The notes under the pieces were generated by a model that had not been told where the DNA came from, did no database searches, and saw only the letters and a program-made list of their open reading frames with translations. Shown here piece by piece: positions 1 through 64,000 of a stretch of DNA of 64,000 nt. A program made the translations under genes and the position numbers. Source of the stretch: Mobula hypostoma (taxonomy: Eukaryota); the NCBI RefSeq assembly GCF_963921235.1, contig NC_086097.1, positions 69,690,001 to 69,754,000 of the forward strand, read 5' to 3'. Each line of letters starts with the position of its first letter. Positions within the stretch are counted from its first letter, which is position 1.

Positions 1-336
1 TGGTTCCTATTACTGGACATCACTACAGGCGACCTCCACATTACAAGAGGGTTGTACTATCAGCAGAAGGTCTGTATCGTAATTTTCCATAATGCAAAGC
101 AGGACATCTGTGCTTTTGTCAAGAAACAGGAGCTAAAAAAAATTTATTTACATTTTTCCCTCACATAAATTCCATGATAGCAAATTTTATTCCATGCCTT
201 AAATTTTTGGGTAGTGAATTGTGCAAGAGCATATTTTCATAACCCAAAAAGCTATAATGCAGGGATCGCCTGCATTTGACATGGGTAGTTAAGTGATAGT
301 TAAGTCAATTACAATTAACTCAAAGCAAAAGGATAC

Positions 337-348
337 ATCCAACTCACA
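337..348 (-). CDS. AP4S1: AP4S1 12-nt microexon (CELD) followed by a U12-type intron
   Basis: Minus strand reads CTCTAATCCTCCCTCTTTTTTTTCTTTTGCAG|TGTGAGTTGGAT|GTATCCTTTT. It supplies the conserved sigma-adaptin V-[CS]-E-L-D motif in frame after ...YFSRV. Confidence 0.92.
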
Positions 349-1284
349 CTGCAAAAGAAAAAAAAGAGGGAGGATTAGAGGAGAAAACATAGAATTTTCT
401 TTTCTCTTGGTATTTCAACAAACCTACTGTAATTGGAATGGACACTGTGGGCTGTGCAGAACCTGCAGCATGAAGGAGCTGATTGTGGTATCATCATATC
501 ACCAAAATACACAAACTAATTTCATTACAAATTGAACTTCTTATCAATCACCACTTCTATTTACAGAGGAACTTTGATATAGTACAGCCAAATACATACA
601 GGAAGCAGCTCCAGAGCCAAAAAAAGATCAGAGGAATAGTAAAAAAAAAACCAATGGATTTCAAGGCTGTTTTTAAAGCTAGAAGAAAAAGTTGGACCAA
701 GTTTAAGAAGGGAATTCCAAAAGTACAGGACACATGACCTGTAGCTAACAGTAAAATCTAGGAAGTGGCTGCATTAGAATATCAGTTTGGGTGGGTTGTG
801 GGGGTTGGAGAATATTGAAATAAGATGTATTGCAAAATACAGGGATCGGCTAGCTTCTCAGGATAATGTTCTATCTAGCTCTAAGATAAGGAGTTAATTC
901 TTCAATTAGAGATTGTGTACTCTTGTAATGCACTACCGCAGAGCTATGGACATTCAAAAGTAGATCCACAGAGTGATGGACACAAAGGGGCAAGGGGACC
1001 ATGAAGGCAAGTGGAAGAGGCAAAAGTTCTTACTGATTGACAGAGAAGGTTCAGGAGTCTGGGGTAGAGATATATACCCCACATATGGGGTAGAGATGGC
1101 TGAGAGGATGTGTGGGTGGGGTGGTGCACTCCTCATACTTATCCTGAGCTGCTGTGTGTACCTGTCAAATGAACTTGAGAATCTTTGAGCCACTCCCAGT
1201 GTTCCTTCTCCACTTTGGGTAGTCACTGAGGATGCTGAACATTTTCACTGGGGCTTTGATTTTTATTTTTAAAAACATTTTAAT

Positions 1285-1553
1285 TTGAGATACAGCATGG
1301 AATAGGCACTTCCAGCCCTTTGAATAGCACCACCCAACAACCCATCAATTTAACCTTTACCCTAGCCTAATCACGGGACAATTTGCAATAGCAATTAACC
1401 TACTAACTGGTACGTCTTTGAAAATTTAGGAGGAAACCCACCTGCCCACAGGGGAAAAGAGTGTACAAATTTGCTTACAGAGGATGGCTGAATTGAATTC
1501 CGACTCCTAGCTGTAATAACGTCATGCTAACCGCTATGGCGCCGTGGTGCCCC
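1285..1553 (-). mobile_element. tRNA-derived SINE
   Basis: Minus-strand head GGCACCACGGCGCCATAGCGGTTAGC...GAATTCAATTC with A/B-box-like motifs; related copies at about 39297-39582, 57400-57622 and 6520-6812. Confidence 0.7.
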
Positions 1554-1635
1554 AGTAGCGGGTGAATCTGTTGAATTAATCTATTCCTCTGTCAGACAAG
1601 CTCAGAACAGAGAGTCTGGTGTCAACTGAGTCAGC

Positions 1636-4426
1636 CTCCCAGCTGAATCAGCAGAATGCAATTAGGGAGTCTCCCAGCTGAATCAGCAGAGTGCAATAGG
1701 GGGTCTCCCAGCTGAATCAGCAGAGTGCAAAAGGGGGTCTCCCAGCTGAATCAGCAGAGTGCAAAAGGGGGTCTCCCAGCTGAATCAGCAGAGTGCAATA
1801 GGGGGTCTCCCAGCTGAATCAGCAGAGTGCAATAGGGTGTCTCCCAGATGAATCAGCAGAAAGCAATAGGGTGTCTCCCAACTGAATCAGCAGAGTGCAA
1901 TAGGGGGTCTCCCAGCTGAATCAGCAGAGTGCAATAGGGGGTCTCCCAGCTGAATCAGCAGAGTGCAAAAGGGGTCTCCCAGCTGAATCAGCAGAGTGCA
2001 ATAGGGGGTCTCCCAGCTGAATCAGCAGAGTGTAATAGGGGGTCTCCCAGCTGAGTGAGCGGAGTGTAATAGGGGGTCTCCCAACTGAATCAGCAGAATG
2101 CAGTCGGGGCTCTCCCAGCTGAATCAGCAGAGTGTAATAGGGGGTCTCCCAGTTGAATCAGCAGAAAGCAATAGGGTGTCTCCCAACTGAATCAGCAGAG
2201 TGCAATAGGGTGTCTCCCAGCTGAATCAGCAGAGTGCAATAGGGTGTCTCCCAGCTGAATCAGCAGAGTGCAATAGGGGGTCTCCCAGCTGAATCAGCAG
2301 AGTGCAAAAGGGGGTCTCCCAGCTGAATCAGCAGAGTGCAATAGGGGGTCTCCCAGCTGAATCAGCAGAGTGCAACAGGGGGTCTCCTAGCTGAATCAGC
2401 AGAGTGCAACAGGGGGTCTCCCAGCTGAATCAGCAGAGTGCAACAGGGGGTCTCCCAGCTGAATCAGCAGAGTGCAAAAGCGGGTCTCCCAGCTGAATCA
2501 GCAGAGTGCAATAGAGGGTCTCCCAGCTGAATCAGCAGAGTGCAAAAGGGGGTCTCCCAGCTGAATCAGCAGAGTGCAATTGGGGGTCTCCCAGCTGAAT
2601 CAGCAGAGTGCAGTCGGGGGTCTCCCAGCTGAATCAGCAGAGTGTAATAGGGGGTCTCCCAGCTGAGTCAGCGGAGTATAATAGGGGGTCTCCCAACTGA
2701 ATCAGCAGAATGCAGTCGGGGCTCTCCCAGCTGAATCAGCAGAGTGTAATAGGGGGTCTCCCAGTTGAATCAGCAGAAAGCAATAGGGTGTCTCCCAACT
2801 GAATCAGCAGAGTGCAATAGGGTGTCTCCCAGCTGAATCAGCAGAGTGCAATAGGGTGTCTCCCAGCTGAATCAGCAGAGTGCAATAGGGGGTCTCCCAG
2901 CTGAATCAGCAGAGTGCAATAGGGGGTCTCCCAGCTGAATCAGCAGAGTGCAATAGGGGGTCTCCCAGCTGAATCAGCAGAGTGCAATAGGGGGTCTCCC
3001 AGCTGAATCAGCAGAGTGCAATAGGGGGTCTCCCAGCTGAATCAGCAGAGTGCAATAGGGGGTCTCCCAGCTGAATCAGCGGAGTGCAATAGGGGGTCTC
3101 CCAGCTGAATCAGCAGAGTGCAATAGGGGTGTCTCCCAGCTGAATCAGCAGAATGCAATTAGGGGGTCTCCCAGCTGAGTCAGCGGAGTGTAATAGGGGG
3201 TCTCCCAGCTGAATCAGCAGAGTGCAATAGGGGGTCTTCCAGCTGAATCAGCAGAGTGCAATAGGGGGTCTCCCAGCTGAATCAGCAGAATGCAATAGGG
3301 GGTCTCCCAGCTGAGTCAGCGGAGTGTAATAGGGGGTCTCCCAACTGAATCAGCAGAATGCAGTCGGGGCTCTCCCAGCTGAATCAGCAGAGTGTAATAG
3401 GGGGTCTCCCAGCTGATTCAGCAGAGTGTAATAGGGGGTCTCCCAGCTGATTCAGCGGAGTGTAATAGGGCATCTCCCAGCTGATTCAGCGGAGTGTAAT
3501 AGGGGGTCTCCCAACTGAATCAGCAGAATGCAATCGGGGGTCTCCCAACTGAATCAGCAGAGTGCAATAGGGGGTCTCCCAGCTGAATCAGCAGAATGCA
3601 ATAGGGGGTCTCCCAGCTGAGTCAGCGGAGTGTAATAGGGGGTCTCCCAGCTGATTCAGCAGAGTGTAATGGGGGTCTCCCAGCTGATTCAGCAGAGTGT
3701 AATAGGGCATCTCCCAGCTGATTCAGCGGAGTGTAATAGGGGGTCTCCCAACTGAATCAGCAGAATGCAATCGGGGGTCTCCCAACTGAATCAGCAGAGT
3801 GTAATAGGGGGTCTCCCAGCTGAATCAGCTGAGTGCAATAGGGGGTCTCCCAGCTGAATCAGCAGAGTGTAATAGGGGGTCTCCCAGCTGATTCAGCGGA
3901 GTGTAATAGGGGGTCTCCCAGCTGATTCAGCGGAGTGTAATAGGGCGTCTCCCAGCTGATTCAGCGGAGTGTAATAGGGGGTCTCCCAACTGAATCAGCA
4001 GAATGCAATCGGGGGTCTCCCAACTGAATCAGCAGAGTGTAATAGGGGGTCTCCCAGCTGAATCAGCAGAGTGCAATAGGGGGTCTCCCAGCTGAATCAG
4101 CAGAGTGCAATAGGGGGTCTCCCAGCTGAATCAGCAGAGTGCAATAGGGAGTCTCCCAGCTGAATCAGCAGAGTGCAATAGGGGGTCTCCCAGCTGAATC
4201 AGCAGAGTGCAATAGGGGGTCTCCCAGCTGAATCAGCAGAGTACAATAGGGGGTCTCTCAGCTGAATCTGCAGAGTGCAATAGGGGGTCTCCCAGCTGAA
4301 TCAGCAGGGTGTAATAGGGGGCCTCCCAGCTGAATCAGCAGAGTGCAATAGGGGGCCTCCCAGCTGAATCAGCAGAGTGTAATAGGGGGTCTCCCAAATG
4401 AGTCAGCAGAATGCAATAGGGAGTCT
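1636..4426. repeat. Minisatellite, 34-bp unit CTCCCAGCTGAATCAGCAGAGTGCAATAGGGGGT, about 82 copies, in the AP4S1 intron upstream of the microexon
   Basis: Direct tandem repetition with point variants and no spacers. Confidence 0.97.
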
Positions 4427-5335
4427 TGACTTGGGAGAGGATGCTGATGTTCTACTGCTCAGTCTTCCAGTGTGTTTGGAGGAGTTTCTGAAGGCAGTGT
4501 TGGTTGTAGGCTGTCCAAGTCTACTGTCATAGTTCTGGTTCGGGTATGAGACATGATATATACTTTCTGACTTTGGACAATTTGAAGTTGATAAACATTG
4601 ACAGCATTGACTGGTTTTACAGAGTAAAACACTTTGTAGTGATTACATTTTCTTAAACAGAGCTGTTGCTGAAAATTATGAAGCTTTCTGAGGTGGCAAA
4701 ACAACTTTTGACTTGAGCATATGCTGCACATGAGGTGATTGAGCAAGTGCCATACTGTTGTGGCAAGTGCACAAGATGTTTCGGACTGAAGTTTCGTCCG
4801 AAAGGAATGCTAATACCTACTCTCCTTTCTTTAAGAGTACATAAACATATTGATGTCAAGATAGTGTTTATCTTGAAACAAAAGAATGAATTTTTCAAAC
4901 CATTTATACTTAAGTTGTATGGCATTATTGTTCATGGCATTTTTTACTTTGATTACCTTATTCTGACTACAGTGACTGGCATTAATCATTAAGTTTCTCT
5001 CTAAAATAACAGAATATCAATAAATGGAATCAAAGTGAGCACAAGAATGAAAATGAACAAGTTAATCAAGGTTATCCAGCTGGTACCCAAAATCATTGGC
5101 AAGGTACTTCAACATGAATTGCTTTCCCACTAAATGCCTGTTGAATTCCTCTTAAGGCTATTGTTGTTATTGTTTTCTTGGTAATATACACAGGCTAATG
5201 CCATGGCCTGATTTGTGTCTCTTCATATTCCTTATATGACTCTATGAACTGTGCTGGTATACCACCGGGGAACAAGTACAATTGTCCAGTAAGTATTTCT
5301 TTTGCAGTGATTAACAGTGTTCTTTAATGACTCAC

Positions 5336-5404
5336 CACTCTGCTGAAATATTTGTCCAAAACTTCAACAAAATTATGTATAAGTTCATACACTGCCAGTT
5401 CATT
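5336..5404 (-). CDS. AP4S1: AP4S1 coding exon 3 (69 nt)
   Basis: [23 protein letters not shown]; acceptor TTTTTCAG, donor GTG|GTGAGT. Confidence 0.96.
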
Positions 5405-8400
5405 CTGAAAAACAAAATTAGTTGATTTCATTAATTGTTTTTCAGTGTTGTTCATAATTTGGGTGGCTGCCTTTCATGTGGGAGTGAAGAAATGACATGA
5501 ACAGTTCGGATGAAAATCAAAAACTCCAGAACAAAGTAAAAAAAATTGCCATTATCAGAAATTTTAAATAATAACAAAACAATTGCTGGAAATGCATGTT
5601 AGGTGGCATTTGGGGGGGGGAGAGGGGCACGAGAGTGGGGGCGATGGGGAGAGGGAGAGATAAATTTTCAGATAGGTGACATTTTATTTGAAATTTGAAC
5701 CATTTGGATGAAAAGTTGCCAACCAAAATCATTATCTTTGCTTCCGTGAAGCTTCAGCATTTTCTGTTTTTTGTTCAAATACAGGATTATCAGACAGATT
5801 AAAAAGATAAGGATTGAAATAAATAGATGTTGCTTGCACGAATAATAATTGGAATGGGTTTGTCTTCCGTCATTTTAAATTTACTCTCAATGTCAATGTT
5901 ACTGACATGACTGCCATTTCGCACGATCTAACTGTCATGCTTGAGAGTCATCTTCAGCAGCGGCAGCCATCTGATAAGGCTCCTGGAGAACACAGCTCTA
6001 ATTTTTCTAATGGTCTTCAAAAAGAATTATCATTAACATTGGTATGGTAATGAATTCAAATACAAGTCAGATACTCTAAGTATGGTAAACGCTTTAGGAT
6101 ATTAGAATTTTTTGAGATTTTACAGCAATATAACAACTTATTGTTATACCAGGTTTTACAAATTATTTTATAGATAAATTTAAAGACCCCAACAGCCAAG
6201 GATTCCCATTCTCTAAGTGAATAACCTCAAAATGATAACAGGGTGTTTATAAGCAAAATTTACCGATGATAAAGACTTATTGATTATGGAAAACCCATGG
6301 CAGATTGCATGAGGTGTCTAAGAGTGAGTTTTATGGACTAAGCAGTTCGTACAGCAAATGCAATTCAATGCATGAATCGGTTTGATGGTCTTTGACAGTT
6401 CCTGAGCATTAGAAAACCCCCAAATGTAAATCTAACAAAGGAATTCCACCCTGCCAGAATCAGCTGCAGTCACAGAGATGGAAAGTCTCAAATGTTCACC
6501 ATTAAACTATCAGTGAGCTATAGAGATACAGCTCAGCAAATGGCCCTTTAGCACACAGAATCCAATTCAATCATCAACCACCATTTAATTAATTCACATC
6601 ATTTTCCCCACATTCTCATGAACTTCCCCATATTCTACCACTCACCTACAAACTAGGGGCAATTTACTTATTACTGGGGGGCAAATTAACCTATCAACCC
6701 ACACGTCTTGTAATCTGAGAGGAAAGCTGAGCACCAAGAGTAAATCTACATGGTCACAGAGAGAATGTACAAACTCCACAAAGGCAGCTTCAGAGGCGGT
6801 GACTGAAGCCAGGACTGAATGATGGTGGGGAAAGGATGCACAATTATTCCAAATGTACTTACTATGGCCGCAGACTGGATTAACAGTTCACCAAGTTACT
6901 TTAACAGGACCACTAAGCCATGATCCAAAATGAGCTGGACCACACAGTCCATGTCGCCCTTACAGCTCACAGGCTTGCAATGTTACACATAGCACTGACT
7001 GGAGAGAATACAAAAGGAAGTCTCTCTTTCACTCTGAAAATAAACTAGTTAAAAAAAAAAACAAAAATGCCACTGAAAGAGCAGCCTGAGTGGTAATTAT
7101 TAATGAGAAGTCCAGGCGCACCTTGGCTCAAAATGAACGACACGAGATGTACAAGTTACAACAGCCAAAGTTTCACCCATATTCTGGGTTGCCTATCCAA
7201 TAAGATTTCTGCTCAGAAGACTGGCCTTTGCCTCCCAAATGCGAGTATCCTCCCACAGGAGAGACACAAAAGATTGCGGATGCTGGAATCTGGAGCATCT
7301 CAGTGGACTGGGTAGCATCACTGGAAGGGAAAAGAACTGCTGAAGCTTTGCACTGAAACCCTGCATCAGGACTGAGAATTGAGAGGAAAGGAAGCTGGGG
7401 GGGGGTGGGTACAAGTGGAGACGGAGGCTGGGACATGAGGAGCACAAAGGCTACAGGTGCTAGATTCCGATAAGTAAGAAAGGTGACAATAGGAACCATT
7501 CTAATGAGAAAGGCAGATGGACCCAAATGGAGGAGGGGATCCAGTAGATGACGTGTGGGGGTATTGGTGTATGGAGGCAGGAAAGGGAGGCGGATATTGA
7601 AAAATGAATTTTTCTGGCTGCAGGTCCAATGTGCATGAATTGAGTTTTAAGACTCAAAGGGGCGACAGACCTGGTGAATTGAGGTTTTCCTCAGGCACCA
7701 ATCAATTGATTTATGCCCATTCTAACTTCTAATATGCTTAAAGGGGGCCCTTGGATGTCATGATGTTGGCAAAATGAAAAAAGGAAAATATTGGGTTCTC
7801 ATAATTTAATTATCAATTAGTAGAAAACTGTACAAATTTAAGCAATTGTGCATGTTTGTTAAAATACTGCTTGGGTTGCTAATGACGAAAAGGGATTGAG
7901 TACATCTATTTACATAACATAATTGTGGGCAGACTTGGCTGAGTGCAATGAGAAGATGTCATCTTCCACAGCAGTGTGAATGGACAGAACCACATAGTGG
8001 GAAAATGGTTCATCATTCTAAGAATGAAGAAAAGCAAACTAAAAGATTTTGTCTTGGAAAGAAAAGTTAAGGGGCTGTGTGACAGCTTTTCTGCTGAAAT
8101 AATCAACAGAATACTGGGAAGAAGAGAGAAAATCTTGATTAAGCTTAAGTAGGAAGGCTTAAAGAAATTTCAGGTTGTTCACAACTAATAACGATACCAA
8201 TGGATGTTTGCTCTTCAGTGGTAGAAAGGTAACAATTACAGCTTATAACATGAAACTCAGAGAGTTTCATTATGCTGTCTTCAAAATTAGGCTTAATGTC
8301 TCACACAGTCATTGAGAATGTTTGCACAAAAATCACAGCACAAATTGTACAGGTATCACCCAAAGCCTTCACCATTGAGGTGGGGCTGCACATGTACGAT

Positions 8401-8645
8401 GACATGCCAATTTGGTAAAGATTACACACATCAAATAGTTCAGGATGCTGAAATATTAATTAATATCGTAGGTATAAGAAATAATGTTGCAATTTTTACT
8501 CACCTTCCTCCATTATATACTGTAAACTGAGGTGTGGGGTTGTATATTGAAAAATACAGCATATAGAAGATAAAGAAAACACAGCCCAAAAAATTATTGA
8601 TGTTCAACACATATTGATTCAGTACAAATGGCAAATACTGTTTAC

Positions 8646-8732
8646 CTCTGAGTCATCGATCCCAATTACAACGAAGAGTGCAGCATACTGACGATAAACG
8701 AGCTTAAAATCCTTATACTCAACAAAGGAACA
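8646..8732 (-). CDS. AP4S1: AP4S1 coding exon 2 (87 nt)
   Basis: [29 protein letters not shown]; acceptor CTCCAG, donor GAG|GTAAA; phase 0 at both ends. Confidence 0.96.
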
Positions 8733-9251
8733 CTGGAGGGAAGACCGAAAGCATCTTTAGAAATTTCATGGCCTTAAATGGTCACATTAATTTTTTAAAT
8801 GTAAAAACCTTTTAAAGTGATGTCGCTGAAGTGTTTTCTTCCCCTCTTTAGTTAATTGGAGTCACACATTACATCCTAATCTCAACAGCTGGACCACAAT
8901 GTGAAATATTCTATTGAAGTGGACAGTCAGGAAGCTGCAGGGTTTTCCAGCTTCGTGAACGCCTTTTCCATTTTTAGCACTCCACCAAATTATTCACATT
9001 TTGTTAAGGAGTGTTTGACTCTTCCCCTACATCTAAATTTTCCTACCATCTTTGTCCTTTATAAGGAATGCTTCTCACCAATTCTGCCCTGCAAACCCAG
9101 GATGATGCATCTGGCTGTTATAACTTGCTAAACAATAAACTCCAATCCAACGTTGCCCTTTTGTAGCTGTACTATATAAGATACGTCAATGTAGTACAGA
9201 CATAAGCAATTATATAGATTCAGTAACTAAATAAAAGTGTTAACCTTTTAC

Positions 9252-9389
9252 CTGGTCCTTTGTGCGTGATAGGCATTTTTTAATTACATCTGCTTCCAAC
9301 AATGTCCTCTTCTGGATTTCCACAGGTTCATAATACCTACAGAGTCTTACTTGCCCTTGTCTGTTCATCAAGAGGAAGAACTTAATCAT
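9252..9389 (-). CDS. AP4S1: AP-4 complex subunit sigma-1, first coding exon (138 nt; the exon starts at about 9449 including 5' UTR)
   Basis: Translates [46 protein letters not shown], the AP4 sigma N-terminus. Donor CAG|GTAAAA at 9252/9251; pyrimidine tract and acceptor TTTTCAG at 9450-9451. Confidence 0.96.
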
Positions 9390-11537
9390 TTTGTAAATCT
9401 CAAAAGAAAGCCAAATAAGTGCTCCTTTTATTTTCCTTTCATAGTATTTCTGAAAACACAACAAAAAAAAAGATAATTAAATTTATCTTTGGATGCAGAA
9501 CAATTCTCGGCTTTGTAAATAAATCAGATTTTCCTTATGTAGTTAAAACAGGTATGTTTAAATACCATAATTTTAATGTTTATTGCTAAAACCATACAAT
9601 CATTTACAGTAACATTCACACAGTTCCTACTGACGTGCACTGTAAGTGTGGAAAATTTGATTCATGCTCTCATCAGAGAGCAGATGAGTTCACCACGGGT
9701 CCAACAGATGCAAATTGTGTTTGGTTTTCAGTGGCAGCTCTTCAACGATAAAGATACACTTTAATTGCAGTGTCTGCTTTTGTGAGGTCAGAAAACAACT
9801 TTGCAGAGCCTAAAGAAATGATAATTTTAACCAAGTACAACAATGTGATGGACTGTCAATTTTTAATACCATGATGGAATGATCAGATTCATACTGAATT
9901 CAGAGTTGGGGTAGGCCAGTGAACGGCAAGAGGTCTGAAAATGAAAAAAAAATTCTCATGTGCCTTCTATTACAACAGGAAGAGTAGTAGGAATAACAAT
10001 GAAACAGACATGATTATCTGTTTTATTTAATACCAGAAAGCATTAGTGGCATCTTCTGCCCTTGCCATAAGATCAGCAAGTGCAGAAAATGCCACTAATG
10101 AAAACTGAAAAAATACTCCTGCTGCATGATGTAGCTGTCAAAAGAAATACAATCTAACAAGAGCATGCTGATTACTTTGCAAGAACAAAATAATAGAAAA
10201 ATGAATTCTCAATACCTTCTCCAGCATTACTGTGCAGTACTATGAAATGAGTTAGCTGTGGACAGGTGGTTTGTTTTATACATAGCACAAACAATTTTCA
10301 AAACTGCATTTCAATAGTTACAATGTTTAAATAGCTCTTTAAATTAAGTATTTGCTTTCATTACCCTTAGGGTGGGAGTGCTTCATGGGAGGCCTGGTTG
10401 CAGTCAAAGGATGGGATGGTACAGTTGGGCGGTGACTTATCATCTTGTGTTCTGGTGGTGGTAGGGTAGCAGGAGCGGGGTGTTAATGGTGGGGATTAAT
10501 AGAAATTCATGACCTGGAGTTGGGAGGATCAAGGAGATTGGGAAGTTAGCAAACAAAAATTCATAGTTAAGAATAATCTTAGCAGAAGTTGGGGCCAAGC
10601 TGAGGTCACTGTACCATGGTGGGGGGGAAGACAAAATGTAAGAAGATGTATCTTAAGACTAGTCCAGTGTAGGGAATGGAAAGTACAAACTAATTTGGTG
10701 AGCGTGTAATATGAAATGCATATGAAATCCCAAGTACAACTTGTGCCGGGAAATGCCCAGTCACATTGCTGGAATAAATTGGAAATTGTCATTATTACAA
10801 TGCACCCTGGGGATAGCTCAGTGTTGAAGTGTACAGAGGAGTGAAAGCGAAATTCCATGCCGATATTCCCAAAGTAAATTAGGAAAGAAAGTACTCATGA
10901 AGTAGGATGTGTACTCTGGGTAGCTCTCAGTGGTTACAATACAGAACCATATTCATGCTTAACTATCTTTCTGGTTAACTGGATACTATCTGTCAGCAAA
11001 TGAAAGTGCAACCCATAAAGACGTAAACAGCTGCGTCAGTAGTTTCTGGTTACAGTGACCTCCACACCAGTAATTCCACAGCTGCATTCCACCCTAATTC
11101 TGCAGATACTATAAATACCTTGTTATCACGAGATAACATGACAGGAAACCCCATTCACAATTCAAAGCAAGAATAAATCTCCTCAAACAAAAACGGAAAG
11201 AAATTTAACTTAACTCTTAAATTCTTAAACTACAATCTGCTGAAGATGTAACCAATTAAAATAGATATGCCTTGTACCTCCCACCCACTCTCCAGCCCAA
11301 CCCTTCTCATTACTAAATTGCTCGCTGAACTGTGTTCAGTTAAGTCATACTCAGCAGTAGCTGTCAGTCACAGTGGCTTTGGAAGTCTGTAGCTAGTCTT
11401 GGCATTGTTGAATTAGATATAACGGCTATTTCCTTAACGTTATTTACCGACCGCTAGAGTTTACATTACCTTAATGATTAGTAAGGCCCAAAAAATAAGT
11501 TCTTGCACTTAGATAGCACCACTCACAATCAGCCCTT

Positions 11538-11558
11538 CACACACACACACACACACAC
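11538..11558. repeat. (CA)n microsatellite
   Basis: Seen directly. Confidence 0.95.
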
Positions 11559-12189
11559 AAACTGAAATAAGATCCACAAATAAGAGCTAAAAGATCGGTT
11601 AATTTATTTTTCATCTGTTGATAGAAGATCAGCCGCATATTGTGGGCCTAATGACCTATCTAGTGCTCTGTAGTTCTACGTTCGGTCAATCATTCATTCT
11701 TTTCACACCTCCAACTACAAATATCTTCCAACAGGTAACTTTTGCACTCTGCAGACTCATTTTGTCTATGAAACCTATCTATTACTGTCAAAACACCCTC
11801 TCTGCAGTTTCCGTATTCTTGCTTTCAAACTCCTATCATATTTCTTCCTCAAAATAACAGTGATCATTGGAAAATGATAGAAGAACCAGACCTCTTGTCC
11901 TCTCTCTGGTACAAGGTATCGTTTAGATTATATGCTCTCGCAACGGGCCCAGTTAAACACCCCACAGACAAACTTAGCGTCTTATTACAGGGGATAATTG
12001 AATGTTCAAAGACTAAGTATCGTAAGAAATCCCTTTGAATCCCTTTCCATTTCATTGGTAGCGCCCTTGAATAAACTATCATAGAATCCAAACAAAAATG
12101 TAATTCGCAAATCAGGGTTGAAAAACGTCTAATTTTCAAAACTTAAAAAAAGACTTGTTATTAGGACTAAAGCTGTGCCCACTTCTGGT

Positions 12190-13010
12190 TGCGGTGCCCA
12201 AAAGGAATCGAGTGGGCGACTCGTCTCCGGTACACCGTGGACTGCAGGTTTGTCCTTATTAAAATTCGGAATGCCGAGTCGGCCGCATTGACAGGTGGGC
12301 TGTCGCGCGCACGCCGGGACCCAGAACCTCGCGGAGCGGGCGGACGAACACGAGCACGAGCGCGCGCTTGGCGAGAGCGGCGCAAGCCCACTAACACCTC
12401 CCCCCCCGCGCCTTCTCCTCGCCCACAATGCAGCGCGCCGCCATATTCTGCAGAAAGAATGTCCATGGCGGCTCGCTGGTGGCGCTGAGGCTCGTAGGGC
12501 TCTTCTCCTCCCACTAAATGTAACAGAAATAACAATAATCTTATTAATTAATAATAAACATGGATGAACACCCCATAGGGATGTCCTCTCATGCTAATCC
12601 TAGCGGCCCTTTGCTGGGCCCGGGAAACAATGGCAACGGCGTGAACCACAACGGCGGCGGGGTTCGGCAGCCGCCGGCTCCGCAGGAGGAGCCGCAGCGG
12701 CCCCAATACACCATCCCCGGGATCCTACATTACATCCAGCACGAATGGGCCCGCTTCGAGATGGAGCGAGCGCACTGGGAGGTGGAGAGAGCCGAACTCC
12801 AGGTAGAGTGACACAGGGCAGCGGATGCGACACCGGGGGACAGAGGGGAGGCTACCCGAGCTTACAGTGAGCCGAAGGGTTTGCGCTGATTGCCTGGCGG
12901 GAACCGACGTTGGCGGCCGGGGGTTAGGGGTTGGAGCGGCGGCTGGTATTTACCCAGATGTGGAAGCCTCCTCGCCGTCGCCATTTTGGTTTCCAATATG
13001 GCGTCAGCCT
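12190..13010. promoter_or_regulatory. CpG island and shared promoter region of STRN3 and AP4S1
   Basis: The strongest non-repeat GC/CpG-rich stretch in an AT-rich window. It has NRF1-like GCGCGC runs and YY1-like motifs (CCGCCATATT ~12438, CCATGGCGGC ~12463, CGCCATTTTG ~12979, AATATGGCG ~12995), and lies at the 5' ends of two divergent genes. Confidence 0.8.
12560..12802 (+). CDS. STRN3: Striatin-3 (SG2NA) coding exon 1
   Basis: MDEHPIG...QYTIPGILHYIQHEWARFEMERAHWEVERAELQ is the striatin N-terminal caveolin-binding/coiled-coil region. Donor CAG|GTAGAG. Adjacency to AP4S1 matches known vertebrate synteny. Confidence 0.96.
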
Positions 13011-13992
13011 GCTGTGTGTAAATAGCTAGTCCACTCGTGTCCCACATCTATAAACTTAACTCATTCCATTTTAGTCTGCTAACCATCCCTGCCGTTGTTT
13101 GAAGTTCGACACATCTTGCATATTTTCTCTCTTTGTGCCATTAGATCACGGGCTTCTGAGCAGGGTATCTGATAATTGTTGGTTGTTAGGTCGTTGCTTG
13201 GGCAGCGCTGGAGAAACAGTTCATGTTGGGGATGGTTCACATTTTGTCATTTGCCCAAAGCTATTAACCTAGACAGAAGTGTTTTCCTTAGAGCGCTTCG
13301 GTCGTGATCTGCCAAGTTGGTGCTTGCTACATCATTGGACGTGAAATAACGATATTGTGTAGTGTCTTGATAACAGCCTATTTTGCTGTATTGATTTGTT
13401 CTGGATAAGAAAAGTGTATTTAAATGTAATAGTGAAGGACTTGAGATAAATAGTTCAATTACACCATTCAGCAATTTACTGCCTTTATTCTACTTTATAC
13501 CACTTCTGCTTAATATTAGATACCCTTATTTTGTGATTTAAGCATACAAAATATTGTCTTAAAAGACCGCTAGATACAATGCCAATTGTATGGCAAAGTA
13601 TACATTGAGAAGGCGTACTCTTCAAATTTTAGTTACGTATTGGATATGATTGGTTTGTAGTTTCTTACACCCATCATATTTTAGTCCAATACTTTATACA
13701 TCTAACATAAAACATAACATTGTGTATAATGTGACTCAGCATAAATTGATATCCTATGCCCAGGAATGATCAAACCAGATCTGTAACAATGAAGAGAAAT
13801 CTTGATAAAGAGTGATTAATTTCTTTAGCAGGAAATATTCTATAATTGCTCAATTATTTAAAATTGAGTTTATTATCTGGAGCCAATTTTGTTTTCATTT
13901 CCATTAAGACTCCCATTGAAGTTCCATTTATACTTTAAGGGAAATGCATTTCTAACCTGTGTCCATAATGGCAAGCATTTTGTATTGCATTA

Positions 13993-14190
13993 CAGGTTGA
14001 GCACCCTTATCCAAAATACAGTACTTGGGGCCAGAGGTGTTTCAGATTTTGGATTTTTCCAAATTTTGGAATATTTGCATCTATATAATGAAATACATTG
14101 AGGATGGGACCCAAGTCTAAATACAAGATCTGTTTACATTACATATACAGCTTGTACATATCACCGGAAGGTGGTTTCTTATAGTATTTT
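13993..14190 (+). mobile_element. Tigger4/MER46 (Zombi)-like left-end fragment
   Basis: TA|CAGGTTGAGCACCCTTATCCAAAAT...CTTGGGGCCAGAGGTGTTTCAGATTTTGGATTTTT...GGATGGGACCCAAGTCTAAA matches my recollection of the Tigger4b 5' end. Confidence 0.7.
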
Positions 14191-14629
14191 AGTTTCCCGT
14201 AAAGTGTTAACTTGTCACCTTAGCTGAGCGGCAGCATTTGCCTTTATGTCAGAAAGATGTGGAATTCATTCCAGCTCCAGAGTTTGGTCATCTAGACTGA
14301 CGTCTCATTTTAGTGCTCAGTAACTGTATTGTTGAAAGTCTTATTTTTTAGATGAAATATTAATTATTTGTTCTAGCTAAGATTTGTAAATAATGCCTAA
14401 AGAAAAATTAAGACAGTTTTGTGAAAACCTCATCAAAGAGAATGAGATGTTATGAAGGGAGGGGAAAAAAAGAGGAAGCAACACTGAGTGGTTTAATGAA
14501 GGAATTTACAAGCTTTGGGTTTTGGTAGAGGCGTCATGGCTACCATAATAAAATAAATAAATTCATGGGAGAATAGGCTAAAATTGAACAGTAGAGCTAT
14601 TTAGCACGCGAATAGGGCTGTGAGAATGT

Positions 14630-14820
14630 TGGCTGGCGGTGTCATGGCATCCGCACTAGACTTCAATATGAGTGATCCTGGGTTCAATTCTGGCCGGCTC
14701 CTTGCACGCTTTCCGTCCTTGCTGGATTGAACTAGCCATTTGTCGTAAAAAATAGACAAATGCTAAAGAAATGGCAAGGTTGCCACTCAATGCACCACAA
14801 GGTGGAGAAGAACAACTCAA
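14630..14820 (+). mobile_element. tRNA-derived SINE
   Basis: B box GGGTTCAATTC; tRNA-like head followed by a short body. Confidence 0.55.
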
Positions 14821-16199
14821 GAACTTTGTGGGAACCATCAGAAACTGGGCTGTTGGGAGATTGAAGAGGGAAAGAATGAGCTGTGGAGATGTTTGTAAAC
14901 AAGGATGTGATTGGTTAAGGCACTGGTGTGATGTTCAGAATTTGGCACAGCAGACTTTGATATGACCTCGTTTATGGAGGTAAGCAGAGCTTGTTGGAAT
15001 ACTCAAATTTAGAGATGATGAATACACCCAAGGTATAAAATCAATCTAAATTAATGCTTTTGCAATGGGCAAAGTTTACTTTGGTCACTTTTGTAGTTGT
15101 GGAAATGGAGCAGTGTTGCTCAACTAATAATTAAATATGACACCAAGTAAGTGAACACACTTGGTTTAATCTCAGGTATTTCCCAGGGAGAGGGATTGGG
15201 TTAATGAATTGGATACAAAATTTCTAACACTGACCAAAATGATAGTTTGTTTTTGGTGTTCTCAGTGTTAGAGGAAATTTTAGTTCATCCACTACTGGAA
15301 TTCAGATAAGCAGTCTGACAATGTAGAGACAGTGTATAGTGGGTGAAAAAAATCTGGGTGTCATTACCTACGTGCAGAAATAACAATGCCTTCAATTGCT
15401 GATACCCCACATATTACCAGCGCAAAAAAATTACTTCGTAATGTTGGACTTTAGGTGCATATTTTCCATGTTACCTCCTGTTTGTAAGTGCTTTAAAGAA
15501 ATCTGTGTCTTATTTCCAGCTTAAGGTGGTATTAGTTTTGAAATTATTTATAATTTACCTGGTAGCTAGAAGATGAGAATATTCAGGATTTGGTATGGTG
15601 GATTTTAGGTTACCTCATTGTTCAGATGCAGGACAGAAAAATGTGAGAAAGAATCGTCAACTTGAATCATTAGCTCTGTCCCTTTCTCAGATGCTACATG
15701 ACTTGCTGAGTATCCAGCATTTTCTTTGAGTTCTGACATTCGTTTTGCTCTCATTGGAGCAAAATCTGATTAAGGGCAAGTAAAGAAATGACAAACCTTT
15801 TTGCCTGCATGTTCATTATAGTTAATGGAAGATTATCGCTTTATACTTAATTATCAATTTTCTTAGAAAAGGCAATGAGAACTTTTGGAATCCGCATTTA
15901 ATCTGAATGCGCACACTTGGTTTGACAGGGTTATTTTATATTATGACTGTTTAGTAGCGCATATTATAATAAATGAAGCTGATCCAACAAAACTATTTGG
16001 CTTTTTCAGATCTAAGCCACTAATTATACAACGCTTATTGCTAGATTTACTTCCATGACTTTGTGGGATTGTTTTCATATTTAGCTTTAGGTTCCAAATA
16101 CTTGTTCCTCTCTATTTGAACTGTTGACTGCTTTTTATAGGTGGGGACAATTATTTAATAAACCATAATTCCATCACTCTGTTTGAACACAGAACAAGA

Positions 16200-17360
16200 A
16201 ATAAATAGTAAATTGGCTTGTTATTGTCACTTTACCGAGGTACAATGAAGAACAAAAGTGCATTGAGGTAGTACAAAGCAAAACAATAACAGAGTACCAA
16301 ATAAACTCTTACAAAGTGCTGTGCAGGTAGGCAGTAAGACGCAAGGTCACAATGATGTAGGGTTGTGAGGTCAACAGTCTATGTTATACAAGCAAAACAT
16401 TCACTAGTTTTATATTAGCGGGGATAGAAGGTGTCATTGAACCTGGTGGTATGTGCTTTCAGACATTTGTATTTTCTGCCTGATTTGGGTGGGGCGGGCG
16501 GTTTGGGAGGAGAGAGAATGTCCGGGGTGGGTGGGATCTTTGATTATGCTGGCTGCTTTACTAAGACAGCAAGAAGTATAGACGGAGTCCATGGAGGGTA
16601 TGGCTGGTTTCCATGATGTGCTGATCTGTGGCTACAACTGTTTGCAATTTCTTGCCACCATAAACAGAACAGTTTCCTCCTAAGCTATGATGTATCTGGA
16701 TATGATGCTTTTCTGGGTACATCAATTATAAACTTGTGAAGTTCAAAGGGGACATGCTAGACTTCTTTAGTTTCCGAAGAAAGTAGAGGCACTGGTGAAT
16801 TTTCTTGGCTATGGCATCTATTTGGTTGGACCAGGGCAAGTTGCTGATGATGTTCACTGCTAAAAACTTGGAAGATCTCATCTGTCTCAACCTCAGCACT
16901 ATTAATGTAAACAGGAGCATGTGCACTGCCCCCCACCACCCCTGGCCAACTCTTTTGTTTTGCTGACATTGAGGAAAAGGTTGTTGTCATGACACCATGT
17001 CACATCTGCAAACTCGTCGGTGGAGTTAGTGCAAAATCTGGTCACATTCACTGTCTGTCTGAGGATGCAGCCTTGTGGGGTACCAGTGCTGAGAATAATA
17101 ATGTAAGTGTTGCCTTTATTTACTGATTGTGGTCTGCTAGTTAGGAAATCAAGGATCCAATTGTATATGGAAGTGTTGACTTTAGGAGTTTGAGAGTTTG
17201 TTCGGAATTTTAGTATTGAAGGCAAAGCTGTAGTCAATAAGTAATAGTCTATCATAGGATAATTTGTGTCTATATTGTCCAGATGCTCTAGAGATGAGTG
17301 TAAGGTTAGGGAGATGGCTTCTGCTGTAGTTCTTTTTCAGTGGTAGGCAAACTGCAGTGG
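16200..17360 (-). mobile_element. Rex1/Babar-like LINE fragment
   Basis: [39 protein letters not shown]. Confidence 0.82.
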
Positions 17361-18369
17361 GAAAAGACCTTTCAATATCTCAAGCCTGTTTTTCTTTACG
17401 GTGAGATCATGCCATATCTCTATCATTAATTCCACTTAGCCTGTCTTGGCGCCAATACTTCCATTCAGCAAATTTCCATTGACCTCAGGTTTAAAGTCAT
17501 TAATTGACTTTGTTTCTTTTTGTCAGAGTGCAGTCTGAATGGAGGATATGATTCTGCCCTCAACTAATTTTCCTGTGCAGTCTTAGCAGGAGATGCTGCA
17601 TAGCAACTAGAAGTCACTGACTTGTTTTTATTCTTTGATGTTAATTTAACAGTCTCTTCTTAATATTAGTTAACTTTGTTAAGGCTCGGTCAAAGGATTG
17701 TTCTGTTAACCATCAAATATTCCTCATCTATGTGGTAGAGAAATTTTGATTTTAACTTTAAATATTAGTGACCGGTTTGTGTCAGGTTGTTTAATTTCCC
17801 ACTGAAATCCTTAGTCTTGTTTCTGTGTTGTGCTATCAGTGTAGCAGGGGACATGGAGGGCCATATTGTAATGACTGCAAATTGTGTTTGCTGTAGTGTT
17901 GCCAAACTAAGAAGCACATTTAAAATAATGCAGTTTCACATTCAAGAGTGGTATTTACTTGTGATGTACTCACAAGGATGACAATTGAAATTTGAAGATC
18001 TTCATGAATAATGTGCATCTTTCTTGCACAGTCTTTCGTAATCTTGAACGTTGTTGTTACCCCTAAAGAAAAAAGCGTTGGTTCCATCCTGTGACCTGTG
18101 TGCAGTTTATGTCTCTTGTAATTATAATAAAGAAGTTTTCTTGTACATAATTTACTTTTTATATTGTTACATCTAATTAAATTATTACCTTTGATTGCCT
18201 GGCTTTTAAATAAACTGTATTAGAGTTTCTACAAAATTGAATTATGTTGGCAAACTGACTCAGCTACTTCCAAACGACACATCTTTTGGTATTTCATTTG
18301 ATTTGAGATAGACAATTTGATACAAATAAGGTTTTAACCACTTTTATTTGAAAGAGGAAAAAAATCATG

Positions 18370-19800
18370 TAAGATTTAGGAAGCTGCAAATGGACAAGGC
18401 CTTCGTGGAATATAAAGGAAACAGGAAAGAATGTAAATGAGAAATCATAGGGGGCTAAAAGGGGCCATGAAATGACCCTGGCAAGTTGGATTAAGAAAAT
18501 CTCAAGGCTTTTTGTACAGGTATCAAAAAGATGCTGGTAGCTAGGAGAAAGATCAGGCCAAAGGGGGGGAATATAAATCTATTACCAGTGGGAGTGGGTG
18601 ACTATTAAATTAGTAACCTGCATTGATGTTTACAAGTAGAAGGACGTGGATGATAGTGAGGTCAAGGAAGGATATGCTGAAATTAAGAAGAAGCAGATGG
18701 TAGGTCTCTGAAGACCATTAAGGTGGTTAAGTCCCCGTGGCATGATGGGATCTATCCCAGGATACTGAGGGAGGAGATAGTAGGAGCATTGACCGGGGGT
18801 GGGGGGGGGGTGTATTTTGTACGTGCTTCAGCCACAGATAAAGTCTCAGAAAAATGAAGAATAGACAATGTTTTTGAAGGGTAATTTGGATAATCCAGAA
18901 AATTATAAACCAGTGAGTCTTGCATCATGGTGGGAAATTGTTGAAAGTTCAAATGGACAAGATATCCTCACATTTAGTAATGTTTGCACATTTTGGGGAC
19001 ATTCAGCATGGCTTTGTACTGGGGGGGCATGTCTCACAAAATTAATTTTTTTTTGAGGGAGTAACAACAACCTCCATTGTGAATGAGAGTAATGCAGTGG
19101 ATGTTAAAGTGACTCGTGGTAGGCTTGATCAATACAGTAAGTCACATGGGATCCATGGTAAGTTGCAAAATTGACTTTATTATAGAAGACAGAGGGTCAA
19201 AGATGTGGGTGTGCTATTCTGAGTGGAGGTCAGTGACTAGTGGTATTCCTGAAGGATCAATGTGGGGATCTCTGTTGTTTGAAATATATATAAATATTTT
19301 GGACAAAAATGTCTCTGATCCTATTAGCAAGTTTGCAGAGAGCATAAGAGCTGGTAGAATGGTTGGTGGCGTGGAAGGTTGTGGAAAGATACAGCAGGGT
19401 ATAGGTCAGTTGGAAATTTAGGTGGAGAAATGGTAGATAAAGTTTAATCCAGACAAGTATGAGGTGGTGTCTTTTGGAATGTTGTACAAGAGGAAAGTAT
19501 GCAGTAAATGGCAACATAGATGTACAGAATGAGTCCATGGCTTCCTGAAAGTGGTAACACAAGTGTAATGTTATGGCATGATTGTCTTTATCAGGGCACT
19601 GAAAGTAAAAGTTGGCAAGTCATATTTACAGCTGTATTAAACTTTGGTTTGGCCACATTTGGATTCTTGCATCCAGTTCTGGTCACTTCATTACAGAAAG
19701 GCTGTGAAAGCTTTGGAGAGGTTACAGAAGATATTCAGTAGGATATTGCCTGAATTTGGTTAATAGGCTTGTTCCTGTGCTGTTCTGTTGTATTTTCTGC
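18370..19800 (+). mobile_element. Older degenerate CR1 LINE
   Basis: DNPENYKPVSLAS, SEWRSVTSGIPEGSMWGSLLFEIYINILD, ISKFAE fragments. Confidence 0.85.
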
Positions 19801-22800
19801 TTTTGTTTGTAGAACTCCTGATCAGGAGAACATTTTGGTTTATTTCTGTTGAAAGCAGAGATCAAGAGAAAGAGTGATTAAAATTGTAGCCTGCCACCAG
19901 CTTATTACTGTCATGACCTGTTATTTTAATTTGCTCAAGTTATGAGAACTTTGTGCACATCGGTATTCACTGCCTGTTGATGATGCCTTGTGTCAATGTT
20001 TTAAAAAACATTGTGAAGAATTTGACTTTGCGATGACTGACCAGAGGAGAGTAGAAGTACTTCACTAATGATCACTGGTACTTGCTTCAAGTATGAGTTT
20101 GAAGTGGTTCATTGTAAAACATTATGGCAATTATTATTTCAACATATTCAAATTAGCATTGTTATGGAAAATATTGTTAGCACGCTACCTTTTTCTTAAA
20201 ACTTATTTTTACTTCATAAAAGCATCTCTTAAAATCCATTTGTTTTCCCTTTGATTTTCTGCTGGTTGAGCTGCTTCTTCACAATGCCATTCTTGATTTT
20301 AGATACTATTTGTGTGGAGTTTGCGTGTTAATCTCTGTGATGATATGGGTTTCTTCCAGGTAGTCCAGTTTCTTCTAATGTTCCAAAGACATTAGGATTC
20401 GTTGGTTAATTGGATATTATCGGTAAACTTTGGGTGTAGTGATGAGAATATGGGGAGAATAAAAATTGTGATTAATGTAATTGGGCACAGATTCTGACAC
20501 TATGTTGCTCTTAAATTCTGTGGTTCTTCTATTTATCTGGTTAGCAAACTTATTGCTGCCTAAAGTTTGATCCTTAGTCACGAGTTAAGTGTGTTGTAGA
20601 TGTGTATTTGATTTAACTCTATTGTTTACTATAGGTAAGATGGCAAGTCATACTTCTGACTGATCTTGTAAATTGCTACTCTAGCTAAGATCTAACCAAA
20701 GTCTGTACCAGTGATAGTAATTTTTAATAAGGGATATCGGGCTCCTTCCCATTGGGTATTATCTGGTTAGAGGTGACTGTCTTGCTCATTAATACTGAAA
20801 GCTGAACTTTACGTTTTCTATTTAAGCATGGGAATTGACCATTCAAAATGAAAAAATTATTCTGTTTAACATGGTTTACAGTTATGTATTTTGCAGACAG
20901 CCTACTCATTCAAATTTTGATTCATTATTTCCTTCACTGATTTCCCATCTTGTTTAGAGTAGTGGTTTCAATTGTTTGGAAGTAGACTTAAGGTTTGGCA
21001 TGTTAGCATTGTTGCTACACAGTTGGTGTCTGTTTGATGTTTAAGTGTTTTAGATAGGATGTTAAAGTCATTATCTAACTAGATCTTCTTGCTTGTGTCC
21101 GGCCCTAATTCATGATAAAAGTTACAGTGGAGTGGTTAGGTTATCCTGGATGATCTTCTTGACATTTGCCATGAAGATTAAAGAGTTGTATGACAGGGCT
21201 ATATAATTTAGGAAGGAAGCATATTGGACATATCTGTATGTTAAAATACAAAAACTGACAATGTAGGAACGTAAGTTGTTAAAAAATGGAAAAGTTTTAT
21301 TTTACATATTTATTGGCTTTGAGGGATTAATATAATGTTGAAGGAGCGATATAGCGAGTTGCTCTGATTTGCTATGGCCAGAAGTTGATGTAAGAGGCAC
21401 AGTGTTGAGATGATAGATTTCTAGTAAATAGTAGGGCAAACAATTTAAAAGTTTGTTTGGGCATAGGTTGCATTAATATTGGGAGCTGAAACTACTGGTA
21501 TAAAAAAGTTATAATGAACAAGCCATTGTTGTGCAATCTGTACGTTAGTATGACTAATTGTTATGCTCTTTTATTGAAATAGAGAATGGTGGTGGCAGAT
21601 ATTACTTATTCTGAGAGTGGTGGAGACAAATTATCAGCAATAGTGAAATTTTAACTGATACCAAATATTGGTTTAAAAAACAGTAAGATATTGCCTAAAA
21701 CTGTAAAAAAATAAAGTTCTGTGCCAAAGGACAATTGAGAGATTACATGTAAAATGATTCAAAAATGTTTTACCCAAACTGATTTCTCAACAAAAAGATT
21801 TTGCTCACTGACTTATTATATGCTTTGTCAATGAATTGTTAGACTTAAATGGTAGATACAGACCAAATATACAGCAAAAGTATAAGAATAATCACTTTTT
21901 AAATACAAACGTTTGTACTTGGTAATTACCAATTTACTTGCCAAAATTCTTGGGGACTTAGGACAAGTAAATGTCCAATTTTGTTAGGTGCAGCAGTATG
22001 GAGATACTCAAAATTGGTGATGTGCGGCAAAATCAAGTGACAGTAAAAGATTCAGATTCACAACTGGCAACATCTTTTGAAATAGACAAGCAAACTAGTT
22101 AAACGGGTTGGGTGTTGTTTATGAACAAAACATATTCTTTCCCTTTATATTTATGTTCGCTGGAATATTTTTCTTTATTATTCTAATTGAGTGGCTGCTT
22201 TTGTGGTAATCTGTGGCCTAGTTGGTGTTGCGTACAATTACAACATAACTTCATTACTCTGCCTCTTGTTTTAATTCTTTTAGTGTTTTAGTTTTTGTTT
22301 CTTAATATTTTCAGTAACTCACTTTGTTTTATAAATGGTCTCAAATATCAGCAATATTTACAAGGAATCAGGTTTATGGAAGATTATTGGAGTGTGTTTC
22401 TATCTGCTCAATGGCAAGTGCTAAATCATAACAAAAGCTCTTTGTTGAGATTTTTTTTGAGTAAACAAATTGACTTAGTAGATCCTCCTCAGGTAGATAA
22501 GCCTTATTGCATGGGTCAGTAATACAGCCTAGCTTTGCTGGCGGTAAGTTCTTGCTTGTTGTACACAAAGCAGTAAGTAAGTTCATATTTCTTGAATTCT
22601 CAGGGAAATAATACTCCATGAATGATACTGCATACTAAAGAGAAGTATCGCAACATCACAAGTGAATTATTTTTTGGACGTGTGGTTCATGATGTAATGT
22701 ATATCAAATTTGATGACTCAAAGGTGGAAGAGGATAACAAACTGATGTATTTTCAGTCACTGTTAGAAAATGGGTGTTTTCATGTAAACTTGTATCTTTT

Positions 22801-25165
22801 TTGAGAGATCCAAAATAAATTAAATTTTGTGATCTGCAATTTTTCCAGTTTTGGAACTGTAACAAATAACTTCACAAATAAATAGAATTTAGAATAGGAC
22901 TATTGCAAGTGAGTAATGAACTTGAAAAGAAACTCTTTAAATACAGTTGGTTAAATGGTTGAAAGGCCAAGGGACTTCGGTTTGAAGATTGGAGTCTGGG
23001 CTCATTTGAGGCTTTCAAGGCTTCATACCTGGGATGATACCTGTAACTCAACTTTTCCTTCATTTGTCCTTTTTTTTTGCTTGTAAAATATTTTTAGTTT
23101 GGTTGTGAAGGGCATACTTTCCAGTTTTGTTACCAGGTGCATTTTTGTTTTCAGAATCTATTTTTAAATTTATTTCTCATTGTGAGCTGTAGAATTTGAA
23201 TATGTGAAGCAACGTTTCTGGAAATTATTTTTACTTAGGCAAAACAGCCAGCAAATGTGCTTAATAAATCATTATGGGGTTGAGGATGAGAAGCACACGC
23301 AGAAAAGTGGAATAATTAATGTTTGTGGAAATCAGGAGGTCTTGAATGGTGAATTGTGAAATATTGTACTGAAAAAGATCGCACATTTATTACTGTCTCT
23401 CTCGCTAGGTAAGATTTTATTGGCATATTTCTTAACAAATGATGTAGCTATGTCAAATTCTGAACAGTTGCTTAAGCACAATGAATGTTTTGTAGATACT
23501 GGGCTCATTACAATTATTCTAATTATTTTTCTCACTATTTATACTTTAAAATTATTTCAGCCATGAATACAACAGGATTTTATGCTGTTTTGCAAGGTCA
23601 CTTATTATTATATAACGATAGTTATGTGAGAGGATTATTAAAAAGCAAAATGCTGGAGGTACATACTTCACAGGTCATGCTGTATTTTTGGGAAGAGAAG
23701 CAGTTGACTTTTCACATCGGATGAAACTTTAACCCTTTTCCCCCTCTCCACAGTGGGTGCTTGATCGGCAGAGCTTTTCCAGCATTTTCTGTTGTTATTT
23801 CAGATTTCCCAGCCTCTGCAATTTCTAAGCCTTTCTGAGGTTGTTGAATTCCCTATTCATTGGTCACTGATACAAGGCCCTGCCTCCTGTGATTTTAATT
23901 TTAGCAGTGCTGTTATATGAGTATCATTGTTTTCAGGTGACTTAATTGTTTTGCTTAGAATTATTCATGGCTGAAGATAGATTTACTGCGATTTCATTTA
24001 TAATTTGTCAGGTCCCAGAGAATTTTTTTTTGCATATTTCATGTCACATATTTACATTAGTTTTCATGTCCAGGAAAGTTTTACATTTGTTGCGCATTGC
24101 ATGCTTTCAACACATTTTTAATTCGTATTTGGTCTGTTGAACACCTTGTTCAAATTGTCAAAATAAAGGTAAAGTTAACTGACTTTAAATTAGAACTTCT
24201 AATGATTCATCCACATTTGCATTTAATTGCATTTTCTTAGTTTAGGAGAGCTTATTGGAAAGTTGGTGAATTTATTAAAATAATTACATAGCTTAAGCTT
24301 GTTTTATTAAGCAGGCATCGAGGGTACAATGAATATCTTTTAAGAACATGCTGCCTGGCCTGCTGCGTTCACCAGCAACTTTGATGTATGTTGCTTGTTA
24401 AAGTGATGTCATGTTTTCTAGCTGAAATTTCACCGGTGTGAACAAGGTTTATGAGAGCTGTGGAAGGAAGAGAAAGAGCATTTTTTTTCAGCTCGTTGAT
24501 TTGAATAGAGAGTACTGCATGATGTAAGAATGCATTTTAAGTTATAATATTATAAAGGAGAAAATAAAATTCTTCGTTCTTGGATTTATCATTTGAACTG
24601 TGAACATCCAACATAACTGAGTGGGTTACACACTGTCATTTCAGCTCTGGGAATTTGTGATTTTCTTTTTACAGATTCCGGTAGCTGAATATGTTCATAA
24701 TTATTTTACACTGGAAGTGAATAATTAGTATGGGAAGAATAGAAATATATTTTTCAGTGGGTGCTTTTAAATTTGTGACTGAATATGTTGTTTAGATCGG
24801 GTGAAGGGAGTAAGTATCTAATATACTAGTTGATACAGGGTCCTGACTTTAGGTGCATGTGTTATCAATAAAAAAAACTAAAATAACTGTGCCCAGAACA
24901 CATGCACCCTTACGATTCAAACATACTTTATCTCTTTGTGCATAAGGAGAACAGCATGGCTCCTGTTACCACTGTTCCAAAGCCAGGACAAAAAACTGCT
25001 GTTGTTATGTAGAATTGGCATATCAGTTATGGATATTGACTATTTGTAAATTGTATATGTTTGAATTCCTTGCTTGCAAGATCAAACACGAGGAAATCTG
25101 CAGATGCTGGAAATTCAAGCCACTGGTGAACGCAGCAGGCCAGGCAGCATCTCTAGGAAGAGGTA

Positions 25166-25203
25166 CAGTCGACGTTTCGGGCTGAGACCCTTCGTCAGGA
25201 CTA
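25166..25203 (-). ncRNA. Minimal type I hammerhead ribozyme motif
   Basis: Minus strand UAGUC-CUGACGA-AGGGUCUCAGCCC-GAAAC-GUC-GACUG, with an intact core. Confidence 0.8.
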
Positions 25204-26067
25204 ACTGAAGGAAGAGCTAGTAAGAGATTTGAAAGTGGGAGGGGGAGGGGGAGATCCAAAACGATAGGAGAAGACAGGACGGGGAGAGATGGAGCCAAGA
25301 GCTGGACAGTTGATTGGCAAAAGGGATATGAGAGGATCATGGGACAGGAGGCCCAGGGAGAAAGAAAAGGGGGAGGGGGGGAAAAGCCCAGAGGATGGGC
25401 AAGGGGTATAGCGAGAGGGACAGAGGGAGGAAAAGGAGAGAGAAAGAAAGAATGTGTGTATATAAATAAATAACGGATGGGGTATGAGGGGGAGGTGGGG
25501 CATTAGCGGAAGGTGGTGTTTCTCCAACCTGAGTATGGCTTCATCTTTACAGTACAGGAGGCCGTGGATAGACATATCAGAATGGGAATGGGATTGATTC
25601 GCTGAACACCTACGCTCTGTCCTCCAGAGAAAGCAGGAACTCCCAGTGGCCCACACATTTTAATTCCACGTCCCATTCCCATTCTGATACGTCTATCCAT
25701 GGCCGCCTCCACTGTCAAAGTGAAGCCACACTCAGGTTGGAGGAACAATACCTTGTATTCCGTCTGGGTTGCCTCCAACCTGATGGAATAAACATTGACT
25801 TCTCAAACTTCTACTAATGCCCCACCTCCCCCTCGTACCCCATCTGTTATTTATTTATATACACACATTCTTTCTTTCTCTCTCTCTCCTTTTTCTCCCT
25901 CTGTCCCTCTCACTATACCCCTTGCCCATTCTCTGGGTTTTCCCCCCCTCCCCCTTTTCTTTCTCCCTGGGCCTCCTGTCCCATGATCTTCTCATATCCC
26001 TTTTGCCAATCAACTGTCCAGCTCTTGGCTCTATCTGTTAATGCCCCACCTCCCCTAACCCCATACG

Positions 26068-26104
<37 letters not shown>

Positions 26105-26340
26105 CTTTTTCTCTCTTTTTTCTCCCTCTGTCCCTCACTATATCCTTGCCCATCCTCTGGGCTTCACCCCTCCCCCTTTCTTTCTCCCTAGGCCTCCCAT
26201 CCCATGATCCTCTCATATCCCTTTTGCCAATCACCTGTCCAGCTCTTGGCTCTATCCCTCCCCCTCCTGTCTTCTCCTATCATTTTGGATCTCCCCCTCC
26301 CCCTTCCACTTTCAAATCTCTTACCAGCTCTTCTTTTAGT

Positions 26341-26378
26341 TAGTCCTGACGAAGGGTCTCGGCCCGAAACTTCAGCTG
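26341..26378 (+). ncRNA. Degenerate hammerhead motif (stems I and III mutated)
   Basis: UAGUC-CUGACGA-AGGGUCUCGGCCC-GAAAC-UUC-AGCUG; the GUCGAC segment is changed to UUCAGC. Confidence 0.6.
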
Positions 26379-26469
26379 TACCTCTTCCTAGAGATGCTGC
26401 CCAACCTGCTGCGTTCACCAGTAATTTTGATGTGTGTGGCTTGCAAGATCAAACGCTGTTCACAACAGA

Positions 26470-26890
26470 GGTGTTAGAGTCAATAGAAACTACCAGCTGA
26501 CAACTGAGCACACTTTGAAGTTAGTGAACCAATTGTCCCTTAGTTGTTGGGCTAATAATGATGTGCCACCTCTCCTAGACAACAGAAAGTCTAGTGCTGG
26601 TTGATTTTGAAGGGCCACAGTGCAGATTGCCAGCATTTTTGGCAGTAATGTCATTGATGGCTTGGCTGAAACAATATAGTGCTGAGTTTGTACCATTAGC
26701 CAATTTGTTCAGCGGTGCTTTCATGAAGCAGTCTGGTTGGTCCCGAGAACAGGAACACTGCAATCCAGAAATGCTCAGTCTCCATTCCCTTCAATTGCAG
26801 CCTTACACAATGGGTAGAGAGATCATAGGTAGGTTGTGCATATATAGTACTACAACCTTACTAATGGGTAGCTATCAAACTCTGCTTTAA
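26470..26890 (-). mobile_element. Decayed retroviral env TM segment with an immunosuppressive domain
   Basis: ORF 26490-26696 contains VALQNQPALDFLLSRRGGT, matching LQNRxALDxLLxxxGGxC. Same strand as, and downstream of, the pol remnant. Confidence 0.75.
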
Positions 26891-27039
26891 ATAGACCTGA
26901 TGGTTTGGTCTGTGGCAATGAGTTCCACAGATTCATTTCCCTCTGGTTAAATAAATTCTTTCCTCCTCATTAGGGACATTGAAGAGACTCTTAGATAGTC
27001 AGTCAGTCGGTGGGTGCTGTCCTGAATCCGGGGTAGGTG

Positions 27040-29420
27040 GCTCTGCACCTCCATCTTCTTCGATCTTGCGCTCTTTTTCTGGCCTCAGCATAACTCAACC
27101 CAGTCCATTGCCTCACGTTATCGTACCAAGTGGTTCGCTGCCTTCCTCTTTCCCTCTTTCCTTCTATCATCCCTTCCAATTACAACTTCTGCAGTCCACC
27201 ACCTCTTAACAAGTGCCCAGCATATTCCAGCTTCCTTTTCTGCACATTCTTCAGCAATTCCTTTTCTGTCCTCGCTCTCTTCAACACTTCCATATTACTG
27301 ACCTTCATCACCCATCTAATTTTCTGCATTCTCCTTAAACATCACATTTCAAATGCCTCCAGTCGTCGTTGCGCTTTCTTGCATAAGGTCCATGATTCGA
27401 CTCCATACAACAGACTGCTCCAGATGTAGCATTTCCAAATTCTACAACACAGCTCGAAGTCCAACCTCTTGCCACACAGCACGTCATTCAGGCTCCAGAA
27501 CGTTGATCTTGCAATCTCAATTCTTTGTCTAATTTCTATATCACATTTCCCATCCTCTATGATCATCTGTCCCAAGTACACAAACTTCTTGACTTGCTCT
27601 ATGCCTACGCTGTTAATTTTGATACTGATTTTGGGGACTTCTTTCTTCGTGATACTACCATCATCTTCGTCTTTGCAGCATTTATTTTCATTCCAAATCG
27701 TTCTCCTTCAGCATTTATCTTATGTACTATTCTGAGTAACTCGTCCTCAGTCTTGGCAACAACACTGAATCATTTGCATATCTCAAATTGTTCACCCTCA
27801 CTCCACCAATTTGGACACCAGCTTCACCGTTCAACACCTTGAAGATTACCTCTGAGTAAATGTTAAATAATAAAGGGGAGATGATGCAGCCCTGGCTGTG
27901 AGGGGATCCAGGAGTGCCCCTATTAATTGTTTGAAGAGAGACAGAGAGAGACATTCATCATTGATGGTTTGTTTGGAAAGAGAGAGAGAGAGAAACGAAG
28001 ATTGACAGTTGGACTGTCACTTTAAGGCATTGGAAGTAACTTTGGATTTTTACTGAGTTTGGAGTTGGAGGCAGCACAGAGCAGCTCGAAAGTAACTATG
28101 GTGACCAAAGGCAGATTGTTGATATTTTTTCAAGGACTTGTTGCTTGCTTGTGCACTCCTTTACAGATAAAGGAAGGAGGGACTCTTTGAATGACAGGTG
28201 ATGCTCAGCACAGAGAAATAAATGGGAGGTCAGATGATACAGACCTCAGACATATGATCTGGACACTGAATGAGCATTGTTGTGCCCACAGAGAAAGTGG
28301 GTTTTGGAGGATCGATCAGGCGGATGGATCTAAAGTGCTATTCCAGCGGTGAAGAAGGGGTTGACTGGTGGGGAGTTGTCTATGTGTCCACCCTCGCCTG
28401 GGTGATAGCTCCACCACAGGAAAACCGGTCCCCCCGGTTAAAGTCACAGTTGGTGACTTGTAAAGGATTTCAGAGGACGACGAAAAGATCGACGGCATCA
28501 GCTCACCTGAAGACTCGACTCGACTCCGCTCTCTCGCTCTCTCTCTCTCAACTAAATACCACGAACTGAACTTTACTCAACATCGTAAGACTGTATCTTT
28601 TTACCCCTAGACTTAAAGAAGCTTGGTTTTTTCATACATATATATTCCACGCTTACTTTTATATATAATCATTGCTAACCTGTGTGACTTATTTACTTTG
28701 ATATTACTGTATTGCGTAGTTACTAATAAATATTAATAGTTTATAGCAATATGAGACTCCAAAGTGTTTTCCATTTCTGCTGGTTTCTTTATCCCCGTCA
28801 CGGGGTACGTGACACTGGCGAACCCCTTTTTGGATCTCAACTTCCGGTGAATTCTCACCACTAGTTCTTATTACTGCCTTCTGATGCCAGTACAGACTCG
28901 CAATCAGTCAAACACCTTTCCCATCCAGCCCCAGTGAGTTCAGGCAATTGACCAGCTGTTCATGATTGACTCGGTCAAAAGCTTTTTCGTAATCCAGGAA
29001 GCACATGCAAATTGTCTTTTTTTTTCTAGACCTTGTTCCACAATCATTTACAAATTGAAAATCCCTTCACGGGTACCTTTACCCGGTATAAATCCGCTCT
29101 GGCACTCACTAATTTCATTAAGAACTATCTTTTTTATTTTGCTTAGAAGTATTAATAACAAGATCTTGGAGGCATGACTTATAAGACCTACAGTTCTAAA
29201 GTCTGAGCATTTCGTGCTCTTAGTTTTCTTTGGGATCATGACAAACTCTGACACCAAAAAATCTGTTGGCCACTTTCCTGTTGAGTTGATTGTATTGCAA
29301 AGCCTTGTGATCTCCTCAACCTCAGTCGCCAAGACATTTCAACATTTCGGCTGTAATACTATCTACACCACAAGCTTTACCAGTTTTTAACTTTCCAATG
29401 GCTTTCCAATTACTTTCCTC
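27040..29420 (-). mobile_element. RTE-clade LINE, 5'-truncated and degenerate, split by the solo LTR
   Basis: Fragments WPTDF...IPKK...CSDFRTVGLISHASKILL, QSGFIPGKGTREGIFNL, QGCIISPLLFNIYSE, NNLRYAND, LLYGVESWTL...RRLEAFEM. Confidence 0.9.
27897..28814 (+). mobile_element. Solo LTR (918 bp) inserted in an RTE LINE
   Basis: TGTGA...TGACA termini, 5-bp TSD CTGGC (27892-27896, 28815-28819), AATAAA near 28725. It interrupts the host GVRQGC RT motif. Confidence 0.88.
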
Positions 29421-29559
29421 TTAGATCGGCACACAGATGAAAGAAACATGGGAGAGGAGGGTTAGCTTGATCCTGCAGTAGATTAAAGGGTAAGGACAAC
29501 ATTGTGGGCCAAAGAGCCTGTATCGTGCTGTACAGTTCTATAACAACAACCCCTCCATA

Positions 29560-30100
29560 ACTTTGGTTCAAGCCAAAGACCCTATTTTAGAAGGTGTACC
29601 TCTGGCAGCCAGTGATCGGCCTGACTGCCATACACCCAGTAAGTACCACTAATGGGATTTGGAGGGGCATCAGTTGTATACGCATTGGATATACTGTTGC
29701 CTAAGTCTAATACGGTAACTTGTTGGTTACAATAACATGAAGCAGCTTCAGAGGGAGGGGTTGTGCAATCTGTTGTTGGTAGGTTGATACCATCTCAGAA
29801 AACAATTGTATTGACAAGTCATTCCTATGGCTGTGCAGTCCTGTGCTCCCTTTACAGTTCTACTTTTGTTATCAAAGTAAAACATAGAATCAAACTCGGT
29901 ACACTCCAGGGGAATAAATGCATTGGCAAGTCACTTTCTGAATGTATGGCCCCCTAGACACCGGCTAGTCCACAACGCATATTTAAAACCAAGATAAAGT
30001 ATTAGGAGTGCAAGTGTCATAAGGTAGTTCTGTTCTTGGCCAGAAAACAGATGCACAGACTATCCAATATGTATAATACATGATAATCACTTAAGGTCAC
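29560..30100 (-). mobile_element. Probable env SU remnant of the same ERV
   Basis: Minus-strand PNPISGTYWVYGSQADHWLPE resembles the SU motif GxYWxCGxxAYxWLP; it lies between integrase and TM. Confidence 0.5.
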
Positions 30101-30169
30101 AAGTATCAACGATTAAATTCAGTTAATTAGTCCTTATTAAGGTTCTTCTGGACATCTGTTCCCTGGTCC

Positions 30170-31600
30170 AGTGGCACTGCTGGCTTAATGTGCAAAGCAT
30201 GTACCACATCGGATTTCCTTTGACCTTTAAAATGGTATTTGTGTCCAATAACACTTGGAATGGACCCTGCCAGCAGGGCTGCAGGCAGATCTATCGTCGG
30301 TAGGATCTCACCGATCTCTCAGTTGGTAGGTGTCGCACTCTGTAGCCAACATAATTTTCTGATCTTCAAGTATCTGTTGATGGAAATCTTTACGGGCTTG
30401 CTCTAGTACTATACAGTAATGCAACATGTTTTTATTAATGATATGGATGCCCATCTGTTTAACTAAAAACAGAAGAGTGACTGGCAAACGCATGGGACTT
30501 CCCAAAACTCTCATGTGGAGATAGGCCTGTTATGCAGTTTGGAACGTGGCACATCGTCATGAGGGCCGTTGGAATCACCTCTGGCCATTTTAGCTAACCT
30601 TGTCGTGCAATATAGCTAACCTGTATTTTAGGGCCCTGTTCTGTCTTTCAGCTGCTCCATGAGATTGAGTGTGTCGAGGACAGGTGAAATGATGTTTACA
30701 CTACAAGGCTTCTGTCAACTACTATATAACTTCACCAGTACAGTGAGGACTGGTATCACCTGAGATTTTTTCAGGGATCCCAGATCTCAGAATAAATTAT
30801 CAAAATTAAAAATTAGCAACAGTTATAGCATTTTTTCACTGGGTTGTATAAGCTGTTACCCATGGAGATAACTAACAAAATAACAAATGCATAATCACAA
30901 CCTATACATTTAGTTAACTGCATAAAGTCCATTTGGAGATGCACAAATAACCCCCTAGGGGAGGGCCCAGTAGCAGCAGATACTGGCAGTGTTTTAAGGG
31001 GTTATGCCTCTGGCAAATCATGCTGTTACTTGATATGGTTGAAAATCTCTCAATTTCAATAATACCCATCATCCTTTATAGTCTTGCACATAGTGTTCTT
31101 TGTCCATAAAGTCCTTTTAGCCTTTGACACATCACACTGTAATTGCATTAGTTGATCGAAGTATTTGGAAAATATTGGCAGTCTGGTCGCACTGAAATGC
31201 TAGGTGCCCACGGAGATCTACTGTTGCTGCCCTAGCAACAGATCCAGTTCGTTTTTTCCCCTCCTAATTATTACATCTTTCCTGTTAGTATGAGCCATGT
31301 AGTTTATAACAACAATTGTCAGTAATTGAAAAGCAGGAAAAGATTCATAGTTAATTCACTGTTTTTTATTAGTGTTCCAAAGAGGTAAAAAAAACCCATA
31401 TAGTTTCTATATTTGTCAATTGTCATGTGCTACTCTAAGGCATAATAAGATTCAGTGAAAATGTTTACAGCATTGGAATCTTTCCAGTTCAGTTAGCACA
31501 CAAATTGGTTCACTGATTATGCCACAGCCTCTGTACTGCACTCTGTTCTGTCCCACCTGGAAAATGGTGCCTCATGTGCCAGCAGGCTGTTGGTTGATTT
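30170..31600 (-). mobile_element. Decayed endogenous retrovirus pol (RNase H and integrase), class I (gamma/epsilon)-like
   Basis: Manual minus-strand translation: AVNIFTESYYAL (RNase H VNIYTDS), DFMQLTKCIGCDYAFVIL, GIPEKISGDTSPHCTGEVI, HTQSHGAAERQNRALK (integrase core), LQPCWQGPFQVLL (GPY/F module). Many stops and frameshifts. Confidence 0.78.
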
Positions 31601-31619
31601 CATCTTGGTGTTCAGTACG

Positions 31620-32872
31620 ATCATATCTCTGAAGATGGTGAGTAAATTGTCCTTGTTGAGTCCCAACACCTCTCTCCATAACTGATTTCTGGACTTAGAA
31701 CAAGCTGGAGGAACTCAGCAGGTCGGGCAGCATCCGTGGAAAAGATCGGTCGATGTTTCCACGGATGCTGCCCGACCTGCTGAGTTCCTCCACCTTGTTG
31801 TGAGTGTTGCTTTGACCCCAGCATCTGCAGATTATTTTGTGTTTATGATTCCTGGACTTCCTGACAGAAAAGTCACAGAAGATATTTAGCTCTATCAGGC
31901 TGAGCACCGGTGCTGATCCCCAGTGCTATGTGCTTAGTAGCCCACTACTGTTCACGCTGCTGACTCATGACTGCACTGCTAGACCTAGGTCATACTGAAT
32001 CATCAAGTTTGCTGATGATACAACAGTGTTGGCCTCATCAACAACAACAACGAAATGCCATACAGAGAGAACGTAGAGTGGCTGGTAGAATATTGTGGGC
32101 ACGACAACTTGACGTGGACAAATCACGGGACGATTGTGGACTTTAGGGAAGTGTAGACTGACTACTACTCACTGAACGTACACAGTTCCTCTGCAGAGAG
32201 AGTTAGGAGCACCAAGTTTCTGGGAGTGCACGTAACGAATGATCTCACCTGATCCATCAACACCACCTCTTTGGTCAAAAAAGCACAGTAAGATCTCCAC
32301 TTTCTCAGGAGGTGAAGGCTGAGTGGGGCTTCTCCCCCACCCCTACCCCCATTTTAACCTAATTTTTACAGGAGCACCATTGAGAGTGTCCTGATCAGCT
32401 GCATTACCATCTGGTACAGGAATTGCAAGGCAACTAACCATAAGTCCCTATAAAGAATCGCGAGGACTGCTGAGAGGATCATCGGGGTCTCCCTTCCACC
32501 CACTAGAGATATTTATCAGGAGTGCTGCGTACACAGGCCCTTGGCATTGTCAATGATCCCCCTCACCCATCCAATAATCTCTTTGACTCTGTTAGGATGG
32601 AAAACAGCTTCTTTCCCTGGGTCTTAAGACTACTGAACTCTCTGCCACCACTGAGGTCTCATCATGTATGAAGTGCCAGTAATGTTATACTGTTTATATT
32701 TTAAACTTGTATCATATATGCATCTTATTATTTTTTAATTTATTTGTGGTAATATTACTCTGTTTTATATGTCTGAGTTATATGTAATGTGCTGTGCATC
32801 TTGGTCCAGAAGAATGTTGTCTTGTTTGGCAGTATACATGTGTGTGGTTGAATGGCAATAAACTTGAACTTG
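31620..32872 (+). mobile_element. Rex1/Babar-like LINE fragment, host of the hairpin element
   Basis: Degenerate GAxQCYVLSPLLFTLLTHDC and IIKFADDTTV; tail GGCAATAAACTTGAACTTGA. Confidence 0.8.
31697..31845. mobile_element. Miniature hairpin element built from two inverted Penelope-type pLTR tails, inserted in a Rex1-like LINE
   Basis: 44-bp near-perfect arms at 31699-31742 and 31756-31799 with a 13-nt loop. Flanked by TGAT(T/T)(T/C)CTGGACTT-type 14-bp direct repeats with one mismatch (31683-31696, 31846-31859). Confidence 0.8.
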
Positions 32873-33155
32873 ATTTTGTTCAGGTAAAAAGGTTCAGCTG
32901 CTTTAGCAGAGCAGGAGGGAAGGTAGCTGTGCCACTTCAGCTGTTAGATGATGTGCACACACCTCATATTCACTAAAATTTTTCCTAGTACCAGACTTGG
33001 AGGAATAGCCATCTGAGGAAAAATTACATTCAGGCTTACATTAGGCGGCATTTTGCAACTGGTGGAATTAAAAGTGCTGTTGGGGAATGGATTCTTTAAA
33101 CTCAATTTTGTAATATATGGTGCTGATGGCAGTGAATGCAGAAACTGTTATCAAA

Positions 33156-33639
33156 CAAGTGGGATCTCCCCGTGCCCACCCATTTTAATTCCACTTCTCA
33201 TTCCCATTCCGATATGTCCATCGATGGCCTCCTCCTCTGTCATGATGAGGCTATACTTAGGTTTGACAACACTTTGTATTCCATTTGCGTAGCCTCCAAC
33301 CTGATGGCATGAACATAGCTTTCTCATTTTTATGGCCCCCACCCCCCACTTCTCCATTTCCCATCCCCTTTTCCCTCTCTCACCTCATCTCACCACTCTA
33401 CTTCCCAGATCTTTACTTCATGCTTCTCCTCTAGGTTTCGCTATCACCTGGTGGTTCTCTCTTCTTCCCCCCACCTTTTAAATCTACTCCTCAGCTTTTT
33501 TTGTCCAGTCCTGCCAAAGGATGTCAGCCTGAAATGTTGACTGTACTTTTTTCCATAGATGCTGCCCGGCCTGCTGAGTTCCTCCAGCATTTTGTGTGTT
33601 GCTTGGATTTCCAGCATCTACTGATTTTATCTTGTTTGT
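33156..33639 (+). mobile_element. Older single Penelope-like 3' fragment
   Basis: Similar to the GIY-YIG C-terminus and pLTR of 46050-46625. 13-bp direct repeat AACTGTTATCAAA at 33143-33155 and 33640-33652. Confidence 0.82.
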
Positions 33640-34689
33640 AACTGTTATCAAAGATGCCTTGGTCTGAGGACATCTTCAAGCCTAGAGTGTGTGCGAACAA
33701 AAATATACTCTTTGCGGACAACCCCATGTTTTATCCCTACCATGTCCACCATACCATTTCCAATTTTGTTGAAGTGAGGCAAAAAGCCATAAAATCATGC
33801 ATTTAGAATAGCAGTATCAAAAATATGTCTTCGCTGTTCAAATTAAAAATATTATCAGTCACAAGTGGGTGGAATGAGCCACATGTATATACAGCAGGTA
33901 ATGTTATACCAAAAGCTATAGTGTAGGAACCGGAAAATCTCACGTAAGTATTGTCTTTAACAACTTTAATTCTTTGATGTAAATGTTTTTGGCCGTACTG
34001 TAAAATGCTTGCAATTTTGCATAACTCTTCTCATCTCACACATATAAATGTATGTTTTCCTTTAACTTAGGTTGCACCTTATTTATGCTAATATTTATTA
34101 AAATTGATGTCCCTGCTTTTAGAGTTAATCTGGAATACTTTGAGAACATTTACGCACGTGTTCTACTTGTAGATTGACATCATTACCTTCTGTCTGACAC
34201 TTTTATATGCCAATTGACAGTGCAAGGGAAACCTTTTCGTAGAGCTCCTACTTGATCAGTTTAGTTCAAGGTACATTTAAATCAATATTACTTATCCTAT
34301 CTGCCTTACATCTCCTGTAATGCTATTGGGAACTGTTGCCTGTGACAGGGCACCGGCTAATGCTGGCCTCAAGTACTCAAGAGTCACCACTTGGCCTAAG
34401 CTTTGTTGAAACTCTGCCTGAGCTAGGTGGGGTACAGCATCTTGGGCACTAATGAGATGCTGCACTACACCAACAGTGGAATTCCATTCCATCACAATTT
34501 TTAAACAGTATGGCCTCTCTCTGCAAACTTTCAAAATCAGGGAATTCACTCAGGTTCATTCCGCTTTTGCTATTTAAAGTAACTACACAGTTACTCAAGT
34601 TCCCGCTTACTATAGGGGCTGTGAGGCTAGGGGCTCTATTATACAGCTCACTGGAGTAATCATCCCCGTGTTGTTTTTAAGTTCTATCA

Positions 34690-35510
34690 TTTAGCCCCAC
34701 TGAACAATCCCCCTAGTACTGCTGTTGCATCCTCAATATCAAAAAGGAAGCATCCTCGCCTTGCTTACCTGTGTTGTTATGCCTGTAGCATAAATATCCT
34801 GGAGTATTGATCTTGCGTTTCTATCATTGCTATAGCAGTCCAAGTTGTGAGTTCATCCACCTTGCCTGTTAAAACTCATGCATTGCAGTACAGTTTAACT
34901 GAGTATTCCTTTCACTGCCTTTACTGTGCCCGTAGCAAACCCAAGTACTATATTTGCTCTTGCTGGCTGCTGCTTTATCCCATGAATTCCTCCAGTTCAG
35001 TGTCTCTCATCCCCCTCCCGTTCCACACTGCTAATGCAGTTAAAGCTTACCACTCTCCCATGTAACATCAGCAAGTTTCCTTGCAAGGGTATTGGTCTGT
35101 TTCTGGTTCAAGTGCAACCCTTCCCTATTGTGCAGGTTACCTCTACCCCAGAAAAGATCCCTGTCCCCTGCGTTAGTCCCTGAGCCACACATTCATTTGA
35201 CTTATCCCTCTATTTCTGACCTCACTGGCACGTGGCACTGGGAGTAATCAGGAGATTGCTATCCTTGAGGTCCTGCTTTCTGTCTAATTCCCTGTACTCA
35301 TTCTGCAAGACCTCATCCTTTTTTTAACCATGTCATTTTTATCAACATGTACAACAACCTCTAGCTGTCCACGCTCACCCCAGAGGTTTTTTTTTACAGC
35401 TACTCAGAGACATCCTTGACCCTGGCACCCAGGAGTCAATACACCATCCAGGTGTCTCTTCTGCGGCCACAGAATCCTCTGTTCTCATAACTGTCAAATT
35501 TCCTATCACT
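34690..35510 (-). mobile_element. Degenerate CR1 5' region (ORF1 into endonuclease)
   Basis: Recognised by eye as similar to the chondrichthyan CR1 5' region; no intact ORF. Confidence 0.45.
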
Positions 35511-35916
35511 GTTCACAAGGTTTTATGAACAATTGATTATGTTCCTCCATCATGAGATGGCAACCTGTTTGGAATAAATTATGTGAGTAAACTAGGTTCC
35601 AGTGAATCACAGTAGTAATCACTGAAATAAGTTATTTTTTTAATCTTCAAACATTATTTTATCGGTTTCTGGCTGGAAAATGACTTTGCTTATGAAGCAA
35701 AGATAGATTTCTGATAAATTTGCTCAGTGTTGTGATGGAATTGGGATCTTATGACTCAACTACATTTCCAGATTTTCAAGGAAATTGAAGTTGACTTGAA
35801 ATTGAGTTTAGCAACCAGGTTTGACCTTTGTTAATGTTATTCAGTCTGGATTGACTCTGATCACATGAACCTCCATTGAGGCTTGGAGTCAGATAACAAA
35901 GGTAGGTAGAAGAGTA

Positions 35917-37525
35917 CAGGTTTCCACTGTCATCCGAAGGTAGAGTGTTCCTATGAAACGGTTTGTAAGCCGGAATGTCGTAAAGCGAAGAAGCAATTAT
36001 TTATTTATTTATATGGGAAAAATTTGTGAGCGTTCGCAGACCCAAAAATAACCTACCAAATCATGCCAAATAACACATAAGACCTAAAATAACAGTAACA
36101 TATAGTAAAAGCAGGAATGATATGATAAATACACAGCCTATATAAAGTAGAAATACTTTTCCACAATCATTGCCTGCACTGTTCTCCGTAGCGAAAATCT
36201 CATGTAAGCGCTCTCGGCAAAAACACTCTCTCCAGTAACCTTTAAGCTATGAAGCTGCCAAATCATAGCAAATAACATGTAAAAATACACATCCGATATA
36301 AAGCAGAAATAATGTATGTACAGTGTATCACTTACCGGAATTGGGACAGCACCGAGCACACTGATGATGGTGTGTTAGGCTGAGTCGTCGGAGGTTGGGG
36401 TGGTGCAGTGGCCCCCACCCTCCGGGCAGTGACCCGATACCGATCCGCGAAGCATGTAGGGGTACAGTGGTGGCCAGGAGGCACACAGCACATCTTTAAG
36501 AAGAAAGCTGAAATAAACAAGCTAATTAATTAGGTACCGTCCGGCACGTAAATGTTGGCCTAGATCAGAGGCGATTGCCAATTGCATCGCCTCTGATCTG
36601 GGCCGACAATTACGTGCCGGGTGGCACCTAATTAATTAGCATGTTTATTTCGGCTTTTTTCTTAAAGATGTGCTGGCCTTCCGGCTACCGCTGCATTCTC
36701 TGCGAATCGGAATCTGTCCACGGCCCGGGGGGTGGGGTGGTGGGACACTGGGGTGTCATCTCATCATCGTCTGTTTCCATTAGGGCAGGCAGCTCATCTT
36801 CTCCTGTGACTGCCCGCCACGATGTCGAAGGTCGAGGTTCGTCGTTTGCTGTGGCTGATGTGGAAGGCTTACTTGACTACTGAACCTTGTGCATTTTTCT
36901 ATCATACGGTTCTTTGAAGCACTCAAACCATCTTGCAAGTATGCCCTAAAGAACGTACCGTTTCAAAATTAAAGTCGTACTTCATCATTGCAGCGAAAAT
37001 CTCACGTAGTTGCTTCAGGTTCAGTTCCTGGACAACTTCACTTTCGGTCCGTTCGCTACTGCATTCGGTTTCGATTGTTATCCTTTCCTCTTCCAATTGC
37101 ATCAGCTCTTCATCTATCAGTTCTTGGTCAAGGGATGCCAAAACCTCTTCAACATCATCTTCGTCAACTTCCACAAGCCAAACTCACTTTGTCCTTACTT
37201 CGTTCTCCATGATCAAAATGCTTAATTATGTCTAGTTTTACGTTAAGTGTAACACCCTTACGAGCTCTTTTAGGTTTTTCTGATACCTTAGAACTCATCT
37301 TGCTAATGGATGCTCACAGGCACATGTTTAAGCAATGCCGGCGAGAATGCCGTTCCGAATACGGGGGGAGAGCGGCTGCTCGGGGCATGCGCTGATTTTT
37401 TTCACGTGCTGCCTTTTTTCGTAACAGTGAAAACACCTTCTGTTAGCGAAAACAGGTAACTAATGTAGGTCTTTTGTAACACTGAGGTTTTGTAAAGCGA
37501 ACGTTCAAAAAGTGGGGGACACCTG
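35917..37525 (-). mobile_element. Tigger/pogo-family DNA transposon, internally deleted
   Basis: TA|CAGGTTTCCAC...GTGGGGGACACCTG|TA imperfect TIRs with a TA TSD. ORF 36923-37174 (EVDEDDVEEVLASLDQELIDEELMQLEEE) resembles the acidic Tigger transposase C-terminus. Confidence 0.82.
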
Positions 37526-39296
37526 TATAAATTTTAAAGCTGATTATATTGCTTCTGTCTCAGGGTGATTTCTGGCATTAATAGTATTTCCAATATTCAT
37601 ATGAAAATTTGTTAGGTTCAGTTACTGGTTGGTCTGAAAAAAAACCTGGAGAAACAATCGGTGATTTAATTTTAATATAACATTTCTATTAAATTGAGTT
37701 CAAAATAGTCTGGAAATATTTGCAATCCTGTTAAGGGTATTTGCTTACTGTCATTACAAAATTATAATTTGTCTGGCAAAGTACAAGATTGGTTAAATTT
37801 TACTGTAGATGATTTTATTTGGTATGAACATTTTCCAATAGTGCTATTGCAATTTTAAAATATGTTGAGGTGGGGGAAACAAACTTTTGATTTGTATGAT
37901 GCTAGATTTTTATGTTAGGAGAATTTGTTTGAAAGTCATATTACTTCATTTGTCAGCATTTGTAATTTGTCCTTGAATGCAATTCTCATACTCTGATCTG
38001 CAAGATAATATCCTAACTCAGTCCATGATCTATGTCGAGAGTTAGGTAGTTTCATTGCAGAGCTCAGATGTCAGTTGCAGTAATTTCCTCTTAGTGGTAT
38101 CTTTGCCAGGTAATCTAATAACAAAATAAAATAATATGATAAACCAGGACCCAGATTACAAAAAGTAAACTCAGAACAAAGAAGTTCTGTGGAGGTGATT
38201 TCAGAGTATGTTCCCAAGTTAGATTTCTTTTGTCGCATTCATGTAAGCATTTTGGTGCATTCGTAAATGGCAATATAAACATGTGGATCTGTTGTATCAA
38301 TAGAGAGGTTGGAGAGAGATTGCATGACCTTTACTTTTGGTGAATAAGGGGGCTGGGGATGAGATTGAATGCTGGCGAAGTTTGAATTTATGTAGTTGTA
38401 CTAGATGGTGTGACATGAAAATGAAGAAAATCATATAAAAGGAAATTTTCTGACTGAATGAATAGTACTTGGAGGTGAATAGAAGATTTGAAACAAAGCA
38501 GTCTTGTGAAGTCCCATAATTTCTTTAAGTAGAGTTTGAGAACTGTTATTCTAATTCTCAAATGAATTTTCTTTCAAGCAACTTTAATCACCATATTCAT
38601 TTACATGTATTAGGAATTTATTGTCGTTTGTGGTGTGTTGTATGTGAATATACATCATGTCTTTGTTTTTTATAAGGAATGGGAAAATGCCTTCTTATGG
38701 ATGACAAGATACACGTACTTCTCAGGGTGCTTGAAGGCTATACTGACATTTAGCATTTAAACTTGCTGTGGATATAACAGCCTCCATGTAAGTTTCAGTT
38801 TGCCAAAACAAATTCAGTTTGCTCTTGATTTGCAGTCTTGCAAAGAGGAGATTGATTAGCTTTGTCAAACCTATTCACAGTTCCAACTCTGACCGCTGCT
38901 CTGGGTGCAAAATTAGTCTTTATGCCGATATATCTGTTACTCTAACTTGCCTGTAGGTGAGCATAAGAATTGGGTGATCACACTGACAAAATGTGCAACG
39001 TTAGATGCAATTTTAAATATCTGTGAAGAATTTGCACAGTAATCAATTTTTAAAAATCCTGATCAGGCTCAGGACCCCTGCTCCAGCTGTTTACTGTCTA
39101 TTGCTATTTCACTCTTTGCCAACACAACATAGTTCATCTTGTGGCAAACAGGATTCATCAGATGGCACAGGAGGCCCTGTAGGACTGTGCAATGTTTAAC
39201 AACAAATTAAATGGGCAACCTCTCAGATGCACAGATTCGCAGAAAATAGGTCAGTGAATGAAGAAGACAGGTGCATTAATCCCTGCTTCACATTTT

Positions 39297-39582
39297 ATTT
39301 ATTTAGATATGTGCGGAACAGGCCCTTCCAGCTCTTCATGTTATGCCGCCTAGCAACCTCCGATTTTACCCTAGCTATTCACAGAACAATTTACATTAAC
39401 CAACTAACCTCCTAACTGGTTGGTCATTGAACTGTGAGAGGAAACTGGAGCATCTGGAGTAAACCCATGCATTCCATAGGGTAGATGCACACATTCATTA
39501 CAGAGGAGCTGGGATTGAACTTTGGACTCCAACAGCCTGAGCTGTAATTGCATCGCGCTCTCAGCTATGCCACCGTGGCACC
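39297..39582 (-). mobile_element. tRNA-derived SINE, same family as 1285-1553
   Basis: Shared blocks AACAGGCCCTTCCAG, CAATTT...ATTAACC..CTAAC, GAGGAAAC, CTATGCCACCGTG. Confidence 0.7.
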
Positions 39583-39619
39583 CACAGTTTGATTATGTGA
39601 AAAATAATATTCCACAGAA

Positions 39620-41325
39620 AAGGCTAAAAGTATAAGACGTGAGAGAATAGGACCAATCTAGTGTGACAGTGGAAAAGTATGCATGGAACCGGAGGAGACA
39701 GCAGAGGTATGAGTACTTTGCTTCGGTATTCACTACAGAAAAGGATCTTGGCGATTGTAGGGATGACTTTGGAAAGCATCAAGTTGGATAAGTCATCGGG
39801 ACTGGACGAGATGTACCCCAGGCTACTGTGGGAGGCGAGGGAGGAGATTGCTGAGCCTCTGGCAATGATTTTTGCATCATCAATGGGGACGGGAGAGATT
39901 CTGGAGGATTGGAGGGTTGCGGATGTTGTTCCATTATTCAAGGAAGAGAGTAAAGATAGCCCAGGAAATTATAGACCAGTGAGTCTTCCTTCAGTGGTTG
40001 GTAAATTGATGGAGAAGATCCTGAGAGGCAGGATTTATGAACATTTGGAGAGGCATAATAAGATTAGGAATAGTCAGCATGGCTTTGTGAAAGGCAGGTC
40101 GTGCCTTATGAGCCTGATTGAACTTTTTGAGGATGTGACTAAACACATTGATGAAGGAAGAGCAGTAGATGTAGTGTATAGGGATTTCAGCGAGGCATTT
40201 GACAAGGTACCCCATGCAAGGTTTATTGAGAAAGTGAGAAGGCATGGGATCCAAGGGTACATTGCTTTGTGAATCCAGAACTGGCTTGCTCACAGAAGGC
40301 AAAGAGTGGTTGTAGACGGGTCATATTCTGCATGGAGGTTGGTGATCAGTGAGTATGCCTCAGGGATCAGTCTGGAACCTCTGCTCTGTGATTTTTATAA
40401 ATGACCCGGATGAAGCAGTGGAGGGATGGGTTAGTAAGTTTGCTGATGACACTGTTGTGGATAGTGTGGAGGACTGTCAGCGGTTACAGCGGGACATTGA
40501 TAGGATGTAAAACTGGGCTGAAAAGTAGCAGATGGAGTTCAGCCCAGATAAGTTCAATTTGGTAGGTCAAATATGATGGCAGAATATAGTATTAATGGTA
40601 AGACTCTTGGCAGTGTGGAGGATCAGAGGGATCTTGGGGTCCGAGTCCATAGGACACTCAAAGCTGCTGCGCAGGTTGACTCTGTAGTTAAGAAAGCATA
40701 CGGTGCATTGGCCTTCATCAATCATGGGATGGAGTTCTAAGAGCCAAGAGGTAATGTTGCAGCTATATAGGATCTTGGTCAGACCCCATGTGGAGTACTG
40801 TGCTCAATTCTGGTCACCTCACTATAGGAAGGATGTGGAAACTATAGAAAGGGTGCAGAGGAGATTTACAAGGAAGTTACCTAGATTGGGGAGCATGCCT
40901 TATGAGAATAGGTTAAGTGAACTCAGCCTTTTCTCCTTGGAGCGACAGAGGATGAGAAGGTGACCTGATAGAGGTGTATAAGATGATGAGAAGCATTGAT
41001 CGTGTGGCTAGTCAGAGGCTTTTTCCTAGGGCTGGAGTGGCTTGCACTAAAGGGCACAGTTTTATAGTGCTTGGAAGTTGGTACAGAGGAGCTGTCAGGG
41101 ATAGGTTTTTTTACACAGATGGGTGAGTGCATGTAATGGGCTGCCGGTGCTGGTTGTGGAGGTGGATACGATAGGGTCTGTTAAGAAACCCCTAGACAGG
41201 TACATGGAGCTCAGAAAATTGGAGGGCTGTGGGTAACCCTGGGTAATTTCTAAGGTAAGGACATGTTCGGCACAGCTTTATGGGTCGAAGGGCCTGTATT
41301 GTGCAGTAGGGTTTTCTATGTTTCT
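39620..41325 (+). mobile_element. CR1 LINE, 5'-truncated (ORF2 RT and 3' UTR)
   Basis: PGNYRPVSLPSVVGKLMEKIL...SQHGFVKGRSC...AVDVVYRDFSEAFDKVPH; LVRPHVEYCAQFWSPHYRKD; 3' tail TTTTCTATGTTTCT. Confidence 0.94.
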
Positions 41326-41499
41326 GTTGATGTGAGAAATAAAATTACGAACAGGAACAAATGTTTGATATTCAGGAAATTGAGAATTCTATACATTGTA
41401 TCAGAATTAGAGAACAGTGGATTCTGGTTAATTTTGGCTCCCAGTTAAGTGGCTCCCCCAATTAGCCAAAGCTTCATGAAAGTTGTTAAAAAAGTATAT

Positions 41500-42270
41500 T
41501 AAAAAGAAAGACAAACTGATCCTCAATACCCCCTTGTGCAATTGGATTCTGGATTTCCTCACTTGCAGACCCCAGTCACTTCGAATTGGCAAAAACATCG
41601 GCACAATCTCTCGGCACAGGTGCACCACAGGGATGTGTGCTTAGTCCCCTGCTCTAATCGCTTTACACCTATGACTGTGTGGCTAAGTACAGCGCCAACA
41701 CCATTTTCAAGGTCGCTGATGACACCGCTGTTGTGGGCCTTATTAAAGATGGTGATGAATCATCATACAGGAGAGACATTGAAAATTTGGCTGAGTGGTG
41801 CCATAACAACAACCTCTCGTACAATATCAGCAAGACCAAAGAACTGATTGCAGAGGTCCATGAGCCAATACTCATCGAAGGAGCAGAAGTGGACAGGGTC
41901 AGTAATTTTAAGTTCCTGGGTGTCACAACCTCAGAGGACCTGTCCTGTCCATGATATAAATGTAATTGCAAAGAAAGCACAACAGTGCCTCTACTTCCTC
42001 AGGAGTCTGGAGAGTTGGCATGTCATCAAAAACCTTGACAAACTTCTGTAGAAGTGTGGTGGAAAATGTATTGACTGCCTGCAATATGGCCTAGTATGGA
42101 AACACCAAGGCCTTTGAGCAGAAAATCCTACAGAAGGACGTGGAGTTGGCCCAGGACATCACGAGTAAAGCTCTCCCGACCGTTGAGCACATCTGTATGA
42201 AACGTTGTTGTTGAAAGGCAGCATCCGTCATCAAAGATCCTCTCCATCCAGGCCCCATGCACTTTCCTCT
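41500..42270 (+). mobile_element. Rex1/Babar-like LINE fragment
   Basis: [47 protein letters not shown]. Confidence 0.85.
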
Positions 42271-42284
42271 CTCTCTTTCCAGGG

Positions 42285-42532
42285 CGCAGGCCTGGGCAAG
42301 GTTGTATGGCAGACCAGCAGTTGCCCATGCTGCAAGTCTCCCCTCTCCACACCACCGATGTTGTCCAAGGGAAGGGCATTAGGACCCATACAGCTTGGCA
42401 CCGGTGTCATCGCAGAGCAATGTGTGGTTAAGTGCCTTGCTCAAGGACACACACACTGCCTCAGCCAAGGCTCGAACTAGCGACCTTTTCAAGTCACTAG
42501 ATGAACGCCTTAACCACTTGGCCATGTGCCAA
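42285..42532 (-). mobile_element. tRNA-derived SINE with a CORE-like segment
   Basis: Head TGGCCAAGTGG (A box) and AGTTCGAGCC (B box), followed by GTGTCCTTGAGCAAGGCACTTAACC. Confidence 0.75.
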
Positions 42533-42549
42533 CACATTACTGCCATCAT

Positions 42550-42830
42550 ATAGAAGGTACATAATAACACTGAGGAATTTAAAGTTGCTGACCCTCTCTA
42601 CCACTGATCCTCTGAGGACTGACTTGTGGATCTCTGGTTTTCTTCTCCTGAAGTTAGTAGTCTGCTCCTTGTTCTTGCTGAAATTGAGTAAATTTGAGGT
42701 TGTTATGGCACCACTCAGCCAGATTTTCAATATCCCTCCTATATGCTGAGTCATCACCATCTTTGCTTCAGCCAACGACGGTGGTGTTGTCAGCAAATTT
42801 GAATATAGCATTGCTGCTGTGCTTAGCTAC
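42550..42830 (-). mobile_element. Inverted Rex1/Babar-like fragment
   Basis: Minus strand KFADNTT...VERVSNFKFLSV, homologous to 41690-41930. Confidence 0.75.
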
Positions 42831-44291
42831 GTGACAAGATACCTGCACCAATTAAGCGGCATAATGTCCCAAGTAAATAGCTGCCTCGATATATCGGAAC
42901 CCATTGTATTTTATAAGTGATGTGCTGGGCCAAAGGGTTCATTTTTGCACTGTACAACTGTTATGTTGGAAATCACTTGTGCTTTTATTAATTTATCAAC
43001 TTGAAAGAGCAATTATCAGGTATCTCAAACTTCAGTGCACTGTTGATAGATGTCTTGAGCCTGTCATTCAGGATAGCAATTTTCATTAGTGTATTAAGTA
43101 ATTCAACAATTGTGGATATTTTACAAATTCCACTCGTCCTTCCATTGTGTTTATACACTTGTGCTTTCAATGCTGATTGCTGTTATATAATTAGAACTGG
43201 TATATCTATTGATTTCTCATCACTGTTCTATTACCTGCTCTTTATTGCTGTTTAATTCTATAAAATTAATGTTAACTGTGATTGAAGATTGTGTTTGATC
43301 AGCTTTCTCTTTTCCAAAGGCTATAAACATGATTTTAAAAGGGAGCGGGTATAAAGTCTGCCCTTCCTCGTGTTAAGGACAATACTTCAGACTCAGTAAA
43401 AATGAAAAATGAACTGTAACATAGTAAAAGTGATTTATCAAAACTAAAAATATTAGCTGTAGGGGTAGAACAGGGTCAGTTGCCTAATTAAAAGTATGTA
43501 ATAATGAACACAATTTAAGAAATAAAGCATTAATTAGAACTGTAAATTGAATTCAGGGTGTTGTGTAATGGCCTTGAATGAGTGCTGTCTATCATGTTGA
43601 ATGACTTGGAAGAGAAAAATTTGAAGTATTTGGATAGGGAAATCACAGAAGAAGGACAAGCAAAGTTTACTGATTGTTTTACAATATTTAAGAATTATCA
43701 ATAAACATGCACAGGCAGTAGAAGGCCAATGAGTGGAATCGATTAGGAAAAATGCACAATCTTGATAGTTTGCATCTTTGGATAGCAATAAGTCAGCTAG
43801 GTACTTAAATCTGTCAGAAACTTATTGCTAAGATATTCGAAATGGGAGAATTTGACTTGTGATAGTGAGGCCTATACTTGCTTTTATATTGCAGGATATC
43901 TAATACCAAAGTCTGGTAGCATTGAGCAGTTAGATGTGGAAATCCACAGGTTGCTGTTATTCATTCCCTGTGCTTCCACAAAGCATATTGTTGTGACTGT
44001 GTCAGATGTAATTTACTGTTTATCTGTTTGTTTTCACCTTAAATTTTTGAAAATTTAATCTTGTTGAGTGGTGTATTTGACATAATTTCAACTTCCTGTG
44101 CTTTAGTTTTTATTTGTTTGAGATGTTCTCTTTTACCTCAAGTTCAAAGTAAAATTTATTATCAGAGTACATACATGTCACAACATACAAACCTGAGTAA
44201 CAGGAATTCTGCAGATGCTGGAAATTCAAGCAACACACATCAAAGTTGCTGGTGAACGCAGCAGGGCAGGCAGCATCTGTAGGAAGAGGTG

Positions 44292-44329
44292 CAGTCGACG
44301 TTTCAGGCCGAGACCCTTCGTCAGGACTA
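44292..44329 (-). ncRNA. Minimal type I hammerhead ribozyme motif (mirror copy)
   Basis: Exact reverse complement of 46527-46564. Confidence 0.82.
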
Positions 44330-46526
44330 ACTGAAGGAAGAGTAAGTAAGGGATTTGAAAGTTGGAGGGGGAGGGGGAGATCCAAAATGATAGGAGAAGA
44401 CAGGAGGGGGAGGGATAGAGCCAAGAGCTGGACAGGTGATAGGCAAAAGGGGATACGAGAGGATCATGGGACGGGAGGTCCGGGAAGAAAGACGGCGGGG
44501 GGGGGGGGGCCCAGAGGATGGGCAAGAGATATATTCAGAGGGACAGAGGGAGAAAAAGGAGAGTGAGAGAATGAATGTGTGCATAAAAATAAGTAACAGA
44601 TGGGGTACGAGGGGGAGGTGGGGCCTTAGCGGAAGTTAGAGAAGTCGATGTTCATGCCATCAGGTTGGAGGCTACCCAGACGGAATATAAGGTGTTGTTC
44701 CTCCAACCTGAGCGTGGCTTCATCTTTACAGTAGAGGAGGCCGTGGATAGACATGTCAGAATGGGAATGGGATGTGGAATTAAAATGCGTGGCCACTGGG
44801 AGATCCTGCTTTCTCTGGCGGACAGAGCGTAGATGTTCAGCAAAGCGGTCTCCCAGTCTGCGTCGGGTCTCGCCAATATGTAAAAGGCCACACCGGGAGC
44901 ACCGGACGCAGTATATCACCCCAGTCGACTCACAGGTGAAGTGTTGCTTCAGCTGGAAGGACTGTTTGGGGCCCTGAATGGTGGTAAGGGAGGAAGTGTA
45001 AGGGCATGTGTAGCACTTGTTCTGCTTACACGGATAAGTGCCAGGAGGGAGATCACTGGGGAAGGATGGGGGGGACGAATGGACAAGGGAGTTGCGTAGG
45101 GAGCGATCCCTGCGGAATGCAGGGTGGGGGGAGGGAAAGATGTGCTTAGTGGTGGGATCCCGTTGGAGGTGGCGGAAGTTACGGAGAATAATACGTTGGA
45201 CCTGGAGGCTGGTAGGTGAGGACTAAGGGAACCCTATTCCTAGTGGGGTGGCGGGAGGATGGAGTGAGAGCAGATGTACGTGAAATGGGGGAGATGTGTT
45301 TAAGAGCAGAGTTGATAGTGGAGAAAGGGAAACCCCTTTCTTTAAAAAAGGAAGACATCTCCCTCGTCCTAGAATGAAAAGCCTCATCCTGAGAGCAGAT
45401 GCAGTTGCAAAAACGCCATCCCCTTCTCGCAATTCCTCCGTCTCCGCCGCATCTGCTCTCAGGATGAGGCTTTTCATTCTAGGACGAGGGAGATGTCTTC
45501 CTTTTTTAAAGAAAGGGGCTTCCCTTCCTCCACTATCAACTCTGCTCTTAAACGCATCTCCCCCATTTCACGTACATCTGCTCTCACTCCATCCTCCCGC
45601 CACCCCACTAGGAATAGGGTTCCCCTAGTCCTCACCTACCACCCTACCAGCCTCCGGGTCAAACGTATTATTCTCCGTAACTTCCGCCACCTCCAACGGG
45701 ATCCCACCACTAAGCACATCTTTCCCTCCCCCCCCCCGCATTCCACAGGGATCGCTCCCTACGCAACTCCCTTGTCCATTCGTCCCCCCCATCCCTCCCC
45801 ACTGATCTCCCTCCTGGCACTTATCCGTGTAAGCGGAACAAGTGCTACACATGCCCTTACACTTCCTCCCTTACCACCATTCAGGGCCCCAAACAGTCCT
45901 TCCAGCTGAGGCAACACTTCACCTGTGAGTCGACTGGGGTGATATACTGCGTCCGGTGTTCCCGAAGTGGCCTTTTATATATTGGCGAGACCCGACGCAG
46001 ACTGGGAGACCGCTTTGCTGAACGTCTACGCTTTGTCCGCCAGAGAAAGCAGGATCTCCCAGTGGCCACACATTGTAATTCCACATCCCATTCCCATTCT
46101 GACATGTCTATCCACGGCCTCCTCTACTGTAAAGATGAAGCCACGCTCAGGTTGGAGGAACAACACCTTGTATTCCGTCTGGGTAGCCTCCAACCTGATG
46201 GCATGAACATCGACTTCTCTAACTTCCGCTAAGGCCCCACCTCCCCCTCGTACCCCATCTGTTACTTATTTTTATGCACACATTCTTTCTCTCACTCTCC
46301 TTTTTCTCCCTCTGTCCCTCTGAATATACCTCTTGCCCATCCTCTGGGTCCCCCCCCCCCTTGTCTTTCTTCCCGGACCTCCTGTCCCATGATCCTCTCG
46401 TATCCCCTTTTGCCTATCACCTGTCCAGCTCTCGGCTCTATCCCTCCCCCTCCTGTCTTCTCCTATCATTTTGGATCTCCCCCTCCCCCTCCAACTTTCA
46501 AATCCCTTACTCACTCTTCCTTCAGT

Positions 46527-46564
46527 TAGTCCTGACGAAGGGTCTCGGCCTGAAACGTCGACTG
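46527..46564 (+). ncRNA. Minimal type I hammerhead ribozyme motif in a Penelope pLTR
   Basis: UAGUC-CUGACGA-AGGGUCUCGGCCU-GAAAC-GUC^-GACUG has both catalytic boxes, a short stem II, a palindromic ACGU stem III, a GUC cleavage triplet and stem I (AGUC/GACU). Confidence 0.82.
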
Positions 46565-47429
46565 CACCTCTTCCTACAGATGCTGCCTGGCCTGCTGCGT
46601 TCACCAGCAACTTTGATGTGTGTTGATACAAACCTGAGATTCTTTATCTTTATTCTCACATTCATGTGCAATCTGTATTCATCTGTCCTGAAATGTTTAA
46701 AATAGTTAATATTGCCAATAGTGCTTGTTATTTTCAGGTTTGCAGTTTGAGTGAAGTCTTCAATGTGATTAACTCCCTGTTGCTGGATGTCAGGAATGCT
46801 GGCAGCTGACAACAACTGATACCTTCTAAGAATAAATCCATGCTACAAATTATCATGTCCATGAAACAGTTTTTTTTGGGATTAGCTTCACAGGTCTTTC
46901 TTTGGCCACTGACAGAAGACTGCAAGCCTTCAAATGCACGAAGGCCATGGAAAGTAGAACTACTCTCGAATACATGGTTTTATTTGGGACAATTTTCTAG
47001 AATACTCTGTTCTTGAACTAGCAGGCTTTCAGAACATATTTGATTTTTTTTAATGAAGTTTTAGATATAAACAAGTTGGGAGGAAGAGCAGGTGACTGAG
47101 TCACCAATGAAAGTTTAAATTTAAGTGATGGAGCTGCAATTAACTACCAATAATTTCAGGAATAGCAAGGAATACAGTCATAAGTAGATGAGTTAAGTGA
47201 AACTAGAAGCACTGCTTCTTCACAGCTATTGTGACCTTGTTTCAATCAAATGGTTCAGTCTAATGGTGGCACGCAAGGATACAGCAGCTTATCTAGCTCC
47301 CAATAATGATGCTAATTTTAAACTCTTAGATAGTGTTTCAATGTTTCTAGTCAAGACACTACAGTCAACCAAAGTTCCATGAATACAGCATTGCTGAACT
47401 CTGACAAAATTACTTTTAAAGCGACCGGC

Positions 47430-49940
47430 TGTGGAGTTAATAGTGGTGCTCAACGTACTAGGGATTCTACAAACACCAGACCCAGTGATAGTGACCTAGA
47501 CTAGACAGCTCAGCTGAGGAAGTGACAGACACAAGCAGTATGAGAGGAGGCAGAAACTTGGCAAGAGTGCCGAGGCACTGGCTGGGCTGAGAGGTAACCC
47601 AACCACATCAGTGGTACTGTCACTTTTCCTGTCCAACATCTGTTCGCTAGAAAATAAATTGGCCTTACTGGGACTGAGAATGAACGCACAGAAAGAAATG
47701 AGAAACTCCTGTATTCTGGTTTTCACCAATATGTGGTTAAACAACAACATGCCTGATTTGACATTTCAACTCCACGGGATGACTCTGTTCCGCATAAACA
47801 GGAACTTCCTGTCGGAATATCGATAGGTGAGGGCATTTGTGTGTACATTAACAAAGGTTGGTGCATGCTGTAATCTATAGTTAGCAGTTGCTGTTCTGTG
47901 GCAATTGAACATTTTACAATTAAATGCTGGCCAAGTTACCTGCTTAGGGAATTTACTGCTGTGTTCGTCACTGCTGTCTACAGTTCCCTCAGTGCAAACA
48001 CCAAGGACGCCCAGAAAGCTTTACCATATCATCAGCTCTCTACGAAACAAGCATCTTGATGGTCTCGTCATAATTGCAGACTTCAATCATGTTAACCTGC
48101 AGGACATTTTACTCAAATTCCACCAACACATCACCATGGCCACTAAGGGAACAAACAGACTGGACCATGTTCATACAAACAGATGCAGTACTGGCAAAGC
48201 CATCACATGCCCTCATCTTTGCCTCTAACCACATCTCCATGTTAATCCCAGCATAATGGCTGCTTTTGAAAACAGAGAAACCAATCGAGGACCGTATGAG
48301 GCAATTTCGATGCTTCAGGACTGCTTCAGGTGGACTAACGGGCAGATCTTCATGGAGGCTGCCGCAAACGGAGAAGACACAGACATTTAGGAATATGTCT
48401 CATCTGTCATCGGGTACATCAGTAAGTGTGTACAGTTTTTAATGCCATGGACCAATGCCAATAAGCAAGGGCTGTGAGGACGCCAGGTTGGGAATGCCTG
48501 GTGTAGATGATGCTGGTACCTTAAGAATGGTCATCTCATGGCCCAATCAGGGACTTAATAAAGCCTGGGGACTTTGCCTTTAAGTCTGGTGACAGAATAT
48601 TTCTAAGAGCAGCCAGGAGAAATCTCACCTGCATCAAGAGGGCTAAAACTACCTGCGCTCAAAAAGTTCAGAAAAACCTATCCGATAACAATCCTTGACA
48701 CGTGTGGCTGGGCATCAAGGGCATTATTGACTACGCAAGGAAAAACAGCGTCAACAGGACCAGTAACATCTCCCTCCCTGATACTATAAATGACTGTTAT
48801 GCATGCTTTTGCAACACAATGCCAACCTCAAATGCTACCCCTTTACCAGGTGAACAGCTACTGTCTGTAACATCAGCAGATGTTACATCCCTGGCCAAGT
48901 ATTCTGGGAATGGGCACACCAGCTCACTGATGTCTTTATGGACATCTTCAACGTATCACTCATCCAGACTGTTATCCCTACATGCTTCAAATCAGCCACC
49001 ATCATTCCTGTACCAAAGAACTCTACACCTTCAGAACTAAATACCTACAGCTCAGTGGTACTGATGCCAATCATGAAGAGCTTTAAATGGCTGGTGATGG
49101 CACTTAACAAAAACTCCATTCTAGCCACATTGGACATTCACTGATAGGCTTATCAACAGAATCGCTCTATGACAGGTGCTCATGCTCCTGGCCCTGATAC
49201 ACCCAGAAAACGAAGACACTTATGTAAGAATGCTGTTTCTGGACTTCAGACTTTGGTGAACAAAATCCTATTGCTTGGTCTAAATACACCACAGTGGAAC
49301 TGCGTTTTGGATTTTCTAACCAGTAGACCTTATTGTCAGTATGCACAACTGCTCCTCCCTCCCCAGCATCCTCAACACAGGTGCCCCCCAGGTCTGTGTG
49401 CTGAGCCCATTGCTGTACACTTTGCTCACTGTGTGGCCAAACACATTCAGTTTGCCAATGGCATGACAGTGGTGGAGTTCATCACCAACAATGATGAGAT
49501 GGCCTGCAGAGAGGAGGTAGAAAAGCAGGAGACCTGGTGCCAGGCAAAAAAAAACCTCTTCCTCAATGCCAACAAGACAGGAGATAGTTATCAACTTCAG
49601 AAGAACTTGGACCACTCACAACCCTCTTTTCATTGGCAGCACATGTATGGAAGCTGAGAAGGTTCAAACTCCTGGGAGTGCACATCTCGCACAACCTCTC
49701 AAGTTCCCAGAACATGTGCATAATCAGGAAACCTCACCAATGCCTCTACTTTCTGAGGAGACTGAAGAGAGCTGGACTATGCACATCTATACTCGCATCA
49801 TTCTGTAGGTGCACAGTAGAGAGCATCTAAACAAGCTGCATCACTGCATGCATGGAAACTGCACTGCAGCAGATAGGAAGGCTCTACAATCGTAGTTAAA
49901 ACTGCCCAGTGCATTGCTGGCACCTGCCATCAAGAACTTA
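47430..49940 (+). mobile_element. Near full-length degenerate Rex1/Babar-like LINE (APE endonuclease and RT)
   Basis: LSNICSLENKL, IIADFNHVNL, DIFNVSL...PTCFKSATIIPVPK, WNCVLDFLTSRP, and GAPQ..VLSPLL motifs across frameshifts. Confidence 0.82.
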
Positions 49941-50131
49941 ATTGCAAGAAAAAGTGCGTGAACCCTTTGCAATCACCTGGTTTTCTGCATTATTTGCTCT
50001 TAAAACATGGTCTGATCTTTATCTAAGTCGCAGTGAACTAATAACACACAAACAATTGTGCTATTCATGTCTTTATTGAACACATTGTTTAATCATTCAC
50101 AGTCCAACAGTTCAGGCTGGAAAAGGTATGT
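49941..50131 (+). mobile_element. Tc1-like transposon left terminal region
   Basis: TGCAAGAAAAAGTGCGTGAACCCTTTGCAAT...GGAAAAGGTATGTG has the outer and inner direct-repeat layout of IR/DR Tc1 elements. Confidence 0.6.
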
Positions 50132-50139
50132 GTTTACTG

Positions 50140-51198
50140 TCAGCTCATTGTCTCCCCCACCATCTGTCAGTGGATCAGGAGCTTCCTGACTGACAGGGTG
50201 CAGCAAGTGAGGCTGGGGAGCATAATTTCTAGCACCTGGACAATCAGTACCGGTGCCCCCCAGGGATGTGTGCTCTCCCCAATGCTCTTCTCCCTTTACA
50301 CTAATGACTGCACCTCACAGGATCCATCTGTTAAACTCCTGAAGTTTGCAGACGACATAACTGTCATTGGCCTTATCTGAGACGGTGATGAGTCTGCATA
50401 CAGACGGGGGGTGGAACGGCTGGCCCTCTGGTGTGGTCAGAACAATCTAGAGCTAAATACGCTCAAGACTGTGGAGATGACAGTGGACTTCAGGAGGAGC
50501 CCCCCCAATACCCCCCCCCCACAGTATTGTGTATGCTGTGGAGACCTTCAGGTTTCTGGGTGTCACAATCTTCCAGGACTTGAAGTGGACACCCAACGTG
50601 GACACTCTTATCAAAAAGGCTCAGCAGAGGTTGTATTTCCTACGTCAACTCAGGAAAAACAACCTGCCTCAGGAGCTGCTGATTCAATTCTATTCAGGAA
50701 TAATCCAGTCTGTTCTCTGTTCATCCATCACTATCTGGTTTGGATCAGCTACCAAACAGGACAAGAATAGACTCCAAAGAACAGTCAGGGCTGCGGAAAG
50801 GATTATTGGTGTGAAGTTGCCCTCGATCCAGGACTTATATGCATCTAGAGTCAGGAAGTGAGCAAGCAGCATCATTGTAGACCCATCACACCCTGAACAT
50901 CACCTGTTCCAACTCCGTCCTCCTGGTAGGCGCTTTAGATCGCTGTATGCCAGGACAAATAGGTACAAGAACAGTTTCTTTCTGTATGCCTTCGGTCTTA
51001 TGAACACTTGAATTTTAGTCTATTATAAACCAAGTCCACCTGTACATACACAGGTATACCTCATTGTATATAGTTCGCGATTATTTGCACTATTTTTTTT
51101 TTCCTTTTTGATTCTGTACAGCGAGGGCTCAGGGAAATCGGCATCAAATTCCCTGTATGTGTCTACATACTTGGCGATAATAAAGGATTCTGATTCTG
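50140..51198 (+). mobile_element. Younger Rex1/Babar-like LINE 3' part
   Basis: [22 protein letters not shown]...KLLKFADD, KKAQQRLYFLRQL; tail AATAAAGGATTCTGATTCTG. Confidence 0.88.
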
Positions 51199-51858
51199 TT
51201 TAATACAAGGATTTCAGAGGAGAGATTTAAAAAAAATTTCAAAAAACTTGCCTACGTAGAGTATTGGAGATAGTTACAGGTTAGACAAAGTACTGGTTTT
51301 GAGAATTATTATAGATGGTAATAGAAACATGATTAGCTTTAGGGAAGGAATTCCAGAGCTGAAGGGCTTGGCTGTATCTTAAAGTGAATCAGTATAAAAT
51401 TAAAAACTGTACAGAAGCAGTGTAGAAATTTCATAGCAAGTGGTAAGAAAAAGTTTTCATATCTATAGAAAGGGAATACAAAAGAAAACAAAATTATTTT
51501 ATTTTACCCATTTATTTCAAGAGAAAGTATATGACTGAAAATTGCAAACTCTAGTATCAAATACCAGATACCAATCATAGTTGGTAAGTGGAAATTAGAA
51601 ACTTACTAATAGGCTGCTTTGCATCAGTCTTTTGTTACCAACAAATTAAAAAGAGTAATATATAAGAATAATAAATAAATTGAGAAGCAAAGCTAATATA
51701 ACTGATGAGCCAAACATTTCTGCCTACAGTAATCTTATAAGTGCTTAATATTATTCTTCAGAATAACACACACAGAAATGCTGGAGGAACTTCAGAAATG
51801 TATTAACTGGCTGAGTAGACTTAATGGGCTGCAAGTTTTGCACCTCATATTTTCAATA

Positions 51859-52664
51859 CAATGGATTAATTGGATCATCAGTTAATGGGGCAGCCGCTGA
51901 TTTGGGTCAACTTGTAAAGAACAAAGTCTAATCAAGAAAATAGCCAGGATTCCCTTGTTTATTTGGGATCCAATGCTGCTTTCTTGACACAGGAGACTGT
52001 TGCTGAACAGTTTCTAACTAGAGCTTGATGTGTCCAGTTGTGTAATGGTTAGACGCTATACTGTGCTTAGAGTAAACAGTTTAAATAGCATCAGTTGCTT
52101 GTGCTTGTGTTCAAAAAGCAATGATTTTTGTCACTGATCGTTCACGAGAAATAAGCAGTAAGATAACTCAGAACCGTTTTGCTCACTGCGGTTTCAAGCA
52201 TTCAGGTTTGGAGATCCCAGAAAGAGCCAGGAGTGAAAATGAAACAATTTCACTACTTCAGCATGTTAGGAACTACAAAGAATTTGAAGGTATCAACAAT
52301 CACCTTGAATGTTACAATGAAAATGACAATTTGGAGTTGTTGATAGCATTGTACCAAGGCAGTCCATTATCTGCACGAAGTGTCTGCAGATTTTCTTCAT
52401 TTATATTCAATCAAAAGAGCACCATATTCTCTGTCGGTAACTACCAGGAACTATTACACTGTTTTATAGTACTGTTGTAGGATTGATAGTGTTCTAATTT
52501 GTTTACTATTTCATTTAAATGCATAATTTGTTACTTAGTTAAATGGTAGTTTGTCCTTTTTAACTTTTTCAACTATTTCCATGAAGCTTGAGCTAATTGG
52601 ACAGCCGCTTAATTGGGCCAAAAAATACTGTCCCCAGTGTGACCCAATTAATTGGCATCCACTG
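51859..52664 (+). mobile_element. Non-autonomous Tigger-like element
   Basis: TA|CAATGGATTAATTGG...CCAATTAATTGGCATCCACTG|TA termini; internal EISSKITQNRFAHCGFK resembles the Tigger TIxNCFxxxGF motif. Confidence 0.72.
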
Positions 52665-55060
52665 TATTTTGATGATAGTCTGCAGGATTTGAAAAGCGAA
52701 AATGATAGTAAATGCTAGAAATTTGAAATAATAGCATTAAATATTTAAAATTGTAGGCTAGTCAATACCAACTTAATTAACATTTCAGATTAATGACCTT
52801 TTATCAGAATTAGGCGAAATTCCAAATGATCCCATGTTTTGACTGACTAAACTGAGCCATACTAATGCTATCATTGAGAAATATAAAAAGCCTTCATTCA
52901 CATTGTAAACCTGCAGAAGAGCGTGTGTCTCGGAGAAGAGAATCTCACTCTACTGACATACTGTTTTGTTCTTCTTCGACACAAAGATAACAAGAAACAA
53001 TTAACTGCAGTTTCAATTGCTATAATCACTTTCCTAATTTTAATAGTTTGAATATAGTCAGATGAATTACATATTTGCAATGGTAGCACATCCTAACTAG
53101 CACAGCCCCTTCGAATATTCAATAATTCAAATTGCAGGAACTCAAGATATACCCCTTCTGTTACAGCGTTGAAGGATGGTTCCATGAATATACAACTAAC
53201 CAGAGGGTTAGGTGACAGAACAGGTCTGTCCTGAACTGTGAATTAAGTGGCAGGAATACACTATTAATAATGTGCAGGAATATTCAAGTGTCCCTAGGTA
53301 GTTTCCATGGGACAGAATCAGAATGACCTATTCCCAATGCCTGGTTTCACTAGCCACAAAGTATCAATTGAAAGTTAAATTATGTGCAGCTTTTATTTCT
53401 TGAGGATTGCTTCTCATTTTAGTTAATCTAAAATTATGCTATCCATGTCATAATTCCAGAATGATCCCTAACATCCTAGTTCTGAGGAAAGGTCACAGAT
53501 CTAAAAAGTGAACTAATTCTACTGTGTCTTTCTTTACAAATGCTGTCTGAACGGAATATTTCCCAGCGTTTTCTGTTTTTATTACAATCTGCGTAGACTA
53601 ATCTGGGTCCTCTGGCTGGGTGGGTCACATGTTTTGAGATCACCTGTTGAAGGCTGAGTTCAATGGCATAGAGAGAGGAAGGCCAAAGCTCTTTTGGGGA
53701 GTAGGTCAAAGTGTCAAGAAATTCCACAGCCCAGAGAACTCATCTCACAACTGTACCTGATGGAGAAGATCGCACAAAGGTTTTGTATACATTTTTAATT
53801 CACCAGAGAGCTTAGTCTGCATTGTGTTCATGAGAATACAGTGTTTTCTCCAACTTCCTTCTGATAAACAGGTCCTTAAGCCTTGCTGTCCCTCTAACAT
53901 GTCATTATTGTGCATTATGAGCTAAATTTTGTTAGATCAGCTTTCAACTATTAATGCATGAGATGTTCTTTTATGTCTGAATGATACTGGAGTTTAAAAG
54001 TTAAAAGAACTGTTCAGACGAGTTGAATACAGAAGATCATGCTGAACACTAAATGCTCAACATGATTTCAGAATTTAATAAGGTACATATATTTTTTAAA
54101 AAATCATCAGATCATCAGATAGAGTCCAGACCAAGGAAGCACCAGCTTAAAATTAGATCCTGGGCTTTCAGGATGATGCCAGGAAGCATATGTCCGTACA
54201 AAGGTCATAGAAATCTGAAACTCTTCCCCCCCCCCCCCCACCTACCATCTTCAAAAAGTGTTTAAGTAGCGTTAACTTGAAAGTTTCAAAATCTCAGATC
54301 AATTGTGTATCAGATTCGGGTATTAAGGATTTCAGATTAGATAGATGAGGTTAAATTACAGTTCTAATTAAAAGCTGAGGGGACGCAGACTTGAATGGCT
54401 TGCTCCTGTTTTAGTTCTGTGTGGTTGGCTGTCTTAGATTTTGAACTGGCATTTTCAAAATGCTTATTTTTTTATTATAAGTAAAATCCAAACCAATGTT
54501 TCTATCGATAAAAATAATCTACTTGGATATATCTTGATAATTGAAAGCAACAGTGAAGATATAAGATGTGATGAATCATGGTATCAAATTCTGTAATGTA
54601 AGATGATAGTGATATTTAAGAAGATCATTAGAAGAGTTATGAAAATGTAGCTCATGGTTACTTTCTATTTTAGTAGGTCTTTGAATTCTTATCAGGATTG
54701 GATGTCACCTTTTTAATATTTTTTGGCAAGGACCCTAGCTGTTATAACATTTATATGCCGTTGTCAGTAGACTATTTTTGTAAGATCTGCTTTTTGCAGA
54801 ATGTGATTGAGGAACATAGCTAGTTTAGCCAGGAACCTGTGTAGTTTTGTACCATGCAATTTTTTTCGCAGGTTTTGTGCCTCTTAATACATCTTCTCAA
54901 CAGAAATTTAATTGCTTTTTTCTGCCATGTAATCAGGTCATGTAACAATTTTAATTGCCCCATTTTAAAAAGAACTGCTGAGGATGTTTCTTTTCTATTC
55001 TGTCATAGTGTGTACATTTTAGATTTGGTAATCTGCAATATATGAAGAACCTCTTCTCTC

Positions 55061-55069
55061 CCCCCCCCC

Positions 55070-55116
<47 letters not shown>

Positions 55117-55135
55117 TCTCTCTCTCTCTCTCACT
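55061..55135. repeat. Compound microsatellite (C)n(CA)n(CT)n
   Basis: Seen directly. Confidence 0.95.
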
Positions 55136-55394
55136 CTGTTTACAAGCACAGAGGAGGAAATATGTTTTCATTTAGCTGATGGTGTAAATCTGGAGAGTGA
55201 TTTCAGTCCATACAACATATATAGACTTGGAAAGCAGTTGTATGAAGACATCTGTTGCTTTTCATCTTTCCTTGCTGACAGTTTAGTTTCCATTGGTATA
55301 ACTTAGTGTTATCTTTCCCTGCTGGTTAGTTATAGACTTATTGGGGAAAAAAGAACATTCAGTTACAAATTCTACATTTAATTAAGAGCATTGC

Positions 55395-55565
55395 CGAAAA
55401 TTACAGACACGATGAGGAAAAAGAAAATAAAAAGCAGTTGTATAATTAGTTTCAGCAGATTGTGTTTGTCTATTATTGTGACTTAGATGAAGATCAGACC
55501 ACATTTATGAGTAATTAATGCAGAGAGGTAATTGCAAAAGGTACACCAACTTTTTCTTGCAGCTG
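55395..55565 (-). mobile_element. Tc1-like transposon right terminal region
   Basis: Reverse complement TA|CAGCTGCAAGAAAAAGTTGGTGTACCTTTTGCAATTACC...GTGGTCTGATCTTCATCTAAGTC aligns with 49943-50030. Confidence 0.6.
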
Positions 55566-56069
55566 TACATGGCACTATTTTTGTGATGTTGGTGAGCATC
55601 GTGTTCTGGCCACCATTTCAGAGCATCACTGAACACTGGATCTGCTTGATAACAATCCAAGCATTGCTGCTTAATGTTTTTATTTCATTCACTTGTATTC
55701 AGTTAAGAATCATTCACATTCCTCTGGATCCATAAGCCCTGACCTAATCTGGTCTGTATGTGAATGAGTAAGGGTAGCAAGGATAGAAAGTTTAATCTCT
55801 TTCTACTAAATATAATTGTATGATAACAGTATGGAATTTGCAATTCGTGGAGAATGGAATGTGTTCCTGCTGACTTTGTGAAAATGTGTCTACAACAACT
55901 TAACAGCTTTAAATCAGTTCTGATGTAGTAATTTTGAATTTAAGTCAATTATAGGTGATCTGTAGTGTGATCACCCAATGAGATTGAAAATTTCGTAACA
56001 ACAGAGGGAATAAAAAGCATGAAAGAGTATAAGAATTAAGTTTAAGAGTGGGGCAAAGACCCTTAATAT

Positions 56070-56790
56070 TGAATTGACTTTATTTTTTATATCCTTCACA
56101 TACATGAGTAGTAAAAATCTTTGTTACATCGCCATCTAAATGTGCAATCATAGTAATTTATAGTTTATAATAAATAGAACAGTCAGTGTAACATAGAAAT
56201 ACACTCAAATCAGCATGAGTTAATCAGTTTGATGGTCTGGTGGAAGAAGCTGTCCCGGAGCCTGTTGGTCTTGGCTTTTATGCTGTGGTACAGTTTCCCA
56301 GATGGTAGCAGCTGGAATAGATTGTGGTTGGGGTGACTCAGGTCCCCAATGATCCTTCGGGCCCTTTACACCTGTCTTTGTAAATGTCCTGAATCATGGG
56401 AAGTTCACAACTGCAGATGCGCTGGGCTGTCCGCACCACTCTCTGCAGAATCCTGCAATTAAGGGCGATACAGTTCCCATCCCATACCAGGCAGTGATGC
56501 AGCCAGACAGGATGCTCTCAGTTGTGCCCTGTAGAAAGTTCTTAGGACCATACCAAACTTTCTCAACCGCCTGAGGTGAAAGAGGCGCTCTTGTGCCTTT
56601 TTCACCACACAGCTGGTGAGTACAGACCACGTGAGGTCCTCAGTGATGTGGATGCTGAGGAACTCAAAGCTGTTTACCCTCTCAACTCCAGATCCATTGA
56701 TGTCAATAGGGGTTAGCCTGTCTCCATTCTTCCTGTAATCCACAACAAGCTCCTTTGTTTTTGTGACGTTGAGGGAGAGGTTGTTTTACT
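56070..56790 (-). mobile_element. Rex1/Babar-like LINE 3' fragment
   Basis: VERVNSFEFLSIHITEDLTWS...KKAQERLFHLRRLRKFG. Confidence 0.85.
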
Positions 56791-58099
56791 TCTACTCAAT
56801 AAGATCATTGCTGATATTCAGTATCGATTCTGCCTTTCCAACTGAATCCCATAATCTACTATTTCTTTAAAACAAACAAATATTTTCTAAGGATAAAATC
56901 AATAACTAAGCTTTGAACTCCAAAGGGATACCTCATTGTTGAGCTGCACATCCTCATTCAAGGACGCAATTTTTCCGAATTTTGGTCCCAATTCTTAATC
57001 CTTAAGATCTGCTTTCTGGTTTCAGCCTAGTACTGATCAATTTTACTATTGTTCTGGATATTTCCAAAAATTGTTTTTAAAATTTTGTGAATTCCAGCTT
57101 TAATATCATTAAAGTTTGAAACATCTCTTTCACCATTTTTGCATTGTTAATCTTTATTGAGTTCTGCCTATTTTTGTCACATTGTTGCTCAAGAAGGTTA
57201 ACAAGCCAACACTGCAAGCAATTGGGGTAAATAATTAAGATTGGCTTTCATAATGATCCTCTGCATCCTGGTTTTAGCAGAAGATTGAAACATTATCATC
57301 TTAATGATAAGATTTCATTGTGGATTTGCTGAGCATTAACCATTTAATTTTCGGCCCTCTCTCTGGTTTTCTTGTTTGCCTCCTACGCCTAGTTTAGCAA
57401 TGCAATGCGAAGTTGGCACCTCCGGCCCTTGGAACCACGCTGCCCCAGCAATCCCTGACAAACCGATTAACCCTAACAATTTATGATGAGCAATTAACCT
57501 ACTGGTACATCATTGGACTTTGGGAGGAAACTGGATCACCCGGGGAAAGCCCACACATTCCACAGAATCGTGACTGATTTGAACTTTGAACTGCAAATGC
57601 ATCGCACTAACTGCTACATTACTTTGTCTTCTAATCCTATGTGACATAGGCTGGAATAACATAGGAACCCAACTAAGTTTAAGAATGATTGATGCATATC
57701 ACTTGTTTACTAGATTTTCTGCCACTTGAAAATCTTAAATAAAATTCTTTCCATACCTTTAAAGATGCAGCATTTGTGCACTGTTGACATAAATGCAAAA
57801 TTTTCTGTAAATAATTGTACTATAAAGTTAGCTTTGTGTTGCATGTGACAATCACAACATTTAGCAATAATCTTCATCACAATATCAATGAAATCTTCAG
57901 CTCCAACATTAATGAAGATCGTAACTACTGAGGAGCCATTCTTGGGGATGCCTATCCACACCATTCCACTTTTTATTTTGCTTTTTTACTTAAGAGCGCC
58001 TTTAAAATCTATTCTTTGACCTTATGTTTTGAGTTTTTATGGTATCGGCATGCTGTGTAATTCTTCCTTTGCTTAAATTCTAATAGCTGGCAGCAAAAT

Positions 58100-58640
58100 A
58101 CTTGTGTTATAGTTGCAGAGAAAGTGTAGTGCAGGTAAATAATAAGGTGCAAGATCATAACGAGGTAGATTGTGAAGTCAAGAGTCCGTTTTATCATATT
58201 AGGGAACCATTTAATAGTCTTAATAATGGTATATACTTTAAGGTTTTTGTATCTTCTGCACAGTGGAAGGGGGGGGACAAGAGAACGTGGGGTGGGTGGG
58301 GTCTTTGCTTATGTTGGCTACTTAATTGATGCAGCAAGAAGTATACTGTAGACTGCATCCATGGAGGGGAGGTTGATTTCTGTGATAATGCTGAGCTGTG
58401 TCTAAACTCCACAGTGTCTTGTCATGTGCAGAGCAGTTGCCATATCAAGCTGTCAAACATCCTGATAGGATTATTTCTGTGGTGCATTGATTAAAAATTT
58501 GCAAGGGTCAACTGGGACACGCCACATTTCTTTTGTCTTCTGAGGGAAGCAGAAGCATTGGTGAGCTTACTTGGCCATGGCATCAGTGTGGTTTGACCTG
58601 ATGTTCACCTCTTGCAACATGAAGGTCTGAACCCTCTCAT
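58100..58640 (-). mobile_element. Degenerate Rex1/Babar-like 3' fragment, same family as 16200-16900
   Basis: Visible nucleotide similarity to 16310-16870 (GTGCAGGTA...CAAGATCATAACGAGGTAGATTGTGAAGTCAA). Confidence 0.65.
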
Positions 58641-59832
58641 CTAGTCCAGGCCTCTATATTACTAATCTCATGAAATACTTTTTCTGCTACCACTGATGTC
58701 TCAACTCATTTACTTCCATTTATGAACAAAACTATAGTTTGGATTGATCTGATCTTTCCTAGAATTAGCTTTCTTGATTTCTATGACATTTTTGATATAG
58801 CCATCAGCAAAAATTTTATAGAATTTAGAGTGTTACGGAAAAATTATGGACAAACTCCCTTGACTGAAAACCTAAGGGGTCTCCTTCTTGAAGAGCACTT
58901 TACTTTTCTAAACAAACTACAGTCAAAAGTGGGAGAAAGAACTGGATCTTGTAATCTCTCCAGGGGTAATGCTGAATAGTTCCTACACAGGGAATTGCAT
59001 CTGCAACACTTGCAACATAACAATGAACAGACCTAAGTGAAATAAATTGCATTATGGTTGGTTGGGACTTTGGAGTGTTCAAAACCTGTTACACCAGTAA
59101 AATATTTTGATAGCTGCTTAATCCACAGCTTCTGTATTAACCAGTTGTTAAATCGTCCAGAAATCTTGTGATTTCCGACATTGAGGAACCACTATTGGCT
59201 ATGCAAATAACAACAAACTCTTAGATATAAAGCACTTTGATCATTCTCACCCCTTCACATTGATTGACATCAGTGGAGAAAAACTTGGGCACAGAATTTC
59301 CTTGGGAACTTTTTTTTAAAAATGATTGCTGAATCTTAAAACTGAGACAATAATTATTTTATGACTTTAAATGAAACTTCTTCAAGATTCTAGTTTCTCC
59401 AACAGTTTGTGAAGTATATTTAGAAAATTAGAGCAGTCTTGGTGGGGGGAGGAATAATGATAAGTTATCTCATAAATGATGCTAGGTGAGTGAACGATAT
59501 AGATTCTTTGTTGAAGAAGAGCAGAACAAGACTTATTCATTGCTTATTGATGCTTACTGCAATAGTGATGGTGTAGAACATAGTTAAAAACCTACTCAGA
59601 GTGAGGCACTCCTGACAGAAGTATTTGCTCTACATTTGCCAAGCCCTTCACAATTGACAAAACTTAGCTGCAGTGAAATAGCTGTTTTTTTTGTTCCATA
59701 GAAAGATTTAAAATGAAAGTCAATATTCTTCTTTACACTTGTATTCCCAATTATTGAGATTTTAGAATTCTTTGTAAATACACCATGATGTTGATTTAGC
59801 TGTTTAATTATTTAATGCATTTTATCTTGCAG

Positions 59833-59936
59833 GCTCGGATAGCATTTTTACAAGGAGAAAGGAAAGGTCAGGAAAACTTGAAGAAGGATCTAGTAAGAAG
59901 AATAAAAATGTTAGAATATGCTTTAAAACAAGAAAG
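59833..59936 (+). CDS. STRN3: STRN3 coding exon 2 (104 nt)
   Basis: ARIAFLQGERKGQENLKKDLVRRIKMLEYALKQE(R) continues exon 1 in frame; acceptor TTTATCTTGCAG, donor AAG|GTAATT. Confidence 0.97.
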
Positions 59937-60474
59937 GTAATTGTTTAAAAGTACTATTTATACTGAATATTTTCAACTGGTGGCCGTAACATTGAAATAA
60001 TGAATTTAATTTAAATAAAATCCAGTCAAAATCTATTAGTTTTCAGCAAGCTTGTATTAATTCCTCATTTGAATATTTGTATTTGCATGGATATTCACTG
60101 TTAATTATTTAAAAAAATTATTGATTGGTTCTGAGTTTTTATTTCAGTATTTCTTGCAAACTGCTTTATTGTCAATTTTTATGAAGCATTTGATACACAG
60201 ATTGATTACAAGGGATATTTTGACCTAACATTTGTATGTGGGAACCCTTTGCTTGTGTGGGCATTTATGCTTTTGACTTTGTGGTAAGACTTTGTTCAAC
60301 TTTCATGTGCTTCTGAGTTAATTTGGTGACAATTTTCCATTTGGATTCATGTGAAAATTAGCTAGTTAGACCTAATGAGAGAAAATTTTAGCAGCTCAGC
60401 AACTTCAATAAATATTGGAAGGAGGCAGGGAGTCGACATTTTTTACTTGTTTCTAAAGATTAAGTGCCACATTT

Positions 60475-60652
60475 TGGCAGATACAATTGGGTCTTTTAAG
60501 AGACTCTTCGATAGGTACCTGGAGCTTAGAAAAATAGAGGGCTAGGTGGTAGGAAAATTCTAGGTAGCTTCTAGAGTAGATTACATGGTTGGCACAACTT
60601 TGTGGGCCGAAGGGCCTATAATGTGTTGTAGATTTTCATTGTTTTATGTTCT
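60475..60652 (+). mobile_element. CR1 3' UTR fragment
   Basis: Homologous to 41160-41325. Confidence 0.8.
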
Positions 60653-63600
60653 AATTTTGAATGCTCAAAAACAAAGTACCATTGTTAGAGAGAAAGAACT
60701 GCAATCTATACAAATCAGTGAACAGAGATTCAGCAGTGGAAAAAAAACCCCAAAATCTTTCACCTTGCTATGTCGGACTGTCCTTGTGGCCGTCATTTTG
60801 TGAACTATTTGGTGACCTGATTCTTCCTCCGGGATAACTTAATCTGAGCCGTTGAATGTGGACGTAAAGAGTTTCTGCTAATGAGCTGCTAAACCTGAGA
60901 CCATTCTCAGATAAGGATCTGTTTATTATGCAAAATTACAGGATTGCAGAAGGAACACTCTATGATCTGGTCTTCTGGGTCCAGTGTTTGGCTGACTTGG
61001 TTAGACTGGTTTGAACTAGTCTGAGTTGGACCGAACGAAAGATATTACCTAGGCACAAGGCTGATGGGACAGCCATAAAGCAATACTGCTTGTAGCCTTG
61101 GGCCACATCCAATGAGAAGCTTACATAGGCCAGTCAGATGACCCTGAGCCAGCGAAATTGAAATCGAGATTGATCCAATAAGGAAAAGAATAAGAATGGA
61201 GGATTTTGGGAGAACTGATAGTGACAACTCTGTGGAGACCAACAATTGCAGAAGTGGATGACCTCACTGGGAAACATATCAGGATCATGAAGAACAGATG
61301 GCTGCCGTAAACTCCTTCTCTGGGCCTTTTCTCCTCTTTGATTGTTCATGGAGAGTCAGGGAAACCTGGTGGATGTGCACTCAGTATTCAGTTGTGTAAA
61401 TTCTTGTGCTTGTGAACTGGGCCAATAAAGGTACTTGTCAGTAAATACAGATTCTCTTTGTGCCTCACTGATCATTATTATTGAGGGTTATCACTTAAAA
61501 CACCATTTATTAAATTTCTTAAATATTAAGTATTTTTAAGTTACACAGTGCAATAATGCTGTGCTTATGCCCACATTTAACCATTTAAATTCAAAAACTA
61601 CGAGAAATGCAATATTTGTGAAATAAAAACAGAAATTACTGGAAATCCTCGGTTGGCCAGGCAGCATCTTGAAGTAAGAACAGTTAATATTTCAATATGA
61701 TGGCTTTTTGTCAGATTAAACATCAGTCTGAAAGATTAGCCCTGTTGATCTCCATAGATGCTACCTGATGTGTTGTGATTTTTTAGAATTTTCTTATTTA
61801 GCTCCAACAGGTGATGGCTTTAGTGAGTGATTGTAGTTTCAGATGCATAAAATGGGCGACACATTTGTCAAACAAGACATCTTATCTCCATAGAGGCAAC
61901 TATTAAAATTATTGCTAATATGCACATGAAAAATCATCCTACTAAGAACTTCCTTTGAGAATTGGCAAGTTTTGTGTTTATTGAACTTGTGTAGAGACAA
62001 GAGTGCAAGTATAATAAAATAGATGCAGGGTTATGTTCTCATTAAGGAATGGAAACTTGTTTTTGTCTCATCTGTATCTCTTCATCTGTTAATTTGATGT
62101 AAATTTCTTGTTAAATGCTTTAAAAAAAATTAATGTAAGGATGTCCTTGAGAGAGAGAGAGAGAGGGAGATTGTTTGGCACTAAGTAAATGAAAGAATGA
62201 AATTTGTCAAGTGCTAATCTATCACTTTTGAATGAATTCCACCATGAATTAAAGTCAGTGTCACGAAACTAAATGCGATAAGATTATGATCAGAGAAGTA
62301 GCACTTGAGTCTCAGCAATTGATTTGATTTGAATGGGGATGAAGTTGGGCCAAGGAGGAGGGAAGTACCTACTGCAAGAAATAATCTTCACCTGTCGGGT
62401 GGAGTGGGTTTATTTGTGGTGTTTTATGAATAGTCCTTTGATGATAAGAATATTGACGAACAATACTTCTTTTGCGTACCTGAACACTTTCCATTTTAAA
62501 GTTATACTTTCGGGAACCACCACCTTTTAGAATGTAAATAGATCTAGATTGTTAGCACCGGTAATTTCTGTAGAAGTTGTAAATTTCTATGTACATTAAA
62601 TAAAATTGAAACAGATGATAAGCATGCTTTCTGGTGTTTGATTGTTCTGAACAGGCTGCCCAGGGCATTGAATTGACTATGATGCTCTGTGATATTGATT
62701 TTGTATATACCTGATATTTGAATGTAATCTAAAATGAGGCTATCCCTTAAAATCACAGTTCTTTTTTTAAATTAAAAATGTTTCTAAGTGGTTAAGAAAT
62801 GAGAGAATATGGGTTTATATGGTATGTTTTATAACTTCAAGTGGATGTAATATGATTGAAGTGTAAAAGACTAGCACAATACAGCTGTAATATGGAAATA
62901 TGGTACATTTCGTTTCAGCTAGATTTCACAAGAACAGTGAAATACACAATATTGATTGTGGGCTAAATTTTATCCAGCACACATGAGATTACAGATGGAA
63001 TCTTGAATTAATGTCTCATATGAAAGATACCTTAATAATGCCGTGCTCACTCTGTACTGCACAGAAGTGCCGAAATGGATTAACAGTTCACTTGTCCAAA
63101 GCAGATTGGGGCTTTAGTGAGAGTACCAATATTGAGCCATGCTAATCCTTGTATAGTTCATTCCACAACCTACTGAATCTGGTCGAGACCTAACATCAAT
63201 TTAAGCAAATTTGTATAAGCTTCTGTAAATTTTTAAGTAAAAATGTCATAAATTAAAAATCAGACAGTGCATCTTAATTGGGATTTTGTGTGGTACTGAC
63301 ATTTTCTATATGAATTTATGTTGAAGCTTTTAAAGTATACACTTCTTGAAGAATGTAATGTATTGAAGCTTTTGACTTTTGATCAGATAAGTTTGTCTTT
63401 GACCCAGATAATTGATCGAACAGAGTTTGAATGTCTGCCTCAGTGTTGTCATTAAGCAGCTCCGTCACATATCTGTCCTTCTAAATGAGGCTTGGCATGT
63501 TTGCATCCTTGTTGTTCCACTGGGGTATCTTAACTTTTTAGGCCTGTCATTGAAGTGGTAGTGAGTACATTCCTTTTTATGTTGGCACAAGATGTTGCAT

Positions 63601-64000
63601 ATGACAAAGATGCCTGAACACGTTCAGGGTTTTTGTTACAATACTTGTCTTTTGGGCAGATGTCCGGCGTGTGATAGAATTCTTTTCAGTTGCTTGGATT
63701 AATGCAGCTTTATCAGAATTTAAGAAGCTCAGGATCATCCAGGATGAAACAGCCTGTTTGATCTGCCTCCTGTTAAAAGTTCACACTCATTGTCATCAGT
63801 CCACTGTATTTATAATATATATCATCTCTATGTAACATAGCGATTTGTAGGCAGCTTTAATAACAATTTCTGGAAGCATGGCCTCTATCACCTAGAAGGT
63901 CTGAGATGCTCTTCTTGAGTGACTTTCACCCTAGATTTGAGAGTTTTTAGGTGGCTAATGAGAGTAGATTCTTCCTTAGGGACTAGGTGCATAGATTTAG

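What the first reader, a model, noticed from the sequence alone, without database searches (positions are those of the whole stretch)
327..380. 12-nt AP4S1 microexon between a major (U2) and a minor (U12) intron
Seen: a minus-strand branch-like CTCTAAT, a pyrimidine tract, CAG|TGTGAGTTGGAT|GTATCCTTTT. GTATCCTTT is the canonical U12 5' splice site, while the upstream intron starts with U2-type GTGAGT. Known: adaptor sigma-subunit genes carry minor introns, and the [CS]ELD motif is conserved. Inference: two spliceosomes must act across only 12 nt, and gene predictors will easily miss this exon. Skipping it would need an incompatible U2-donor/U12-acceptor pairing.
Basis: partly seen in the sequence, partly recalled or inferred. 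Interest (0 to 1): 0.7.

Follow-up and report, generated by a model that had tools for sequence, protein, structure and literature searches.

The report
Known 12-base exon before minor intron
A ray's AP4S1 gene (a vesicle-coat subunit linked to spastic paraplegia in people) uses a four-codon exon between an ordinary intron and one with the signals of the rare "minor" splicing machinery, but the exon is already annotated and the matching minor intron is already catalogued in mouse, so this is ordinary conserved gene structure.

Summary
Window 348-337 (minus strand) is exon 5 of AP4S1 (Cys-Glu-Leu-Asp, residues 99-102 of 144). Transcript-like contigs from 3 of 4 runs laid (three organisms, three studies) join exon 4, these 12 bases and exon 6 exactly. 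The upstream 4,987-nt intron has major-type signals. The downstream 981-nt intron has a perfect U12 donor and a U12-like branch site 17 nt before its AG, with one mismatch to the core. It is not new: a RefSeq ray protein matches 144/144, mouse Ap4s1 has the same donor in a minor-intron catalogue, and human AP4S1 is in two minor-intron tables. The human disease variant c.295-3C>A sits at this exon's acceptor by numbering. Gene models do often drop the exon (29 of 120 homologues). The scan had no earlier AP4S1 note, but noted like layouts in TMEM216/TMEM80 and CIBAR2 on other DNA.

The parts
9252..9389 (-). AP4S1 first coding exon (ATG; 138 nt, residues 1-46), ordinary GT donor
   Evidence: 46/46 to RefSeq protein P0137
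8646..8732 (-). AP4S1 coding exon, 87 nt, residues 47-75
5336..5404 (-). AP4S1 exon 4, 69 nt, residues 76-98
   Evidence: same span as human exon 4 (aa 76-98, PMC6167175)
349..5335 (-). Intron 4, 4,987 nt, phase 0, major (U2)-type signals: GTGAGT donor, long pyrimidine tract, CAG
   Evidence: class inferred from sequence
374..380 (-). Predicted U2 branch site CTCTAAT, branch A at 375 (-27)
   Evidence: only YUNAY match in the last 60 nt of intron 4; not mapped experimentally
337..348 (-). Exon 5, the 12-nt microexon, Cys-Glu-Leu-Asp (residues 99-102)
   Evidence: joined to exons 4 and 6 in contigs of runs X7, X2, X15
328..336 (-). U12-type 5' splice site GTATCCTTT, preceded by GAT
   Evidence: the 12-mer is the same as mouse Ap4s1's catalogued minor donor
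1..336 (-). In-window part of intron 5 (981 nt, phase 0, GT-AG U12-type signals). It ends outside the window at G000:C1:69689356; U12-like branch 8-mer TCTTTAAC with A at -17; exon 6 (residues 103-144 and stop) starts at G000:C1:69689355 (L002:9355)
   Evidence: contigs of 4 of 4 runs stop aligning at that base

Best explanation
Window 348-337 is a 12-nt coding exon of the AP4S1 gene that transcript contigs join between exons 4 and 6; it lies between an intron with major-type signals and one with minor-type signals, and the two are likely removed one after the other, major first. Shown: exon borders, reading frame (138+87+69+12+129 = 435 nt, 144 aa), inclusion in the dominant transcript. Inferred: U2 snRNP and U2AF recognise the strong acceptor (branch A at -27, long pyrimidine tract) and join exon 4 to the microexon. 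The U12 donor then sits behind a normal-sized composite exon, and the slower minor spliceosome removes the last coding intron using the branch site at -17. U11 binding at the donor may help define the upstream acceptor, as published for other minor-intron genes. The mismatch of intron classes likely keeps skipping low. The four residues are part of the conserved core of the sigma subunit, next to Ile103, so the exon is probably constitutive. When the minor intron is not removed, translation would read on through the donor (Val-Ser-Phe...) to a stop 15 codons later and lose the last two helices.
For: Junction: (3 of 4 runs; organisms B, A, G; studies P2, P1, P7; G has one synonymous change in the exon); one long contig per run ends at the acceptor in 4 of 4 runs, with no long contig over the intron. 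Single AP4S1 locus and no processed copy among 13 matches in G000. Intron class: perfect donor with AT (not AG) at -2/-1, CAG|AT acceptor, no pyrimidine tract between branch site and AG, fitting the rules in PMC10853781 (passages and section 16). Mouse orthologue catalogued with the same donor, score 94.4 (PMC6717393 supplement rows). Human AP4S1 is in the minor-intron gene table (PMC4667643 supplement row) and among U12 sites overlapped by ZRSR2 CLIP. Order: 12 of 148 representatives read exon 4, SELD, then VSF; five were named: two primates, a gerbil, a parrot, a wolffish. Importance of the residues: present in human sigma-4 of PDB 9u9i and as CELD in the four AP-1 sigma alignments shown; I103S abolishes epsilon and AAGAB binding (PMC9635299 passages).
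Against: The ray branch site is imperfect: 1 mismatch to TCCTTRAY and 2 to TTCCTTRAY, and 10 sites in the intron reach 2 mismatches or fewer. The same 8-mer appears in one intron (MTBP) that PMC10853781 calls misclassified. No experiment shows which spliceosome acts in this species. The runs are 'RNA?' guesses held as contigs, which drop rare isoforms. The read-through isoforms are database models, show only that intron 4 can go without intron 5, and do not prove the usual order. RefSeq isoforms without the exon exist in several sharks and teleosts.
Confidence: 0.85

Rival explanations
1. The exon is a regulated cassette: the exon 6 acceptor is dual-type and the major spliceosome regularly joins exon 4 straight to exon 6, giving a 140-aa isoform.
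For: RefSeq lists paired isoforms with and without the four residues for Heptranchias and Heterodontus, and UniRef for Pristiophorus; Neoarius has a 140-aa isoform without them beside a 144-aa one. Dual-type acceptors exist (CENATAC, DRAM2, PFDN5, KANSL2; MAPK12 under minor-spliceosome defect). A review by the same group says the human variant 3 nt before an AP4S1 exon caused exon skipping (PMC9560997 passage; which junction was not stated).
Against: All 3 contigs that cross the junction include the exon. Of 18 Logan-sourced proteins among the 120, 12 include it and none lacks it cleanly. A 12-nt exon whose start resembles the intron 4 start is easy for aligners to lose (inference). The deletion is in a conserved core.
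Confidence: 0.1
2. Intron 5 in this ray has drifted to major-spliceosome use despite its U12-like donor.
For: Branch site has a C-to-T change from the core consensus; a U-rich tract and a second AG lie 33 nt upstream of the acceptor.
Against: Contigs use the downstream AG, which has no pyrimidine tract. The donor is perfect with AT at -2/-1. Intron-derived peptides in 10 of 29 irregular fish models are compatible with a TCCTTRAY site just before the acceptor (indirect, by back-translation).
Confidence: 0.04
3. Both spliceosomes assemble at once across the 12 nt by exon-bridging, and this joint step is obligatory.
For: U11-dependent bridging to upstream major acceptors is published (bioRxiv 10.1101/2020.05.18.101246 passages; PMC8329584 passages).
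Against: Read-through isoforms show exon 4 joined to exon 5 without intron 5 removal. Very short exons are generally thought too small for simultaneous occupancy (recalled, not from a call).
Confidence: 0.2

Closest known systems
Mouse Ap4s1 minor intron, chr12:51730900-51738552 (Olthof et al. 2019, PMC6717393, supplement rows seen)
   Same: Same donor 12-mer (GAT then GTATCCTTT), same gene; by the GAT codon, the same position after Asp102.
   Different: 7,653 nt against 981 nt; mouse branch site is consensus (TTCCTTAAT), the ray's has one core mismatch. The table marks it 'MouseOnly'.
Human AP4S1 exon 5 and its U12 intron (PMC4667643 Supplementary Data 4 row; PMC10853781 Table S4 row, chr14:31562088-31562137 hg19; PMC6167175 whole text; PMC12110826 passages)
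   Same: Exon 4 ends at c.294 / residue 98 in both; human protein has SELD at 99-102; c.295-3C>A maps to this exon's acceptor by numbering.
   Different: Ser for Cys at 99. I did not see the human genomic sequence, so the 12-nt size of human exon 5 and the identity of the CLIP site as the last acceptor are inferred.
RefSeq AP-4 complex subunit sigma-1 of Mobula (P0137; XP_062906540.1, XP_072123362.1)
   Same: 144 of 144 residues identical to the five exons, microexon included.
   Different: None at protein level.
AP1S-like paralogues in G000 (C9, C12, C18)
   Same: Same fold, CELD motif, an ordinary phase-0 intron one codon earlier (before Val98).
   Different: CELD is part of the following exon; no microexon and no U12 donor at the exon ends checked.

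Membership tests
AP4S1 (AP-4 sigma subunit) | PF01217 and best match to sigma-4 rather than sigma-1/2/3 | tested here: met
   9u9i_S E 4.5e-17 against 9e-05 or worse for other sigmas.
Microexon (3-27 nt; threshold recalled) | Exon of 27 nt or less, included in spliced RNA with AG/GT borders | tested here: met
   12 nt, joined on both sides in 3 of 4 runs.
Neural SRRM4-type regulated microexon | Tissue-specific inclusion | not testable with these tools
   Only contigs of unlabelled runs; all that cross the junction include it.
U12-type GT-AG intron (intron 5) | 5' splice site RTATCCTTT | tested here: met
U12-type GT-AG intron (intron 5) | No AG at exon positions -2/-1 | tested here: met
   AT; rule from PMC10853781.
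U12-type GT-AG intron (intron 5) | TCCTTRAY-like branch site about 10-20 nt before the acceptor, no pyrimidine tract | tested here: met
   TCTTTAAC, A at -17, one core mismatch; met with a degenerate site, no PWM score computed.
U12-type GT-AG intron (intron 5) | Removal depends on U11/U12/U4atac/U6atac | not testable with these tools
   Only indirect: ZRSR2 CLIP overlap at a human AP4S1 U12 site.
U2-type intron (intron 4) | GTRAGT donor, YUNAY branch, pyrimidine tract, YAG | tested here: met
U2/U12 twintron | One intron type nested in or overlapping the other, with both paths used | tested here: not met
   The introns are tandem; only one path is seen in contigs. Rare paths cannot be excluded.

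The most novel reading that the evidence does not exclude
The microexon plus last minor intron is an old dosage switch for AP-4. When minor splicing slows, exon 4 to 5 is joined but the U12 donor is read through, giving a truncated sigma-4 with a Val-Ser-Phe tail that would escape nonsense-mediated decay. Such isoforms are annotated from teleosts to primates, a ribbon-worm model diverges at the same place (CEQD then VSL), and AP-4 loss could add to the neurology of minor-spliceosome diseases.
Probability: 0.12. Interest if true: 0.5.

Novelty: already known. Interest (0 to 1): 0.17.

Why it matters
As a finding it is ordinary: a conserved, annotated exon next to a catalogued minor intron. Its use is practical. 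About a quarter of the fish homologue models examined drop these four residues, and variant interpretation at human c.295-306 should allow for a U12 donor. It is also a compact natural substrate for the question of how major and minor spliceosomes cooperate over a very short exon. I found no held paper whose main text names AP4S1 with minor splicing (0 papers each); the link appears only in supplementary tables.

Tried and rejected
Chance: each motif alone is at chance level, but the RNA junction settles it. ELD codons from another place or a processed copy: rejected. Run X21 laid nothing; no run was on record as RNA. Laying the whole 10-kb span was not possible because of a repeat, so the exon 4 side was read from loose-end letters only. 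AlphaFold model of a shark orthologue (P0020, 20-row alignment) was low confidence (mean pLDDT 55); it puts residues 100-105 in a short helix between two long ones; not relied on, no fold search run. Rfam: nothing in window 1-12000. No AP4S1 in the supplements held for PMC7507305 (4 files), PMC7367187 (1 file) or PMC10639083 (1 file). The zebrafish Zrsr2 supplement could not be read and bioRxiv supplements are closed; they may list the fish intron. McCullough et al. 2020 (PMID 31660686) was seen only as a citation and a one-sentence summary. Searches for papers on microexons beside minor introns gave no listing devoted to that. One flag (P0058) was a false match inside exon 4 and was dropped. 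The AP2S1-like locus on C40 was checked at one exon only. intronIC and MaxEnt scoring were not available.

Full report
What was checked. Exon 4 lies at 5404-5336 and is followed by GTGAGT. The U12 donor 9-mer and a Cys-Glu-Leu-Asp-coding 12-mer each occur once in the window, at chance frequency when taken alone (0.72 and 0.62 expected). The case rests on their abutting and on RNA.

The gene. The window is G000:C1:69690001-69754000. Neighbouring stretches gave the last coding exon at L002:9355, 981 nt after the microexon. The five coding exons are 138, 87, 69, 12 and 129 nt, all phase 0, summing to 144 codons and a stop. Pfam PF01217 covers profile positions 47-75, 76-98 and 103-141 with the three flanking exons, leaving 99-102. 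The best solved relative of the last exon is human AP-4 sigma-1 (9u9i). The nearest named proteins are from rays and skates, and a RefSeq Mobula protein is identical in all five exons, 144 of 144. A whole-protein search of G000 gave 13 matches: four are this locus and the rest are paralogues on C9, C12, C18 and C40, with no processed copy.

RNA. No listed run is on record as RNA; 18 of 23 are guessed RNA. In 4 of 4 runs laid first, one long contig covered the last exon and stopped at its first base, with no long contig over the intron. In the second lay, 3 of 4 runs gave a 30-letter loose end at that base, made of the 12-nt exon and the last 18 bases of exon 4 (runs X7, X2, X15; three organisms, three studies); X21 laid nothing. 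X15 has a synonymous change in the Cys codon. Contigs drop rare variants, so low-level skipping is not excluded.

Intron classes. Intron 4 (4,987 nt) has a GTGAGT donor, one YUNAY match with A at -27, a 48-nt AG-free zone and a long pyrimidine tract. Intron 5 (981 nt) has a perfect U12 donor with AT before it, a TCTTTAAC site with A at -17, no pyrimidine tract after it, and CAG|AT at the end. The branch site has one mismatch to TCCTTRAY; ten sites in the intron are within two mismatches of the 9-mer, and this is the only one near the end. Kwon et al. (PMC10853781; passages, section 16, one supplement row) report that AG at -2/-1 marks false U12 calls and that CA[G/C]|AU is typical of true ones. 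They also list the same 8-mer in one misclassified intron, so the ray's class is inferred, mainly from the donor and from orthology.

What is known. Olthof et al. 2019 (PMC6717393; passages and supplement rows) list mouse Ap4s1 with the same donor 12-mer, score 94.4, and a consensus branch site. They mark it 'MouseOnly'. Their method keeps only introns of the longest-CDS transcript, and primates have longer read-through isoforms, which likely explains the mark. Human AP4S1 is in the minor-intron gene table of Merico et al. 2015 (PMC4667643; passages and supplement rows) without intron coordinates, and among U12 sites overlapped by ZRSR2 CLIP. Human exon 4 encodes residues 76-98 and ends at c.294 (PMC6167175, whole text), so the SPG52 variant c.295-3C>A (PMC12110826, passages) is the -3 base of this exon's acceptor. 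Searches for AP4S1 with 'minor intron' and 'U12', or with 'minor spliceosome', returned no main text.

Annotation loss. Of the best 120 of 193 homologues (not independent species), 62 have [CS]ELD in place, 29 lack exactly those four residues, 5 read on into Val-Ser-Phe, and 24 are otherwise irregular or unanchored. Of 18 with a Logan source, 12 include the exon and none lacks it cleanly. Zebrafish has both a 140-aa NP_001003826.1 without the exon and a 144-aa form with it. Several sharks have paired RefSeq isoforms with and without it; these may be aligner artefacts or real low-level skipping, and I could not tell which.

How it likely works. The major spliceosome joins exon 4 to the microexon through a strong acceptor, and the minor spliceosome then removes the last coding intron. 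Support for that order is indirect: 12 of 148 cluster representatives read exon 4, SELD, then Val-Ser-Phe, the translation of the U12 donor, and the five named are primates, a gerbil, a parrot and a wolffish. In the ray the read-through would stop after 15 codons. U11-mediated help for upstream acceptors is published and may apply. Skipping needs the major spliceosome to use a U12 acceptor, which is rare but documented. The residues lie beside Ile103, whose mutation abolishes binding to epsilon and AAGAB (PMC9635299, passages).

Paralogues and age. Three AP1S-like genes in G000 have an ordinary intron one codon earlier, with CELD inside the next exon and no U12 donor at the exon ends checked. 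So the layout is specific to AP4S1 among those examined. A Lineus model diverges after CEQD into Val-Ser-Leu, two unnamed JGI proteins diverge after CELD into Val-Ser, and one unnamed ENA protein has an insertion after Val98. These hint that both intron positions are old, but Val-Ser can come from either donor type and no DNA was seen.

Verdict. Real, correctly read, and already known from annotation and minor-intron catalogues. Interest 0.17. The boldest reading left open is a conserved minor-splicing switch on AP-4 levels (probability 0.12). One weak hint is lower AP4S1 expression in Roifman syndrome cells (log2FC -0.86, p 0.03, FDR 0.56), which is not significant after correction.

Noticed in passing
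window 347-342 (minus): The microexon itself holds GTGAGT from its second base, a U2-donor-like hexamer 11 nt before the U12 donor and the same as the start of intron 4. It could confuse aligners or compete weakly. It is lost in organism G, so it is not conserved.
   Followed up: partly
L012:588-590 (about 33 nt before the exon 6 acceptor): A U-rich tract and second AG lie 33 nt upstream of the U12 acceptor, in frame and stop-free (11 codons): a candidate cryptic U2 acceptor if minor splicing fails. Not used in the contigs seen.
   Followed up: partly
L014, L015, L016, L017, L018: AP1S-like paralogues have their intron before Val98, AP4S1 after it: a near-intron pair 3 nt apart, possibly an old intron slide.
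   Followed up: no
window 9450-9390 (minus): Two AG acceptors lie upstream of the ATG exon (ending near 9450 and near 9399); the longer form matches the N-terminal extension of stingray model P0005.
   Followed up: no
proteins P0181, P0202, P0244, P0275: Non-vertebrate sigma-4 models break at the same two positions (after Val98 or after Asp102), hinting that the intron positions are ancient.
   Followed up: partly
window 25023-25659, 39667-40272, 44626-46705, 49148-49657; L012:4058-4280: Stop-free stretches of 150-200 codons, some near a repeated motif seen at 25329, 25994, 26215, 44456 and 46400, probably mobile-element remnants; a simple repeat lies in intron 4. Not identified.
   Followed up: no

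Follow-up and report, generated by a model that had tools for sequence, protein, structure and literature searches.

A head-to-head Penelope-like insertion forms an imperfect palindrome in STRN3 intron 1 of Mobula hypostoma

Introduction

Endonuclease-bearing (EN+) Penelope-like retrotransposons (PLEs) have a characteristic insertion structure. A typical PLE carries an inverted, 5'-truncated copy and a tail of 30–40 bp at one end (Craig et al., 2021; PMC8557442, Fig. 2 legend), and the parts of PMC3846280 covered here give the same architecture with TSDs of 9–10 bp and call the head-to-head arrangement the most frequent one (Arkhipova et al., 2013). How PLEs build their tandem and inverted insertions is stated to be open in the sections of PMC8557442 covered, and the covered sections of PMC9977147 and of a retrozyme preprint held nothing on PLE inversion. 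Among the clades, a CX2-5CxxC linker is described for Neptune and Nematis and as absent from Penelope/Poseidon (PMC8557442). The biochemistry comes from the Poseidon element PAc of Anolis carolinensis (Frangieh et al., 2024; PMC11167929): the purified protein cut both strands of DNA and extended each of them, beginning RT at two sites, one on each side of the tail, and it is predicted to form a dimer. PAc belongs to a different clade, without the Cys linker, and the parts of that paper covered do not address inverted copies. Penelope copies in D. virilis likewise contain long inverted repeats whose size varies (PMC2377424 shows large inverted terminal repeats) and are a reported siRNA source (PMC3681739).

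Here we describe a palindrome in STRN3 intron 1 of Mobula hypostoma, within a window (the whole stretch of DNA analysed) of 64 kb. It is an ordinary but well-preserved head-to-head PLE insertion, one more example of a known architecture. The structure is not surprising when set beside the published PLE norm and two further inverted insertions in the same intron; the general remark of the initial annotation, that PLEs often carry inverted partial copies, agrees with the covered parts of PMC8557442 and PMC3846280. Like canonical EN+ PLEs, such as those of the Fig. 2 legend and Pen2a_Av, the insertion has a head-to-head inverted 5'-truncated copy, one TSD, a tail at one end and a hammerhead motif in the pseudo-LTR. 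Unlike them, both of its copies are truncated at nearly one point, so that the whole insert is palindromic and lacks an RT and a second pseudo-LTR. Its TSD, at 13 bp, is longer than those of the Adineta examples (9–10 bp; PMC3846280), and while it shares with the Neptune and Nematis clades a C-terminal GIY-YIG domain with CCHH residues and the CX2-5CxxC linker, its target is an AT-rich repeat remnant rather than a microsatellite. The value of the locus is as a clean example of a PLE inverted insertion; a single decayed copy in itself matters little.

Results and discussion

Architecture of the palindrome

The arms at 44231–45402 and 45449–46625 are reverse complements that are 96.5% identical over 1180 aligned columns, with 30 mismatches (24 of them transitions) and three indel events; arm divergence is 2.6%. 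Positions 45403–45404 prolong the left arm with one CpG-type change, so that the arms meet at 45404/45405, and in family contigs the sequence 5' of 45405 lacks these two positions. Because those contigs start the plus copy at 45405 and 45403–45404 continue the left arm, the unpaired centre is 45405–45446, which shortens to 42 nt the 46-nt spacer given previously. The main junction is blunt, without microhomology, and the two whole copies, taken from their coordinates, are nearly equal in length (about 1206 and 1221 nt; Table 1).

The 64-kb window contains the 13-mer ATACAAACCTGAG at just two places, 44185–44197 and 46626–46638, and the loose ends of family contigs at 44199–44202 coincide with the end of the tail. 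The arm match, the TSD pair and the one-sided tail are far beyond chance. Apart from spacer length, then, the initial annotation described the unit well: reverse-complement arms distinguished by scattered substitutions and small indels, a centre in the plus-arm reading frame (it belongs to the plus-strand right copy), one 13-bp TSD bounding the whole, a terminal extension limited to the left arm and, given the one TSD and one-sided tail, a single insertion event. We also considered a palindromic DNA transposon (MITE or foldback) and rejected it: the ends are unequal, with a tail on one side, the centres differ among the three inverted insertions of the intron, and the identical terminal inverted repeats of a unit that moves as a whole are not found.

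The insertion target is an AT-rich repeat remnant. In run X1 the summed depth was about 2e5 in the bin 44095–44187 versus about 20 in unique flank, and flank contigs of both organism A (X1) and organism B (X5) end at 44167, inside this high-copy repeat, of which no second copy was found within the 64-kb window.

Table 1. Coordinates of the features, counted from the first letter of the window.
Feature	Position	Strand	Remarks
STRN3 coding exon 1	12560..12802	+	Striatin-3 residues 29-93; GT site
Family 3'-end fragment	24348-24397		50 bp; without clear TSD
Second inverted insertion, same family	25072..26454	.	16-bp TSD; tail left; partial tandem right
Third, miniature inverted insertion, related PLE end	31683..31859	.	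14-bp TSD (1 mismatch); tail right
Simple 5'-truncated PLE copy, older, not inverted	33143-33652		Tail and exact 13-bp TSD
Remnant of another high-copy repeat, insertion target	44140..44197	.	Loose ends pile at 44140 (X1, X5, X10)
Left TSD copy	44185..44197	+	13 bp; only two copies within 64-kb window
PLE 3' tail	44198..44230	-	About 32 nt of family sequence + 1 nt; left end only
Left arm: 5'-truncated PLE copy	44231..45404	-	ORF end, 3' UTR, pseudo-LTR; 3' end outward
Minimal hammerhead motif, left	44293..44328	-	Motif match
Left ORF remnant	44626..45222	-	CX4CX2C linker, GIY-YIG with CCHH; 8-nt deletion at about 45216 breaks frame
Right copy: 5'-truncated PLE without tail	45405..46625	+	ORF remnant; stop 46230-46232; frameshift at about 45734
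Unpaired centre	45405..45446	+	42 nt; extra 5' part of tail-less right copy, in frame
Minimal hammerhead motif, right	46528..46563	+	Motif match
Right TSD copy	46626..46638	+	13 bp, exact
STRN3 exon 2	59833..59936	+	Striatin-3 residues 94-129; AG site

Identity of the element

The element is almost certainly a PLE, as originally proposed, and of the EN+ type. Each copy comprises the last ~260–275 codons of the ORF, the 3' region and the pseudo-LTR. The C-terminal GIY-YIG domain has the CCHH residues of EN+ PLEs, as the alignment places its cysteines between VIY and YIG and shows a conserved pair of histidines; the Pfam GIY-YIG matches (E 0.0076 and 0.0027; 17 and 18.4 bits) fall under the gathering score of 22.6. 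As in other EN+ PLEs, the pseudo-LTR arrangement includes an inverted 5'-truncated copy, the tail of the 30–40 bp class is one-sided (44198–44230, at the left end) and TSD length varies, with 13 bp at the main unit and, at three further insertions, 16, 14 and 13 bp. Both arms contain a C-x4-C-x2-C linker, which fits the CX2-5CxxC pattern of Neptune that is common to Nematis, and which Penelope/Poseidon elements, having no Cys linker before the endonuclease, would not show. The linker and CCHH residues thus point to a Neptune or Nematis type, an assignment read from these residues in an insert without RT.

A search among longer proteins gave 14 matches in 627 candidates, the best 92% identical and from Mobula hypostoma itself, followed by Hypanus sabinus; several ray gene models among the matches are chimeras of host genes and this element. 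The RT has been truncated away in both copies, and in homologues at 92% and 44% identity an RT with a YIDD motif lies upstream in the same frame. With the RT absent and both frames broken, the insert is incapable of moving by itself. A Pfam PEPcase match was rejected as chance, and the metagenome and prokaryote contigs searched contained no related loci.

The hammerhead core pattern has five matches in the window, four of them in PLE ends, with a short, G-U-closed helix II, and an Rfam search returned no hammerhead match at E<=1. The pseudo-LTR carries a minimal hammerhead at motif level, a predicted ribozyme, whose layout agrees with that given in the covered part of PMC4209133. The 13 matches that Rfam did give at E<=1 all scored under the gathering thresholds, were mostly generic hairpins and were rejected as miRNA genes.

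Authenticity and age of the insertion

The palindrome is a real, aged insertion and not a fold-back artefact, because both arms carry private, transition-rich changes. Mismatches are spread evenly along the arms (six bins hold 5, 7, 7, 3, 6 and 3), and CpG-type changes make up 11 of the 31. The 40 variant rows listed, out of 234, already include 13 of the 31 mismatches as changes that only the left arm has, so that at least 13 are of this kind; at those 13 sites >93% of family depth matches the right arm; the right arm in turn has at least 6 private amino-acid changes. An assembly or library artefact (a fold-back read), or two separate insertions that happen to adjoin, could be entertained insofar as none of the contigs listed for 42700–45460 spans the centre or the left TSD junction, and assembly of long palindromes is known to be troublesome (PMC8557442, covered part). 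The opposite-strand joints seen near 45390–45460 are uninformative here, since ordinary family copies make them. Yet a fold-back artefact would give near-identical arms without TSD or tail, whereas this unit has 31 substitutions and three indels set evenly along its arms, mostly transitions, a single exact TSD around the whole, a centre free of target DNA, a tail at one end, and two other insertions with the same layout nearby; both possibilities are hardly credible.

The arms have two rare alleles in common, at 44713 and 44952, which make up 4.0% and 4.5% of X1 family depth and about 10% in X5. The arms therefore stem from one subfamily, which does not prove that they stem from one RNA.

To date the insertion, we set the non-CpG divergence of the arms (20 of about 1079 columns) beside the divergence of the flank. 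The X1 flank contig had no differences in 1320 bases, so that this run may come from the source sample; organism B differed at 15 of 1416 (Fisher p 0.12 against arm divergence) and organism C at 58 of 1194 (Fisher p 7e-5). If the arms were identical at birth, these values suggest an insertion age between the splits from organisms B and C; the insertion would then be expected to be missing from organism C and would probably exist in organism B.

Family abundance and neighbouring insertions

Intron 1 holds five insertions of the PLE kind: three inverted, one simple and one fragment (Table 1). In the second inverted insertion, at 25072–26454, the centre is 77 nt and comes mostly from the tail-less plus copy; element and target share 5-nt matches at both ends, and the left arm is closer to the inner plus segment than to the outer one. 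In the miniature insertion at 31683–31859, the 13-nt centre comes from the tail-less left copy and the unit is centred just past the hammerhead GAAA, with 4-nt fold-back homology.

The PLE family is extremely abundant in Mobula hypostoma reads. From run X1, 260,593 contigs mapped over 2.8 kb (42700–45460, i.e. left flank, left arm and centre), and summed depth, which is not a copy number, ran to millions over the arm versus about 20 in the flank. Family contigs pile up loose ends at 44239–44328, the hammerhead edge, and have joints to the opposite strand there, which suggests many small fold-back insertions, or related families that have only that end in common.

Origin of the inverted unit

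The sequence displays a 13-nt staggered cut and two element 3' ends that both face outward, one starting from the tail end and the other from an inner site. That PAc starts RT at two sites bounding the tail (PMC11167929, covered part) explains why there are two end types here, tailed and tail-less. In all three inverted insertions of intron 1, moreover, the centre (42, 77 and 13 nt) lies on the tail-less arm.

Our best explanation is a single PLE retrotransposition, since decayed, combined with a cDNA fold-back route; taken jointly, we put these at somewhat better than even. The GIY-YIG nuclease would cut both strands, and the right DNA end would prime cDNA at the inner, tail-less start site. 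This cDNA would run about 1.22 kb and stop at 45405, where its end would fold back and give rise, by copying, to the mirror arm. Priming of the left DNA end would take place at the tail start site; the resulting cDNA would anneal to the mirror strand and close the gap. As the sequence shows, both arms have since decayed neutrally. Since it is the tail-less copy that contributes the centre, fold-back of cDNA by itself cannot yield the tail.

The junctions speak on both sides of the fold-back step. On the one hand, four nucleotides at the junction of the 31.7-kb copy are self-complementary, as fold-back would leave, and cDNA of the main copy that stops at 45405 closes a stem of 9 bp if G-T pairs are counted, as it would at 1.2% of the 1155 end points possible. 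On the other hand, this stem is weak (-2.5 kcal/mol, z -0.77), no stabler than in shuffled sequence, and was singled out post hoc; it includes just four Watson-Crick pairs, and 16% of positions do as well. Extension from the 45405 stem would start 14 nt before the actual left-arm start, so that fold-back needs an added skip or a later central deletion, and the 25-kb copy has no clear junction homology.

Two start sites do not account for arms that stop so close together. Independent truncation of two copies would end within 42 nt in 2.5–7% of cases under a uniform model, and so some coupling between them is needed. Coupling might instead come from a PLE dimer that primes both ends, its RTs stopping together and the cDNA ends being joined bluntly; the tail-less arm would start about one tail length inward and so end further 5'. 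The near-equal copy lengths (about 1206 and 1221 nt), the lack of microhomology at the main junction, the rarity of independent truncation so close together, and a protein that is predicted to dimerise and extended both strands in vitro (PMC11167929, covered part) would all be expected from such a dimer. However, centre lengths (13, 42 and 77 nt) correspond poorly to a tail of 32–40 nt, and the 4-nt homology of the 31.7-kb copy fits fold-back instead. We regard the dimer, both in its joint stop and in its inward start, as unlikely though far from negligible, a close rival of the fold-back route that we favour.

Antisense RNA might alternatively prime itself and give a pre-integration hairpin, which an endonuclease would resolve to leave the tail on one side (PMC3846280, covered part). 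This is the published reading of head-to-head junction palindromes there, and it accounts for the near-symmetric centre and the alleles that the arms share, but in vitro the PLE protein used sense RNA and took target DNA ends as primers (PMC11167929, covered part), and self-priming gives no reason for the centre to lie on the tail-less arm. We consider it improbable.

We tentatively propose, with less than even confidence, that the unpaired centre lies consistently on the tail-less arm; centre, junctions and alleles would then record PLE integration. The sample for this polarity rule is three insertions, all in one intron. We found no statement of the rule in the literature searched, outside which figures, supplements and Arkhipova 2006 may show it. 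If it holds across ray copies, the polarity could decide among the fold-back route, coupled RT dimers and antisense self-priming.

Predicted consequences of the palindrome

The arms of an STRN3 sense transcript would pair along about 1.17 kb, including 16 perfect runs of at least 30 bp (the longest 115 bp), with 13 of the 31 arm mismatches becoming G-U pairs, and the central 661 nt are predicted to fold at -624.8 kcal/mol. The hairpin of >1 kb in STRN3 pre-mRNA that had been proposed is thus a sound prediction by both pairing and folding. Like any intronic inverted repeat, it may be edited, and either editing or siRNA production is plausible by analogy: in transformed D. melanogaster, siRNAs corresponded to the inverted parts of Penelope copies (PMC3681739, covered part). 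In run X9, presumed to be RNA, A>G and T>C differences occurred at 26 and 15 places versus 28 and 15 in DNA run X1, counts that carry no information on editing, since family copies swamp the locus. On inverted-repeat editing in sharks, the parts of the literature covered offered nothing beyond a general review.

We conclude that the palindrome is without function of its own. That it has been retained, either for a hairpin that regulates STRN3 (by editing, retention or splicing) or as a feed for siRNA defence against the family, would draw on the extensive pairing just described and on the D. melanogaster siRNAs. Yet the arms have gathered mismatches and indels evenly, nothing points to compensatory change, and the insertion is >13 kb from either exon and one of three in the intron, all of which makes retention very improbable.

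The initial annotation also held that long palindromes with short spacers are usually unstable. This argument is weak here, as persistence is no surprise given 2.6% divergence and a spacer of 42 nt, and frequent cruciform extrusion seems unlikely because spacer length and divergence both suppress instability. In yeast, Alu inverted repeats recombined about 40-fold less when the spacer was lengthened from 12 to 20 bp (PMC10164571), and a 52-bp spacer abolished frequent fork stalling in eukaryotic cells (PMC7999016), according to the covered parts of those papers; these comparisons concern yeast and primate cells and Alu arms shorter than the PLE arms here.

Ray genomes appear to hold very many inverted PLE footprints. 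If long inverted PLE pairs occur elsewhere at the density of this intron, they would also supply much of the intronic double-stranded RNA in rays, as inverted Alus do in primates.

Host gene and other features of the window

Exon matches and GT/AG splice sites uphold the reported location in STRN3 intron 1. Residues 29–93 and 94–129 of Striatin-3 adjoin without a gap across exons 1 and 2, which makes the intron 12803–59832 (47 kb), and the palindromic unit lies on the STRN3 sense strand, with >13 kb between it and each exon. A CpG island (12001–13000, observed/expected about 1.0) covers exon 1, and about 8 kb upstream of that exon is a minisatellite with 82 copies of a 34-bp unit (1636–4426). 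Just after the right hammerhead motif, at 46566–46580, a pyrimidine tract and CAG resemble a splice acceptor on the STRN3 sense strand.

An unrelated, CpG-rich palindrome at 36486–36675 has 90-nt arms that are 90% complementary around a 10-nt spacer; a TSD of at least 8 bp was looked for there and not found, and it is possibly part of a DNA transposon. Finally, inverted fragments at 41679–41842 and 42666–42830, 76% alike and about 820 nt apart, resemble a LINE reverse transcriptase region and are separate old copies.

Follow-up and report, generated by a model that had tools for sequence, protein, structure and literature searches.

The hammerhead ribozyme motif in the first intron of a striatin gene of Mobula hypostoma is accompanied by an exact antisense copy of itself, which raises the question of whether the second copy serves to silence the first. 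The original prediction was that it does, the inverted structure being a built-in off switch that lets such insertions persist in host introns. We analysed the window, that is, the whole stretch of 64,000 nucleotides of contig NC_086097.1 (69,690,001 to 69,754,000, forward strand), together with the copies of the same family elsewhere in the genome. Our reading, to which we give a probability of roughly 0.86, is that the locus holds one head-to-head, 5'-truncated insertion of an abundant Penelope-like element (PLE) in STRN3 intron 1, that its hammerhead is the standard one of the family and is predicted to be inactive, and that integration probably left the mirror arm as a neutral by-product.

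The host gene is represented in the window by two coding exons:

12560 to 12802, plus strand: first coding exon of the STRN3-like striatin host gene (Pfam Striatin at 12710-12802; GT after 12802)
59833 to 59936, plus strand: second coding exon of the host gene (Pfam Striatin at 59827-59943; AG before 59833)

The insertion sits between these two plus-strand Striatin exons, in the 47-kb intron 1. Exon 1 best fits human Striatin-3 (PDB 7k36_B, E=2e-18), its sole PDB match, and the last 33 residues are identical. We take this match to separate the gene from STRN and STRN4. The proposed location in the STRN3 pre-mRNA holds as far as the gene can be read from its exons, with both hammerhead copies in intron 1 of a plus-strand STRN3-like gene. 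Likewise the antisense copy, at 44292-44329 and hence 5' of 46527-46564 on the gene strand, would come first in the predicted transcript, as had been suggested. Assembled contigs of sequencing runs gave no cover over exon 2, those over the arms were repeat pile-ups, and a 258-nt contig identical to the right flank came from a run that was only guessed to be RNA; all three are neutral as to expression.

A fourth striatin match in the genome, L001 (G000:C22:70826581-70826751), covers profile positions 1-57 in a single open frame that runs through the point where the other three striatin genes have the boundary between exons 1 and 2. It is possibly an intronless retrocopy.

The two hammerhead copies are as follows:

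46527 to 46564, plus strand: minimal type I hammerhead motif, from motif reading and folding (predicted cut 46559/46560)
44292 to 44329, minus strand: the other hammerhead copy, on the strand opposite to the host gene, identical to 46527-46564 when reverse-complemented

The sense copy reads as described, with CUGAnGA, GAAA, U16.1 and the GUC triplet all intact, cleavage predicted after 46559 and stem III reduced to a palindromic ACGU at 46555-46558; the complement is also exact, as claimed. Stem I has five pairs, one of them G.U, and closes the motif (type I), while stem II has three pairs and a U.G after a single bulged A, which is the unpaired base on the 5' side of helix II. The G10.1-C11.1 pair is absent in this subfamily and replaced by a G10.1.U11.1 wobble. 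In the folding model, stems I and II of the isolated 38-mer form with a probability of 0.55-0.98. A hammerhead descriptor search had been proposed as a check, and its outcome was divided: the core features were found, whereas a scan with 4227 Rfam models gave no hammerhead match up to E=5 and only miRNA models on hairpins. The hammerhead call therefore rests on the motif and on the published descriptor. The motif is not due to chance, since a reversed control pattern had 0 matches genome-wide. The core, the helices and the GIY-YIG, target-site duplication and tail layout of the element that carries it all fit the proposed minimal type I hammerhead of a PLE.

That element could be resolved into the following parts:

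44185 to 44197, plus strand: left copy of a 13-bp target-site duplication (TSD), the 13-mer being found only at 44185 and 46626
44199 to 45402, minus strand: left (antisense) arm, the 3' part of a 5'-truncated PLE with its tail (96.5% identity to the right arm over 1180 columns)
44199 to 44230, minus strand: tail of about 32 nt, on the left arm only (the inverted repeat begins at 44231)
44626 to 45222, minus strand: left-arm frame with a CX4CX2C linker and GIY-YIG endonuclease (PF01541 E=0.0076, under the curated cut-off)
45403 to 45448, plus strand: unpaired 46-nt overhang at the junction, right-arm element sequence in frame with the arm ORF
45449 to 46625, plus strand: paired part of the right (sense) arm, without tail, forming the inverted repeat with 44231-45402
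45714 to 46232, plus strand: right-arm frame with a CX4CX2C linker and GIY-YIG endonuclease (PF01541 E=0.0027, under the curated cut-off)
46626 to 46638, plus strand: right copy of the TSD, the same 13-mer as at 44185

The linker of the plus-arm frame reads CKRNKCYTC, and this GIY-YIG frame is frameshifted relative to the upstream RT-thumb part. In the window the element is truncated before the RT that would precede the endonuclease. The motifs QxxGxxMG and YIDD, which we take to be of RT type, are present in a longer copy, L257; its RT frame was blank in Pfam and PDB searches, and its Atlas neighbours at 0.95-0.97 carry PF26215, one set having RVT_1 in 19% of its members. We considered the 46-nt overhang as a foreign spacer and rejected this, as other copies continue in element sequence before 45405 and the peptide stretch of the overhang recurs in L257. 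A non-LTR retrozyme, made of tandem head-to-tail non-coding units, was also discarded because the arms are inverted and carry ORF remnants. The PLE landed within an older high-copy repeat (44140-44197 and from 46626 onward), other copies of which have, after 44197, the same seven letters as follow the right TSD copy. No contig was found to be joined across the insertion as an empty site.

Three further copies of the family (L120, L187 and L206) share about 160 nt beyond the tail, which are likely the coding start of the next tandem unit.

The head-to-head arrangement is a common one in this family. The first 100 exact matches included 11 divergent neighbour pairs less than 5 kb apart against 1.3 expected, and genome-wide about half of the resolved arms (75/140) are paired. 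A TSD of at least 7 bp, with a mode of 13-14, surrounds 29 of 59 pairs, as compared with 0.4% of mismatched flanks, and since the search tolerated just 5 nt of slack some TSDs were probably missed. In all 78 paired rows examined just one of the arms carries the tail, and the ends of long arms are at most 30 nt apart in 15 of 47 rows (2.7 after shuffling). Moreover, in 32 of the 34 rows compared, representing 30 insertions, an arm diverges less from its partner than from other insertions (0.039 vs 0.056). Both arms come from one event, and probably from one source element. Two independent insertions, or an assembly artefact, facing apart by chance are hardly credible at this locus. The arms do differ at 2.8% of sites, plus indels, as independent insertions would, but a single 13-bp TSD around the whole unit refutes that origin, the pattern recurs across the family, and non-identical arms are unlike a collapsed assembly repeat.

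The mechanism that we propose for the single event is that both cut target ends would be extended from one source element, each from one of two start sites, and that the extended copies would then be joined at their truncated ends, giving head-to-head arms. A PLE protein is reported to cut both strands and to extend each of them, starting from two sites in the RNA that lie on either side of the tail (PMC11167929). Alternatively, the first cDNA might fold back, which would have the same outcome; self-priming of this kind has been proposed (PMC3846280). With arms placed head to head, the antisense copy comes first in a transcript from whichever strand, so the order is fixed and "antisense first" carries no information. 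The locus itself is ordinary and the layout of its insertion is already published, the PLE unit being described as having an inverted 5'-truncated copy, a one-sided tail of 30-40 bp and a TSD (PMC8557442, PMC3846280); opposite-strand minimal hammerhead pairs 100-700 bp apart have also been reported (PMC4209133).

The hammerhead is equally common. The exact 38-mer has 29,805 copies in the 3.48-Gb genome (14,868 and 14,937 by strand), and a relaxed pattern has 79,524 matches. With the 38-mer so abundant, an intact core is the default in young copies and needs no local explanation. The G-C form of 10.1/11.1 is found in 4,395 copies against the 29,805 with G10.1.U11.1. We compared variants of the motif, for which the labels "dead" and "tolerated" are our assumption from hammerhead biochemistry. 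The dead G8A form has 1,271 copies, the tolerated C7T form 2,008 and the tolerated loop II form 1,938, so that G8A is about 35% rarer than the two tolerated changes and there is no excess of inactivation, contrary to what selection by the host for inactive cores would produce. Tolerated variants may also spread from active source elements, as dead ones would not. Of such changes, G8C alone was shown to be inactive in PMC11167929. A count made for transcription-linked asymmetry of CpG changes gave 30 vs 20, too few to tell.

We then come to the off switch itself, that is, the idea that intact sense hammerheads harm the pre-mRNA, that an antisense arm neutralises them and that only paired insertions survive in introns. 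The antisense arm should be able to sequester the ribozyme, as had been suggested: in the folding model the motif by itself has -7 to -11 kcal/mol and the 38-mer duplex -80, which makes the duplex overwhelmingly stable, and stem I is left with a probability of about 1e-50. The same idea had intact cores enriched beside antisense arms. To test this, five patterns were sampled (the exact one, two tolerated CpG variants and two with dead cores), the first 30 loci of each being scored by a single rule, with 1.5 kb read per side and 10 of 150 loci unresolved. An antisense arm lies beside 44 of 82 intact and 31 of 58 dead cores (p=1.0), in rows that are partly dependent, some being two arms of one insertion, and that for the common patterns sample the start of contig C1. 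Core state is thus unlinked to pairing and the expected enrichment did not appear, which in this sample is the outcome that the original prediction had itself named as refuting it. A first-pass pairing count with a cruder rule had given 30/60, 29/58 and 13/30.

The intron sample comprised 20 gene bodies (myosin, kinesin and striatin) of 1.45 Mb, partly extended past the last matched exon, with gene strand set by exon matches; base skew was too weak a proxy for strand and was dropped. These gene bodies contain 184 PLE 3' ends, 92 sense and 92 antisense. When 100 paired arms and six unpaired ends near the edge of a stretch are left out, the solos are 39:39, the young ones 15:10 and the intact ones 5:5; solos strictly between matched exons are 28:27, and stricter pairing gives 42:42. 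All solos together reject any sense fraction up to 0.35 (p<0.005), while for the 10 intact solos a true sense fraction of 0.3 would give P=0.15, so that a moderate depletion is compatible with them. The five intact sense solos, two of them the exact 38-mer, lie in myosin and kinesin gene bodies with no antisense arm beside them. The density of PLEs in introns equals the genome average (exact copies 13 vs 12.4 expected, relaxed 36 vs 33.2).

One result leans towards the off switch, namely pairing in 17 of the 24 resolved arms of the intron sample as compared with 75 of 140 in the genome-wide one, a comparison set that is not purely intergenic (odds ratio 2.1, p=0.13, focal pair left out). Since solos have no strand bias, a real excess of intronic pairs would not be specific to the ribozyme. 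Retrozymes have been reported as under-represented in Xenopus introns (bioRxiv 10.64898/2026.07.22.740005), which also favours the idea, but a cut intron can still be spliced (PMC4410947, citing Dye 2006). With solos evenly divided between strands, core integrity unlinked to pairing and no excess of dead cores, we consider it very unlikely that the inverted structure is an off switch for persistence in introns. In the open-access literature searched, no paper was found to propose or test an antisense off switch for PLE hammerheads.

Nine young intronic pairs have only one intact hammerhead, and in eight of them it is on the gene strand. This skew (two-sided p of about 0.04, calculated by hand and post hoc) is predicted neither by neutrality nor by the off switch.

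Without the arm, too, the hammerhead fold is predicted to be improbable, activity having been judged from folding models and from the ribozymes of other species. For 46505-46575 the MFE is -14.6 kcal/mol against -8.2 with the hammerhead constrained, P(stem I) is 0.03, and the fold that is preferred is a local hairpin:

46513 to 46543, plus strand: predicted local hairpin, the core paired with an upstream pyrimidine tract, from the folding model

This hairpin is favoured over the hammerhead fold by 6-9 kcal/mol. A modelled stem-swapped dimer, at -11.5, is weaker than two folded monomers at -22. Minimal hammerheads were described as inactive as monomers and slow as dimers (PMC4209133), and that of the Anolis PLE needs the PLE protein and shows no RNA ends at the cut site (PMC11167929); the same inactivity of PLE hammerheads is reviewed in PMC6765202. 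By analogy with these systems, we predict that in the host pre-mRNA the hammerhead stays inactive whether the antisense arm is present or not. The arms would zip into a 1.2-kb hairpin in the pre-mRNA and this would change nothing, because a lone hammerhead that lacks stem III and has its core hidden would need a partner copy or the PLE protein. The two other sense hammerheads in intron 1 have broken cores, so no intact cis partner was found in that intron.

The window contains other repeats of this kind. At 25122-26440 the same intron has a second, older inverted PLE pair, whose arms are 87% alike. It has the stem II variant with G-C, and the sense hammerhead of this pair, at 26341, is broken in the stem III/I region. 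An older PLE family has left a small hairpin at 31702-31796, in which two of its 3' ends are folded back near the predicted cut site; an unpaired sense copy at 33506-33625, also from an older PLE family, has a degenerate core. At 41679-42830 there is an inverted repeat with arms of 130-170 nt and 76-79% identity, inside LINE-like RT remnants.

The local hairpin invites another explanation, which is compatible with the neutral by-product and would place a switch in the element itself. The upstream pyrimidine tract would pair with the core, and the ribozyme would fold only in RNA whose start or splice junction is at the 5' edge of stem I, or that is refolded by the PLE protein. The tract belongs to a putative signal:

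46504 to 46529, plus strand: 3' splice-site-like signal read from the sequence (branch-like motif, pyrimidine tract, CAG at 46523-46525, TAG at 46527-46529)

Only 2% of 200 upstream shuffles pair as strongly as the real tract. An acceptor-like signal has the same place in older families: in 29 copies of such families the required AG is preceded by C 25 times and by T three times, and 80% of the upstream bases are pyrimidines. The intron of D. virilis Penelope ends at helix I (PMC4209133), and the Penelope promoter and intron are treated in PMC2377424. However, composition by itself lets a pyrimidine tract pair with a run of purines, and in the older families the pairing is barely above that of shuffles (0.45 vs 0.32; higher in 15 of 29).

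The 5' ends of the copies bear on the same question. In 40 of 83 young arms the 5' end falls within q1060-1107 (window-equivalent 46513-46560), where the stop rate is 0.015 per nt against 0.001-0.004 elsewhere; counted per insertion, 25 of 56 end in this edge zone. Stops are most frequent on the 5' strand of stem I, in tailed and tailless arms alike. This pile-up favours a local switch, whereas the spread of the junctions over about 15 nt and the fact that edge-starting solos abut the TSD without a common upstream exon speak against it. All considered, we regard such a switch as unlikely. Its stricter form, in which the splice-site pyrimidine tract locks the core and the ribozyme folds only in RNAs beginning or spliced at the stem I edge, seems to us a little less probable again. 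If this lock were true, a single RNA end would explain both the harmlessness of tens of thousands of intact intronic hammerheads and the near-half of new copies that stop there.

Two other sources of the pile-up were rejected. Ribozyme cleavage is not the main source of truncated copies, as only 2-3 of the 83 young arms start at the cut site, and splicing to a common first exon does not agree with the unrelated flanks of the edge-starting solos. No paper on a PLE 5'-end pile-up at the hammerhead edge was found in the same open-access literature.

The neutral by-product reading has consequences beyond this gene. It describes a vertebrate genome in which PLE hammerheads number no fewer than 30,000 in perfect form and some 80,000 in recognisable form, and in the sampled introns these show neither a strand bias nor a need for an antisense arm. 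The negative test gives support at the population level to the view that minimal PLE hammerheads spare host RNAs, for which the earlier basis was in vitro. An off switch, if true, would have explained the inverted layout of PLEs through selection; the data favour the mechanism of insertion. As to how PLEs copy themselves, the concentration of 5' ends at the edge of the hammerhead offers a clue that can be tested.

Among known systems, the motif most resembles the minimal hammerheads of metazoan PLEs (Cervera and de la Pena 2014, PMC4209133). It shares with them the intact core, a helix I of 4-5 bp, one unpaired base before helix II and a helix III that consists only of the palindromic 15.2-16.2, as well as the location within the terminal repeat of the PLE, an occurrence mostly as dispersed single copies, and opposite-strand pairs. 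It differs in helix II, which has 3-4 pairs here and 7-8 in S. mansoni, and in that G10.1-C11.1, given in that paper as a typical trait but outside its descriptor, is G.U in the dominant subfamily here. The copy number is well above the 4,000 of coelacanth and 9,000 of Xenopus that were called remarkable in the same paper, and the motif is homogeneous.

The whole insertion agrees with the units of endonuclease-positive PLEs (PMC8557442, PMC3846280, PMC2377424) in its head-to-head arms, tail on one arm, short TSD and 5' truncation. The TSD mode is 13-14 bp here, however, as compared with 8-10 bp in rotifer PLEs, and about half of the arms are paired here. There is also the 5'-end pile-up at the hammerhead edge, for which the available parts of these three papers contain no description. 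Poseidon of Anolis (PAc; Frangieh 2024, PMC11167929) also has a hammerhead, in its pLTR, and two 3' ends about 30 nt apart that define the tail; PAc belongs to a different clade, and we assume by analogy that its in vitro behaviour would apply here. With its CX4CX2C linker, GIY-YIG-like frame and, in the longer copy, upstream RT-type motifs, the element is most like the Neptune/Nematis type of PLE, in which CX2-5CxxC precedes a C-terminal GIY-YIG (PMC8557442), a likeness in linker and domain layout that embraces both names.
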